NCBI RefSeq assembly: GCF_964204645.1
Contig: NC_134033.1
Span: forward strand, 15,136,655-15,200,654
Reading direction: 5' to 3'
Length of the DNA: 64,000 nt
Origin: Tubulanus polymorphus
Lineage: Eukaryota > Animalia > Nemertea
Part shown: piece by piece, positions 1 through 64,000 of the stretch
How positions within the stretch are numbered: the first letter of the stretch is position 1
Layout of the letters: every line of letters starts with the position of its first letter
Program-made: the position numbers and the translations under genes
The notes under the pieces: model-generated
Seen by the model: only the letters and a program-made list of their open reading frames with translations
Told to the model about the DNA's origin: nothing
Databases searched by the model: none

Positions 1-420
1 TACAACGTCTCGGGAATTCACCTGGAAACAACTCCGTATCAGTTTCATCAACACCTATCTCTAGAGCCCGAGTTTCCATCAATCCTGAAATAAATTTCAT
101 CAGATTCTCGCTAGCGGATTTCGATGAATTTGCTTGGCGTCGCCCACACGACAGTAACTGTTCTGGTGGGCGATGCTGGACTCATCTACGTTAGATAGGT
201 GTCGACTGATGCTGCACAGAGATTCGAAATAAAACACGAGATGAGATTGTTATTTTAACGAACAACACGAAGAGACAAGCTACACTTGTCATTGTTTCAA
301 ATGTCAAGGTCGTCGAAACGTTCTAATAGTGTCGCATATGAAGACCTGTCTGACAGACGGGTCGAGTGCTGGCAGTGCCTCTAGTCTCCTGACACAGAGA
401 GGGGGAGAGGGGGAGGGTGT

Positions 421-830
421 TCTAAACATCACTACTCTCTTAGTTTTGAAAATGGCTCATAGAATTGAATCTAAACGTCACTACTCTCTTAGTTTTGAAA
501 ATGGCTCATAGAATTGAATCTAAACGTCACTACTCTCTTAGTTTTGAAAATGTCTCATAGAATCGAGTCTAAACGTCACTACTCCATTAGTTTTGAAAAT
601 GTCTTATAGAATTGAGTCTAAACGCCACTCTACTCTCTTAGATTTACAAAAGGGCTCACTGGATTGAGTCGAAACCAGTACTCTTAGTTTTTCAAAAAGG
701 CTCGGATTGAGTCTAAACGTCATTATTCTCCCAGTTTTGAAAAAGTCTCATAGAATTGAGTCTAAACGTCACTATTCTCTTAGTTTTGAAAATGTCTCAT
801 AGAATTGAGTCTAAACGTCATTACTCACAT
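421..830. repeat. ~49-bp minisatellite, ~8 copies
   Basis: tctaaacgtcactactctcttagttttgaaaatgtctcatagaattgag; related sequence at ~57970-58050. Confidence 0.95.
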
Positions 831-1229
831 ATTTTCAAAAATACTGTATAGAGTTATTACCTCACAAATCTCTCAGTTTATTTTTCATGATTGAGGCGTG
901 TTCATACGAAGGTGTCATATATCCAGCTACCTTCCGACGACAGCGAGAGGGGGTGTCTTATACCAAGTCCCCTGTGACGGTAAGCACGTAGGAGGGGGTG
1001 TCTTATACCTAGCCCCCCTGTAACGGTAAGCACGGAGGAGGGGGTGTCATATCGCTATATCTATTCGGAGTAGGTAGAGAGGGTCTTATGTTACATCTGA
1101 GTGCGAAGATACCCGCGAGACAATAGAAATACAATCATGACTTATATATTCCTAGATGTCGTCTACAATATCTGCTATACATGAGATCGCAGTTTCAGTT
1201 TTGAAATGAACTTCACGACGCTTTGTTAA

Positions 1230-1512
1230 CCCTTTCAGTGCTGACTTATTAATACCCTGTATAGTGCTGGAGATAATTTGAAAATTTTAAAAAATTCCAC
1301 CCTAGTGTGTTGAATAATGGGAATACCGCTATAGTGCGTCTACACCGCGGCGCGGTGTATCGTTAGTTACTAATATTTCACTATGTTTGACTGATGCTGC
1401 CATTTTTCAAGAGAGATAATTACTAATTACATCAATACACCGCAGTGCGATGTACTAGCAAAATCCATCACTGATTTATACACCGCACTGTGGTGTAGAC
1501 GCACTGAAAGGG
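1230..1512 (+). mobile_element. piggyBac-type MITE
   Basis: TIRs ccctttcagtgc/gcactgaaaggg with TTAA on both sides (1226-1229, 1513-1516). Confidence 0.9.
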
Positions 1513-1612
1513 TTAATACAATTGCACGACTACCTCGGGAAGTCCTCGCTACATCTCGGGCGACTTGTCTGAGTCGACAGGATTGGGATAATCAGTCCGC
1601 GAGGGTCTCTAT

Positions 1613-1826
1613 GTATCACTAGTGGTATCAGGCAGGTATCACTAGCCGTATCAGGCAGGTATCACTAGCGGTATCAGGCAGGTATCACTAGCGGTATCAG
1701 GAAGGTATCACTAGCGGTATCAGGCAGGTATCACTAGCGGTATCAGGCAGGTATCACTAGCGGTATCAGGCAGGTATCACTAGTGGTATCAGGCAGGTAT
1801 CACTAGCGGTATCAGGAAGGTATCAA
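1613..1826. repeat. 23-bp minisatellite, ~9 copies
   Basis: gtatcactagcggtatcaggcag. Confidence 0.97.
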
Positions 1827-2364
1827 CGTCTATTTCGTTAATGATATTTTTCCGCTTTAATTAACTATGCTGTAGTAACGTTGAGGAGGCGCGCGACGAG
1901 GCAGTCACTGCTGCCTACAGGTATTAATTATACCAATCACTCGAGCAAATTCATCTGACGCAGAACGATCTGACAACTTCGTTCGTCTGCCAGTCTGTTG
2001 TACTTCACAGTCAGTAACTTCAACCGGGTGGCCACTGACTAGCTATTTCCCAGACTATTCCCCGACATGCACCTAGTTCTCCCTGACTTGATCTGCTAAG
2101 AATCTAATCAATCAACACAGTCAAATAGACGGAAACTGTTTGATTTTATGCGCCATCTCAACAAACTTCCGCTGTAAGTGTCCACCCTGTTCCATTACCA
2201 TGACCCATTGACTTGATTCATATCTAAGTACAGCGTTTAAACTCAAAAGCTAAATCTTTATCGAGAACCGCCGAAATGGGTCCATAATTTCGAGATCTTT
2301 CGGAATGTTTAAAGAAGTTTCCGTAAGTCGCGAAAATGTGTCGAGTAAATGAAACGAAACTTAC

Positions 2365-2571
2365 CGGTAAGTCGTTATCGACCGAATCTTCCGGGTCCGA
2401 TTCTTCTTTAGCTACTCGTATAGGTGGCGGCACCGTCTGCGGCGGAGGAGCCGACGTCGTCGTCGGGATGGAAGATTTGTTGATAAGTTCCATGACTTGC
2501 GCGGTGATGTCGTTGGAGTGCTCCGGCGGCGGGGGCGGAGGCGGTAGGTCGTCGTTGTTCAAACGGTTTTT
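2365..2571 (-). CDS. dlg1: DLG1 proline-rich exon KNRLNNDDLPPPPPPPEHSN...DSVDNDLP
   Basis: 207 nt, phase 0-0, tttttccag acceptor and gtaagt donor, GC-rich against its flanks, in phase with the previous exon; a Pro-rich linker between L27 and PDZ1 is expected in DLG1. Confidence 0.85.
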
Positions 2572-4323
2572 CTGGAAAAATATGTAACGGAAAGAATTGA
2601 TTTTTTGAAATTTTTGAGAAAAATTTAACCCTTTCATTTTCACACCCTATAACGCCGGCTACTTTATCAACGGCCAGTTGCATAGTCAAATAATTTCTAA
2701 CTCTTAAGATTGGTCTTAAAGTGTTAGATTGGCTATAGAACCAGCATGGTCGTAGACTAGCCTGGAATGAGCAACTGACCCCAGGGTATAGAACTAACAC
2801 GGTCTTAGACCGGTCTTAAAATCAAAGCAATGATTATGGAAACGACCCCTGGTACCACTAGAAAGAGATATCTAAATACGGTAAGGAATTGCTGATATTT
2901 GGGGATTCAAGACAAGTAATAATTGACAAATGGCTATTCATACGTAATCTTTATATCATGAAACCTTCGTGAAAAAAATTATCCAACAAACTTGAACAAC
3001 TGGGGCTGGGGAAGTAAATAGAGTGACTCCGATATTCAGTTCATCCCCGAGATTAGGCAAGAATGAATAGAGGTCTATTATATATAGAGCATTGTAAATC
3101 AGAGATTCTATGACTATTGGATGAATTAGGGAGGTTTACTCCCACCTCCCTGGATGAATAGAGGTTGCCAAACTGCTGCTGCTGCTGCTGCTGGTAGAGA
3201 ATATCGGGAATTGAGGAGAGTATTCTCACTGTGATGTTACATTTTATCCTCTATCCATCTCTATCTCACTAATAACGGCAGAAGCTTTTAAAATGTATTT
3301 CGCTACTTAAAAATATCAACCGTCAAATGATATACGCGGCGAACGAGACAAGAGGGGGGGAGAGAGAGAAAGAGGGAAAGGAGAGGAGAGAGAGGGAGAA
3401 AACATCCCTCGCCATCTCTACCCTCAACAGTAACATTACCCCATCAAGTATTTCATACAGATCCCGCACAGAGATGTAGGTGGCGAAAGAAATAAAAGGA
3501 AAATAGTTGATATCCAAACGCCACACTGGAGAAGCTACCTGGGCTTCCTTTTATTCAAATTTTAATTGTTCTCAGATGTAATTTCACCCAGCATTTTTTT
3601 TTAACAAGGAAAATGAAAAAAAAAAAAAACGAAAGTCTTACATCTCTACCCGCGTGCCTCCCCTTTCACCCCCCCTCCCCACGATAGCTCCTCCCTCTGT
3701 ATCTGATTCTATCCCCTCGTGGACCCCCTAAACAGCATTCGCGTGAATCATGCCGACCACGTACAACTGTATATACATCATACATATGATTAAACACATC
3801 CGAATGTCTACTGACTGCGCAGTATTCAACAGGGCACCAGTCTCACAGGACACCAGTCTCACAGGGCATCAGTCTCACAGGGCACCAGTCTCATTGTTAT
3901 CATACAAGCGCGTGGATATTCAATTAGCGTTAAATGACTAATCACTTGATCATCAGTGAATTCATTACAAATCATTATCACACAAGTATCTAGAACCGCA
4001 TTAGTCGCATTAGTCGCCAGTTAGTTCGTCGTAATTCGGCCTGTACATCAGAAACGGACCGCTAAGAATGGACCGAATCAATGCAGAGTGTTCGCACACG
4101 TTCTAAAATCAGACCACTGGTTCAGCTAAAAACACGACACTGCGATTGACAGACAATTGAAGTTTCTATTGACTCGGAGAAATGGTCCGTTTTGAAACTT
4201 AGAATAAAACTGGACTGGTCTTACGTTCTAAAGTGGAATGGACCGTACTTAGGAGGCGTGAACGCTTGGTCGATTCTAATTTAGAACGTTCTAAATAAAG
4301 CGGTGTATAGAATAATGATATAC

Positions 4324-4451
4324 CTCATTTTTGTTATTGATCGGCTGATTTCCTTGTTCCCATTTCGAAGCCATCTGAATTGTTTCCAACGTTTTCTGTT
4401 GAGTCGATTTATTTTCGTCCAGTAACGTAACTTCATAGAACTCCTGAATAT
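4324..4451 (-). CDS. dlg1: DLG1 exon (D)IQEFYEVTLLDENKSTQQKTLETIQMASKWEQGNQPINNKNE
   Basis: tttacag acceptor, gtatat donor, phase 1-0; DIQEFYEVTLLD is diagnostic of DLG1. Confidence 0.96.
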
Positions 4452-4550
4452 CTGTAAACAACGAAAGAAAAATACATCACAAACTGAACTGAATATCTTC
4501 GTAACATTTTAATAAATATTTCTTATTTCATATGGATGAATGCACTTAAA

Positions 4551-4990
4551 TCCTTTCAGTGCTAACATTAATACCCGTAAGCGCTGGAGACATTTTGAAA
4601 ATTTAAAAAATTCCACCCTAACAGGAATTTTGTTTCATACAACAGGAATACCCCGTCTACACCACGGTGCAGTGTATCGATAGTTACAATCTACTAATAT
4701 TTCAATTTGCCCTGAATAACTGACATACCGCTATTGTGCATCTATACTGCGGTGCGGTGTATCATTAGTTACTGATATTTCAATTTAAACTGAATAACTG
4801 GCATACCGCTGTAGTACATCTACACTGCGATACAGTGTATTGTTAGTTATTGATATTTCAAGTGCTGTCATCTTTCAATAGAGATCAAAGCTAGAATCTT
4901 CAATAACATCAATACATCGCGATGCGATGAACTTGCGAAGCCCATCACTTGATTTAAACACTGTACTGCTATGTAGACGCACTGAAAGGG
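4551..4990 (+). mobile_element. piggyBac-type MITE copy with internal triplication
   Basis: Same family as 1230-1512; right TIR followed by TTAA; internal unit tacaccgcggtgcggtgtatc repeated. Confidence 0.85.
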
Positions 4991-5705
4991 TTAAGACCAG
5001 GTAATTAGGCACCGGGGGTAAAGGGTTAACATTTCAGGGTTATTAAAGATCAGCGCCGAAATATTCCGCGCGGCCCACGGGTCAACAATATAACCGTCGG
5101 CGACGATGCGAAAATAATAACGCCATCGGCGACGCTCAACAATACACCGGTAACCGACGACGATGTTTGTTCGCTAAGAGAAACGACGATACCGATGCGG
5201 AGCGACGAACGGACGGAGAGAATCAAACATATTGAATAAATATCAGTATCACAACTACACAGTATCGATACACATCGTCGTGCGAGAGAGATTGATTCGA
5301 GATCTCAAATACTGACTGCTGATATATCAAATTGATATCTCATGCCAAACATCAAATACTACTTTCTACATACGTTTATGTATTGTACGCATGGATTGAA
5401 TTGTTAAGCGATATTGAACATCTCCCCCTTCCCTCTCCCTCTCCCTCTCCCCCTCTCTTTCCTCTATTCTCCTATCAAGTACATACATATATATATATAT
5501 ATGTCTGTTTGAATAGTAGGATTGTTCATTATTATTACGAATGTTTTGTAGCTGCTCGATAGAAGTTTTATAGAGTCACACGTATTAGATTGTGTTTACA
5601 CAGATAGATAGATAGATGAAGAACTAGTCAAATATAGACACAACGTCGTCGTATATAATCACTACCAGTTACATCGTGACTGAGCAACAGAAATGGGTAA
5701 CTTAC

Positions 5706-6165
5706 CAACCGGGTACTGTACCATCTAACCGGGTACTGTACCATCTAACCGCGTACTGTACCATCTTACCGGGTACTGTACCATCTAACCGGGTACTGTA
5801 CCATCTAACCGGGTACTGTACCATCTAACCGGGTACTGTACCATCTAACCGGGTACTGTACCATCTAACCGGGTACTGCACCATCTAACCGGGTACTGTA
5901 CCATCTAACCGGGTACTGTACCATCTAACCGGGTACTGTACCATCTAACCGGGTACTGTACCATCTAACCGGGTACTGTACCATCTAACCGGGTACTGTA
6001 CCATCTAACCGGGTACTGCACCATCTAACCGGGTACTGTACCATCTAACCGGGTACTGTACCATCTAACCGGGTACTGCACCATCTAACCGGGTACTGTG
6101 CCATTAAACTGGGTATTATACCCAGTGAACTGGATACTGTACCAACGACCTGGGTACTGTTCCCT
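5706..6165. repeat. 20-bp minisatellite, ~22 copies
   Basis: ccatctaaccgggtactgta. Confidence 0.97.
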
Positions 6166-6794
6166 GAACTGAGACATTACTGTTGTAGCATCACTGCCGG
6201 TACCAAATTAGCATTAGCAGTACCCGAGCATTACAGGTACCCTAGCATTACCTCATTGAAAAAAAAATTAAAATGTGCCGCCATCAGTGAACTTCGCTAT
6301 TAATATTCTACTATTTCAACTCGTGTTGATTTATAGTAAATATTTCTCCTCTCGCATCGCGCGTGCGCTGCTAAAACTTACAGCCCGCCGAATATTAACT
6401 GCCATAATATTTACATAATCAAATATTCAAATATTTATCTCTTCAGATATTTATCACAAGCAGAGCGCGGGATAGCGGCGGGTAGGAGAGATTGAGGGTA
6501 ACGCGAGGTTGTCAAAGATTCCTCTATCGCAGCGTTTTGGCTGCTCTGCGAAACATCGATATTACTTTTTGACGACGAAAACCGCACCGCCGCGCTCGCT
6601 AAACATCGCGCTCTCTCTCTCTCGTCTTAAATTGTTGTATCGCCACGACAACGGTCGACGATTTGATTTCCGTCTGGTTTTGCGCGACGCGGAAACATTT
6701 GATGATCGATTAAGACATTAGAACACTTAACGTTCAATTTTACTTGAAATGTTGTAACTCTTTCAACTTAACCCCTTATTCTCCATATCAGTAA

Positions 6795-8125
6795 TGATTG
6801 AGTTGGATGATACAGTAGACTCCGCTTAAGATCTTTTTGACTTGAGAGCGATATCTGAGTTGGATGATACAGTAGACTCCGCTCAAGTCGGATCTTTTGA
6901 TTTGAGAGTGATATCTGAGTTGGATGGTACAGTAGACTCCGCTCAAGTCTGATCTTTTGACTTGAGAGTGATATCTGAGTTGGATGATACAGTAGACTCC
7001 GCTTAAGATCTTTTTGACTTGAGAGTGATATCTGAGTTGGATGATACAGTAGACTCCGCTCAAGTCTGATCTTTTGAATTGAGAGTGATATCTGAGTTGG
7101 ATGATACAGTAGACTCCGCTCAAGTCTGATCTATTGACTTGAGAGTGATATCTGAGTTGGATGGTACAGTAGACTCCGCTCAAGTCTGACCTATCGACTT
7201 GAGAGTGATATCTGAGTTGGATGGTACAGTAGACTCCGCTCAAGTCTGATCTATCGACTTGAGAGTGATATCTGAGTTGGATGGTACAGTAGACTCCGCT
7301 CAAGTCTGACCTATCGACTTGAGAGTGATATCTGAGTTGGATGGTACAGTAGACTCCGCTCAAGTCTGATCTTTTGACTAGAGTGATATCTGAGTTGGAT
7401 GGTACAGTAGACTCCGCTCAAGTCTGATCTTTTGACTTGAGAGTGATATCTGAGTTGGATGATACAGTAGACTCCGCTCAAGTCTGACCTATCAACTTGA
7501 GAGTGATATCTGAGTTGGATGATACAGTAGACTCCGCTTAAGATCTTTTTGACTTGAGAGCGATATCTGAGCTGGATGATACAGTAGACTCCGCTTAAGA
7601 TCTTTTTGACTTGAGAGCGATATCTGAGTTGGATGATACAGTAGACTCCGCTTAAGATCTTTTTGACTTGAGAGCGATTTCTGAGTTGGATAGTACAGTA
7701 GACTCCGCTCAAATCAGATCTTTTGAATTGAGAGTATTAAGTTGGATAGTACAGTAGACTCCGCTTAAGATCTTTTTGACTTGAGAGCGATATCTGAGTT
7801 GGATGATACAGTAGACTCCGCTTAAGATCTTTTTGACTTGAGAGTGATATCTGAGTTGGATGGTACAGTAGACTCCGCTCAAGTCGGATCTTTTGACTTG
7901 AGAGTGATATCTGAGTTGGATGGTACAGTAGACTCTGCTCAAGTCGGATCTTTTGACTTGAGAGTGATATCTGAGTTGGATGATACAGTAGACTCCGCTC
8001 AAGTCTGACCTATCGACTTGAGAGTGATATCTGAGTTGGATGATACAGTAGACTCCGCTTAAGATCTTTTTGACTTGAGAGTGATATCTGAGTTGGATGG
8101 TACAGTAGATTCTGCTCAAGTCGGA
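6795..8125. repeat. 60/57-bp minisatellite, ~22 copies
   Basis: gagagtgatatctgagttggatgatacagtagactccgctcaagtctgatcttttgactt and a 57-bp variant. Confidence 0.97.
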
Positions 8126-8524
8126 TCATCCAGGACAACATTTGCCCAAACTTGAGAGTACTATGCGAGTTGAATGGAACAGCAGACCGAAGACACCGAT
8201 GCCCAAACGACATCAAGTCAAACTCACAGCATTCAATAGTAAATAACCTTTAACCTTTCATCAGCTCTCACTCATTAATCACTGACTGATTTAATCTAAC
8301 GATCAACCTCCCTGTACCTCCCCCCTAACCTCCCTCCCCTCCGTATAACCTCCCTTCTAATTCATTATCAAAAACACGTCCATCACCGGAACGCTGCAAT
8401 GAATGATGCGACGTTTTCTGAAACGTACTAAAAAAAATAAAACGAACTAAAAATCACCATCGACGTAGCTGTCCGAGTTGCCGTGACAACGAGAAAATAA
8501 CATGTTGATTGAGAACACTGAGAG

Positions 8525-9135
8525 ATAACAGTCACTGACCCCGGAACAGGAGCCATCATCGGGAGACAATCACTGGAACAATCATCGGGAGACAATCACT
8601 GGAGCCATCATCGGGAGTCCGGATTAATAATCACTGGGTCCATCATTGTGAGCCCGGGTTGACAATCACTGGGTCCATCATTGTGAGCCCGGGTTGACAA
8701 TCACTGGGTCCATCATTGTGAGCCCGGGTTGACAATCACTGGGTCCATCATTGTGAGCCCGGGTTGACAATCACTGGGTCCATCATTGTGAGCCCGGGTT
8801 GACAATCACTGGGTCCATCATTGTGAGCCCGGGTTGACAATCACTGGGTCCATCATTGTGAGCCCGGGTTGACAATCATTAACCCAGACCAGGAGCCCTG
8901 GTTACTATTACTGGAGCCCGTAACGATCAGGAGCCCCAGTTGACAATCACTAACCCCAGTTCAGGAGCCCTCATCGGGAAACAATCACTGGAGCAATCAT
9001 TAGGAGTACGGGTTGACAATCACTGGGTCCATCATTGTGAGCCCCGGTTGACAATCACTGACCCAGACCAGGAGCCCCGGTTGACAATCACTGACCCCAG
9101 ATCAGGAGCCCCAGTTGACTCCAAAGCCCCGGATG
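8525..9135. repeat. 35-bp minisatellite with degenerate flanks
   Basis: gacaatcactgggtccatcattgtgagcccgggtt. Confidence 0.95.
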
Positions 9136-9775
9136 ACAATGAATTGAATGTTTGCAACATTATATGCAGTACAGATACAGTGATGACAGGTTCTATTGAC
9201 TCTGTATAAACAATCTAGTTCGTAAGCTAATTATTACTAGTTATACTACTATTTACATCACAGACCCTCGATGATCATCATCATAATTCAAACGAGACAT
9301 CGCGCATTTTTAAACGTAGCAGATAAATATTTAGACGACAAACATAATACGGTCATAAGTAACGAAGTGTTTGATATTTAAGAGCAGTGATGTATCGGCT
9401 CTCGTTCACTCTCTCTCTCTTCATATCACATTAGAGTTAACCTTTCATCTGAATGGGATCTATACACATCACAGAACGAGGGGGGAGAGGGGAGCGGGGA
9501 GTTGAGGGGGAGTAACGTTATCCATTATTGTTTACACACTTTCATCTTGTAAACCGCGCGACAGGTTTCCATGGTAAAAACCGGCAATCGTCGAAAAACA
9601 TGGCCGCGAACATTGACGTCTCGACGGCCGGGGAGAGACGGACAGAGAGACAGACTGAGAGGTAGAGGAAGGAGAGAGGGAGAGAGAGGGAGGGAGGGGA
9701 GGGAGAGACAGCTAAGTTCAGAATGAAATACATTGATATCAAAATATCTCACACACGCTTAAGTACATACACACG

Positions 9776-9864
<89 letters not shown>
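9776..9864. repeat. (AT)n microsatellite; others at 40487-40566, 42451-42516 and 42592-42613
   Basis: Direct inspection. Confidence 0.98.
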
Positions 9865-9868
<4 letters not shown>

Positions 9869-10796
9869 AGGCCATTCTTAAAATATGCGATGATGACGAC
9901 GGTGCTCGACTTATTTTCATTATACCAATCAATTATTACTCTTAAAGAAATAGTTGTTAAAGGTCGGCGCGAACACTTTCCGAGACGAGACACGGTGGCC
10001 GCTTGGCAAGTTTTAACAAGAGCGTTTCCGAAGCGATTGCGATATTGACAATAAAAACAGCGATATATCTAACACAGCCCAGGTAAATACTACGACGACG
10101 AAGCACTATATATAAATATATACATACTCTATATACCTGTAAATAGTCATTAACCTAGATTAGCAGTGAGTAACAGATTGAGAATTCGATATAGTATTGA
10201 TATTTCAATAATGCGTATAAAATATCTGTTTAGTAGTGTTTCACCCGGATATTCCGTGAAAGGGGGACCGAAATATTATCCGTAGACATTGGTAGCAGTT
10301 TTTGGGTATAGGCTTGCACGTTATGTTAGTGTTATCCAAAATTCATTTTTATTTTCTGACCCCTTGAACACCTAAGATATTCGTTTCCGTTTCGAGAGGT
10401 TCTTCGTGCCACTCATCGCGAGGAAGATCAACAAGACACCAAAAATCTGAATTCCCCGATTCTGAATTAGGAGATACTGTCAGTGCTGTTTATCTCCAAG
10501 AGGTTCCTTGCTTATGCCACTCGTCACCAGCAAGATGAACGACACACCAAAAATGAGAATTCCCAACTTTTCTCGAAAGAATTACGATCGATTTTCCGGT
10601 GAACTTTGTAAAATACGCAACTATCGACTAGGTTTACAACTCGCAGCAAAGTATAACACCCCTGGTAAGTCCTGTTCACACGGTACACAGGACTTTAATT
10701 AAGTTCGGTGTTTCGGTACCGGGTCAGCCGAACGACAGCGCTAAGTACCGTCATTACAACAGGCAACATTCTTCAAGATCTCATAACCACCCTTAA

Positions 10797-11154
10797 AGCC
10801 TAGCGCACATCGACAGTGCGATTGGAGACGACTAGTTGCAAGGCAGTTTTCCGCGCATGAGAGGAACTGGTTGGATACGATCAGTTGCTCGAATGTGTCG
10901 ATGTGAGCGAGCTTACGATTGGTAAGCGTCGATCTATCTCCAGTTCCAGCCAGTTGCCCGTGTTCTACTCTTGAGCAACTGGTTGTACTCAATCGCAATC
11001 ATATCCGTCGATGTGCGCGCTCTGGATCTCGACGATCGACACGCGCCATGCAGTTGCTGCAACTGTTTGGTTGTAACTAGATTTCGATGTGCGCGGGGTA
11101 ATCGTTCGGTAGCAACTAGTTGTCTCCAATCGCAGCGTCGATGTGCGCTAGGCT
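10797..11154. mobile_element. PIF/Harbinger-like MITE with ~45-bp TIRs
   Basis: agcctagcgcacatcgacagtgcgattggagacgactagttgc ... gcaactagttgtctccaatcgcagcgtcgatgtgcgctaggct, flanked by taa/tta. Confidence 0.85.
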
Positions 11155-12081
11155 TTAGAGCCCTGATCCAGCTTGGAAGGAGGGCAGGGTCTAGACTGAA
11201 TAGCAAACCAATGTCATGATTGCTGAGAAAGTACGTACAACGTACAGAAGATTTCAAACGTCTGCATCACTTTCACATCCCATTAACATTAAACTCCTCC
11301 ATTAAACAATTCATTTGGTTTTTAAACAAGCAAATTTTTATCCCATACATTCCCTAAACTTGTTTTCTAATTTGGTAACAGCTTAATTGGATTAAAACTC
11401 CCACTCTTAAAAAAAGTGTCATATATATAGTGTTGAGTTTTGGACATTTAGCTCAACTAAAAGCATTTTCATTTAAGAAGGAGTTTCTAAGGAATCACAA
11501 TGAGTCGTAAGGATCGTGATGAAGAGTGGAAACATTAAATTAACTACCTAGCTAAAGGAAAAACCATCGCACTTTTCTTATTCATGAAGAAAGTTGAAAC
11601 GTTGAATCATCATCTACAGTTCAAGGACTCTTTACTTATGATTATCCACGTGGGATCTCGTCGTGAACGTGGGGAAAGAAAGGTCGGTCGCGAGAGAGTT
11701 GAAAAATATTCAGCTCATTATTAAATTGCTAAGCAACCCGGTGGTTTTTTCAGGACCACTAAACAGTTCTCAGAATTATCGGCCAGATATTTCAGAGAAC
11801 CGGATGGAAACTGGACTCTTTATCGGTGAGATATCTGAAGAGAGTCACTCACTCGCCGCAGCAGTTCGGTGCCATCATCGGTTGACTACAGTAGAATTAA
11901 TAATAACAAGCGGCGGTGCAGAGCGAGAGAACGGAGCAAGAGAACGGAGCAAGAGAACGGAGCAAGAGAACGGAGCGAGAGCCTGCTGCCAACAGGAATA
12001 CATAAACGCAGCAGTCACAGAGGACTAAATCCCTCGCTTAATTAATTACTCAAAACTACCAACGCGCAATACGGTACATGT

Positions 12082-12950
12082 CTATTCTACCAATACCCAA
12101 ACTGTTCTCTGATATTCCTATTCTACCAATACCCTCCTAACTGTTCTCTGATATTCCTATTCTGCCAATACCCGAACAGTTCACTGATATTCCTATTCTA
12201 CCAATACCCTCCTAACTGTTCTCTGATATTCCTATTCTGCCAATACCCGAACAGTTCACTGATATTCCTATTCTGCCAATACCCTCCTAACTGTTCTCTG
12301 ATATTCCTATTCTGCCAATACCCGAACAGTTCACTGATATTCCTATTCTACCAATACCCTCCTAACTGTTCTCTGATATTCCTATTCTGCCAATACCCAA
12401 ACAGTTCACTGATATTCCTATTCTACCAATACCCTCCTAACTGTTCTCTGATATTCCTATTCTGCCAATACCCGAACAGTTCACTGATATTCCTATTCTA
12501 CCAATACCCTCCTAACTGTTCTCTGATACTCCTATTCTGCCAATACCCTCCTAACTGTTCTCTGATATTCCTATTCTACCAATACCCTCCTAACTGTTCT
12601 CTGATATTCCTATTCTACCAATACCCTCCTAACTGTTCTCTGATACTCCTATTCTACCAATACCCTCCTAACTGTTCTCTGATATTCCTATTCTACCAAT
12701 ACCCTCCTAACTGTTCTCTGATATTCCTATTCTGCCAATACCCTCCTAACTGTTCTCTGATATTCCTATTCTGCCAATACCCGAACAGTTCACCGATATT
12801 CCTATTCTACCAATACCCAAACTGTTCTCTGATATCCCTCTTCAGCCAATACCCCTGAACTCTGAGAGGCCTATTCTACCAATACCCCTGGTCTCTGAGA
12901 GGCCTTTTCTACCAATACCCGAACTGCTATCAGATATTCTACCAACACAC
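12082..12950. repeat. 39/36-bp two-variant minisatellite
   Basis: ctattctaccaataccctcctaactgttctctgatattc alternating with ctattctgccaatacccgaacagttcactgatattc. Confidence 0.95.
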
Positions 12951-13349
12951 CAACAATACTCATCCCTGACTGCAGCGAACTGTCAAACTAAACCTCATCA
13001 TCAGAGGTACCGTGGGTTTTTTATTCGTTAAATACTCATCCCTTGTACCAACCATACCGGCTTCAATATGATAATAAAATCATAAAAAGTTTTTGTTGCC
13101 TTTTTTACCATCCATACACAACATGGGCCTATCCATATTGACTCGATTTGGGCCAGCCATTGAATGAAATTCTGGGAACACGCCTGGAGTTTAAACCAGC
13201 CCCAGGGAGAGGGGTCATGCCCCCCAGGTTATACCAACCACGAGATGAGCAGGGGTACATCAATTGCTTGATCCAGGGAATGGGGGCTTTGGGTATACCG
13301 ACTCCAGGGAAAGGGGGTACTGACCCCGCCGCTAAGGGATATCACTTAC

Positions 13350-13481
13350 CGAGTAACGCTTGAAACAGACGACTTTTGAAAATGCGAATAACTCGTTCGA
13401 TAGCCGTACGCAACGGACGATCTGATTGGCTGTTCAATTTCGAATGATAATCCTCCAGTAATTCCAATGCCCGGTGGGCAT
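13350..13481 (-). CDS. dlg1: DLG1 L27-domain exon (D)[43 protein letters not shown]
   Basis: 132 nt, tattttcag acceptor, gtaagt donor, phase 1-1; strong match to the DLG1 L27 domain (RALxLLExY...IERVIxIFxSxLFQAL). Confidence 0.97.
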
Positions 13482-13878
13482 CTGAAAATACAGATAAACC
13501 GACATCACAGAATAATACAGCGATTTAATCCGGTCGTCGGATAGAACAAACTACGCGGCGTTATAATCAGTATCGATATCGCACCTCCATTGATTTCATG
13601 ACACACAAAAAACGGGATAGAAATATAGGAATTTTTTGCTTAAATTGACGCTTTAGGGGACTTGAGACTTTTACAAGTCAATCAAATTTTATTGAGCACC
13701 GTTTTCATTTTGTCAACAAAGATAATTGGTGCATCTCAGCGCAGGAGTATGATTAATATTGCCTATTAGGACAATAAAGTGCCATTTTAGGATGTAAATA
13801 GTTCTATTAGCTTTTGGTTCCCGACCCTTGAATCTATCGAAGCACGACTCATATTCATTATTGGAGAGAGAGCTATAA

Positions 13879-14100
13879 GGCTAAAAAAAATTGATACCTT
13901 GTTTCTCCGCTCTGCTGAGCTTAAATGTTGACCCGGCCGGCCGCCTATCTACCCTATACATTACTTTTTTTTAAAAATCGTGATCAATTTTACCATAACA
14001 GACCCAGCCGCTATAGAAATGAACTGTTTATAAATTTTATCATATTTTACAAAAATGACCCGGCCGCTGCAGAGAAACAAGGTATCATTTTTGTTTAGCC
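13879..14100. mobile_element. PIF/Harbinger (Tourist-like) MITE; related copies at ~31047-31200 and 50700-51277
   Basis: TIR ggctaaaaaaaattgataccttgtttctc / gagaaacaaggtatcatttttgtttagcc; TAA TSD. Confidence 0.85.
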
Positions 14101-14344
14101 TAACAACACTATATTTATTTCTACAAATTCATATTCACCACAAAGATTTTTGAATGATGGCCGTATGATTTTTAATGCAGGCGCCTTTCATATTTTAGCC
14201 ACGATTTTGTATTATCAGATATTACGGCTTTATATAGATATTTACAAAACTTTGCCTTTTTCGTGCTATTCCAATATTCGGGACTTTTCGAAGAGGTTTA
14301 CAAGAAAATAGATGGAAAATGAATGATTCAGAAAAACGAATTGT

Positions 14345-14506
14345 CAGTGTTTTCAATAAGAGCCAGGTCCCAGACCCGTCTGTTGTTTGTAAAGGACCCG
14401 CCAGTTTTTTCAAACCAGCTTTCGTTTCAGGGACTGTGACATATTATGGGACCCTCCTGTTTTTCAAAAAGGGACCTGGCTTGTTAATTTCTTATTGAAA
14501 ACACTG
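14345..14506. mobile_element. MITE with 16-bp TIRs and a 5-bp TSD (hAT5-like)
   Basis: cagtgttttcaataag / cttattgaaaacactg; TSD attgt at 14340-14344 and 14507-14511. Confidence 0.8.
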
Positions 14507-15889
14507 ATTGTATTTCCGCGTTTCGTCTATAGACCGATGTCTGGGGCCTACGCTGCTGTTGTTGTTTTCATTGATGTACTTAAAGGAGCCATTTGCGATA
14601 GAAACTATTGATTTAACTAGATGTAAAACATGGTATTAACATCGGTTAAAGTTGTTCTCAGTTGATATTTTTCGAGACGGAACAAATCAATAACTAGAAT
14701 AACCACATTGTTTTACGCGATACAAGAATTCCCCGTCAATATTCTCGTGTCCATTAGTGTTTCAAGAGTTAAAAGCCGCGATCACACGGAGACGACTGGC
14801 ACGGATCAGACCCGAGTCAAATTTGGCCATGCCTAATTAGAAGCCTATATTTCAGCGTTGCTTGAGGAAATCGGGTGATATACCTCAGTCAGTGTTTTGG
14901 AGTCGCTTTTTCACTTTTCAACCCCATTTATGGAGGACTTTTTCGCAAACTTTCAATCATGACAGACGGATTAAAAGTCGATGTTTTAGTTCAGCTGAGC
15001 TGGTCATTTAAGCATCGTCATCAGTAATAACATAACTAACTGCGCTAGGCCGCCCAATATCCTCTCTGAGTCTCAAAGTTGTAATAGACATTGGACCAGT
15101 AGAATGGGTCTAATTTTATGGATTGACCATGTTATTTATTTGATAGGTAGGCCTAAATTCCATTTGGTTTGCGTTTATTTGATGTCCCTTACAATACAAA
15201 CCCATCACATCTGCAAGAAAACTTTAACAGGGGTTTTGATTTTGAAATCGGAAATTAAAATACGGATTTAGTCGCGTGATTCGCGGCCGAAGGTACAGAA
15301 CTTTTGTTCAAAAGGTTTCCTCGGCTTAGGGTTTATTTCAGAGCAGATGGGTTGATCTTCGATGAACATAGCAAAGATCTATGCATGTAGTATGGACATT
15401 GTTGGATGTTCACTTTCAATTACTACTTGAATATAATCGATGAAATTTCACAATGATAGTTGATTCACTGTAGCTATGACTGATCTGTGCGTTAAGCTGT
15501 ATAACGTAGGGGTGGCTCATCTGTTAACACCCTCTGACTGACACCTTGCATAGATTGCAAAACAAACGAAACCCCAGTTACTTCATAGAGAATAACTTTT
15601 AGAGAATAGGGTACCCTTATTTTAAGTAACGTTGATTTAGTATCAACTAACTCTAGCTCACACAGTAGAAGGTAAAGTTAGGGGGGAGGGGCAGTTTAGA
15701 GGAATTTGGCAGCGCTGCCAAGAACATTGAAACAATTCAAACTAGATTTTATTGCACTGTTTTGAACTTGAATTATCGAGGTTTTCGCGAGTTTGCCCAA
15801 TTAGATTTTTACATCGGATAAAAAGAGAGGTAGGCAGGGCGCGGAAATATGAGGTGCGTTAAAATTAGAATGTTTTAGAATAGCCTTAC

Positions 15890-15911
15890 CACCTTGTTTA
15901 CGAACTGGCAT
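15890..15911 (-). CDS. dlg1: Discs large 1 (DLG1/SAP97), first coding exon MPVRKQ(G)
   Basis: ATG CCA GTT CGT AAA CAA G matches the conserved DLG1 N-terminus MPVRKQD; phase-1 donors after 15893 (GTGGTA) and 15890 (GTAAGG); probable acceptor cag at 15921-15923. Confidence 0.92.
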
Positions 15912-16236
15912 GTTTGAATCCTGTGTATGTGCTAGAGAGGTGTGAACCGGTTCGGTTGGTCGAGGTTTGACACCGCTTAAAAACCGACGTTTAAATCTGC
16001 GAAAATCGTAACCGACGCTAGCCGATAATCCGTGAATATTCGCGCTTCGATTAGCGATTAGCGATAATCCCGTGTGAATCAGAATAGCACGTTTATCCTC
16101 GTCAGCGTCAAAACATGAAATCGATTTTTAAAACGCTGTGTTTCGTTGCTGTGTACGGGCAAAATGGCGGCCGTGTGGTCATGTGACTCATTCGTTTAAC
16201 GCACTGCCCGCCAGGTGACGGTTTGATCCGACTCAC

Positions 16237-16330
16237 CGCGACTGTGGCAAGCGAGGATTCCACTGATGGCAAGCGAGGATTGCTACTTCGCGGGCAGATA
16301 ATAGACTGGTTACCGGTCTCTATCTTCTCT
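16237..16330 (-). other. dlg1: Probable non-coding first exon of dlg1 (5' boundary uncertain)
   Basis: Consensus donor cgcg|gtgagt at 16236 on the minus strand, in a CpG-rich promoter-like region upstream of the ATG exon. Confidence 0.45.
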
Positions 16331-16365
16331 ATCGAGCAAAACTTTGGTATGGTTTCTGTATCCTA

Positions 16366-16665
16366 AGGCGTTTTTATTTAAGCAACACGCCTACAACGAT
16401 TTGCCTACAACATCCATATATTTAACCAAATCGCCATTTATTTAACCCAACGCGACCAAATCGCTCATCGAAGCGCTTTTTCCGACAGTGGAGCGTTCGG
16501 TGATAGATCAAAAACAAAATGGCGGCTTTTTCAATCGCAGAAAATTCAGGTTCCGGTTGTGGAGAGTATGGTAATTTATTTATTTAAAGCGATTCGATTT
16601 GTACCACGTGACAGTAATCGACGGAGCAAAGCGATTTTATAAGAGTTGCTTAAATAAAAACACCT
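16366..16665. mobile_element. PIF/Harbinger-like MITE containing a YY1 motif, an ATG and a splice donor
   Basis: 21-bp TIRs aggcgtttttatttaagcaac / gttgcttaaataaaaacacct; 3-bp TSD cta at 16363-16365 and 16666-16668. Confidence 0.8.
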
Positions 16666-16689
16666 CTAATGTTACCTAGAACTGTGTTA

Positions 16690-16845
16690 AACCAGGTCCT
16701 CTAGAACTTGAACCAGGTCCTAGAACTTGAACCAGGTCCTAATTTAATACTTGAACCAGGTCCTAGATAGAACTTGAACCAGGTCCTAGAACTTGAACCA
16801 GGTCCTAGAACTTGAACCAGGTCCCAGAACTTGAACCAGGTCCTA
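16690..16845. repeat. 19-bp minisatellite, ~7 copies
   Basis: tagaacttgaaccaggtcc. Confidence 0.9.
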
Positions 16846-19800
16846 CTGCCTATGGATATATGACCTGTATATATGAAATCCAGCAGTGATTTTGTAAAAA
16901 TTTGTTGATGTTTTGTTTTTTTTTCAGATTCATTGGAGTATGCTATAGTAAGTGTATTTATATAATAGGATGGGTGGCAGGATTCAATCCAAGACTTCTA
17001 CTATCGGCGTGCGAACTCGGTTTACTAAAGGTACATATGCCTGTTATATATCTGTGTACATGTCACATTCATTATTGATTATATCACATCCTGACAACTG
17101 TTCAGCTGGCTGGATGCTGATTGTTTGTTTGCTGTGAGATAATCTAAGCTCATCTTGCTTTTGGTATCTTCATGTGTTCTTCAAACTTTTGAAACTTTTC
17201 CCGTTGAATTACAGCCTCCCCTCTCCATCTCCTCTCCCCTATTGAATTCATCAGAATGATTCACGGGCCGACCGTGAAAAGCAGTGAATTTAATAGAAGG
17301 GCAGTGAAATGGGGGTGTTACTACTAGGCCTATGTGCTACTAAAACGAAGACTATGCACTTAAGAGGTGTAAGCTAACTATGCACGACTAAAACGAAGTC
17401 CGATGAGCTATTGCACTCATTAGAAATCATCACTAGGGATGCTATCTGTGTATTCAACCACCTCTGCCAATGAGTGTATGCAATACCAGATATAAACAAA
17501 TGCATCTGAAACATAAATTGGTAGGTTTTCTCTGGTGCATATAGTCTTTTTATTTAGTAGTGCTTTGTTTTAGTTACACTTGTTGCATAACTCAACGAAT
17601 GACGAATTTCAAAATCATATTTATTCTCATACAACAATTATACAAAATGCCAGGTTTGTGCTTGAGGAATTATAACGTAAGCTCCTCAAACACGTGGACT
17701 TTCAAAAACAATTTGTCCAACCACCATAGGCGTATAAACTATAAATGAGTGTTTATACGCCCCTTGGTCCAAACATAGACTCTAAAACAAAAAAGTCTAT
17801 GGCACAACCATGGACTCAATTGTCCATGGCCCCCGCACTAAAACCAGAGATAAACCTGGCCAAATACTCTGGAAAGCGTAGGATTAAGTAATAAATCTGA
17901 TTTACATTCTTTACATCATTTATTTTCACATATCAAATTATTAACTTTTAGCTTATTTTCTCAAATTTTAATAGGAATTTTATTTCTATTAAAAATGTTC
18001 TATGTATGAAATTGTACTAACTTTAAAACCACAAAAGTTACATGTAAGGTATTTATAAGTCTTTATCTACGATACATTTCAACTACAATTTGCATCAATA
18101 GGAAAATAACAAAAGTGCACAAAGAATTGTAAACTTTGATCCATAAAACACCGAAAATTTGACTAGTCTGAAAGTCGTAAGATTATGAATTTGACAATTC
18201 ATGAGGTCAATATAACCGACACTTTGTTATATTTCATGAAATATGAATCTATCATCGTCAACTTTTCAAATGACATCGAGATTGAGGACATCTCAGTTGT
18301 CAAGAAAAAGCTCAACTTTATTCAATAGGACCTTAATAAATCAGTGTTTTATGAACAATTGACATGAACGTGTCATTTGATCCCCACAACAACAATCATA
18401 CCTAAATGACAGGTATCCATATACTTGAGGAAGTGCCTCAGTCATTTACAAAAACATGACCTGTATTTCAAAAAAGTCTCCAACATAAAATACAAAAACC
18501 AGAGATAAAAAAAAATTCAATCTGGAAAGCTTATGATTAACTAAAGAGTCTTTGATTTAATTTTCATAAATATTATTTTACAAGATAACTAAGAGTTTTG
18601 CCACCTTTGCCTTTGTCTTTAAGAGTCCATATATTGCTGGCACAATCAACTAATTCACACTGTTCATATATCCTCATTTATCAAGAGACTGCTCCTCTAT
18701 TTTGCTCCTCTATTTTCCATTAGGGCCTTAATGAAAATAGTATTTTATGAACCATAGGTGAGCACCACAGTAAAAAAGTTGCAATACACTTAACTAAACA
18801 ATTGAACAGTTTTAACATGAATGAAAAACATGTCTGTCGTTTTATTCTTGCACTACAATTATACCCTGGTGGCTTAAGGGTTATTTCAAAACAGTTCAAA
18901 ATAAAAGCATTTAACCTAAAAAATCACTCACTCTGGAAAGCGCAAGGCTAACTAATTAATCTTAATTATTACTAGAAAACTAAAAACAATGCCAAATTTT
19001 CCTCGTCTTTAAGAGATTTCTTCAAACATTATCAACTACTTTTTCCACAAATTTTACATTTGAAACAAAGCAGGGTCTGATGTAAGCACTAGTCCAATTG
19101 CGCGGGACAAATATATTTTCATTAGGGCATGAAGGTTATCATAATCACTCATCCACCGGGCTTGAGTAATTCTATGTCTCAAAGCTTTTATCCCACTCGA
19201 TGCAAGGGATTTTTGTGTCACAATCAGAATATTCATGGAGGACAAGTTGATTTTTGAGGGGGCAGTGATATTACATATGCTTGCCCCAAGGTCAAGTGGC
19301 ATTTATTCCTCAGATCAAACCCTGCAAACTATTATAAAGGTTTTCCTTCGTGATAATTCAAGATAAATCAAGTAAGTATCTTCAAACAAATATGGTTTGA
19401 CTGAGGAAGCTACGGTAACTTCTTAATTGTATTATTCAACTTGATCGTAGATATAAATACAACTCTATATAAAGATCAGAAATTCTTCTTGTCCAGATAT
19501 TACAGGCCCCACACAGACACGGTTAAACCGATAATCAAAACAAAGCTAGGACAATTGACCAATTAGCATTATATCCTAAAGTTATCAAGAAACTGCTACT
19601 ATTTTCGACAGGCCCTTAATTAAATCAGTATTTTATGAACCACTGAAAAGCACCAAAGTGAAATTGTTGCTATAAAACTTAACAACTGAAAAGTTTCAAC
19701 ATGAATGATGAAAATGTACATTGTTTTATTCACGCAACAATAATATCTTAATCGAGGAATCATCCTGCAAGTTCCTAATTTACAAACACGGGAACTGTGT

Positions 19801-21224
19801 TACAATAACAGTCTCCAACATAAAAGCATCAAAACTAGAGATGAGAAACTCAGATTCACTCTGGAACTCTTAGTATCAATTAATCATTACTTTCACTAGA
19901 AAACTAGAATTTTGCCAACTTTGCCTTGTCTTAAAGATTTCCAAACACCTTGACATTACATACTAAGTATTCTGACGTTTTTCCTGGCAGCTTCAACATA
20001 ATTATACAATCGGAAACTAATCAATAACATCATTAACTTAAGTTTATAGCTGTTGTAAATTCTTTCTAAAAAGTAAAATGTATGTACCAGATTTTAGAAC
20101 ATGTATAAAAATGAACAGTCACAGCAGTGATTGAGCGCGGCTAGTTGAAAGGACGGGTCGATCTTTCATCACAGTTATTCAAAGCATTCTATCATATCAG
20201 TTATTTTTTTAAATGTTTTCGATTTAGTTAAGGTTTATGGTTATTTGTTTTGTTCATTACAATAACTGAGTCCGATATAATGCTTTGAATAACAACAGAA
20301 AAGATCTCGGGTTTTCGCTATACTTAGGGAAGGTTGTTCGATAAATGAAGAACCTTATTGATAAATATTTGAAAAAATGCCTTTTCATGTAAATAGAATA
20401 TTAATTTGTTGTTTGTTTGTATTGTTGTTTATTCTATTTATTATTTATTGGTTTTTTTTTATTTTTTAGAATTAATTTATGTACTTGTAGTTTGTAGTTA
20501 TGTATTATTTATACTCCTCTATTTACAACTGCAGGCATTTTTTCACTGTTAAGTTCTGGGCCCATTTTAAGAAAGCGCTACTGATTCACTGCCACTCCTT
20601 AATAATCATTATACACCCGATTTGAAGCTAAGTGATTATTCACGAGAGCCATCTCGTGATATGGATTAACCCATTACAATAAAAGAAGTTCAAACAGCTA
20701 TAAACAATGTTAAAACGTTAAAAATTAGTCCTAACTATAACTTAATGCCTTGTTATTCCTAGTTTTACCTCTCAAATGTAAATAATGGTCTCCTTTCCAA
20801 TAAAGCTTTCGATTTCAAATACGTAGCTGTGATAATCAAACAGATTGATGGAGGCTTAAATCGAAATCTACGATTTGTTTCAAAATTTTCAAATTGGTTA
20901 CCTTCGAAAATATCAATGCCGTCAAATTTGTACATCTACAATTCAGCAAATAGTTAAACACTGGTCTAACGTTATGTTCTATGTTTCCTAACTATGTGAT
21001 ATCTACACGGACAAGCCACAGTTGACTATGTTTAACTATGGTAAGTTGGAAGATTAAACTCACAATTCATGTTGAAACTATATCTCAGTTTAGGAGTTAA
21101 CTCAACAGACCTACGAGTCAAAACTAGGCACTCGACACGACCATTTACCCCTAGTGACTAACTTAACTTGACTTATCTATCGACCAAGTTCTCAAAGACC
21201 AAAATCGTGCATTAATGGAACTTA

Positions 21225-23230
21225 GCTTTTATTAGACTCTCACATTGCATAAACATTATCAAATAGTTTCCTTGAAAACACTATATTATCCATCAGACTG
21301 GTTTGAAAAAGGTGATAAGCAAAAAAATCAATACTTTACTACAGAAGTCCACTATTGTCTTCGCCGCTCCTGGATTTCAGTGTTTATAACATGCACTATT
21401 ATCTATGCTGCTCCTAATAAGATAAACTATTGTCTTTGCTGCTTTTAAAACAGTGTTTATCCTGAATCAGTGTTTATGAGATAATCCATTAGCTTTGTCG
21501 CTTGAATCAGTGTTTATAAGATTCACTATTGTCTCTGCTGCTCCTGATAAAATGTTTTATAGAAATCATTGATTGTAGAAGAATCCATCGTTGAGTGTTT
21601 AATCTGTCGCTGGCTCCTAAACTTCTCATCTGGGCTTCTGCAGTTTTCATCAGCAAATGGGTCAATCAGAAATCGTTGTGGGTGTCTTCTTCAGACCATT
21701 ATTTCCAGGATGTAGTTTGACTGAAACAAAGTGAAGAAAGCAAAACATTTTAGACAGATTTATCATAACTTACATGTCATTTCAAATTACAAGCCACCGT
21801 GTTTTTCACTTAGTTAATATAGTTATTTCCAAAATCAGAATTAGGTTCATTGACGTCAATTGCCGATTTAAACCCCAATAAATAATTGCAGTAGTAGGAT
21901 TAGTTCATCAATGTTTAAGCTTGGAGTAATCATTTGAAAAATTTCTTACTCCAAGGTGTAAGACTAGTAAAGATAAAAGTTCTAAGATCAGCCATGTGGA
22001 CAGGTAAATAGATTTCGATGATAATCACTTATCAAATGATATTCATATGAGGCCTGAAATTTCTTTATACCGGTAATTTCCATCTAATGAGTTTGATTCT
22101 TCTGTGGGTTGTTCAAATCCGTAGATTTCAGATGAGTAGTTGATTTTAAGCTGGTCTCTTTCTTTTAGTTGAAACTTAGCTGCAATGAGTAAAGATATAT
22201 ATCCTGTAATCACGACATTTAGAAATCATCGTAATAACTCCATGTATATCAAGTTACCTTTTATGATTGCTGGTTTCATCATCGACGAGGATCTCCTAAG
22301 TCGGTTGGTTTCTGTGCACTGTTCTCTAATCGGCAGATCTTTGATGAGTTGTTGACCTCAAGCTCTCGTTTGACTTTTCGAGTTGGTGTCCCTTACAAAC
22401 CTACACACCTTCCGGGAGCGAAACGGTGGTTTTTTTCAAAATCGGAAGTCGAAGTACAGATATAGTTGCGTGATCGGCGGTCGTTTTTACAGAGAACATA
22501 ATTGGTAATTCGGTTCCGGTTCATTCAAACAATCTTTTATTCTGCCTAATTCTGATTTTGGAAATAACTATATTACAAGGTTGAAGATAATTTTACAATA
22601 TTTGGTCTTTTTTTTATGTAACTAGTCCGAAAGTTTACAACGTTTAATAATTTTGTCTAACTTCAATTTTTTTGGTTGTTTTCACCGTTTAAATAGTCGA
22701 AGCACATATTGAGTGACTGATTGGGGTTAACTTTTTGTCTGCCTAATTTAATACATCGAGATTTTGGAAATAACTATATTTTACAATATCTGGTCTTGTT
22801 TTCATGTAACTAGTCCGAAAGTTTACAAGGTTGAATAATTTTATCTATTTTTTTTCTGCCTAATTTAATACATCGAGATTTTGGAAATAACTATATTTTA
22901 CAATATTTGGTCTTGTTTTCATGTAACTAGTCCGAAAGTTTACAAGGTTGAATAATTTTATCTATTTTTTTTCTGCCTAATTTGATACATCGAGATTTTG
23001 GAAATAACTATATTTTACAATATTTGGTCTTTTTTTCATGTAACTAGTCCGAAAGTTTACAAGGTGGGAGGATTTTGTCTAACTTTAATTTTTTTGTCGT
23101 TTTCACCGTCTAATTTTTTAGATTTTATAGTAGTTTTTCTCGAGTATGTCTGAAATCGAAGTACATAATTGGGAAATTTGATTCCGGTTCATTCAAACTA
23201 TCTTCCAATCAGTCTGAAACGGCAAGCTGA
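21225..23230 (-). ncRNA. Spliced antisense locus, paralog 1 (acceptors at 23226, 22203/22179, 21720; donors at 22257 and ~22070)
   Basis: Splice sites and exon sequences homologous to 26150-28160 and 28690-29360; AATAAA on the minus strand near 21228; no long ORF. Confidence 0.5.
22540..23110. repeat. ~119-bp tandem repeat, ~4 copies, inside paralog 1
   Basis: gattttggaaataactatattttacaatatttggtctt...catgtaactagtccgaaagtttacaagg; single-copy counterpart at ~29005-29080. Confidence 0.9.
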
Positions 23231-26200
23231 AGAAAAGAGCAGAACCTTTTGAGCAGAAAATCCTTTCGAATATCACTGATCATAATTATCATGTCAATTC
23301 ATATATAAGATCAGCAATGTGGATCGTTATGTAGATTTTGATAAGAGTCTTAAATGATATTTATGAAATTCAACTCATATAATAATTCATCTATATTCTA
23401 AATATCTAAGCAATGGTTGATTATTATAGTTTAACAACAACTCAACTAAAGCATCTATAGTCATCTCTAGGAATACCAGAGTTACAACAAATTTAGTAAT
23501 GCATAATCAATCTTATCAAATTATTTTTGAACTGTTTTCTTTTCTATCTTCTTGAAATTCTTTGTGTCTTTTATTGAAACCCAGGCCCATCATACAGTGC
23601 AAACCTGCTAGTAATATTGGCCTATATATATTTCGATTGTCAGCTAAACCATGTTCGTATTATAAAATTTACTTCATCGTCTGTTAATAAACTTAAGAGA
23701 TGTTTTCTACCCACAGATGGTGACATCTGTACCCAGTGAATGGTATTCTAATCCATTTCATTTATTCTAAATATTGCTCCTAATATATACAATGATCTTG
23801 TAATTATGATAATGTAACTAACTGAAGAGTGAGTGCGCTGCCAGCATTGAGCACACTGATCCTGTAAGTAACATGGTTCTACAGATTTAAGAAACCTTGA
23901 ATCATTCCCACACCTCGACAAATCCAGAATTCTGCAAAGCCTTAAAGATTCAATAAATCCCACACACAAGAGACAGACTTAAAACATACCCAGTATTATT
24001 TATATATCAATCAATATTAAATTATACAGTTGTCTTATCAACCCTTATGGTTTAGATTTGAGCACTTTCACCTTATATGAAGATGCTGAATTAGATACCT
24101 AATCAATTAGTTAATTGATAATGTCCTAGCTATAATTGAAATTGTCTCGGACAATATTTTATATGGGGCTTGAAATTCCTACACGAGAAGAATTTCAGAT
24201 CCGGTACAAATTTGAATTAATCACTATTTGAACTGCTGATTTTGCATCAGAGCTTTTGATACCTAGCTTAACTAACCCAGAATTCCCCAAAACCTAACTG
24301 ATTCAACAGATCCCACACACATGTGGCCCAGTTAGACGCAGATGACATTGCACGATACAGTCGTCTCATCCACTGCGCAATTTTGAATAAGTTTCACTTA
24401 TATTCATTATATTGAATTGATTTTAATTGAATTCTAGGTATCTAAGCGGACCATTAATTAATAATCATACTAGCTATATTTTAGTTGTCAGTTGAACAAT
24501 ATTCATATGGAGCCTGAAAATCTACATGAGTAGAATTTCAGATGTGGTGAATTCGTCACTATTTGAATTCATCAGAAGTTAAAGATAAAAAAGCATATTT
24601 TTAGTGGTAGATTAAAAACTCCCTTAGCCGAATGGCTATATAATCTTTTTTTCCCTGATATAGTACACTGTGTATAAGGACCGAAAGACCTTGTTATGAC
24701 CTGACCTCCCTGGTGCGGTGCGAGTCATGATGCTAGAAAATAGTTCGAAGGAGAGGGGTTAGTAAAAGAGAGCTATTAGCATGAGGAATAAGACCTAAGT
24801 TTAGGATATCCTGTCAGAATAAGGCTTTCAATCTGACATACACAGTGAAATTGAAATATTCCCCCTTCCAAATCCAGGAATGTATTTGTGCACAGATTTG
24901 TTTTATCTCCCTTCGATCGGAAGTAAATCTGCGTGAAATGATTTTGGCAATATGTATCAAAACTAATACAGCTGTATGAAGACACAATAGGTTCACTAAG
25001 ATACAGATAAACAAATGTGCTCAGATACACATGTATCAGCTACATTTTAAATTTCCATGGAATTAGAGATAATTTCACATAACAATTGAATTAACCTTAA
25101 TCGATCTAAGTAATACGTTAATGAGTAATTCATCTTAGATTCTAATTGTCAGTTAAACTATATCTAATATGCGTCACTTGACACACAGTATGGCTTGTAG
25201 ATATTAATTGAATCAGTTAGGTTAGAGTAAATTTTGGCAATATTGAAAAGCATGACTAGTCGTTATATGCGCGGCAGTTGGCGATACAAAACTGATCAGT
25301 CAATGAGACTGATTCATTTATAGATGTGCTCAAATATATTATATATTTCAGCTATATTTCAATAAATATTTATGATATAAAAAGTTTTGATCTAACATCA
25401 AATATTGAATTCATCTTAATTGTGAATATCTAAGCCATTTTTCCTGGCTGTATTTATGCTAATTGTCAGTCAAACAACAATTATCATGCGTCGCCCAAAA
25501 CAAGACGCAGTGTTTCAGGAATGAATTAAATCAATTAAAGCTTTGGTTTATTCTGGATTTGTCAAAATGTTGAGACCAAATCACTGTTTCATAAAGACCT
25601 GTAGTCCATAGTTTTCCCCATATAACACCAGACCTCGATAATGCCTTAGACACTATCTTATGAAATTCATTACTGTTATGTGTGAGGCAGCACATAGTAT
25701 ATACTGTAAAATATGGCCTCAATCTTTATAAATTTATCAATATATTATTTGTAAAGAAAAATCTATTAACCAACGATAAAGTTTAATTGATATATGTTTA
25801 AGTAAAGCCGACCTAAATTTAAATGGGGCCTTGAAATATCTACACCAGAAGAATTTCTCATCAAACATTACAAGACATTGAATGATTGCTTATATCTAAG
25901 CGATTGGTTAATTAGTAAATTGTTCTATCTATATCTTGATTGTTAGTTAAAAAATAGTCATATGAGGCCTGAAATGTCTACAGTACATTCGAAAAATTTC
26001 AAATGTCACATAAGATATTGAATTTACCTTAATTGTACGTACTTACAAAATCTTTTAATCAATAACTGACCAATCTACATTTTAATTATCAGACAAAAGA
26101 ATATTTAAGTGTCTTCACTCAATCATTTCGTCTAATATTGTTAATATTCAAGCAATCATTGCCTAGCTATATTTAAATTTACTACCGGCCACAGAGCTTC

Positions 26201-27201
26201 AATAAAGTAGTGCAGAGATTGCTGGCTCCTCAACTTCTCATTTGGGCTTCTGCAGTTTTCAACAACAAATGGGTCGATCAGTATTCATCTACTTGTGAGT
26301 GTCGTCTTCAGGCCAATTTTTCCGAGATGTAGTTTGGCTGAAACAAAGTGAAAAAAGCAAAACATTTCAGACAGATTTATCATAATTTATGTGTCATTTC
26401 AAATTACAAGCCACCCTGTTTTTCACAAAGAAAATTCATTGACGTCAATTGCTGATTCAAACCCCAATAATTAATTGCAGTAGAAGGACTAGTTCATCAT
26501 TGTTTAAGACTAGTGAAGATAAGTTCAGCCATGTGGATTGGTAAATAGATTTTGATGATAGTCAATTATTAAATGATATTCATATGAGTACTGAAATTTC
26601 TTTATACAGGTAATTTCATGTATATCAACTTACCTTTAAAGATTGATGGGTTCAGTTCTGGCCTTTTCTGTGCACCGTTCCAGTTTGTAGATTTTGGACG
26701 AGTGTTTGATCTCAAGATGGGCTTTTTCTTATAGTTGAAATTCAGCTGCAACGATTAAAAGAAGATATCCTGTAATGAAAAAATATTTCATTTAGAATTT
26801 ATCAAAATAATTTCATGTATATCAAGTTACCTTTAATGATTGCTTGGTTCGTAATCGGTGTTGATCATCTTAAGTTTGTTTGTTGATAAGTTGGATTCTA
26901 GTTGGCCTCATCTTACATTTCAAGTTTGCTGGGTTCAGTATCGGTTAGAACAATTGGTTGATGCATTTGATTCAAGCTTGGATTGTTCAGTGGCCAGAGC
27001 TTATCTGTAGATATTTGATGAGTCGTTGATTTAAAGCTGGGCAGTTTCATATAGATATGATTTAGCTGAAATGAGCAAACAAAGATATCCTGTAATGACA
27101 AAATATTTCATTTAGAATTTATCGACATAATTCCACATATATCAAGTTACCTTTTATGATTGCTGGTTTCATAATCGGCGATTATCTTATTAATTGGTTA
27201 G

Positions 27202-27279
27202 TTAGTTGGCCTCATCCGTGCACTGTTCCAGTTGGTCGATTTTGGAAGAGTAGTTGATCTCAAACTGGGTTTTTCTCAT
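27202..27279 (-). CDS. Candidate small ORF MRKTQFEINYSSKIDQLEQCTDEAN
   Basis: Same peptide as 27646-27723 despite four nucleotide differences, all synonymous. Confidence 0.3.
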   Translation of the reverse strand: MRKTQFEINYSSKIDQLEQCTDEAN

Positions 27280-27645
27280 AGTTGAAATTTAGCTGCAATG
27301 ATTAAAAGAAGATATCCTGTAATGAAACAATATTTCATTTAGAATTTATCGAAATAATTCCATGTATATCAAGTTACCTTTTATGATTGCTTGGTAATCG
27401 GCGATTATCCTATTAGTTGGTTAGTTAGTTGACCTCATCTGTTCACTGTTCCAGTTGGTCGATTTTGGACGAGTAGTTGATCTCAAACTGGGTTTTTCTC
27501 ATAGTTGAAATTTAGCTGCAATGATTAAAAGAAGATATCCTGTAATGAAAAAATATTTCATTTAGAATTTATCGAAATAATTCCATGTATATCAAGTTAC
27601 CTTTTATGATTTTGGTTATCGGCGATTATCCTATTAGTTGGTTAG

Positions 27646-27723
27646 TTAGTTGGCCTCATCTGTGCACTGTTCAAGCTGGTCGATTTTGGACGAGTAGTTG
27701 ATCTCAAACTGGGTTTTTCTCAT
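27646..27723 (-). CDS. Candidate small ORF MRKTQFEINYSSKIDQLEQCTDEAN
   Basis: Differs from its neighbours mainly at synonymous sites (TCG, CAG, CTT). Confidence 0.3.
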   Translation of the reverse strand: MRKTQFEINYSSKIDQLEQCTDEAN

Positions 27724-27855
27724 AGTTGAAATTTAGCTGCAATGATTAAAAGAAGATATCCTGTAATGACAAAGTATTTCATTTAGAATTTATCGAAATA
27801 ATTTCATGTATATCAAGTTACCTGTAATGATTGCTTGGTTCGTAATCGGCGTGGA

Positions 27856-27966
27856 TCATCTTAAGTTTGTTTGTTGATAAGTTGGATTCTGGTTGGCCTC
27901 ATCTGTGCACTGTTCCAGTTGGTCGATTTTGGATGAGTAGTTGATCTCAAACTTGGTTTTTCTCAT
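27856..27966 (-). CDS. Candidate small ORF MRKTKFEINYSSKIDQLEQCTDEANQNPTYQQTNLR
   Basis: ATG to TGA contained within one repeat exon; paralogous sORFs in three neighbouring exons. Confidence 0.3.
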   Translation of the reverse strand: MRKTKFEINYSSKIDQLEQCTDEANQNPTYQQTNLR

Positions 27967-29398
27967 AGTTGAAATTTAGCTGCAATGATTAAAAGAAGAT
28001 ATCCTGTAATGACAAAATATTTCATTTAGAATTTATCATAATAATTTCCATAAATAATATACCTAGAATAGCCTACTCAGTTATATTCGTAACACCGAAC
28101 AAATTATAAGCGAACATACGATACCTAGTCGAATGAAATGCTCGCCATTTTGTTTTGGGTTCTACATTGGGTTTTCCCAATGGGCTTTCCCAATTACATC
28201 AGATGTTCCCGGAGTTTCCCCTTTATCCAACAAACAGCCAATCACATTCAATGTAGCTCAGGTAATGAGGTCAACTCAGATAAATAGAAGCGAGAAAATT
28301 TTGGGGGTTTATAAAGTGAGGACCTGTAGGTCGAAAAGTACATCGGGATGAGTCGCAAAAAAATAGCAACACTTCCAGGAAGGATTGAACTTTTATATAT
28401 TTCAATTCCAAGTATGCAAATTCTCATATATGAAAACGTGCCATTACTTAGTGCTAAAAAGCAGGTTTTTACGTGTTTTTCAAGAATAAGTCCCCTACTA
28501 TAACTCGATCACTATGAAATTTTTGTGGGCTCGAGAACTCATTAAGCCAAACCATGACACCAAAATCAACACTATTGGTTCAACAGCCAATGTTTACGCC
28601 TTGCTGACACACCGGTACTCTATTCATTTTCAATGAAAACTGCTTCTCCAGACCATTTGCATAGGCAAACATACAGTTCGCCAAAAATCAACTTACATTT
28701 CAAGTTTGCTCGGTTCAGTATCAGTTAAAATGTTCTAAGTTCGTATCAAATATCAAATTACCTTTTATGATGGCTGGGTTCATTATCGGAGGATCTCCTA
28801 AGTTGGTTGGTTGAGTTTCATCCAAATTGGCCCCTTCTGTGCACTGTTCTCTAATCGGCAGATCTTAGTTGATGAGCTCTCGTTCGACTTTTTGAGTTGG
28901 TGTCCCTTACAATCGTGAGACACCTGCCAGGAGCGAAACAGGCGGGAATCGAAGTACAGATATAGTTGTGTGATCGTCGGTCGATTTTACATAATTTTTT
29001 TTCGATAATTTTACAATATTTGGTCTTTTTTTTCATGTAGTCCGAAAGTTTACAAGGTTGAAGATAATTTTGTCTAATTTTTTTTTTGAAATCGGAGTAC
29101 AGATATAGTTGTGTGATCGTCTGTCGATTTTACATCATTTTTTTCGGAATCAAAGTACTTCTTTGTCTTCTTGGGTTTCGTCGAAGCTGAAATTGAGAAA
29201 AAGAAAAACATTTTGTAGTCACACATTTCTTCATCATTAATAATCATCCTAATTTACGTGGGTATCAACTTAACTTTCAAGATTGCCGAGTTCAGTATTT
29301 TTTTCGGCATCTTCTGTAGTCGCCTTCTAGCATCTTCTTCTTCAACTTCTTGGGAGTCCTGAAATGAAAAAAAGAGAAGAGCGATGAAAACCTGGTAC

Positions 29399-29584
29399 GG
29401 AACAAAACTAATGTTCGAAAGCTTTTCAGCTCTCCGTCGCCGGTCACATGCCGAGAACACCAGACAATGAGCCAGCCAGGAATATACTGCCCTCTACACG
29501 CCCTCACACAGAACGCGAAAACCAGAATGACAACGCCTCACATTCCCCATCTAACTGCAGGATGTACTGGGTGATGTCAGTAAC
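29399..29584 (+). mobile_element. RTE-like non-LTR retrotransposon 3' fragment, left arm of inverted repeat
   Basis: Translates (with frameshift) to QLSVAGHMPRTPDNEPAR...ALYTPSHRTRKPE*QRLTF...LQDVLGD, like the post-RT C-terminus of RTE-clade LINEs (RxRQLxFxGHxxRM...YALYxPxHGxRxPGRQR). Confidence 0.7.
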
Positions 29585-29654
29585 TGACACACCTGTAAAA
29601 TTGCACGAAACACAAATAGCGCAGTACAACCAGCTTGACCGGGTTGAGATTCAG

Positions 29655-30165
29655 GATCTCAACTAGCACTCAAAAGCGTGACAAGAGACTTCATCCACTG
29701 ACCGAGGTTGTCACAAGGACACAATGAAACTAGCACTCACAAGCCGACAAGAGACTTCATCCACTGACCGAGGTTGTCACAAGGACACAATGAAAACTAG
29801 CAATCAAACTAGAAATCAAAGAGCGTGACAGTAGAATCATCCCTCAGCCGACTCAGAATACCAGAAACAAAGAGCGTGACAGTAGAATCATCCCTCATCC
29901 GGGCGTGACAAGAGACTTCATCCACTGACCGAGGTTGTCACAAGGACACAATGAAACTAGCACTCACAAGCCGACAAGAGACTTCATCCACTGACCGAGG
30001 TTGTCACAAGGACACAATGAAAACTAGCAATCAAACTAGAAATCAAAGAGCGTGACAGTAGAATCATCCCTCAGCCTACTCAGAATACCAGAAACAAAGA
30101 GCGTGACAGTAGAATCATCCCTCATCCGGGCGGTCACAAGGACACAATGAATGCTAGTAGCGTGA
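29655..30165. repeat. Complex tandem duplications forming the spacer of the inverted repeat
   Basis: Repeated blocks gacaagagacttcatccactgaccgaggttgtcacaaggacacaatgaaa (x4) and aaagagcgtgacagtagaatcatccctca (x4). Confidence 0.9.
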
Positions 30166-30184
30166 CAATCCAGTATAACCGCTC

Positions 30185-30402
30185 CATTTGTATCCCGCGC
30201 AATCCCACAGATATGCCCGTCATTGACATCACTCAGCACACTTTGTAGATAGGTGGGGGAAGTGAGGCCTCGTCATCCTGGTTTTCGTGTTCCGTATGAG
30301 GGCGTGTAGAGGGCAGCCATTTCCTGACCGACGCTTTGTCTGACATCCTCGACACGTGACCGGCGAAGGAGAGCTGACGCTTTCGGACATTAGTTTTGTT
30401 CC
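30185..30402 (-). mobile_element. RTE-like non-LTR retrotransposon 3' fragment, right arm of inverted repeat
   Basis: VRKRQLSFAGHVSRMSD...ALYTPSYGTRKPG*RGLT...YLQSVLSD...IARD; reverse complement of 29399-29584 at roughly 80% identity. Confidence 0.7.
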
Positions 30403-33400
30403 AGCAAACGTTGAAATTCGACAGAGAAATCGGCCCTGAAAAATAAAACGAGTTAAATGCTGAAAAATAGAACGGATTAATAAACACGGAACAGTACAGG
30501 ACAGCACGGAGACGAACAGTAACACATAAAACATAAAGACGTCGTTCCTCAGGAAGCAGGAACAGGAGCAAGAGCGGGAGCGCAGCGAAAATCGCCAGGA
30601 GGAGAATCCACGGTAGCATGTTCACAGTGTGAGTGTGCAGAGGTGAATGGCATACGCTTGTGTACACCGTGGTCAGCCGGTGACGTATTCAATAGCGCGT
30701 ATGAATGATATCAACAACTCAGCAATTGTGTCTCTATTGTTGAATGGATTTACATTGAGAGCTTATAGAAGTTGAATGAAAAGGTTCTACTGCCGGGTTG
30801 AATACACGCCAGTAGCCAGCTGAACAATATTGTAGAACTTTAATAAGGCCATGAAAATAAATTTCTTTGATTCCCAACAGCTCCCCTCCTAATTTAGCCG
30901 CTGCCTGTTTTTTTTTCTTAAATTTTAGAATAATTTATTGAAATCGAAGAATAAAAACATTAAGATTTATTGATGAAAACCTCTAGCTTTATTTCTCATA
31001 AATGCATAGATACCCCAAAGTGGTGACATAAATAATTCCAACTTCAAGGCTTAACAAAAATGATACTTTGTTTCTTCAGTTCATTTCTATAGCGGCCGGG
31101 TCTGTTATGGTAAAATAGATCACGATTCTAAAAAACAGTAATGTCCAAGGTAGATAGGCGGCCGGGTCCAGTTTTAAGCTCAGCAGAGCTGAGAAAAAAT
31201 TTTGTTGAAGTTTTGTTGAAGTGAATAAATTGTCTAACAAACTTCATACACAGTGTACGATCGATCGGTAGTTCACATGATGTAAGTGGAATGTATTTAT
31301 GATTAATCATCATTTCATGCTGTTATCACAGAGATCCCGTACCTGTAGGGCCGTATTCAGGGGGGGGGGGAGGGCGCGAAAGCTCCTACCCCCAAAAGTT
31401 CAAGTTCCGCTTCATATTTTCCATGCGTTATGTGTTGTTTATGTCTTACAATTTATGTGGTTGGTATCCTGTTTTTTTGTCAACAATTTTAAATCTTAAA
31501 TGTTATTCCAATCTGTATAGGCCTCATCAGTAGTATGCACATGGGTCAAAGATCATGATGGCACGATGGACCCATTGCATAGAATGATTCTATGCAATGT
31601 TTCATCATGGGATTCCTCAAATATAAATTATTTGAAAAAATAAACGTTACATTAGTCGCGGATTTTCTACATGAGTCGATCTTAGGTTTTTTAATTGCAT
31701 AGATAAGTTTTCTGTGGTTTGGAAGCATTAATGATTACATTGCTATGAGATGATGATCAACAAATCAAATTTTCAGATTATGAAAAATTATTTAGATTCT
31801 GCCGTACATGGAAAATGTCAGAAAAGAAAGATAGCCAGAAAGCCCTCAGAATACACCTTAGAGTGCCTTAAATAAATGAAAAAAATTTTACCTACCCATA
31901 GACGGGGCTGCATACGGCCCAGCCGTAAGATTTTCATAAAAACTCCCTGATTCAATTCAGGGGAGAAATATTAGGATTTTTTTAATCACTCAGAATACGG
32001 ATCCTCTGAAATTCTGCCAAAAACTTCATGCCTACCACTCATGATTTGAAAAAAAAAAAAATTTTTTTCTTTAATTTTGATTCTAGATTAAACGGTCAAG
32101 TCCATATTAAGAATTTCGTTTCTTGTTCTTCTCTGTTTTTAGGTTGTCGAGTGTTTAATAGAATTAGGGGTTGATTGTAATCAAGGCGAAGGTCAGGGTA
32201 CTCCGATCTGCTACGCCTGTCGACATTAGAACGAGGCTATGGTACAGTGTCTGCTTCAACAGGTATATATCGATATATCGAGTGACTCCAGTGAGAGAGC
32301 CAGCCACTCCAGTTTATATCTACTGAAATCCATAAATCACATCTGGCTGAGCTCATTTTCATCTTAAGAACAGTTTTAGATAAGAACATGCTATGAGTGT
32401 CCCTAAGACCAATCGAAGAAGCATCTTGTATCTAGATCTTGACTGGAATTAACCCTACACTGATTTATAGCTAGAAATTATCAAATTTAAATGTTAACTT
32501 TCTTTGAGGTCCGACTGTGAAGTGGTTGTATATATTTTCAGGGTATCAATGATGTGCAAACTCCGCTGAAATTAAGTTTAGATTTAGAAGCTCATAATAT
32601 TACAGGCATGCTGCTTCGTCATATGGGATTTGATAAAGAAGGTTAGTACTGAACAAATCATCTAGTTTCATGGTTGTGAGTTAGTTTCAAACTTGATTCG
32701 AAACTATGAAACCGTATCTTTGAATATTGTGTTCAAGATAAGAATGTTTTGTAGGTGAAGATGTGTTGTTTATTTTGTAGCTGGAATTGTATCGTGGAGT
32801 GGTTTAAACCTCGGGAATATTCAACCAGAATGGTTGATAGCTACGCTATTAGACTCCCCTGATAGGGTATCTAAACCTACTGGTGAGTGTCTAACCAGCA
32901 GAACTCGGTTCCCCTATTCTTAGAGTAAGAATCAATTCATTTTCAATTGGTTTATTGCGCAGTTCAATTCAAACTCAAAAATCGTGGAACTGCCTCCAGG
33001 ACCTGGTCAGAAAGACCAGTCTGTGGTTGAGTTTTACGATTGGATGTTTCCACAAACCTTAATTAAAGCTTACAAACAATAATAAGATTACCCTACTAAC
33101 TTATCAGGAACCAGATCACAAAAAGTATCAAGATGCCTCACAATGGGATAGATACAAGTTTTATAAGATTTCCGATTTATTTTCGCGCTGTAAAATTTCC
33201 GATTCATTAACACAAAATTTAAAGAAAATCCTATATTTTTGCAGAAGACGACCAACTGAAACCATTAATGCAACAAACGAGAGCTGGACAACAAGCGCGA
33301 AGCTGTCTGAGTTTATCAGTTGAGAGTCAGGTTTTAATGGGTAGTCGACTGGCGCTCAGATACCCCGTAGATATCGGTAAGTCAGCAATCTAACTCTTCT

Positions 33401-33758
33401 CGTGTAGTCTTGCTTCCTAATTGTGGGTTATTCTTTTCAGTAGATTGTTAGTTATTTGATTTTTGTTTAGATTTACGAGAAAATGAAGACATATCTAAAC
33501 AGTTGACGACTTGTCCCGATACGGTTTACCGACAAAACGTCGAACGGCGATCATTTCTGTCGAAGTTACGTTTAAAATGACAATCTTCGCCGGACTTCTG
33601 CAAAATCAACCCGTTTGATTTCAACAGTGCTCAACCGAATTCTCCGTTACTACAGAAACGATATTCCGAAAACGATATATTCAAAGATTATCGACGTAAG
33701 TAGTTAGAGAGTTTTGAGATATATCTAAATCCTATCTTAAAGGAGCGATAAGTAACAG

Positions 33759-33919
33759 GGCTGGGTTTCATAGATGTGGAAGAAAAATAGTCCCTGGCAA
33801 CATTTTGAAATTTGTCAGTTATTACCATGGTTTCTCATTGTAACCATGGTGGTTTTGTCACCCAGATTGAGGATTTACCCCTAGGGATAACTTTGATACT
33901 CAGTCTATGAAACCAGGCC
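33759..33919. mobile_element. PIF/Harbinger-like MITE in an LRRK2 intron; related decayed or tandem copies at 57110-57490
   Basis: TIR ggctgggtttcataga / tctatgaaaccaggcc; TSD cag. Confidence 0.75.
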
Positions 33920-35469
33920 CAGGTTTCCCAATACTCAGAAACAGAGATATCAGTGCGGGATTATTCATTATAACTGACTAGTTTTGAAAGTCTTCTGTCT
34001 GTAACCGGTAGATGAGTAACAGATATTTCCTTGTATTTGTTCATGTATTTTGGTAATTGTTTTTAAACGCAGCAACTCGTAAACAGTTTGTATTTGTCGA
34101 CTGGCCACAAGAGATTGAAACATGGAAACAGCAGACAGTTAGTGGAGCGAATACTCCGTTCAGTAGTAAAGATCCCAGACGTAACCTAGCAGCTGTCGGA
34201 GATAAAGTCATTCCTGTCGGTAAGAAACAAACATCTCAATCCAGTTCTACAGCTCGACTTGAGAATTTAGAATTGAATGTTTGAAACCCGAGTGTGAAAC
34301 TGATCTCTGGAATCAGTTCCACAAAATTGTTTAATTTGTCTAATTTTAAAGTTAATTCAGCTTTCATTATTTTAACACTAAGGTCAAATTTCAACCTCAA
34401 ACAGTCGGACTGTCTCACTCACTAATACAACCATTGAACTGAATGTCAACGGGTTTTTATTTTGTGAATATTTCATGTATGAATTTGTGTTTTAGAATCG
34501 AGCTGGCTGCAGAAATCACCGACTCCGTTCTCTCGTAATAAACGTAAATCATTGTCACGACGACCAGCGATTTATGAGATTTCAAATCATTATGGCAGCA
34601 CGGACAGTCTGATTGATGTATGTTTTACAGTTTCCAAAAATCTAGCCAACTTAATTTTGGTCCAGTTGAGACTTCAAATGAGACTAGGAAAATCTCATTT
34701 CGGTCCAGTCCATACTTGAGACTAAACAGAAGACTGGGATAAACTAACTTTTGTCTACAGAGACACAAAAAGTCCAGTCTCAGTCCAGGCTTAATTTTCA
34801 CTGTACCTCCTCGATACCTCCCCTAGCACAGCTTAAGTTTTATTTGAATTCAGATATAAAGATTTTAGGGATATTTTCAACAAGTTCTGCTTAGTTCCCA
34901 TTTCTTTGACATTCAAATTAGATGTTATCCCTCCTGAAGATCTCGAGAATTGTATTTATGAAATGAGATGTGCTATTCTAAGTTGACCAGTACACCAGGT
35001 AAAATTCAAACATCCTCTGGAGATTTGGTCTGGAAATATGCATCAGAAATGTGTTCATGTGTAGAGATGTATTTAGTGAATTGATGTTTTAATACAGTGT
35101 TGTAAAATGACTATATTTAGTATCTGAATAAAGTTTACGATTGTTGAACTCCTTAGTGCTTTGTCAGATCAGATATTTGGATCCACCTCAGCCTACTGAT
35201 TTCCTGATACAGACAGCAAGTTGGGACAGTCAAATTAAGAGAATTGGTCAAGACAAGTTACTCAGATCACACTGGAAATTCGCAATATCCTCTCTCCTCA
35301 TGGACCACACAATGTCAATGTTGACTTTGCTAGAAATCGATTATAAAATTTATCACAACCAATTCTTTTTCACTGAATTCAATATTTATTGTTCACTTCT
35401 GGTACAAAATCTTGTTCAGCCCCTGACAAGAGAATAAGCAATGACACTACGTATTTCACGACATAGAAC

Positions 35470-36515
35470 AGTAATTTATTTTTTCATCGACAAATTGGGA
35501 CGATCCTGATATCCCTGATTTGAATGTTAGTGTCTTAAGAATCATAAAGACCATGTCTCGACCAGACAGATAATCCAATCACAATTCGAATTGAAGGTTC
35601 GCTAGTGCAGTTATTCACAGAATCCAGCTTTTTAAACCTCATCAGTTTATCAGATCGTGAGCACTGGAGAAATAAAGTACACAACATCTTGGTGCAGCGG
35701 CGCTTGCTGATGTAACTGATGATGATGAGTTTATCAGAATCAAGGAGTTTCACCGCCTGTTATTTGGAATCTCATTTCATTACAGCTAGTGCCGATTCTT
35801 TATTCCCTTTGATTACTGCATGATGTTATCATTCTGAAATTAAAATACATATCACACAATTAAACCTGGATTGACTTCACAATTAATGGTTCGGAATCCA
35901 TTTTTCAAACTTACCTTGATGCATTGCAATCTATTCTTTTCATGTTGAGCTAATTTGTTACTCATTACTTCAACTTCTTAAAACATCCTACGAGTTGCGA
36001 CTCACAAAGTCATCACTAAAACGCTCAGAAAAATCTACAATAGATAATCAATATAGTGTTTGTGAAATAGCACTCATATTCAATTTTCACATTTTTAAGA
36101 AAGTAAGTAGGTGAAGTTACCTTTTTGATGTCATTATTTTCACTGGATCAACTGCTGATATCCAATGTCACATTAAGAACAATCAATCAATCACCTCCAG
36201 TGAACAAACAAGTAGCCTCTGCTGCATGGTTCAGTATGTCAGTAAGTGGTATAGTAGTATTGTTAGTTTCCATCCATCCATCCAGTCCAAAAGGACCAAA
36301 TTGCCGATTGATGACCGGTAGGTTTTGACGGCCCGGTCACGCAGCCATCCTGAATTGAATACCGATATTTTCGGTACCACACGCTAAACAAGTGCCTGCA
36401 GGTGCGTTACCTGGCAGTTTTAATGGAATTTCTTTCTTCATTGATATAAAAAAATGACTTTAAAGAGGTCCATGGAACGTAAATCGAGACACTGTGTAGG
36501 CGGCCATGTTACATT
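35470..36515 (-). ncRNA. Four-exon spliced non-coding (or decayed) gene; exons ~36515-36411, 36349-36121, 36034-35915, 35833-~35470
   Basis: Three gt..ag introns of 61, 86 and 81 nt; AATAAA at 35475-35480 (minus); YY1 (aacatggccgcc), E-box cacgtg, CCAAT and ETS-like motifs at 36499-36570; stops interrupt the frames checked. Confidence 0.55.
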
Positions 36516-38322
36516 GTTCACGTGATGGAAAACTGAAATCTGATTGGATCCGTAAATTCCGCGGAAGGTGGCGGACGGGCAAAACCTGTCCCATATTGAC
36601 CGCCAACCAGTCTAGGGCAGAAAACTTCTTTTCTGTTCTTTTGCTTACTGAAATATTCAAATCTTATATAGAATTTTCTCTATCTCTGTGCATAATTTTT
36701 GTATTCCTCAAAATAAATTTAGCATCAGATTGGAATTTCTGTAATAGCGGCAGTAAACAGTTTCGTTCACTGGGTGTATTCTGATAGCTAATCTGTTAAT
36801 CACGCTGGTTGCGCTAACTGCTCGTAATGTTTTATACAAATAAAGAAAATCAATTTTACTCGTGCCACATTTTCTATATGAGTTAGAATGATATTTCTGA
36901 AGTAAATCATTATTTTTTCTTAGGTATAATTTAATGAATGTGACAACAGTGAAGGCCTTGAATGGTCTCACCGAATGTTTCCGTACGGAGTTTCACGGGG
37001 CGGTAAGCAGAAGCTTTTTTTGTAAAATCACTTTTATTTCATCGAAGTCGACATTGTCAGTTCATTGAGAGTAGTAATATAGTTAAGCAGTGAATTGAGT
37101 TTATTAGTTTTGGTTTCGATATTTGCGTTAAATTCTATTTTGGAGGTAATAATAGGGCAGAATCATCCTCCCGTATGAACGCCTTCTACCGTCTATACGA
37201 CGTCACGCGTAGCCGCGTATGACATTAAACTTGTCACGCAAAGGATAGTCTAATTAGAGGCAGTGACGTCACACGAATTGTCCACAGGTGTCTGGACATT
37301 AAACTGTAGTTGACCTTCTCAATAATCTGCTTGTACTAGATGTCCATTAGGACACAGTGCTATCAGAACACACGATGCCTCTTTTTTGTACGAAACCAGT
37401 GATTAATGAGATTAACCATTTACGCCTTTCATTAAGTTTGGTCTTTTAAGTTTATTTCCATAACGTTGGACTAAAACTTCCATCAGTTATAAATCTGTAA
37501 TTCATATTGAATTTACAACGACCGCTCTTTTTGATTCTTCCAATTCTTTTATATCATCATCAACACTTCGTAATCACAAGGATCCCAAACTTCGCCTGAG
37601 ACATTTTCATTGGAAAATAAACCATAAACGCCAACATGGTTTAGTTTGAAATGTGTGACTTGAATTGATTAGAAATGTTTATTATATTTGAGTAACATTT
37701 CGCCTTATGACTTTTAGCCATCATCAGGCGTACTTGATGAATTTTTTTTCAGAGTTTTTATGTACGCCAATTTTTATAAGGCATTCATCGACAAGTTGAT
37801 GCTAACAATACACGGAAGAAGAAGAATTGTTGTCCTCATTGAAAACATTAAGTAATCAATAGCAATAAAATGCACCAAAAACTCGATTCGACTTTTTCTA
37901 GAAACTGGATCAAAATAAGCAATGTTATCAGAAAACTATCAAAAACTGGTTATCCAAACTTCACGCAGCAATTGTGAATGAACAGTGGTGATTCTAGACT
38001 ACAGATTGCCTGTACGGGATATAATAATAGTTGAATGATGAATAATAAATGGCTACATTGATAGCAAGGACGGATCCAGGATTTTCTTAGTGGGGCTCTG
38101 CTGGTCATCAGCCGAAGAAAATCTTGAAATTAGTTTAATTGTCCATGAGCGTTTTAAGGCACTGCTAAATCATCTTATATATTCAAAATGTATCTTGTAT
38201 TCTGAAATATAGCGTTGAAACATTGAAAATGAATAATACAAAGGATATTTTCCTTAGGGGGTTACAGCACCCAAAGCACCCTTGGATCTGTGATGGATAC
38301 TATATTTCAGGTAAACTGTTAA

Positions 38323-38507
38323 CCCTTTCAGTGCCCTGACTATTAAATACCCCATTGGCTGGAGATAATTTGAAAATCTTTGAATTTAGTGTGTGTACAC
38401 CGCAAAGCGATGTATCATTAGTTACTGATATTGCACTGTTTTAATAGAGATAAAATCTAAATACTAATAACAATACACCGCACTGCGGTGTAGATGCACT
38501 GAAAGAG
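38323..38507 (+). mobile_element. piggyBac-type MITE copy (internally deleted)
   Basis: TTAA-ccctttcagtgc...gcactgaaagag-TTAA. Confidence 0.85.
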
Positions 38508-39230
38508 TTAATTAAACCAATAACTGTGAAAACCTGAAGCAAACAATGCGTTTACTTGATCCACTGAGAATCAGTTAAACGTGAGAGCATCATTTCTAGA
38601 CATTTCTAAACAGTTATAATTAAACAATACACCGCACTGTGGTGTAGAGGCACCGAAAGAGTTAAACCAATAACTGTGAAAACCTGAAGCAAACAATATG
38701 TTTACTTGATCCACTGAGAATCAGTTAAACGTGAGAGCATCATTTCTAGACATTTCTAAACAGTTATAATTAAATAATACACCGCACTGCGGTGAAGAGG
38801 CACTGAATGAGTTAAACCAATAACTGTGAAAACCTGAAGCAAACAATATGTTTACTTGATCCACTGAGAATCAGTTAAATGTGAGAGCATCATTTCTAGA
38901 CATTTCTAAACAGTTATAATTAAACAATACACCGCACTGCGGTGTAGAGGCATTGAATGAGTTAATTAAACCAATAACTGTGAAAACCTGAAGCAAACAA
39001 TATGTTTACTTGATCCACTGAGAATCAGTTAAATGTGAGAGCATCATTTCTAGACATTTCTAAACAGTTATAATTAAACAATACACCGCACTGCGGTGTA
39101 GAGGCATTGAATGAGTTAATTAAACCAATAACTGTGAAAACCTGAAGCAAACAATGCGTTTACTTGATCCACTGAGAATCAGTTAAACGGGAGAGCATCA
39201 TTTCTAGACATTTCTAAACAGTTAGAATTA
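38471..39230. repeat. ~152-bp tandem repeat x5 made of the MITE right end plus flanking DNA
   Basis: Units start near 38471, 38625, 38776, 38925 and 39079 (aatacaccgcactgcggtgtag...). Confidence 0.95.
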
Positions 39231-39235
39231 ATAAA

Positions 39236-40470
39236 TCAACTGCGTTTGAAACAATAACCTATTTTATTCACGATCAAAGTCATCGCCGTTCGTCTAAATC
39301 GATCGTGCACCAAACAATAAATGAAAAAATTCGCCGACGAGTCCGAAATCGGGAACAACTCGGCGAAAAACCTCTGCGCGTTTTTCGTCGCTCCGTAGTG
39401 TCGTATTTTCGGTAAATCGACGAAAAGTCCGAGAAATTTTTGATAACTTTGAAACGAACTCGGAAATTCGAAAACCAGAAAAATAACCGAAACGGCGACT
39501 GTCAAACGAACGGCTTTCACCGAATCTACAAATTCGGAATTCGACATCAATTTTTTTCGATTTCGCGAAATTTGGCGAACTTTTCCGACGATGTAGATAT
39601 TTAAAACGATGAGAATCGTGAACGGTAAAACTTCTTTAATCGCCGGACTCAAATAGATGGAAGTCACGGATTTCCATCGGTCCCATACGTTAAACGTATG
39701 CAGTAGACCTCTAACGGGTCGACCGGTGCAGACGTCGTATCCGGTGACGTCCGTATAATGAGCGAGACCGTAAACATGCGGCAGATAAACGCACGACGTT
39801 ATCACCGACGTTACGATATTCGCGTATAAAATTCGTAGTTTCGTGATTTTGGTGCGCGCGTAAAACGGGAACGCGAGCGATAAGAATCTCTCTACGCTGA
39901 TTAAAACGGTCAGCCAGTTACGCGACACGTGCGTCGCGTAGCGTAGAAAATCGATCGACAAATATATATCCGGTCGTAAGTAGATGATCTCTTCCGGGTA
40001 GTCACGGTAACGCGGATATAGACGGACCTTCTGCCGGAAGACGAAGTCGCCCTCGATGACCCAGCCGACCCAGTAACGCAGCGGTTCGCGTATACCGCGA
40101 CTTATCAAAAATGCGATATCTGTGTACGCTAGATATATGAGCAGTTGAATAGACACGGAAATTAACGGTTGATTTCGTAAAATAATTATGTTGAAAATGT
40201 TCAACACGATTCCGATTAAAGTTATGGAGGTTCCGCCGGCGAGTTTAACGACAGCCATGAACAGTCCATCGGTGCTGTACGAACAGTCGACCGGTATCTG
40301 CGACGTCAGAGTGGAATTGACTGAATCCGTCTGCTTCGAGAAATCCGTCTGTAGCTGCGTGGAATCGGTCTGCTGTAGGGATTCCGTTGTGATATTCGTC
40401 TGGCGTGTAAATTCTGTCCGCTCTGTGATACCTCTTTCACGAACAAGCTCATAATTGCCATCAATCTTAT
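39236..40470 (-). CDS. Class A (rhodopsin-like) GPCR, FMRFamide-receptor-like / srw-type invertebrate group; main coding exon
   Basis: Seven hydrophobic segments; LAxxD (LAYTD), SRNWLTVLISVERF, FEFP and SANFFIY motifs. The frame stays open 76 codons upstream of ATG 40258 (S/T-rich, NIT and NST sequons); probable acceptor at 40471-40473. Confidence 0.92.
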
Positions 40471-40486
40471 CTAGAATTTCATATCG

Positions 40487-40568
<82 letters not shown>

Positions 40569-41157
40569 CATCGTTTAAACCAGTATTTAATTGGCTTCGA
40601 TCGAATGTTAATATCTAAGTATCAGTTTCGCGCGAAAATCGACGGTCCAAAAAGTTGTGTTTAATGAGAAAAGTGTAAATTGAACCTTGCATCCCAAATT
40701 TGGCTCGTGCCAAATCGTCTCCGTGTGATCGCGGCTCGTCTTTCTCTATATATTGTCACAAAACGGACATAGTGTTTCACTGTTATTGCTGTGAGGGGTC
40801 CGCTGTTTGTAGTTCATTTTCAATAAACATGTCCTGAGTTCATGTATGAATGATCAGGTTCTGAAAGTCTGCTGATTAAAGGTCTCATGTCCGGTGTTTG
40901 TAGTTTATTCTCAATAAAAAATGTCTCCAATCAAGCCCTGATATATCAATGACTACACGTCCTCTCAAAAAAGTCCATCAAAATTTATCAAAAATAAAAT
41001 AAGAGTTACGAAATATATTTATTTACAAAATTAATGCCAAAATTCACTGTAATTGTTATTTTGAAACATCAATATTGATGACATGTTGCGCATCGACTCA
41101 TACAGAACCCCTCATATAACGCATAATAGGTATCTGTAACGGTTTATACAGCATCAA

Positions 41158-41427
41158 CATAGGCGTCCCCAAGGGAGGGGGTTGTGGGGTGGGGGGGGGG
41201 GTTAGCTAACTTCTCAAGTTACTATGTAATCAAAGTTCAAGATTTTTCTTGCCAATTTGACTAGTCTTTTAACTCTAAATGATTCATTTAGAGCCTGGAA
41301 AACGTCTCTGGCCTCCAATTTTCAAAAAGTTTTTTGGGGGGAGGCCCACCAAACATCAGACATTGTGCTTGGATGCTGGATTGATGCTTATTCGAACCCC
41401 CTGTAAAAATTCCTGGGGACGCCTTTG
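41158..41427. mobile_element. MITE with a 5-bp TSD (hAT5-like)
   Basis: cataggcgtcccca / tggggacgcctttg; TSD atcaa at 41153-41157 and 41428-41432. Confidence 0.75.
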
Positions 41428-42448
41428 ATCAAAAATATTTTCGTCTTTTTGAACGTTGCCGCCAAATTTCCGTGCAATAGGCTGCTATACAGCACTGCCC
41501 TCTGGATTCGGTACGGTAAACTATATAAACGTAATAACGTCCGTGTATGAGTACTATTAAGAGCAGCGTGACACCACTGCACACACACACACAAACACAC
41601 ACTACAAACACTGTGTCACTATCTATAGCAAAGGATTATAAATAAATATGACAGTGACGTTTTTATTATAAGGTAAGCACCGATAAGCGACACTCTTAGC
41701 CTAACGATTTCCAATTTCAGTTTTATCAAATCTCTTTGAAGTATAGATTGTATATATAAATGTATAAATATATGAATATATATATTTCTATGATGAAAGT
41801 ATTCGTCATTATTCTGTCAAAAGTTTTTTCTGGCAATTATCAGTCCCTTGTTCCATTTAGCGTTGTAAGATGAATTTGATTAGGGTCCTAAATAGTTAAT
41901 CTTTCACATGATTTATCTTGAGAAAACATGATTTTTTTCAAATTCAAACGTAAATTTTTTTCGATATAGATAAGTTTGTGTCGGAGAATTCTATTCTATC
42001 ATCTATATGAAATACAGTTAAAGTCTGCCAGTTAAATAATGCCATAGCTTACTTAAGACCGACATCGTTCAGAGAAATTTTGTTCGATCTAAACTCAATT
42101 TCGATGTAACTACCATCCTTTATAACACCGTCAATTTCATCGTAACGCTGTATTTTTCTATCAGTCCCAACGGTGGCGCGAACGACATTCACCGTACATC
42201 AAGGTCGACGTTTTCGAACTTTGTTTTCACTTCACTCGATAATTGACGACGATCTCGGTGTAATTGCTACGACTTGTGCTGTTAGTAAATTGAATCGCAA
42301 ATACGGGAATCGGGGACATAAAAATCGTGACACGCAGTTAAAACGCCGACTTATCCGGCGACGACTTAACCGAGTTTGAACGTATTTTGATAAATACGTT
42401 CGATATTAAATGACCTTCATTAAACACGTACTTGCCGATGATATACAT

Positions 42449-42518
<70 letters not shown>

Positions 42519-42740
42519 CATGTATAGCATCAGTAAAGTCATCGCCAGATAAGTCGGCGTATTAACTGAGTGTCGTGGTTTTTTGTCCCCGATATATATA
42601 TATATATATATATCCATATATAGGCCGAATAACCGGTATTTGTAATAACTACATATACGACATTCGTTCATTCATTCTATAGTTGCACATTTCCGGATTT
42701 TTTATTTTTTATTCGCGGCGGAACATAAATACGTAACGAC

Positions 42741-42891
42741 TCAGTTAGTCGTGTTTGATGCCTGCGTCTGCGATTTATCCGCGTTGAATTATTAATATCT
42801 TTTTTGATGAATCGAGTTTGTGGTTTTGTTTTTACGGTTCGGTCAGCTGTCAAACCCGAACCGTTTGAGTTTCCGTTTCGTTCGAAGGCAG
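42741..42891 (+). other. Possible non-coding first exon (perhaps of the NHE gene)
   Basis: TCAGTT initiator-like motif at 42741, CpG-rich context, donor cag|gtgacg at 42892; the NHE ATG exon has an upstream acceptor, so an upstream exon is needed. Confidence 0.3.
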
Positions 42892-43059
42892 GTGACGCGA
42901 TCTGCTGCTTATGATATTCGATGCTTTATCGCTGTTCTTTCATATTTTTATCGTCGCGGGCAACATGTGTTCGGAGAACCTCGGTCGAGATGTTTTTTTT
43001 AAACTGAAAACGTTGGAAAAACGCCTGACATTAAAGACATTTACTTTTAAAAACCGATC

Positions 43060-43500
43060 GGTCGCATTTCACACGTGTTCAGAATTTCACCCGAGACATT
43101 TATCAGCCTACTTTAAAAAACAATTGATCGCCCACACTTCACATGTGTTCAGTTCTTCACCTGAGACATTTTTCAAAAATGTTTCTGGTGATTAAAAATT
43201 TCAATTGAAAACCAAATACAAACACCAAACGTACGTCATTTCATCACAGCACATTCAAAAACCGATCATCCACACTTCACATGTGTTCAGTGCTTCACGT
43301 GAGACATTTTTAATTGAAAATGAACTACAAACAACAGATATTAGACATTTTATCAGATCACCTTTAAAAAACTGATCGTCCACACTTCACATGTGTTCCG
43401 AACTTCACCTGAGACATTTTTAATTGAAAATGAACTACAAACAACAGACATTAGACATTTTATCAGATCACCTTTAAAAAACTAATCGTCCACACTTAAC
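43060..43500. repeat. ~118-bp degenerate tandem repeat
   Basis: ccacacttcacatgtgttc...gagacattttt repeated. Confidence 0.85.
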
Positions 43501-43829
43501 CCTATTTAAGTGAATTATCTAAAGGGCTATAGCTAGCATCATGATTGAACCTGTCGATGTTTACTCTGTTCATAATATCTCTGCATATAATACACCATAA
43601 AACATGTTACATATATAAACCGTTGTACTAGCAGATATTTCAATAAATCATACATTATTCCGCGGTTATTATCATTGGCTGAAGATACTTTCTATAGGAT
43701 CTAATGCCATAATGTCTGCTGCGTGTATCGTAGATTGGGGGGACGTAAGATACCTGAATGTAGGTAAAATCCCCCCCCCCCCGGTAAAATCCCACAAGGT
43801 AAAAAATCTACCCAGGTAAAATCCCACAA

Positions 43830-43989
43830 GGGGTCATTCATTTATTACGTACGCATTAGGGGAGGGGAGAGGGGTCAGTGCAATTGCGTACTGTAATGCT
43901 TAATGTATATGAAATAATGGCCAATTTTGCGTACAGAGGGGGGGTTGAAAAATTCAAATTTTATGCGTACGTAATAAATGAATGATCCC
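43830..43989. mobile_element. PIF/Harbinger-like MITE; decayed copy at ~46521-46665
   Basis: 26-bp TIR ggggtcattcatttattacgtacgca; TSD caa; an empty-site version of the target (cccacaaggtaaaaaatctaccc) lies at 43791. Confidence 0.85.
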
Positions 43990-45511
43990 CAAGGTAAAAA
44001 ATCTACCCAGATAAAAATCCTCCTGGTCTTTATAGAACACTCCTAGTGGTCACTACCCGGTAATAGAAAAATACAGTTTAAAAGTGATGCTAAAATATTT
44101 ATGTTCTTGTATTCCTGAATATACTTGTAAAAAGTTTTACCTATTTTGATGGAAAAGTGAATACGGAGGGATTTTTACCTGTTACCAAAAAACCCATGTG
44201 ATTGCTACGACAAATTCAAAAATGTTTGTTTTCGTTATTTTGACCCCCATATCTATTTCATACTTTTTATCAACCCCTAGACGCTTCGCAAATATTCCAT
44301 ACCAGACATTGATCCATGTTGTGAAAGTCATTTGCATGTCTATGAAATTTCATCGTAATTCTAGAAGTTCGAATCATCGGTGAAACCTGTCTGTAAAACT
44401 TACACGTTTTGAAATGTGATCTTCATCGCAGACTGCGCCCGATAAAAATGTACTTTGTTTGAAATTTCTATAACTGCGCATTTAGAAAAAATGCACTTTA
44501 TTTACAATTTTGATATCGGACTAAAATCGTCTTCTGTGGTGCAGGTTTAGTTCAGTAGAATGTAGTATTAAGTGGGGTATTGTGTCTTAGTTCCAGGGTA
44601 CTTACAGATCAGTGATGATCAGGGAATTCCGGATCTATTTTTCCTGTAGTGAAAATAAGGAAATTCAGTCTTTTTTCTTGATAATCGTCTCTTTCTTGCT
44701 GGTGACGAGTGGCACAAGGAACCTCCTGATATGAAACAGCCCCCACTGAGGATATCTTTTGATTGAATTTTTTGTGTCTTGTTCTTGTTGGTGACGAGTG
44801 GCACAAGCAACCTCTTCATAAGAAACATTGAGGAGATCTTATAAAATTTAATCAGGGAGTTTGCATTGTTGGTGTCTTGATGTTCTTGCTGGTGACGAGT
44901 GGCACAAGGTTACTCTTGGTAAGAAACAGCCCCCACTGAGAATATCTTATAATTCAATCAGGGAATATTTGGTCAATGGTCGGGGAAATATCAGGGAATT
45001 TTGGATTCCCTGATCTGTAACAACTTTGTAGTTCAATTTCTACAGTCGAGCAATTTATTCTTAGGAGGAATGCGAAAGTACTTAATGCACATCGTCCTAT
45101 ACCTTACAAAGTACCCTGGAACTAGCTACAAAGTGAAATTGATGGTTTTAAACTTACGCACAATTCGAAATAACATATACAAGATGCTTTCGCTGTGTCT
45201 ACGGAACTTTTACATGTAATAAGGTTCTTAAGTTACTCGTCTCAGATATTGTTTTGTCTGATTATTTATATTAGACGCCTCCGGGGAAATATATGTAACT
45301 ATATTTGATGTGAAACAACAGTAAAATTTATGACTATAGATAAGATATAGATCAGTATACAGTGAAAAGCGGCACATTAATGAAAAACTAGGGAGAAACT
45401 TCAGACATAAATTCAGATTGGCCTTTGATTTAGCACATAGTAACATTTTAAGGGTTATTTGATCCCTATAACTCTGCCCATGAGACTGCTATGCCCATGG
45501 ATACCTAGTTT

Positions 45512-45990
<479 letters not shown>

Positions 45991-47234
45991 ACCTCATTTC
46001 TGATGATAAACATCCTCCCCGTAGAAGAAGAATTTGTGTTGTAGAATTCTTTAATGTTTTTAGAAAAAATAAATACATTCATTTATTATTTATATATGAA
46101 TAAAGTGCACGTGTAATGTTTATATGAGTAGGAGGCAAATAAATCATCGCGTTCTTTAGTAGAAATTCCTCGGTTCTCGGCAGAATTTATTACTTTTATT
46201 ATCATCATTCATGATATTGTTTTTTGCGGGAGACAAAAATCTACATAAATAAGTAATGTATATTTTACTGTTTATTTTTGTGTTGCATAAATAATTAATA
46301 CACGCCTGTGTCTTGTTTTAGATTATATATTTCTATTTCGAGCTGAGTTTCTAAGCCTTGAACTTCCAGTAGGCCTTGAACAGTGACATCTGTTGTACAC
46401 TCTCCTTTTGCAGCGGTCTATCTCCAGAGCATTAACCGCATTTCAGATATAATGTTCTTACAATTTCAAGGCTTAGATTTAAGACCAGCCCATGACCATC
46501 ATATATAATCCAAAAACTACAGGGTCATTCATTTATTACATAAACATTAGGAGAGGAATAAGTGAAATTGTGTATTGTAATGCTTAATGTATTTGGAAAA
46601 ATGGTAGATTTTGCGTACAGGGGCTTTTGAAAAAATTCAATTTTTTGCGTGCGTTATGATCCTACAGTCAACTGGCCCGTTACCCAGCCAAAATCCTAAA
46701 TCAATGATGTAATCCATGTAACAACTTAAGACCAGTCATATGACCCATGGCTTACCCTTAGCCTTTTAGCTGCATAAACAGGCTGTTTCCGTAGGCAAGT
46801 GAGTGTCTAATACTATTTGAAGTAAGCCGCTAAACCACGGTTAGGCTAGCGGGATTGTCCTACGCCCAATATTCCTATAAACCAGCATCGGAGAAATATG
46901 ATTGAATTCATCGGTTGAAGGTTTAACTTTCACGTCTGCATATAGAACCAGTGTGAATTTGATTAAAGCGATGTTTGAGTTTATTTCGCCATTCATTCCA
47001 ATTTCAGTTATTCGTACGGTTTATTGAAATTCCCGATAAAACTGATTATTTGTCGTCAAACAGTACATTTCGAAGTATTTACCTCGCTCCGTCCTCGGAA
47101 CTGCGAATAACAAACAGTCCGACAGTTGGCTCGTCCGGGAAAATCCAATAATAAAACTGTTTCCTTGCGGTGTTTGTTTTGCTGCTACTGTCATAAAAAA
47201 TTGCTTCCTTAAATTGGATTTTCTGGTCCTGCAA

Positions 47235-47327
47235 GGTTATGTACGTCCCGTGAGGTTATGTACGTCCCGTGAGGTTATGTACGTCCCGCGAGGTTATGTA
47301 CGTCCCGTTAGGTTATGTACGTCCCGT
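47235..47327. repeat. 19-bp minisatellite x5
   Basis: aggttatgtacgtcccgtg. Confidence 0.95.
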
Positions 47328-49082
47328 AAGCCATTTTGATTCCACCGCCTACATCGGAATTCGCGGGAGGCAGGAAGTGAATTCCGGTGAGCTTTGAGCA
47401 ACAACTATATCTGCCATTCATCTGTATAGCTTAAGTCAACAGCTTGAAAATGATGGCAGATATCCTGCATGACCCTTTTTGCTGGAAGAGTGCCCTTTTC
47501 TGTTGGCGCTGTGGTTCGAAGTCAGCCCTGGGTCCGCCCTGTTAAGACAAGAAATTCACCTATCAAATCTACCTATCAAATAAATAAAAAGGACAATCCC
47601 GTGTTTCAAGATGAAAAAGAAAAAAAATTAAAAGGCAGATCTGAAAAGTGCGTGTGAAATGAATAAGACAGTGAAACTGATGAGACATTAGAAACTAGAC
47701 CTTCGTAACAGCTCGATAAAATAGAGCTGAACGTGTGCTGCAAGTGTGTAACCCGACTACCCGTTTTATTTCTCTGTTTATCGACAATTTTAATGCAAAT
47801 TTCCTGTTTTACGCTGACGCTGCACGAAACGAATACGAGTTCAATTTGTTTTCAGTTTTAAAAAGCCTTAAACATTTAAACGCTAACAAACACGCGTGTA
47901 GCCTAATGCTTCTGCTGAATTTTGATTTTGTCGAAGACTTCTATGTATATTTACGGAAATACAATGATTTCCAATGAACTCAGTACAGAAGCCTTGAGCA
48001 GAAAATGCAGTTATTTCGATTATGTTTAATGAATGTTTTAAGTTTCGCTGTGTAAATAAACCTCAGGGTATCACTGTTATATTCATAGAGTACGTCATTG
48101 ATTCTAGAGAGAACTGTATTAAAGCAAGGTTTTCATCATAATAGAGAGATATACCAAATAGGGATCATTCATAATATACACTGTATAAGCGTTTCAGCCC
48201 CAGGTCAAGCAGCCTGAATGGTGTCAAATTGATCCTTGCTTAGCAAGATAAAAACCCACTATATGCAGATAAAATGTTTTAAAATCAAGAATTTATTCAA
48301 TCAAAAATATTCTAAAAAACACGGCATTTTGATCTCACACGAGAGATCATCGCCAGGTGGGTAATAATGATAATGATAATGTTTCAGAATTGGCCTCTGG
48401 ATCCCGGCCCTGTGCGTGCTGGGTTCGTAAATGACACGCTTAATCGAATCGACAAAATAAAATCCGTGCTTCTCTCACATGGGCCCAAATATGGCCCGAC
48501 CGTAATTGTTTGACCATTGGGTGAAAGAAATTCTGAAAGTACATGAGACAGAGGAGGAAAGTTGAAGAGAGGAAATGGGAATGTAAAGGAGGGCGTGAAG
48601 GGAGAAAGTAAGGAAAGTGGGGAGGAAGGATAGGACGGAGAGAGAGACCTAAATCTGACAAGTGAATTAATCGCTGTATCAATGTATGCCGGACACGTTC
48701 GCCTAAGAGAATAATTGAAAGAATGAAGTATTTGACAATCATTAGCAAAATCTGTTTATATCTATGGTGCAGAGAAATACTGGTGCAATAGAGTTAGAAA
48801 GTAGAAGTTGTTGACCTGGGTTTTTTATTGTATTTAACCGTGTTTAACGTGTTGACTTTGTTATTTCTCCGAGTTGTTGAAATTCCCAATTTAACTCGAG
48901 ATCGATGAATATGAACTGAAGTATCTGTCAATTTGATTTGAATACAAGTTGTTCAAGCGATGATTGTTCGTCGAAGGATGTTACACAAAAATGTCAATCC
49001 TCCCCCTCACAGTTTTAGAAAATAAAATCTGTTCAGCTTAAAATGTTGACGCACAGTGCTACTTGTGGCAAGTGAGGATCAT

Positions 49083-49441
49083 CCACCAGGTGTAGCTAGT
49101 GTGCAGTCAGACATCCAACTACTGCGACAATAGAGGATTCCACTCGTGGCAAGTGAGGATCCACCAGGTGTCGATAGTGTTCAGTAGGACATCAACTACT
49201 ATGGCAATAAAGCTATATTCCGCTTATGGCAAGCGAGGACCCACCAGGGGGCGATAGTAGTTACTTGATTTCTGCTCTACAATTCCGATTAGAACCAACT
49301 TTTTCTTAATCAAGTAAATCAAAACTATACCAAACACCGAGAGTAGAAAATTAATCTTATCTTTTGTGGATGATATTTGATTCAGAAAAAATGAACTTGA
49401 ATACGTTAAACCTATAGACACTCAGCGGCGCCATCTGGTGG
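49083..49441. promoter_or_regulatory. Cluster of four CTCF-like motifs (three forward, one reverse)
   Basis: ccaccaggtgtagc 49083, ccaccaggtgtcga 49161, ccaccagggggcga 49241, reverse ccaccagatggcgc 49428-49441. Confidence 0.6.
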
Positions 49442-50699
49442 TTGGGTTGTTCAATTCTCTGATATATAATCATCAATGATTTGTTTGTATTGAGGGAATA
49501 ATTTACTGTTGTGTGATTTGAATGAATGAAAGTCTTAAGGGAAATCAGTTTTAATATCAATACATTTATGTGAATCTCGTTGTATTTACTCTCTTCAGTT
49601 CTCTACACTGGAACCGATCCCCCCGGGATTCGAATTCTAACTGTAAATTTGAAAACTTAAATTAGGTTTTGCTCGTTGTCCTCTGAGAGAGACTAATATT
49701 TCAAACTTATTACTGCAAGTTTCAAATATAGAATTATTTTCGTCGGATAATTGATCGGGTTCAAAATATTTGCAGCTCGCTGCTAGAAAATTCGATGAGC
49801 GGCTGAAATGATGAATAAGTTGCCGGATTAAAAAACGAGATGGGAGAGACAAGAGGTAGAGAGGGGTGACAGGGAGACAGGTCAGAGGAGTGAAATAGAG
49901 CCAAGAGAGGGGAGAGACAAGAGGTAGAGAGGGGTGACAGGGAGAGAGGACAGAGCAGAGAAACAGAGCAAAGAGATGGGAGAGACAAGAGGTAGAGAGG
50001 GGTGACAGAGAGGGCAGAGACAGGAGGTAGAGAGGAGAGACAGGAGAGAGGGCAGAGACAGGAGAGGGCTAAAGAGAGTGAAAGGGAAGAGGGAGAGATG
50101 GGAGTGAAAAAGTATAAAGGTGAAGGAGGGCGAGAAGAGGAAGAGAGAGGAGAGGGAGTTGAAGAGAGGAAAATGAAGGGATGTAAAGGAGGGCGTGAAG
50201 GGAGAAAGTAAGTTAAGTTGAGAGGATGTAAAGAGAGAGACCTAAATCTGACAAGTGAATTAATCGCTGTAATATATGCCGGACACGTCTGCCTGTAACT
50301 CGAGGTATCAAAATCTTCAATTCCGTACGTATCTATACGATTCCTTATCCTCCATCAACCTGATGATGTCATCATCTCTGATAAACTTCTCACTTCATAA
50401 GCGGAAAAAGTGCACAATTCTCTCTATTGACTTTCTACCATTACGGTATTTCTGCCGCTGATTCGCGGTTTCCCGGTTGCCACGGATATAACGGAATACG
50501 AATAATTAGCCACTCGATTTTACCGATTTTTCCGAATGTGTCAATTAATAATCGCGGTGCTAAAACGGGGGTGATAAATGTGTCGCCGGTCTCTCGCGCC
50601 GTGACACGTCGTCATTTAAACCACGTACGGTAGTTGAATGCGAGAGAAATCTCTGTTCGTGTCGTTAAAAACAACTCATTAATTATAGAAAGTCTTCCT

Positions 50700-51277
50700 T
50701 TTTGAAAAATGATAATGTTCGTTTCTCCTAATCGGCCAGGTCACATTTTAAAACTGCGATAAGTCATTTCTATAACTGCCGGGTCTGTAATTGTTAGCTT
50801 GATCTTGAGTTAAAAAAAGTTATGTACAGGGTGGCGGCCGGTTGGGTGAACTTTTAAGCTCAGCGGAAATGAGAGATTAGGTATTAGATTTATTCAGCCT
50901 TAGCTCTGAAAAATGAAATGATACCTTGTTTCTCCTTATCGGCTGGGTCATTTTCATAAACTGCAATAAAATTTATTAAAAATAAAGTTCATTACTGTAG
51001 CTGCTTGATCATGATTTAAAAAAAAAGAAGTCATGTACAAGGTAGAGATATAGGCGGCCGACTGGGTCAACTTTAAAGCTCGGCAGAAATGAGAAGCAGG
51101 GTATCAAGTTGTAGCCTTTTAGTTTTAAGTATTACATAAATGAAAATTTGAAAACTATATTTACCAGCTTGATGACAAAAAAAGACCATCTTTAACCCAT
51201 AAATGAATTATCAAACCTAGTCATTGTACAGGTTAGATAGGCGACCGGCCGGGTCAACTAAAATAAGAAACAAGGTG
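50700..51277. mobile_element. Three tandem copies of the 13879-14100 MITE family
   Basis: Recurring ttgtttctcc...ggccgggtcaac...gagaaacaagg motifs. Confidence 0.75.
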
Positions 51278-51281
51278 TTAA

Positions 51282-51568
51282 CCCATTCAGTGCGTCTACA
51301 CCGCAGTGCGGTGTACGAATCAGTGATGGATTTTGCTAGTACACCTCACTGCAGTGTATTGATTTGATCAGTAATTACTAATTATCTCTCTTGAAAAATG
51401 GCAACACCTGTCAAACATAGTAAAATATTAGTACCTAACGATATACCGCGCAGGGTGTAGACGCACTATAGTGCTATTCCCGTTATTCAACACACTACGG
51501 TGGAATTTTTCAGAATTTTCAAATTATCTTTAGCACTATATGGTATTAATAAGTCAGCACTGAAAGGG
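51282..51568 (-). mobile_element. piggyBac-type MITE copy, reverse orientation, nested in a Harbinger-like element
   Basis: Full-length reverse complement of 1230-1512; left TTAA at 51278-51281. Confidence 0.9.
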
Positions 51569-53855
51569 CTAAATTGATTGTACATTAGTTCTGAAACATT
51601 AGAAATAGAATAATTTCAGTTATGATAGAGACAGATAGAGCAGGGCAAGAAGCAGAAGAGAGACAGGAGAGAGAGTTGGAGAGCGATCCACCTGGTTTAA
51701 TCAATCCCCAATCATCGCTTTATTTCTATTTGACGAGTGTAAATCAACGTGAACGTTCTGTCTCAATATCCTGCGCAATAACGTCTACAGAACAAACTCG
51801 ATGATAAAAACCTTTCTTTCGCATCTCGAGAGAAATAATGGACGCTTCGTGACTCGTACGACGGTAAATTTGACGTTTTATCAGTCGTTATTGTTGCGCA
51901 TAGTCGTCGCGGCGATGTATTTATGAAAAGTGTCTACTTCTATTTTCCGTGCTTTCCGCGCTTTACGATTACCCGCACGATGACTGTACGTATTATCAGG
52001 TTATCTCCGCCGCGGGGTTTTATTGGATGATTGTTTAGTTAGTACCGGCGGTATTCTGGTTACCGCGCGGTTCACGACGTCGCGAATTAAGAAATAATTC
52101 ATGCCACGAACGGTCAGGAATTACCGACTCCACTTTCATCGTCCATTAGCGGCTACTATCTCAATAACAGTGACCCGCGACGAGCCGTCTGCCGCTGAGT
52201 CTTTTTAATATCTCATGAATTTTTGATCGCTAGGGGAAACGGGTCGCATTAAGAGGGCGCAGTTCTCTACAGACGTAAAGCTCGTAAATCATCTCTTATC
52301 GATACTTTATAGAATCAAAGATAGGTTTTACAGTCAACACCCCCCTCAGGTTTTACAGTCAACACCCCCCTCGATAAATAACCCCGCCCGAAGACTGGTT
52401 TTTCAGGTAAACATCAGGGCCCGGTTCCACAGTTGTGAGTGATATAAACTACACACCTAAGTCCTCGAAAAACCAACCAGAAATCAACATCCTCCTATTT
52501 CAATTTCTCGAGTATTTCAAGTTTGAACACGACACATCTGAGCGCTCACTTCAAATCCAAGTAACTTTGGATGAATTTCGGGGGCCAAAAAGACACGATT
52601 TTGGTGGCCCACCTCTTCAAATCATATATCATATGAAAGACTCGACTATTTGCTACAAAATAAAACTAACTTGTAATGCATGGAAATAAACAGCAAATGA
52701 GCTATTCAGTATCGAGATGAACTTAGATTTTACCTCAAATTTTCTGAGGAGTAATCGACACTACATAGTGCAATTCCTGAGTGCTAATGGGTTCAACTGA
52801 TACCTAAAAAAGTTTAAATTCATAAGCTTGTATTAACTCTGTATTTCCGAAAATCAGTTGATATTTTGCGATGAGCTTTCTTTCGGGGGGTGCCCTTGTC
52901 CTATTTTCAAAAATATATATTACAGTTGAAAGAACAGGGAATAGTGTAAATATATGCAGAATAGAGGAAGTACTGATGGTTTAATGTTTCCAGGTTCAGC
53001 TGGTGTTGTAACTTTAACATTTATTATTGGCATCTGTTGGTTTTTAGTGTGATAGGTTACGTATAGGCAGACGTTCTGTAAGCCTAGTGGGGCTGATCCC
53101 TGTCAGATCTCTGGTATCGCTTACAACGAGAGAGATGAGATAAAGTCAGGCAAATTCCAAGAACAGGATTGATGAGTTAGTGGAATATAGCAGGGTGGGT
53201 TCTCCTACCTCACTTGGGTTATATCCACTTTCATGTTGTAAGTGTGGCGCCATGCATCAGGTTTGGGCTCGAGATCCTTTTACCATTTGCTTTACACAAA
53301 TACACGCCAATTTCTTGAGGTTTAAAACGGTTTTTTGATTTGGAACAGCCATTTGAATCGAATGGTTGTAGCTTGTAGCCGTTTTTCGTCAAAACCTTGT
53401 TTCCTCTTGCGGGCGATCCGATATCTATTCAAACGTTTGCTTTGTAACCACCGAAAATGCATTTCACGTAAGGAAAAAGTATTTTCATACAAAATCATTC
53501 TTTGATTTTGTTTGTTTGAATAATTGATTTTTGATTGGTTCCACCCAATATGGCAGCTAATATGATTGTACATAACCTTCGTTACCATAAGACAGCCACG
53601 ATATAGAATAATCAGGGGTAATCAATTGTTTGTAAGAGAGTACTAGGAGTTCCAGACATCTGGTGCATACGAGAACTTGACTAATTAAACCTAAGTGCTC
53701 GTTAATTCGATATCGCTATGATAGTGATTAATGATGTCATTGGGGGAATACGTAGGCGGCCATTATTAGATAACGACCCCTATCAACTTTATTCGACCTT
53801 ATCGAACTAACGTTGTTTATACTCTGTTACAGATTGTTAGGATGCATTTGAGCTG

Positions 53856-54108
53856 ATGATTGGTGTATTCAGAACTGGTGGCGGGCCTCGGTCCCGGTAC
53901 CGGGTTCTACTGATCGCGGTCTTCATTGCCGTGGCAACTGCGTCGTCTTCCACCGCCGCCGCCAACAATGGACACCACGGAAACGCAACGAACAACGAGA
54001 CGGCTCATCCACACGTCGGTATCCACGTGGCGGCGTGGAATTTCGATTACGTTGCCACACCTCTGATGATGGCTCTGTTTATATTCGTCGTCGCGCTCAG
54101 TAAAATAG
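53856..54108 (+). CDS. Na+/H+ exchanger (SLC9A/NHE, plasma-membrane type), first coding exon (exon starts 53833)
   Basis: Hydrophobic N-terminus, N-glycosylation sequons, then WNFDYVATPLMMALFIFVVALSKI, typical of NHE TM1; ttacag acceptor, gtaaga donor, phase 1. Confidence 0.9.
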
Positions 54109-54721
54109 GTAAGAAACATTTTGGAATTTTAGAAATTCCCTAAAATGTAAAATATTTATCGCTAACAGTGATCGCACAGAGACGATTTGACCCCTGTATA
54201 AACAGTTGGCCCGGGCTTAACCTAGCTATCTGTCAAGGGTGAAGTATGGCCCAAAAGGAGGCGTGTATGATCTTGACTTTTAAGTTAACTGGCAGATGCC
54301 ATAGTGACAATTGAAAATTCAACCAACTTTTTAGCAACTGGCCCCTGGAAGGGAACTAAGAAAAAAACGGTAAGGGTTTATGGGCAAGCGACTTCCCTGC
54401 CTACTTCGGAATGTTCGGGTTCTATTCCGCATTACTAAATTTGCCCATTAAGTTCCGGTAGTTCTGTAGTTTAATCCAAGTCACATTGAATAACAACCTG
54501 TAAAGTGATGTAGATTTATAGCTATTACGTTCATGCTCATTTTAAAGAATACGTTAAAGGAGCGTATGTATGTATATAAATCACTGGTAACACCTGGTAT
54601 CGAGTTTGTCTTTACTCGCACCAGTTTTACTAGTCATAACACGCTGCTGCCATACTGACTTACAGATACATCAGTATTGATATTCAATATATTCTGTTGT
54701 ATTCCGGGTTGTAATTATTTC

Positions 54722-54791
<70 letters not shown>

Positions 54792-55013
54792 TCTCCCTCT
54801 CTCCCTCTCTCCCTCTCTCCCTCTCTCCCTCTCTCCCTCTCTCCCTCTCTCCCTCTCTCCCTCTCCCTCTCTCCCTCTCTCCCTCTCTCCCTCTCTCCCT
54901 CTCTCCCTCTCTCCCTCTCTCCCTCTCTCCCTCTCTCCCTCTCTCCCTCTCTCCCTCTCTCCCTTTCTCTCTCCCTCCCTCTCCCTCTCTCCCTCTCCCT
55001 CTCCCTCTCTCTC
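54722..55013. repeat. (CT)n / (CTCTCTCC)n-type microsatellite
   Basis: Direct inspection. Confidence 0.97.
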
Positions 55014-58000
55014 TGTCTCGCGCATCTGAGTGGACCGTCTAATGACTTCCAATAACTCTATATGTCTCCCTGATGAAGTCACATGATAGTCAACTACTTC
55101 ATCTGTTCCAATATCCTAAAGCTCTTTCCCTTCTCATGAATGAGCTGTCTTAATTAGTTCACCAAACAGCCACTGGGTGCTCTGCAGTCGTATTCATAGA
55201 CTTACAAACTTTGTTGGCTGCTTACCCATCGGCCCATTCCATAGTGGGGACTCAAGTCCAAAAGTAATCTCGAATATTGAGACTGGTCTTATGAACTTAA
55301 AACCAGTCTTAATATTCAAGATTTTAAATGGCTTCTGATTAACTGTCATGTCATGTGTTACTGATTAACATATTCAAATTGCATGGGTCATGTGATCTAA
55401 TTCGACCAATGAAGGAACTGCCACACTTTTAAACCAATCAATGAGTTCGATTAAGATCACGTGATCTGACCAATCATTGGCTGTAAATGCAGGTCATGTG
55501 ATCTAATTCGACCGATGAAGGGACTGCTACGCTTAATAACCAATCAATGAATTCGATTAAGATCGCGTGATCCGACCAATCAGTGGCTGCGAATGAGGGT
55601 CACGTGATCTCTGACCGGCGTGCTGATTTTGATTAGTTGTCACTCGGGGATTGAATTGTAAATAACTCCACCATAGATAACTTTGATAATCATGAACGAT
55701 AATGGTTTCGTGCCGGTGTAATATAGACACTGTGTGACAGATATAACTATTATTTCATTCTGTTATCATCAGTCGCGGAAATAATTAAATGAATTTCAGC
55801 TTGTCAGATCAATCATTCTAATTCGCATTCGCTGTGATTTAAACAACTGCCGCTGGTGGCTTTCAGTTACAAATCTCGTATTACGGTAACAGCGATGATG
55901 AGTGTCATTCAACCGACTGTTGAATATTACCAGGCCCCGGTTTAGATTTCACCCGGTTTATGTAAGGGCTAAAAGATCTATAACATTTGAGGCTGATTTT
56001 TTACGTGGGTCCTCGGTCCAGTTTGACAGTCGTGACGAAATTGGTCTTTGTTACGGCGCGATACTAACAATATAGGGTCCTGTATCCTGAGAGGATATGG
56101 TACATTCTAGAATTAGATAAACAGGGTGTACAAATTAACCTGAAAATCAGGGAAAGTCGGGGAATTTTCTTTTCTTTAAAAAAAGTCAGGAAATCGGAAA
56201 ATTGTTCAGATCAGATCACTGGTACAATCAAACAGTTTTCATCTATGTCTTACGTTTTTGACTGCGTGACAAATTGATTAAGCGGACTAAGTCAGGGAGA
56301 ACAACGTTCATGTCAGCGAATAGTCAGAGAAAATGCAAGTCAAATAAAAGTGACCACTCGGGCTTGACGCCCTGGTTATAACTCTATCAGTCGTTACGCT
56401 CATTGAATATTCATGAAAATGCGTCTGTGAAATTCTACTTACTGTCCAGCGCTCACTCGACATGCTCTCAAGTTCTCACCCCCTCCCCCCCCCGAGGGTA
56501 TCTTTTATAAGTACCTAATTGATTTAGTAGCTGGCGGAGTTTTCTTTAAAAAAAAAGACCGCGATCATTTTATCGAGACGTCGACCGATGAAACGTGATA
56601 TTTCGGTTAAATCGTCGGATTTTCGCGGGAATTTTTTTTCCCGCTCCGTCGACAAATGAGGGTAATATATCTGATCGAGTTTCAGCCCCGGTTCTGGAGA
56701 TTGAAAATGAATTTAGAGAATTCTCGCATTCGAGAGAAATTCTTGAGATCTTTATCGATTTTTTTCCCCGTCTGTTGAAATGTTCATAATTACGTTGTTA
56801 TCTGTCGTCGATGGCAACCATTTGCCGTGCCCGCGTAATGTTATCATTTCGAGCAGACGCCTTGAGGGACGACGCGGGTTTTATGGTTACGTAATCGAAA
56901 AGTGTCGATTTAACTCCTCGCCGGTGACTAGATCGCCGTGGAAACTAACTGTTGACATTGTTGCGCATGTTGTGACAAGAATCGAATTCAAATTTCAAAC
57001 TCGATGAATTCAGATTTTTCAACTGAATTATTCATTTATACCTAAGCGCATTCTCAAAAATATGCATAATTCTGAATGTTATCCCTGGGGATAAAACCAA
57101 CATTACTAAACCTGGACTCAGCTGTTTATAGATTGGGTTTCAAAGTAATATTTAACCTTGTCCTGTGGGAATGAATCTTTTCCTTAGGGATAAATCCTTA
57201 ATTTGGGCCTGGTATTAGGTTTATAGACTGGATATCAGTTATCTGAGTGGATAAATCTTTAAACTGGGTCTGGTTTTATAGACTGGATATCAAAGCTATC
57301 CTCGGGTCCGAATCCTTATCCTGACCTGGTTTTATAGACTGGATAGCAAAGCTATCCTTAGGTCTGAATCCTTATCCTGGTTTTAGTAGACTGGGTATCA
57401 AAGCTATCCTTATGGATAAGTCTTTACCCCAGACCCAATTGACTGGGTATGAAAGTTATCCTTACGGATAAATCCTTAACCTTGCCCTGGTATTATTTCG
57501 TTGTAACTGATCGTGGTTATGAACCCATCGATTGAGGTTGTGTTTGTTCTAATTTCGACCAGATTTTCTCAAGACGCTCTCTCTATACGACAGAAATTGT
57601 CTCACGCGATTTTCTTACGCGCGGAAATGAAATCAGTCGAGTGTGACAAATTCTTTTTTACGAGAAATTCATTTCATCAAACCTCGGAATTTATTCTCGC
57701 AAAAAAGTTCAACGAGCTCGGTGTTGATATTAGACCCTCTGGGAACGGTCTGTTTTTGTGTCAGTTCAGGAATTGTTTCAAGACGTGTGTCTTTACCCTT
57801 TACGAAGCAAAACAGAGGAAATTCACCTTTTCCCAAATAACCCCAATAAGGGCAATTTTAGTTTAGATGTTTTCAATGGCTTTGGAAAAGTTTTTATTTT
57901 TTGTAAAGGGGACAGTGTTAAGTTCAATGGCTTTAATTAAAGAAATAATGAACATTTATGAAGACAGACTAAGAGAATAGTGACGTTTAGACTCAATTCT

Positions 58001-58212
58001 AAACTTACGAAACTTTTCAGTTTTGAAAATGGCTAGAATTGAGTCAGATCATGGCTTATCTCTAAGTTTTCTCTACAGAAAACAATTCAGGGATTTGGGT
58101 TTTTTGGTGGCTTTTATCTTGAAAATTTGTACAGTATTTGTATGTACCTCCTGCCCCCCTGTATCCTATAATTACCGAATCTTACAACTGATTTCTATTA
58201 ATCTCATTTCAG

Positions 58213-58258
58213 CGTATCACCATGCTAATTTTCTATCCAGTTGGATTCCTGAGTCGTG
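58213..58258 (+). CDS. NHE exon (A)YHHANFLSSWIPES(C)
   Basis: 46 nt, atttcag/gtaagt, phase 1-2; PES motif of NHEs. Confidence 0.9.
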
Positions 58259-58287
58259 GTAAGTACTCGATAAATGGGAAAACTTTT

Positions 58288-58522
58288 CAGGGGCGGATCT
58301 ACGATTTCTTCAAACGGGGTGCAGAAAAAAGGGCAACTATGTATACTCCATAGGCTCCGTGCTCCCAGAACACAGAAACTTTGAAACTAGACTTGTTCTA
58401 GCGACTTTACAGATCATCTGATCTCATTATTACATTCATTATCTACGTTATGGTTACTCTCAAACCATAGACGTTATGGTAAAATTTTAGGGTGGCATAC
58501 ATCCCCTCTGGATCTGCCCCTG
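58288..58522. mobile_element. hAT-like MITE (caggggcggatc ends); related copy at ~38065-38290
   Basis: TIR caggggcggatc / gatctgcccctg. Confidence 0.65.
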
Positions 58523-58562
58523 TATAACGATTAAGAGAAGTGACGGAGCTCAGACGTTACGC

Positions 58563-58635
58563 GCACTAACCGGGGAACGACCCTGGGTCTCCAACGTAGA
58601 AAGCAAGTGTGCTAACCAGTAGACCGAACTAGTCC
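58563..58635 (-). pseudogene. tRNA-derived element (SINE head or tRNA pseudogene; Glu/Gly-like)
   Basis: ggactagttcggtctactggttagcacacttgctttctacgttggagacccagggtcgttccccggttagtgc: A-box-like and degenerate B-box, partial acceptor stem, imperfect anticodon stem. Confidence 0.6.
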
Positions 58636-59937
58636 ACTTGGTCAGTGGTTATGTACAGCTTGTCCTATAAGCCTAACACCTGTTTTTCCAACTCTAATTT
58701 TCATTTCAAGCGCGTGATTTATGCGATCTTGACTTCATAAAAATTTTATGTAATCATCTGTAATTATCGAAATCAATTTGATGTCTATAAATTCTGTATG
58801 AATATTCACAAATATGACGTCTGCCTCAGGTGGGGAAGCGCGATGTATGATCTCCAGCGCGCTGTGAGGTCTGTCAGCTCGTGTTTCTACCTCGTCCGCA
58901 TTGATTAACTTCGTGTCTCTCTCTCGTTCGTGTAATTAGCGCCGGCAGAATTAATTAGTTTAGTATCTCACCGCTCGAGGGAGCTGTCATCGGGCGACTC
59001 GACCCTTAATTATTTCCTCATACCTCCGACCGACCGCTAATTTCGATAAAGCTGTTAGTTAACCACGACTGAGATGGATGGTCCCTGGTTGCCCACCCTC
59101 TGACTGTGTACTTGTAACAGATAGCTATTATCATCCAGGCACGAGTGTTTTTAGCTCAAGGCTCGCCGAATCATATGTACATAAAAAGCCAACAATATTG
59201 ATGATTCGTAACTGCTATTTCTTATGTACCTATTTAAGAAATAACAGCAATTTTTAGAGAAACCCACGATATCAATTAAAATAACTGTTATTGTTTTTTT
59301 CTACCATCGGAAACATGAGGATAAGAAATAATAGCAGTTGTTTAAATTGATAATGTGGGTTTCACTCAATGATATTCATCAACACTGGAAATAGTCTCAA
59401 CCGGGGACAATTTTCCATTCTGAAACTAATAATATAAGCAACTGTCATCTGTCCAAGAGTTTGGCTTATTCGCTTAATTGTCACTTAAGTGCCTGGAAAT
59501 TGCACTGAATGTTCAAATTATTCCGGGACCTGTCCCATTTTGGCTTCAGACCACTACTCAGGGAGGAGACACCCTTTTAAACCAGTAAGTCCTTCTTTTC
59601 ATTTGTTTATGGTGGTCCCGAAATTCCGCCCCTCAGTGAAACTATTACCAATCAGGAGATGACCGGATGGCTCCATTCCGGCGACGTGGTTTAGTTGTCG
59701 AGTGGAGCCGCGCAGTTCAAGAAGACGCACGTTCGACATGGTATCTAAGCGATTAGATAGACCACCCGTCTAGGCTCAGAATTCTACAGGCAGCCGGTCT
59801 ATTAACTAATTGCCCAGGCATTCTCGACAATACCTCCACTATGACTTCATTTCATTTCTACTCTGACAACTATCCGGCGGCTCTGTGGCTGTTGTAATAG
59901 AATTCAGCCCTTGGATCTGCCCTCAACCAGAAATCAG

Positions 59938-60266
59938 TGACACCAACCAACAATACTTCTACCCATCTTCAGACACCAACATGTTCCGGGTAGAACACTT
60001 CTACCAATCTTTAGACACCAACATGTTCCGGGTAGAATACTTCTACCCATCTTCAGACACCAACATGTTTTGGGTAGAATACTTCTACCCATCTTCAGAC
60101 AACAACATGTTTTGGGTAGAATACTTCTACCCATATTTAGACACCAACATGTTTTAGGTATAATACTTCTACCCATATTTAGACACCAACATGTTTTGGG
60201 TAGAATACTTCTACCCATATTTAGACACCAACATGTTCCAGGTAGAATACTTCCAACCATCTTTAG
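59938..60266. repeat. 42-bp minisatellite, ~8 copies, with an internal hairpin
   Basis: ccaacatgttccgggtagaatacttctacccatcttcagaca; gggtagaa/ttctaccc stem. Confidence 0.95.
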
Positions 60267-61954
60267 AGATTTGAAAAATGTCAGCTCTGCTCTACTACTT
60301 TTCAGTTATCAACCTTCAATATCGCAAGTTTTTCGTATAAACGTCATCAACTGTAACAAAAATTCATTCTGACTGTGACTATAGTCATAATTCAATAGTC
60401 GACGATTGCATTTAACGATTTATTTCGTCATTTTGATCTATGAATTTCATCATCATTATGGTATTTGGATAGGTATATATGAATCTAAATGTTTACAGAT
60501 TAATTAGGTTAATATACGTTAATCTACAATTAATCGCGAGTCTTTCACCTATACTGCACAGAACACGACTATGGTTTAAATTCATTTCTCGCTGAATAGC
60601 TGAATAATAAACGTTGCAATTTTTCATTTCTGGTGAATGAACAAATATAGAACGTAGTTGATTAGAATACTGCGGGACAATCTCCTGCACTGTTTACTTT
60701 ACTGAAATATGGCTTATTTTATCATTACACATGATTGATCCCGGTGGATGTGACTGTGTTTCTCACTGATTGACGAATGACGTTCCTAATGTGTTTTCTC
60801 TTTTTCGGTTTATTTGCTATTTATACTTTGTTAATGATGTTTCTATAGTGACTTTACAATAAGTTGATACGATATTCAGATTCCGCTCACCTCTTTCCCG
60901 CATTACCCCTCTCTCAGGCCCTCTCTTCCCTCTTCCTCTCTCCCATTACCTCTTGCCTCTCTCATTCTCTCTCTATTGTTACCTCTCAGTCTTTCTTCCT
61001 CCCTTGCTCGTCCTGTCCTCTCTGCTCACCTCTCCTCTCCTCCTGTCCTCTTCTCTCCTTCCTCTCTTGTCCGCTCAGATCCCCTCCTCTCCCCAGGTCT
61101 TCTTTCCTCTCTTCTTCCTCTCTCCTCAACTTCTCTCCTTCCTCCGTCCCCTCTCCTGCCCTCCCGCTCTTCCACCCTCTTCTTTATCTGATACCCGACC
61201 TCACAATCTTCCTTTCTCTTTCATTTCCTATTACAACATCCTTCACTAGAATCTATGCATATTTCTACATATATTTGATCGAATCCACTTGAATGCCATT
61301 GATTGCTGCAACGGCAAACAACAGTTCATAGATAATGAGTCTAGACTTGTATATTGAATTCTTCTGTCAGATGCCTATGAAGCAGAGCTAGGCCTAACTC
61401 CGGTGATAACTAGATTACAAAATCTATTCCGCACTTTTCTCGACGGTTTTCAGAGACCAATCCTGTTTTCAACTCCCTGGTGGACATTATAGATGTATAT
61501 CCACTGATTTTTATATCAGATGGACGGACATTGATTTATATTGTATTAATATTCCATCTACCGGTGTTTTCGTCTCTTGTTATTAACTACATGACCTGAC
61601 ACATGTCTCCACTGAGTTCATCAACGTCGCTTTATCTTATGAATATACCGGGAGCGTCCGACTTGTTCGTACAAATGTCTATATGAATTTTTCATTTTTT
61701 TTCTGATTCTGTAGTCAGTGATTTGTCTCGCCAGAACTTATGAATATATCGATACTTAATCAACCATACCTTCCGAATAGATCCTCAATTCAGCATTATT
61801 CGGTCTGGTGAACACCTTCCCCGCAGGGAATCCTCAATTCTGATGAAGATCATCCTCGGGAATCCTTGATTTGATTGGGTGAACGCCTTCCTCTGAGCAT
61901 CCTCAATTCTGATGAAGGCCTTCCCAAAGATATCATTTCTGCTAAAAATCATCC

Positions 61955-62225
61955 CCAGGGCCACAGTTGAACAGTTGTGACTTATGTCCAGTTCTTAAGT
62001 GTCTTAAATCTTGAGGCTGGTCGTAAGTTGTTAAATTGGTTTAAGATCATCTTAGACTGGTCTTTAATCTAAGCCATGATGACTGGCCCCTGGGTACAGC
62101 TATGGCTTAGATTGAAGACTAGTCTAAGACCATCTTGGTTCTATAACCAATCGGACAACTTAAGATCTGTCTTAAGATTTATGACCACTTTTTGGACTTC
62201 AGTCTCAACTCTGGTACTGGGTCCA
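61955..62225. mobile_element. Two adjacent copies of a ccaggg..ccctgg-ended repeat family, also at ~2670-2852
   Basis: Shared ttaaga..ggtcttaa / agactagtc / tagaacca motifs with 2670-2852 and 46470-46740. Confidence 0.6.
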
Positions 62226-63155
62226 TAAATCGTTCGTATATCTTGACATTTGATTGGTCAGTTCCATTATTGTCTCTCAATAAATATGTCCATACCCTCG
62301 TCAGAGCAGCAGCAGCAGGAGCGCGAAGCGAGCAGTTTCTGACACGTCCCAATCAGGGAGCTGTTTGTGATGCTGTAACTGTTGTTTATGTGTCGTCTTG
62401 TTTCCTGTCCGTGCTTGCGATAAAAGAAGAGATGGATAATATAACAGATATCGAGATAGATAGAAGAATGGCCTTTATACGCTCGGACATCAAGAACAGA
62501 TAATACCCACTGTATGCAAATTTGAAATGATAAAAAACGAAATTTACGGTTGGTTCAAAATAAACTTGGTGTTCATCAAGAATTAAAATCAGAATTTAAA
62601 AGACATGTACTTCATTACTCATACAGGGTGAAACCACTGACCTGGAAAATCTGAAAAATCTAGAAGAAAATCAATGACAATTTGACAAATTTTACCAAAA
62701 ACCTATCAATACGTAATTCAATTAAAAATGAATGAATTGTAACAATTTAAAGCAAGAAATTTCTCAGATTCGTTCAGGGGCAATTTTGGAAATTCTGGTA
62801 TTTGTAAATGGCCGGAAAGTGGCAACCTTATCATAAGATCCCAAGTACCTACCTCAGAAGGAATATACTCAAATTTACTCAATTAACTTTCTAAGTTCCT
62901 CCTGTATACGATGATCTCTAGAGCCTGAAAATGCCGTGCTTTAATTATGATTTCAATTTTTGATAAATAAATTCTGGTTTCAGTCTTATACATTTGCATA
63001 TAGCCGCTTTTGATCTTATTCGATATTCAGATATCTCGTATCTTCTGTATCTCGGTGTATCACTGAATATCTCGCTCGAGTTTCGATATAACCGATCATG
63101 ATATCTCGATTAATCTCTCCGCTCTTCTGTATATAAAGATCTAGTTGATTAATGA

Positions 63156-63169
63156 GCGCCCCCTGGTGA
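63156..63169 (-). promoter_or_regulatory. CTCF-like motif in an NHE intron
   Basis: tcaccagggggcgc on the minus strand. Confidence 0.45.
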
Positions 63170-63445
63170 CCTTTCGTCGAGACAATTCAATTATTCGTAT
63201 TTAATCTTGAAAAATGGCCGCGCTGCAATCTATCAACCGCTAATCTTCCCCGAGATACAGGTCCATTACATCTATTTAAAAAAAGCCGTATATTTGTCTC
63301 GCCAGACGTCGGGGAAGGAAGCGCGAGGCTTTATTTGTCTGGCTGTAATGATATTAGTTTCACTGATGGGTTTCTGATGCAGATAAGAATTTCTCTTATT
63401 GCTAAACAAACAGTTGATTTCTATTCATGATTTTTTATATTTCAG

Positions 63446-63487
63446 TCTATTGATCGTACTCGGCACCGTAGTTGGCCTCATATTCTT
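63446..63487 (+). CDS. NHE exon (C)LLIVLGTVVGLIF
   Basis: 42 nt, atttcag/gtaagt, phase 2-2; completes PESCLLIVLG. Confidence 0.9.
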
Positions 63488-64000
63488 GTAAGTATAATTG
63501 TATTTTGATACCAGTCTACTTCATATCAGGTTCAAATCCTCATTAACGAACAATTCTTTTTAATTTCATCAATTTTCAATTCCCTACAGTTTTAATGTGA
63601 AGTATACTGCTAGGCAGAAAACCCATTATCGCTGCTTTGCAGCTATATTTAAAATTCAAAATCACTCCATATATCCATACCCTATTCACAGTTTTCGGAG
63701 TCGAACTTGAATAGAAGCAAATTTTGAATCTTGTATAAAATCAATCATCTACCATAGACATGTCAACTAGAAGTATTAATCTAGTTTATACGTACATGGT
63801 CAAACTTAGATTCTGAAGTTGAAGCAATTGGAAATTGACTCAAGAGTTAACTCATTGAAAATGAATTCATTTTAACTCAGAGTTAAAATCAGAACTGTGA
63901 AACTCTGGATCCAGTTGTTTATGATGTCAAATCATTTACAATGATGGTTCCTGGGCTTTATCTCTGAAAAAGGGAAGATATTATTTCTGTTTGTCTGGCT

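Follow-up and report, generated by a model that had tools for sequence, protein, structure and literature searches.

The hairpin at positions 29399–30402 of the window (the whole 64,000-nucleotide stretch of Tubulanus polymorphus DNA analysed here) is probably one copy of an internal fold-back module of a large, non-coding, mosaic dispersed repeat rather than a single-copy host gene, and the strand asymmetry of its stem was probably fixed in the progenitor of the repeat family. The original prediction had read this stretch as a domesticated, individually conserved hairpin gene, a claim that found no support, because the same hairpin, with the same arm differences and set in the same flanking repeat, recurs on contigs C1–C11 at some 140 loci, as estimated by extrapolation.

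Gapped alignment of the two arms of the hairpin (Table 1) gave 220 aligned positions at 80% identity, with 44 mismatches and three small indels. An inverted-repeat stem had been predicted here and does exist, with arms of ~225 bp instead of 185 bp and a spacer of 552 bp instead of 630 bp, as the stem extends ~40 bp closer to the loop than first delimited. The tandem repeats noticed in the spacer were confirmed as two 227-bp units in exact register (29676–29902 and 29903–30129), each of which is built from 66-bp sub-repeats. One such unit is found in 27 of the 30 copies of the hairpin that we fetched from the genome, and two are found in the window copy, in its paralogue L049 and in L003. The stretch is a long imperfect inverted repeat that is able to fold back on one strand, as is expected of an hpRNA.

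Table 1. Features of the hairpin and of the repeat around it (positions in the window)
Feature	Position	Remark
Patchy homology (80–94%, with gaps) to L043, the longest copy of the commoner form	17588–30938	
Stretch common to the window and paralogue L049	24492–36614	L049 lies at ~12.54 Mb of C9, on the same contig, 2.6 Mb away
2964-bp block replacing ~218 bp of the commoner form	26220–29183	also in L049 and L050
Hairpin-bearing block	29184–30938	two flank types diverge at 30938
Left arm	29399–29625	decayed coding sense on the plus strand, loopward
Spacer, asymmetric, A+C-rich on the plus strand	29626–30177	two 227-bp units
Right arm	30178–30402	decayed coding sense on the minus strand, loopward

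Each arm-to-arm transition was classed by the strand on which a G:U pair results. An earlier hand count for the outer ~135 bp of the stem, with 14 transitions of the minus-strand kind and 2 of the plus-strand kind, was exactly reproduced, and over the whole stem the 36 transitions split into 27 that pair as G:U on the minus strand and 9 that do so on the plus strand, alongside 8 transversions. The minus-strand G:U bias of the stem is significant (binomial test, p = 0.0039). In plus-strand terms the excess consists of G>A and/or T>C in both arms, and in minus-strand terms of C>T and/or A>G. CpG decay was rejected as its source on principle, because any strand-symmetric process, of which CpG decay is one, treats the two arms alike, so that a 1:1 ratio is expected. 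The bias is patchy along the stem, running at 14:2 in the outer part, 3:7 in the middle 51 bp (29534–29584) and 10:0 in the innermost 41 bp (Fisher test for heterogeneity, p = 4e-4); the loop-proximal ~50 bp, said earlier to lack the bias, do lack it at 29534–29584, while the innermost 41 bp, where it is complete, had been overlooked. No general strand skew was found in the 20 kb around the hairpin, where only the element itself, which is richer in G+C, is skewed.

Folding of both strands bore out the expectation that the minus strand would form by far the more stable structure, with −521.3 kcal/mol for the full 1004 nt against −378.2 kcal/mol for the plus strand. With the arms only, the minus strand gave −341.1 kcal/mol and 29 G:U pairs, and the plus strand −273.2 kcal/mol and 10 G:U pairs. 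When the 36 transition sites were swapped between the arms at random, the energy gap was −14 ± 20 kcal/mol (120 replicates), and the observed gap of −68 kcal/mol was reached by none of the 120.

Both arms translate into the same decayed peptide, with the coding sense pointing to the loop, and they have an in-frame TGA and a frame change in common. The proposal that one dead copy had undergone inverted duplication was thereby upheld, since the common TGA and frame change indicate that the arms derive from one coding fragment that was already dead. An origin of this fragment from the C-terminus of an RTE-clade LINE is putative: a LINE-like C-terminal motif is visible by eye, and no database search confirmed a match to RTE. 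The search for homologous proteins yielded no candidate in support of a LINE or RTE origin of the arms, Pfam returned nothing, and the Atlas scores were all below 0.9. Four tandem-repeat proteins from the representative library, with many matched stretches, were taken as artefacts, the best of them giving no BLASTP alignment. We also sought another arm-like fragment by which the differences between the arms could be polarised, and found none, whether in the window or among the fetched loci (~260 kb). Pattern searches of the genome for a parent LINE or other outgroup returned only left-type arms, right-type arms and two intermediates.

Searches of the genome from which the window comes (268 Mb in 77 contigs) showed the hairpin to be dispersed. 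The left arm returned at least 315 first-look candidates, and all 40 of the 40 matches scored were 98–100% identical over 242 nt and spread over eleven contigs. A 20-mer common to both arms had 218 exact matches (113 forward and 105 reverse), compared with 0 for the control. The first 100 of these 218 places comprised 35 convergent pairs, mostly ~583 bp apart, and 30 singles, and at least three of the single matches (L013, L014 and L019) proved to be complete hairpins in which the partner 20-mer is mutated. Extrapolation from the 20-mer places would put the total at roughly 140 hairpin loci. With a 34-mer containing three degenerate sites, the arms sorted essentially into a left-type and a right-type haplotype, plus two intermediates; as essentially only the two main haplotypes occur, all copies share identical arm differences. 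All arm matches scored or listed fall within the repeat family itself. Many near-identical copies on different chromosomes with different flanks are what characterises a dispersed repeat, and the hairpin of the window has them; an hpRNA gene would instead be a discrete host locus, single- or low-copy and maintained for its own sake, which this hairpin is not.

Among the matches listed, hairpin copies occur only in the outer portions of contigs, giving an arms-versus-centre pattern. The centres free of copies among these matches are 8.5–23.4 Mb of C1 (of 32.1 Mb) and 10.6–24.7 Mb of C3 (of 27.8 Mb), and on C5 (24.9 Mb) no copy was listed at 6.3–20.8 Mb.

The repeated unit extends well beyond the hairpin. 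Both arms, the spacer and at least 29185–30570 are kept at ~90–99% identity in 30 of 30 fetched copies, which amounts to at least 214 bp to the left of the arms and at least 168 bp to the right, and about half of the copies reach 30938; these copies were picked by left-arm similarity, and estimates of diversity among them are biased accordingly. Beyond the hairpin-bearing block at least two types of flank can be told apart among the copies, and the flanks are themselves repeated. The 2964-bp block that adjoins it on the left contains a tandem array at ~27000–28050, which is also present in L049 and L050. Between the window and L049 identity is 98.0% over 9.2 kb (24492–33703) and then 92.7% to 36614, and homology exceeds 10 kb in some copies. 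No ORF of at least 130 aa was found in 17588–30938 save a frame running through the right arm, and the longer ORFs that the fetched loci contain are those of neighbouring genes or of an unrelated reverse transcriptase. No match to an Rfam family was found in the window.

Unlike in foldback elements or MITEs, where inverted repeats form the ends of the unit, the arms here are internal. The junctions of the repeat at 29184, 30938 and 17588 are mosaic, and a short palindrome precedes one possible end, at 36614. The homology between the window and L049 stops just after this palindrome (36560–36614 in the window and ~12240–12295 in the stitched L049 sequence), and the L049 palindrome has a perfect 10-bp stem followed by ~11 nt ending in CTA. 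The end at 36614 could be the terminus of a mobile element and faintly resembles a Helitron 3' end, with the expected flanking T absent in the window copy. Since no clean termini, target-site duplications or coding capacity were found in the repeat, either in the window or in the fetched loci, segmental duplication remains an alternative to transposition as the means of spread. The stitched sequence of L048 contains the left part of the repeat twice, at 468–1396 and 3464–4392, 2996 bp apart (corresponding to 17588–18159 plus 18976–19340 of the window), so a portion of the large repeat can be tandemly duplicated.

Two stretches of the window, 17031–36600 and 27202–27966, consist wholly or largely of genome-recurrent sequence, and readings of them as unique non-coding genes or peptide arrays need a copy-number check. 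Just beyond the repeat zone lies an ordinary gene, an intronless ORF of 340 aa at 39236–40258 on the minus strand, with matches to seven-transmembrane receptors of the rhodopsin type (E = 3e-14) and the Srw type (E = 3e-10).

The energy difference between the strands is a property of the whole family, as the minus-strand stem is 58–86 kcal/mol more stable in 30 of 30 copies, and since every copy carries identical arm differences, the bias is older than the amplification. Neither strand is favoured by substitutions among the copies (C>T 87, G>A 88, A>G 59, T>C 69), and changes from Watson–Crick to G:U pairs number 24 on the minus strand versus 16 on the plus strand, a difference that is not significant. 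Conservation of the structure, which had also been proposed, is not supported, given this lack of strand bias and of any significant preference for minus-strand pairing, and the pattern fits genomic copies, that of the window included, that change as neutral DNA. Of the C>T and G>A changes among copies in the arms, about half lie at CpG, and the observed/expected ratio of CpG is 0.75 in the repeat zone (17588–36614) versus 0.98 in the rest of the window. Together these two observations suggest that the repeat is methylated in the germline, in a genome otherwise lacking CpG depletion.

The history that best accounts for these data begins with the inverted duplication of one dead coding fragment, which produced the two arms. 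The arms then diverged by ~20%, transitions giving minus-strand G:U pairs being in threefold excess, and the unit spread to its ~140 extrapolated loci only after this divergence, as every copy carries the same arm differences. The changes that followed the spread are neutral-like and free of strand bias, in the window copy as elsewhere, and the asymmetry itself was probably fixed in the progenitor of the family. Its cause may have been that the module was repeatedly present as minus-strand RNA, so that C>U and A>G changes that preserve pairing were tolerated or favoured, or alternatively that a strand-specific process of the deaminase type acted on the module. If a copy were transcribed from the minus strand, through read-through for instance, its RNA would be predicted to fold into a double-stranded stem of ~200 bp, which Dicer could cut into small RNAs directed at the repeat; this would be a property of the whole family and not of the present locus. 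Two features sit uneasily with this history. The middle 51 bp of the stem lean the opposite way, and the plus-type transitions (9) look neutral when set against the transversions (8), a ratio as compatible with an excess of minus-type changes as with selection. No outgroup was recovered by which to polarise the 36 transitions, and selection and mutational bias are both candidate causes.

It is somewhat unlikely, though to be taken seriously, that mutation by itself produced the asymmetry, as a strand-specific footprint left in the progenitor with no role for a hairpin RNA. Candidate processes would be G>A hypermutation of plus-sense retroelement cDNA, A>I editing of minus-strand RNA before its reverse transcription, and transcription-associated asymmetry. 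A process of this kind is suggested by the numbers themselves, because 9 plus-type transitions to 8 transversions matches the ~1:1 ratio seen among the copies and it is the 27 minus-type transitions that look in excess. The differences are moreover clustered and patchy, with runs of three and of two adjacent A/G differences in the inner stem, the heterogeneity of the bias along the stem is significant, and the spacer, which is unpaired, is skewed in the same direction, with A over T and C over G on the plus strand. Other observations argue against a purely mutational footprint. Compared by eye with the usual LINE C-terminal motif, a weak standard, the left arm seems to show both G>A and T>C, so that no single type of deaminase fits. 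ADAR disfavours G as the 5' neighbour, and in 13 of the 27 minus-strand G:U pairs (hand count) the base 5' of the G is a G, which makes pure ADAR hyper-editing unlikely. Changes among the copies also lack the asymmetry, so the process is not a property of genomic sites.

Evidence bearing on expression came from four of seven sequence runs (six of undeclared kind and one guessed to be RNA), all in the form of assembled contigs that show neither strand nor small RNAs, which were compared with 27500–33000. Runs X1 and X2 behaved as genomic DNA, with even depth on unique sequence and very high depth on repeats, and coverage by run X4 was confined to the repeated parts of this interval. Run X7, the putative RNA run, covered only 32 nt (32098–32129) and nothing on 27500–32097, which is not evidence of silence. 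Candidate minus-strand splice acceptors, as had been predicted, are present as acceptor-like strings near 30436 and 29593.

A functional role at the level of the family, in which the module is kept for what its minus-strand RNA does in the repeat or in the host, appears improbable. The hairpin would then be retained in source copies as a built-in trigger of small RNAs that silence or regulate the family, or as a structure needed for its propagation, and the G:U replacements would serve to break the DNA palindrome while keeping the RNA duplex. The G:U bias and the energy gap between minus and plus strands are what such a role would leave behind. Precedents exist in maize Sirevirus LTRs, whose internal palindromes attract small RNAs (PMC4728375), and in engineered G:U hairpins, which retain RNA pairing while the DNA palindrome is broken (PMC9263138). 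A possible sign of constraint comes from comparing the two flank types by their majority sequences: across the hairpin and spacer just 2 of 724 positions differ, compared with 24 of 203 and 11 of 170 in the outer flanks, in a sample chosen by left-arm identity. The near-identity of the core between flank types points to either recent exchange between subfamilies or constraint on the core. A greater conservation of the hairpin than of its flanks, seen when copies were pooled, was set aside because it largely vanishes on the left side within flank types, where the hairpin is not clearly less diverse than the left flank, and because selecting the sample by left-arm identity biases it. The absence of a significant preference for minus-strand pairing among the copies speaks against a functional hairpin.

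A locus-specific, domesticated hpRNA gene of the Drosophila type, spliced from the minus strand and conserved in structure, is very improbable: the hairpin, the G:U bias and the acceptor-like strings are all present and the window copy has the rarer two-unit spacer, but there are ~140 such loci by extrapolation, the two-unit form occurs also in the ~98–99% identical paralogue at ~12.54 Mb of C9 and in L003, and every arm difference is inherited from the family, so that nothing distinguishes the window copy.

The probable reading as a family-borne module can be placed among known sources of hairpin RNA. The hpRNA loci of Drosophila occur once or in few copies in the host genome and have defined gene targets, demonstrated transcripts and Dicer-2-dependent 21-nt reads. 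They yield endo-siRNAs (see also PMC10317233 and PMC10292708). The present stretch resembles them in being a long imperfect fold-back of a few hundred bp that arose by inverted duplication and has G:U pairs and one readable strand. Unlike them, it is a module present at ~140 repeat loci (by extrapolation), with no target beyond its own family among the matches scored or listed. The stretch could work as a hairpin-RNA precursor but fails the hallmark of an hpRNA gene, which is a discrete host locus. In maize Mu killer and the inverted retrotransposon pairs of mouse oocytes, one rearranged locus acts on a family that is dispersed. As is proposed for the present case, inverted duplication of a mobile-element fragment gives rise there to a hairpin RNA homologous to the element, whereas here the hairpin itself is the dispersed unit.

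The closest kin, judged by analogy, would be hairpin-forming regions that all members of a repeat family share, among them the palindromes in the LTRs of maize Sireviruses. These palindromes are family-wide and conserved and have been proposed as the source of silencing hairpin small RNAs (Bousios et al. 2016, PMC4728375). In both cases the hairpin-forming region is carried by all members of the family, although the Sireviruses are plant LTR retrotransposons of known class with short palindromes and small-RNA mapping, whereas the present stem is ~225 bp long and belongs to an animal repeat. A further parallel is found in engineered G:U hairpin transgenes, in which C-to-T changes in one arm break the DNA palindrome and the RNA still pairs (Zhong et al. 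2022, PMC9263138). On the minus strand of the present stem, 29 of the 203 pairs (~14%) are G:U, inside the range tested in that study; the transgenes are man-made and were tested in plants, whereas the present pattern is natural and any such benefit to it would be conjectural.

Recognition of the stretch as a probable repeat copy removes a false lead, namely that it was the first hairpin-RNA gene of this kind of animal. At the same time, a family with a G:U signature on one strand lets one ask whether repeat-borne hairpins feed RNA interference in this animal, and whether selection at the RNA level or deaminase editing shapes such repeats.
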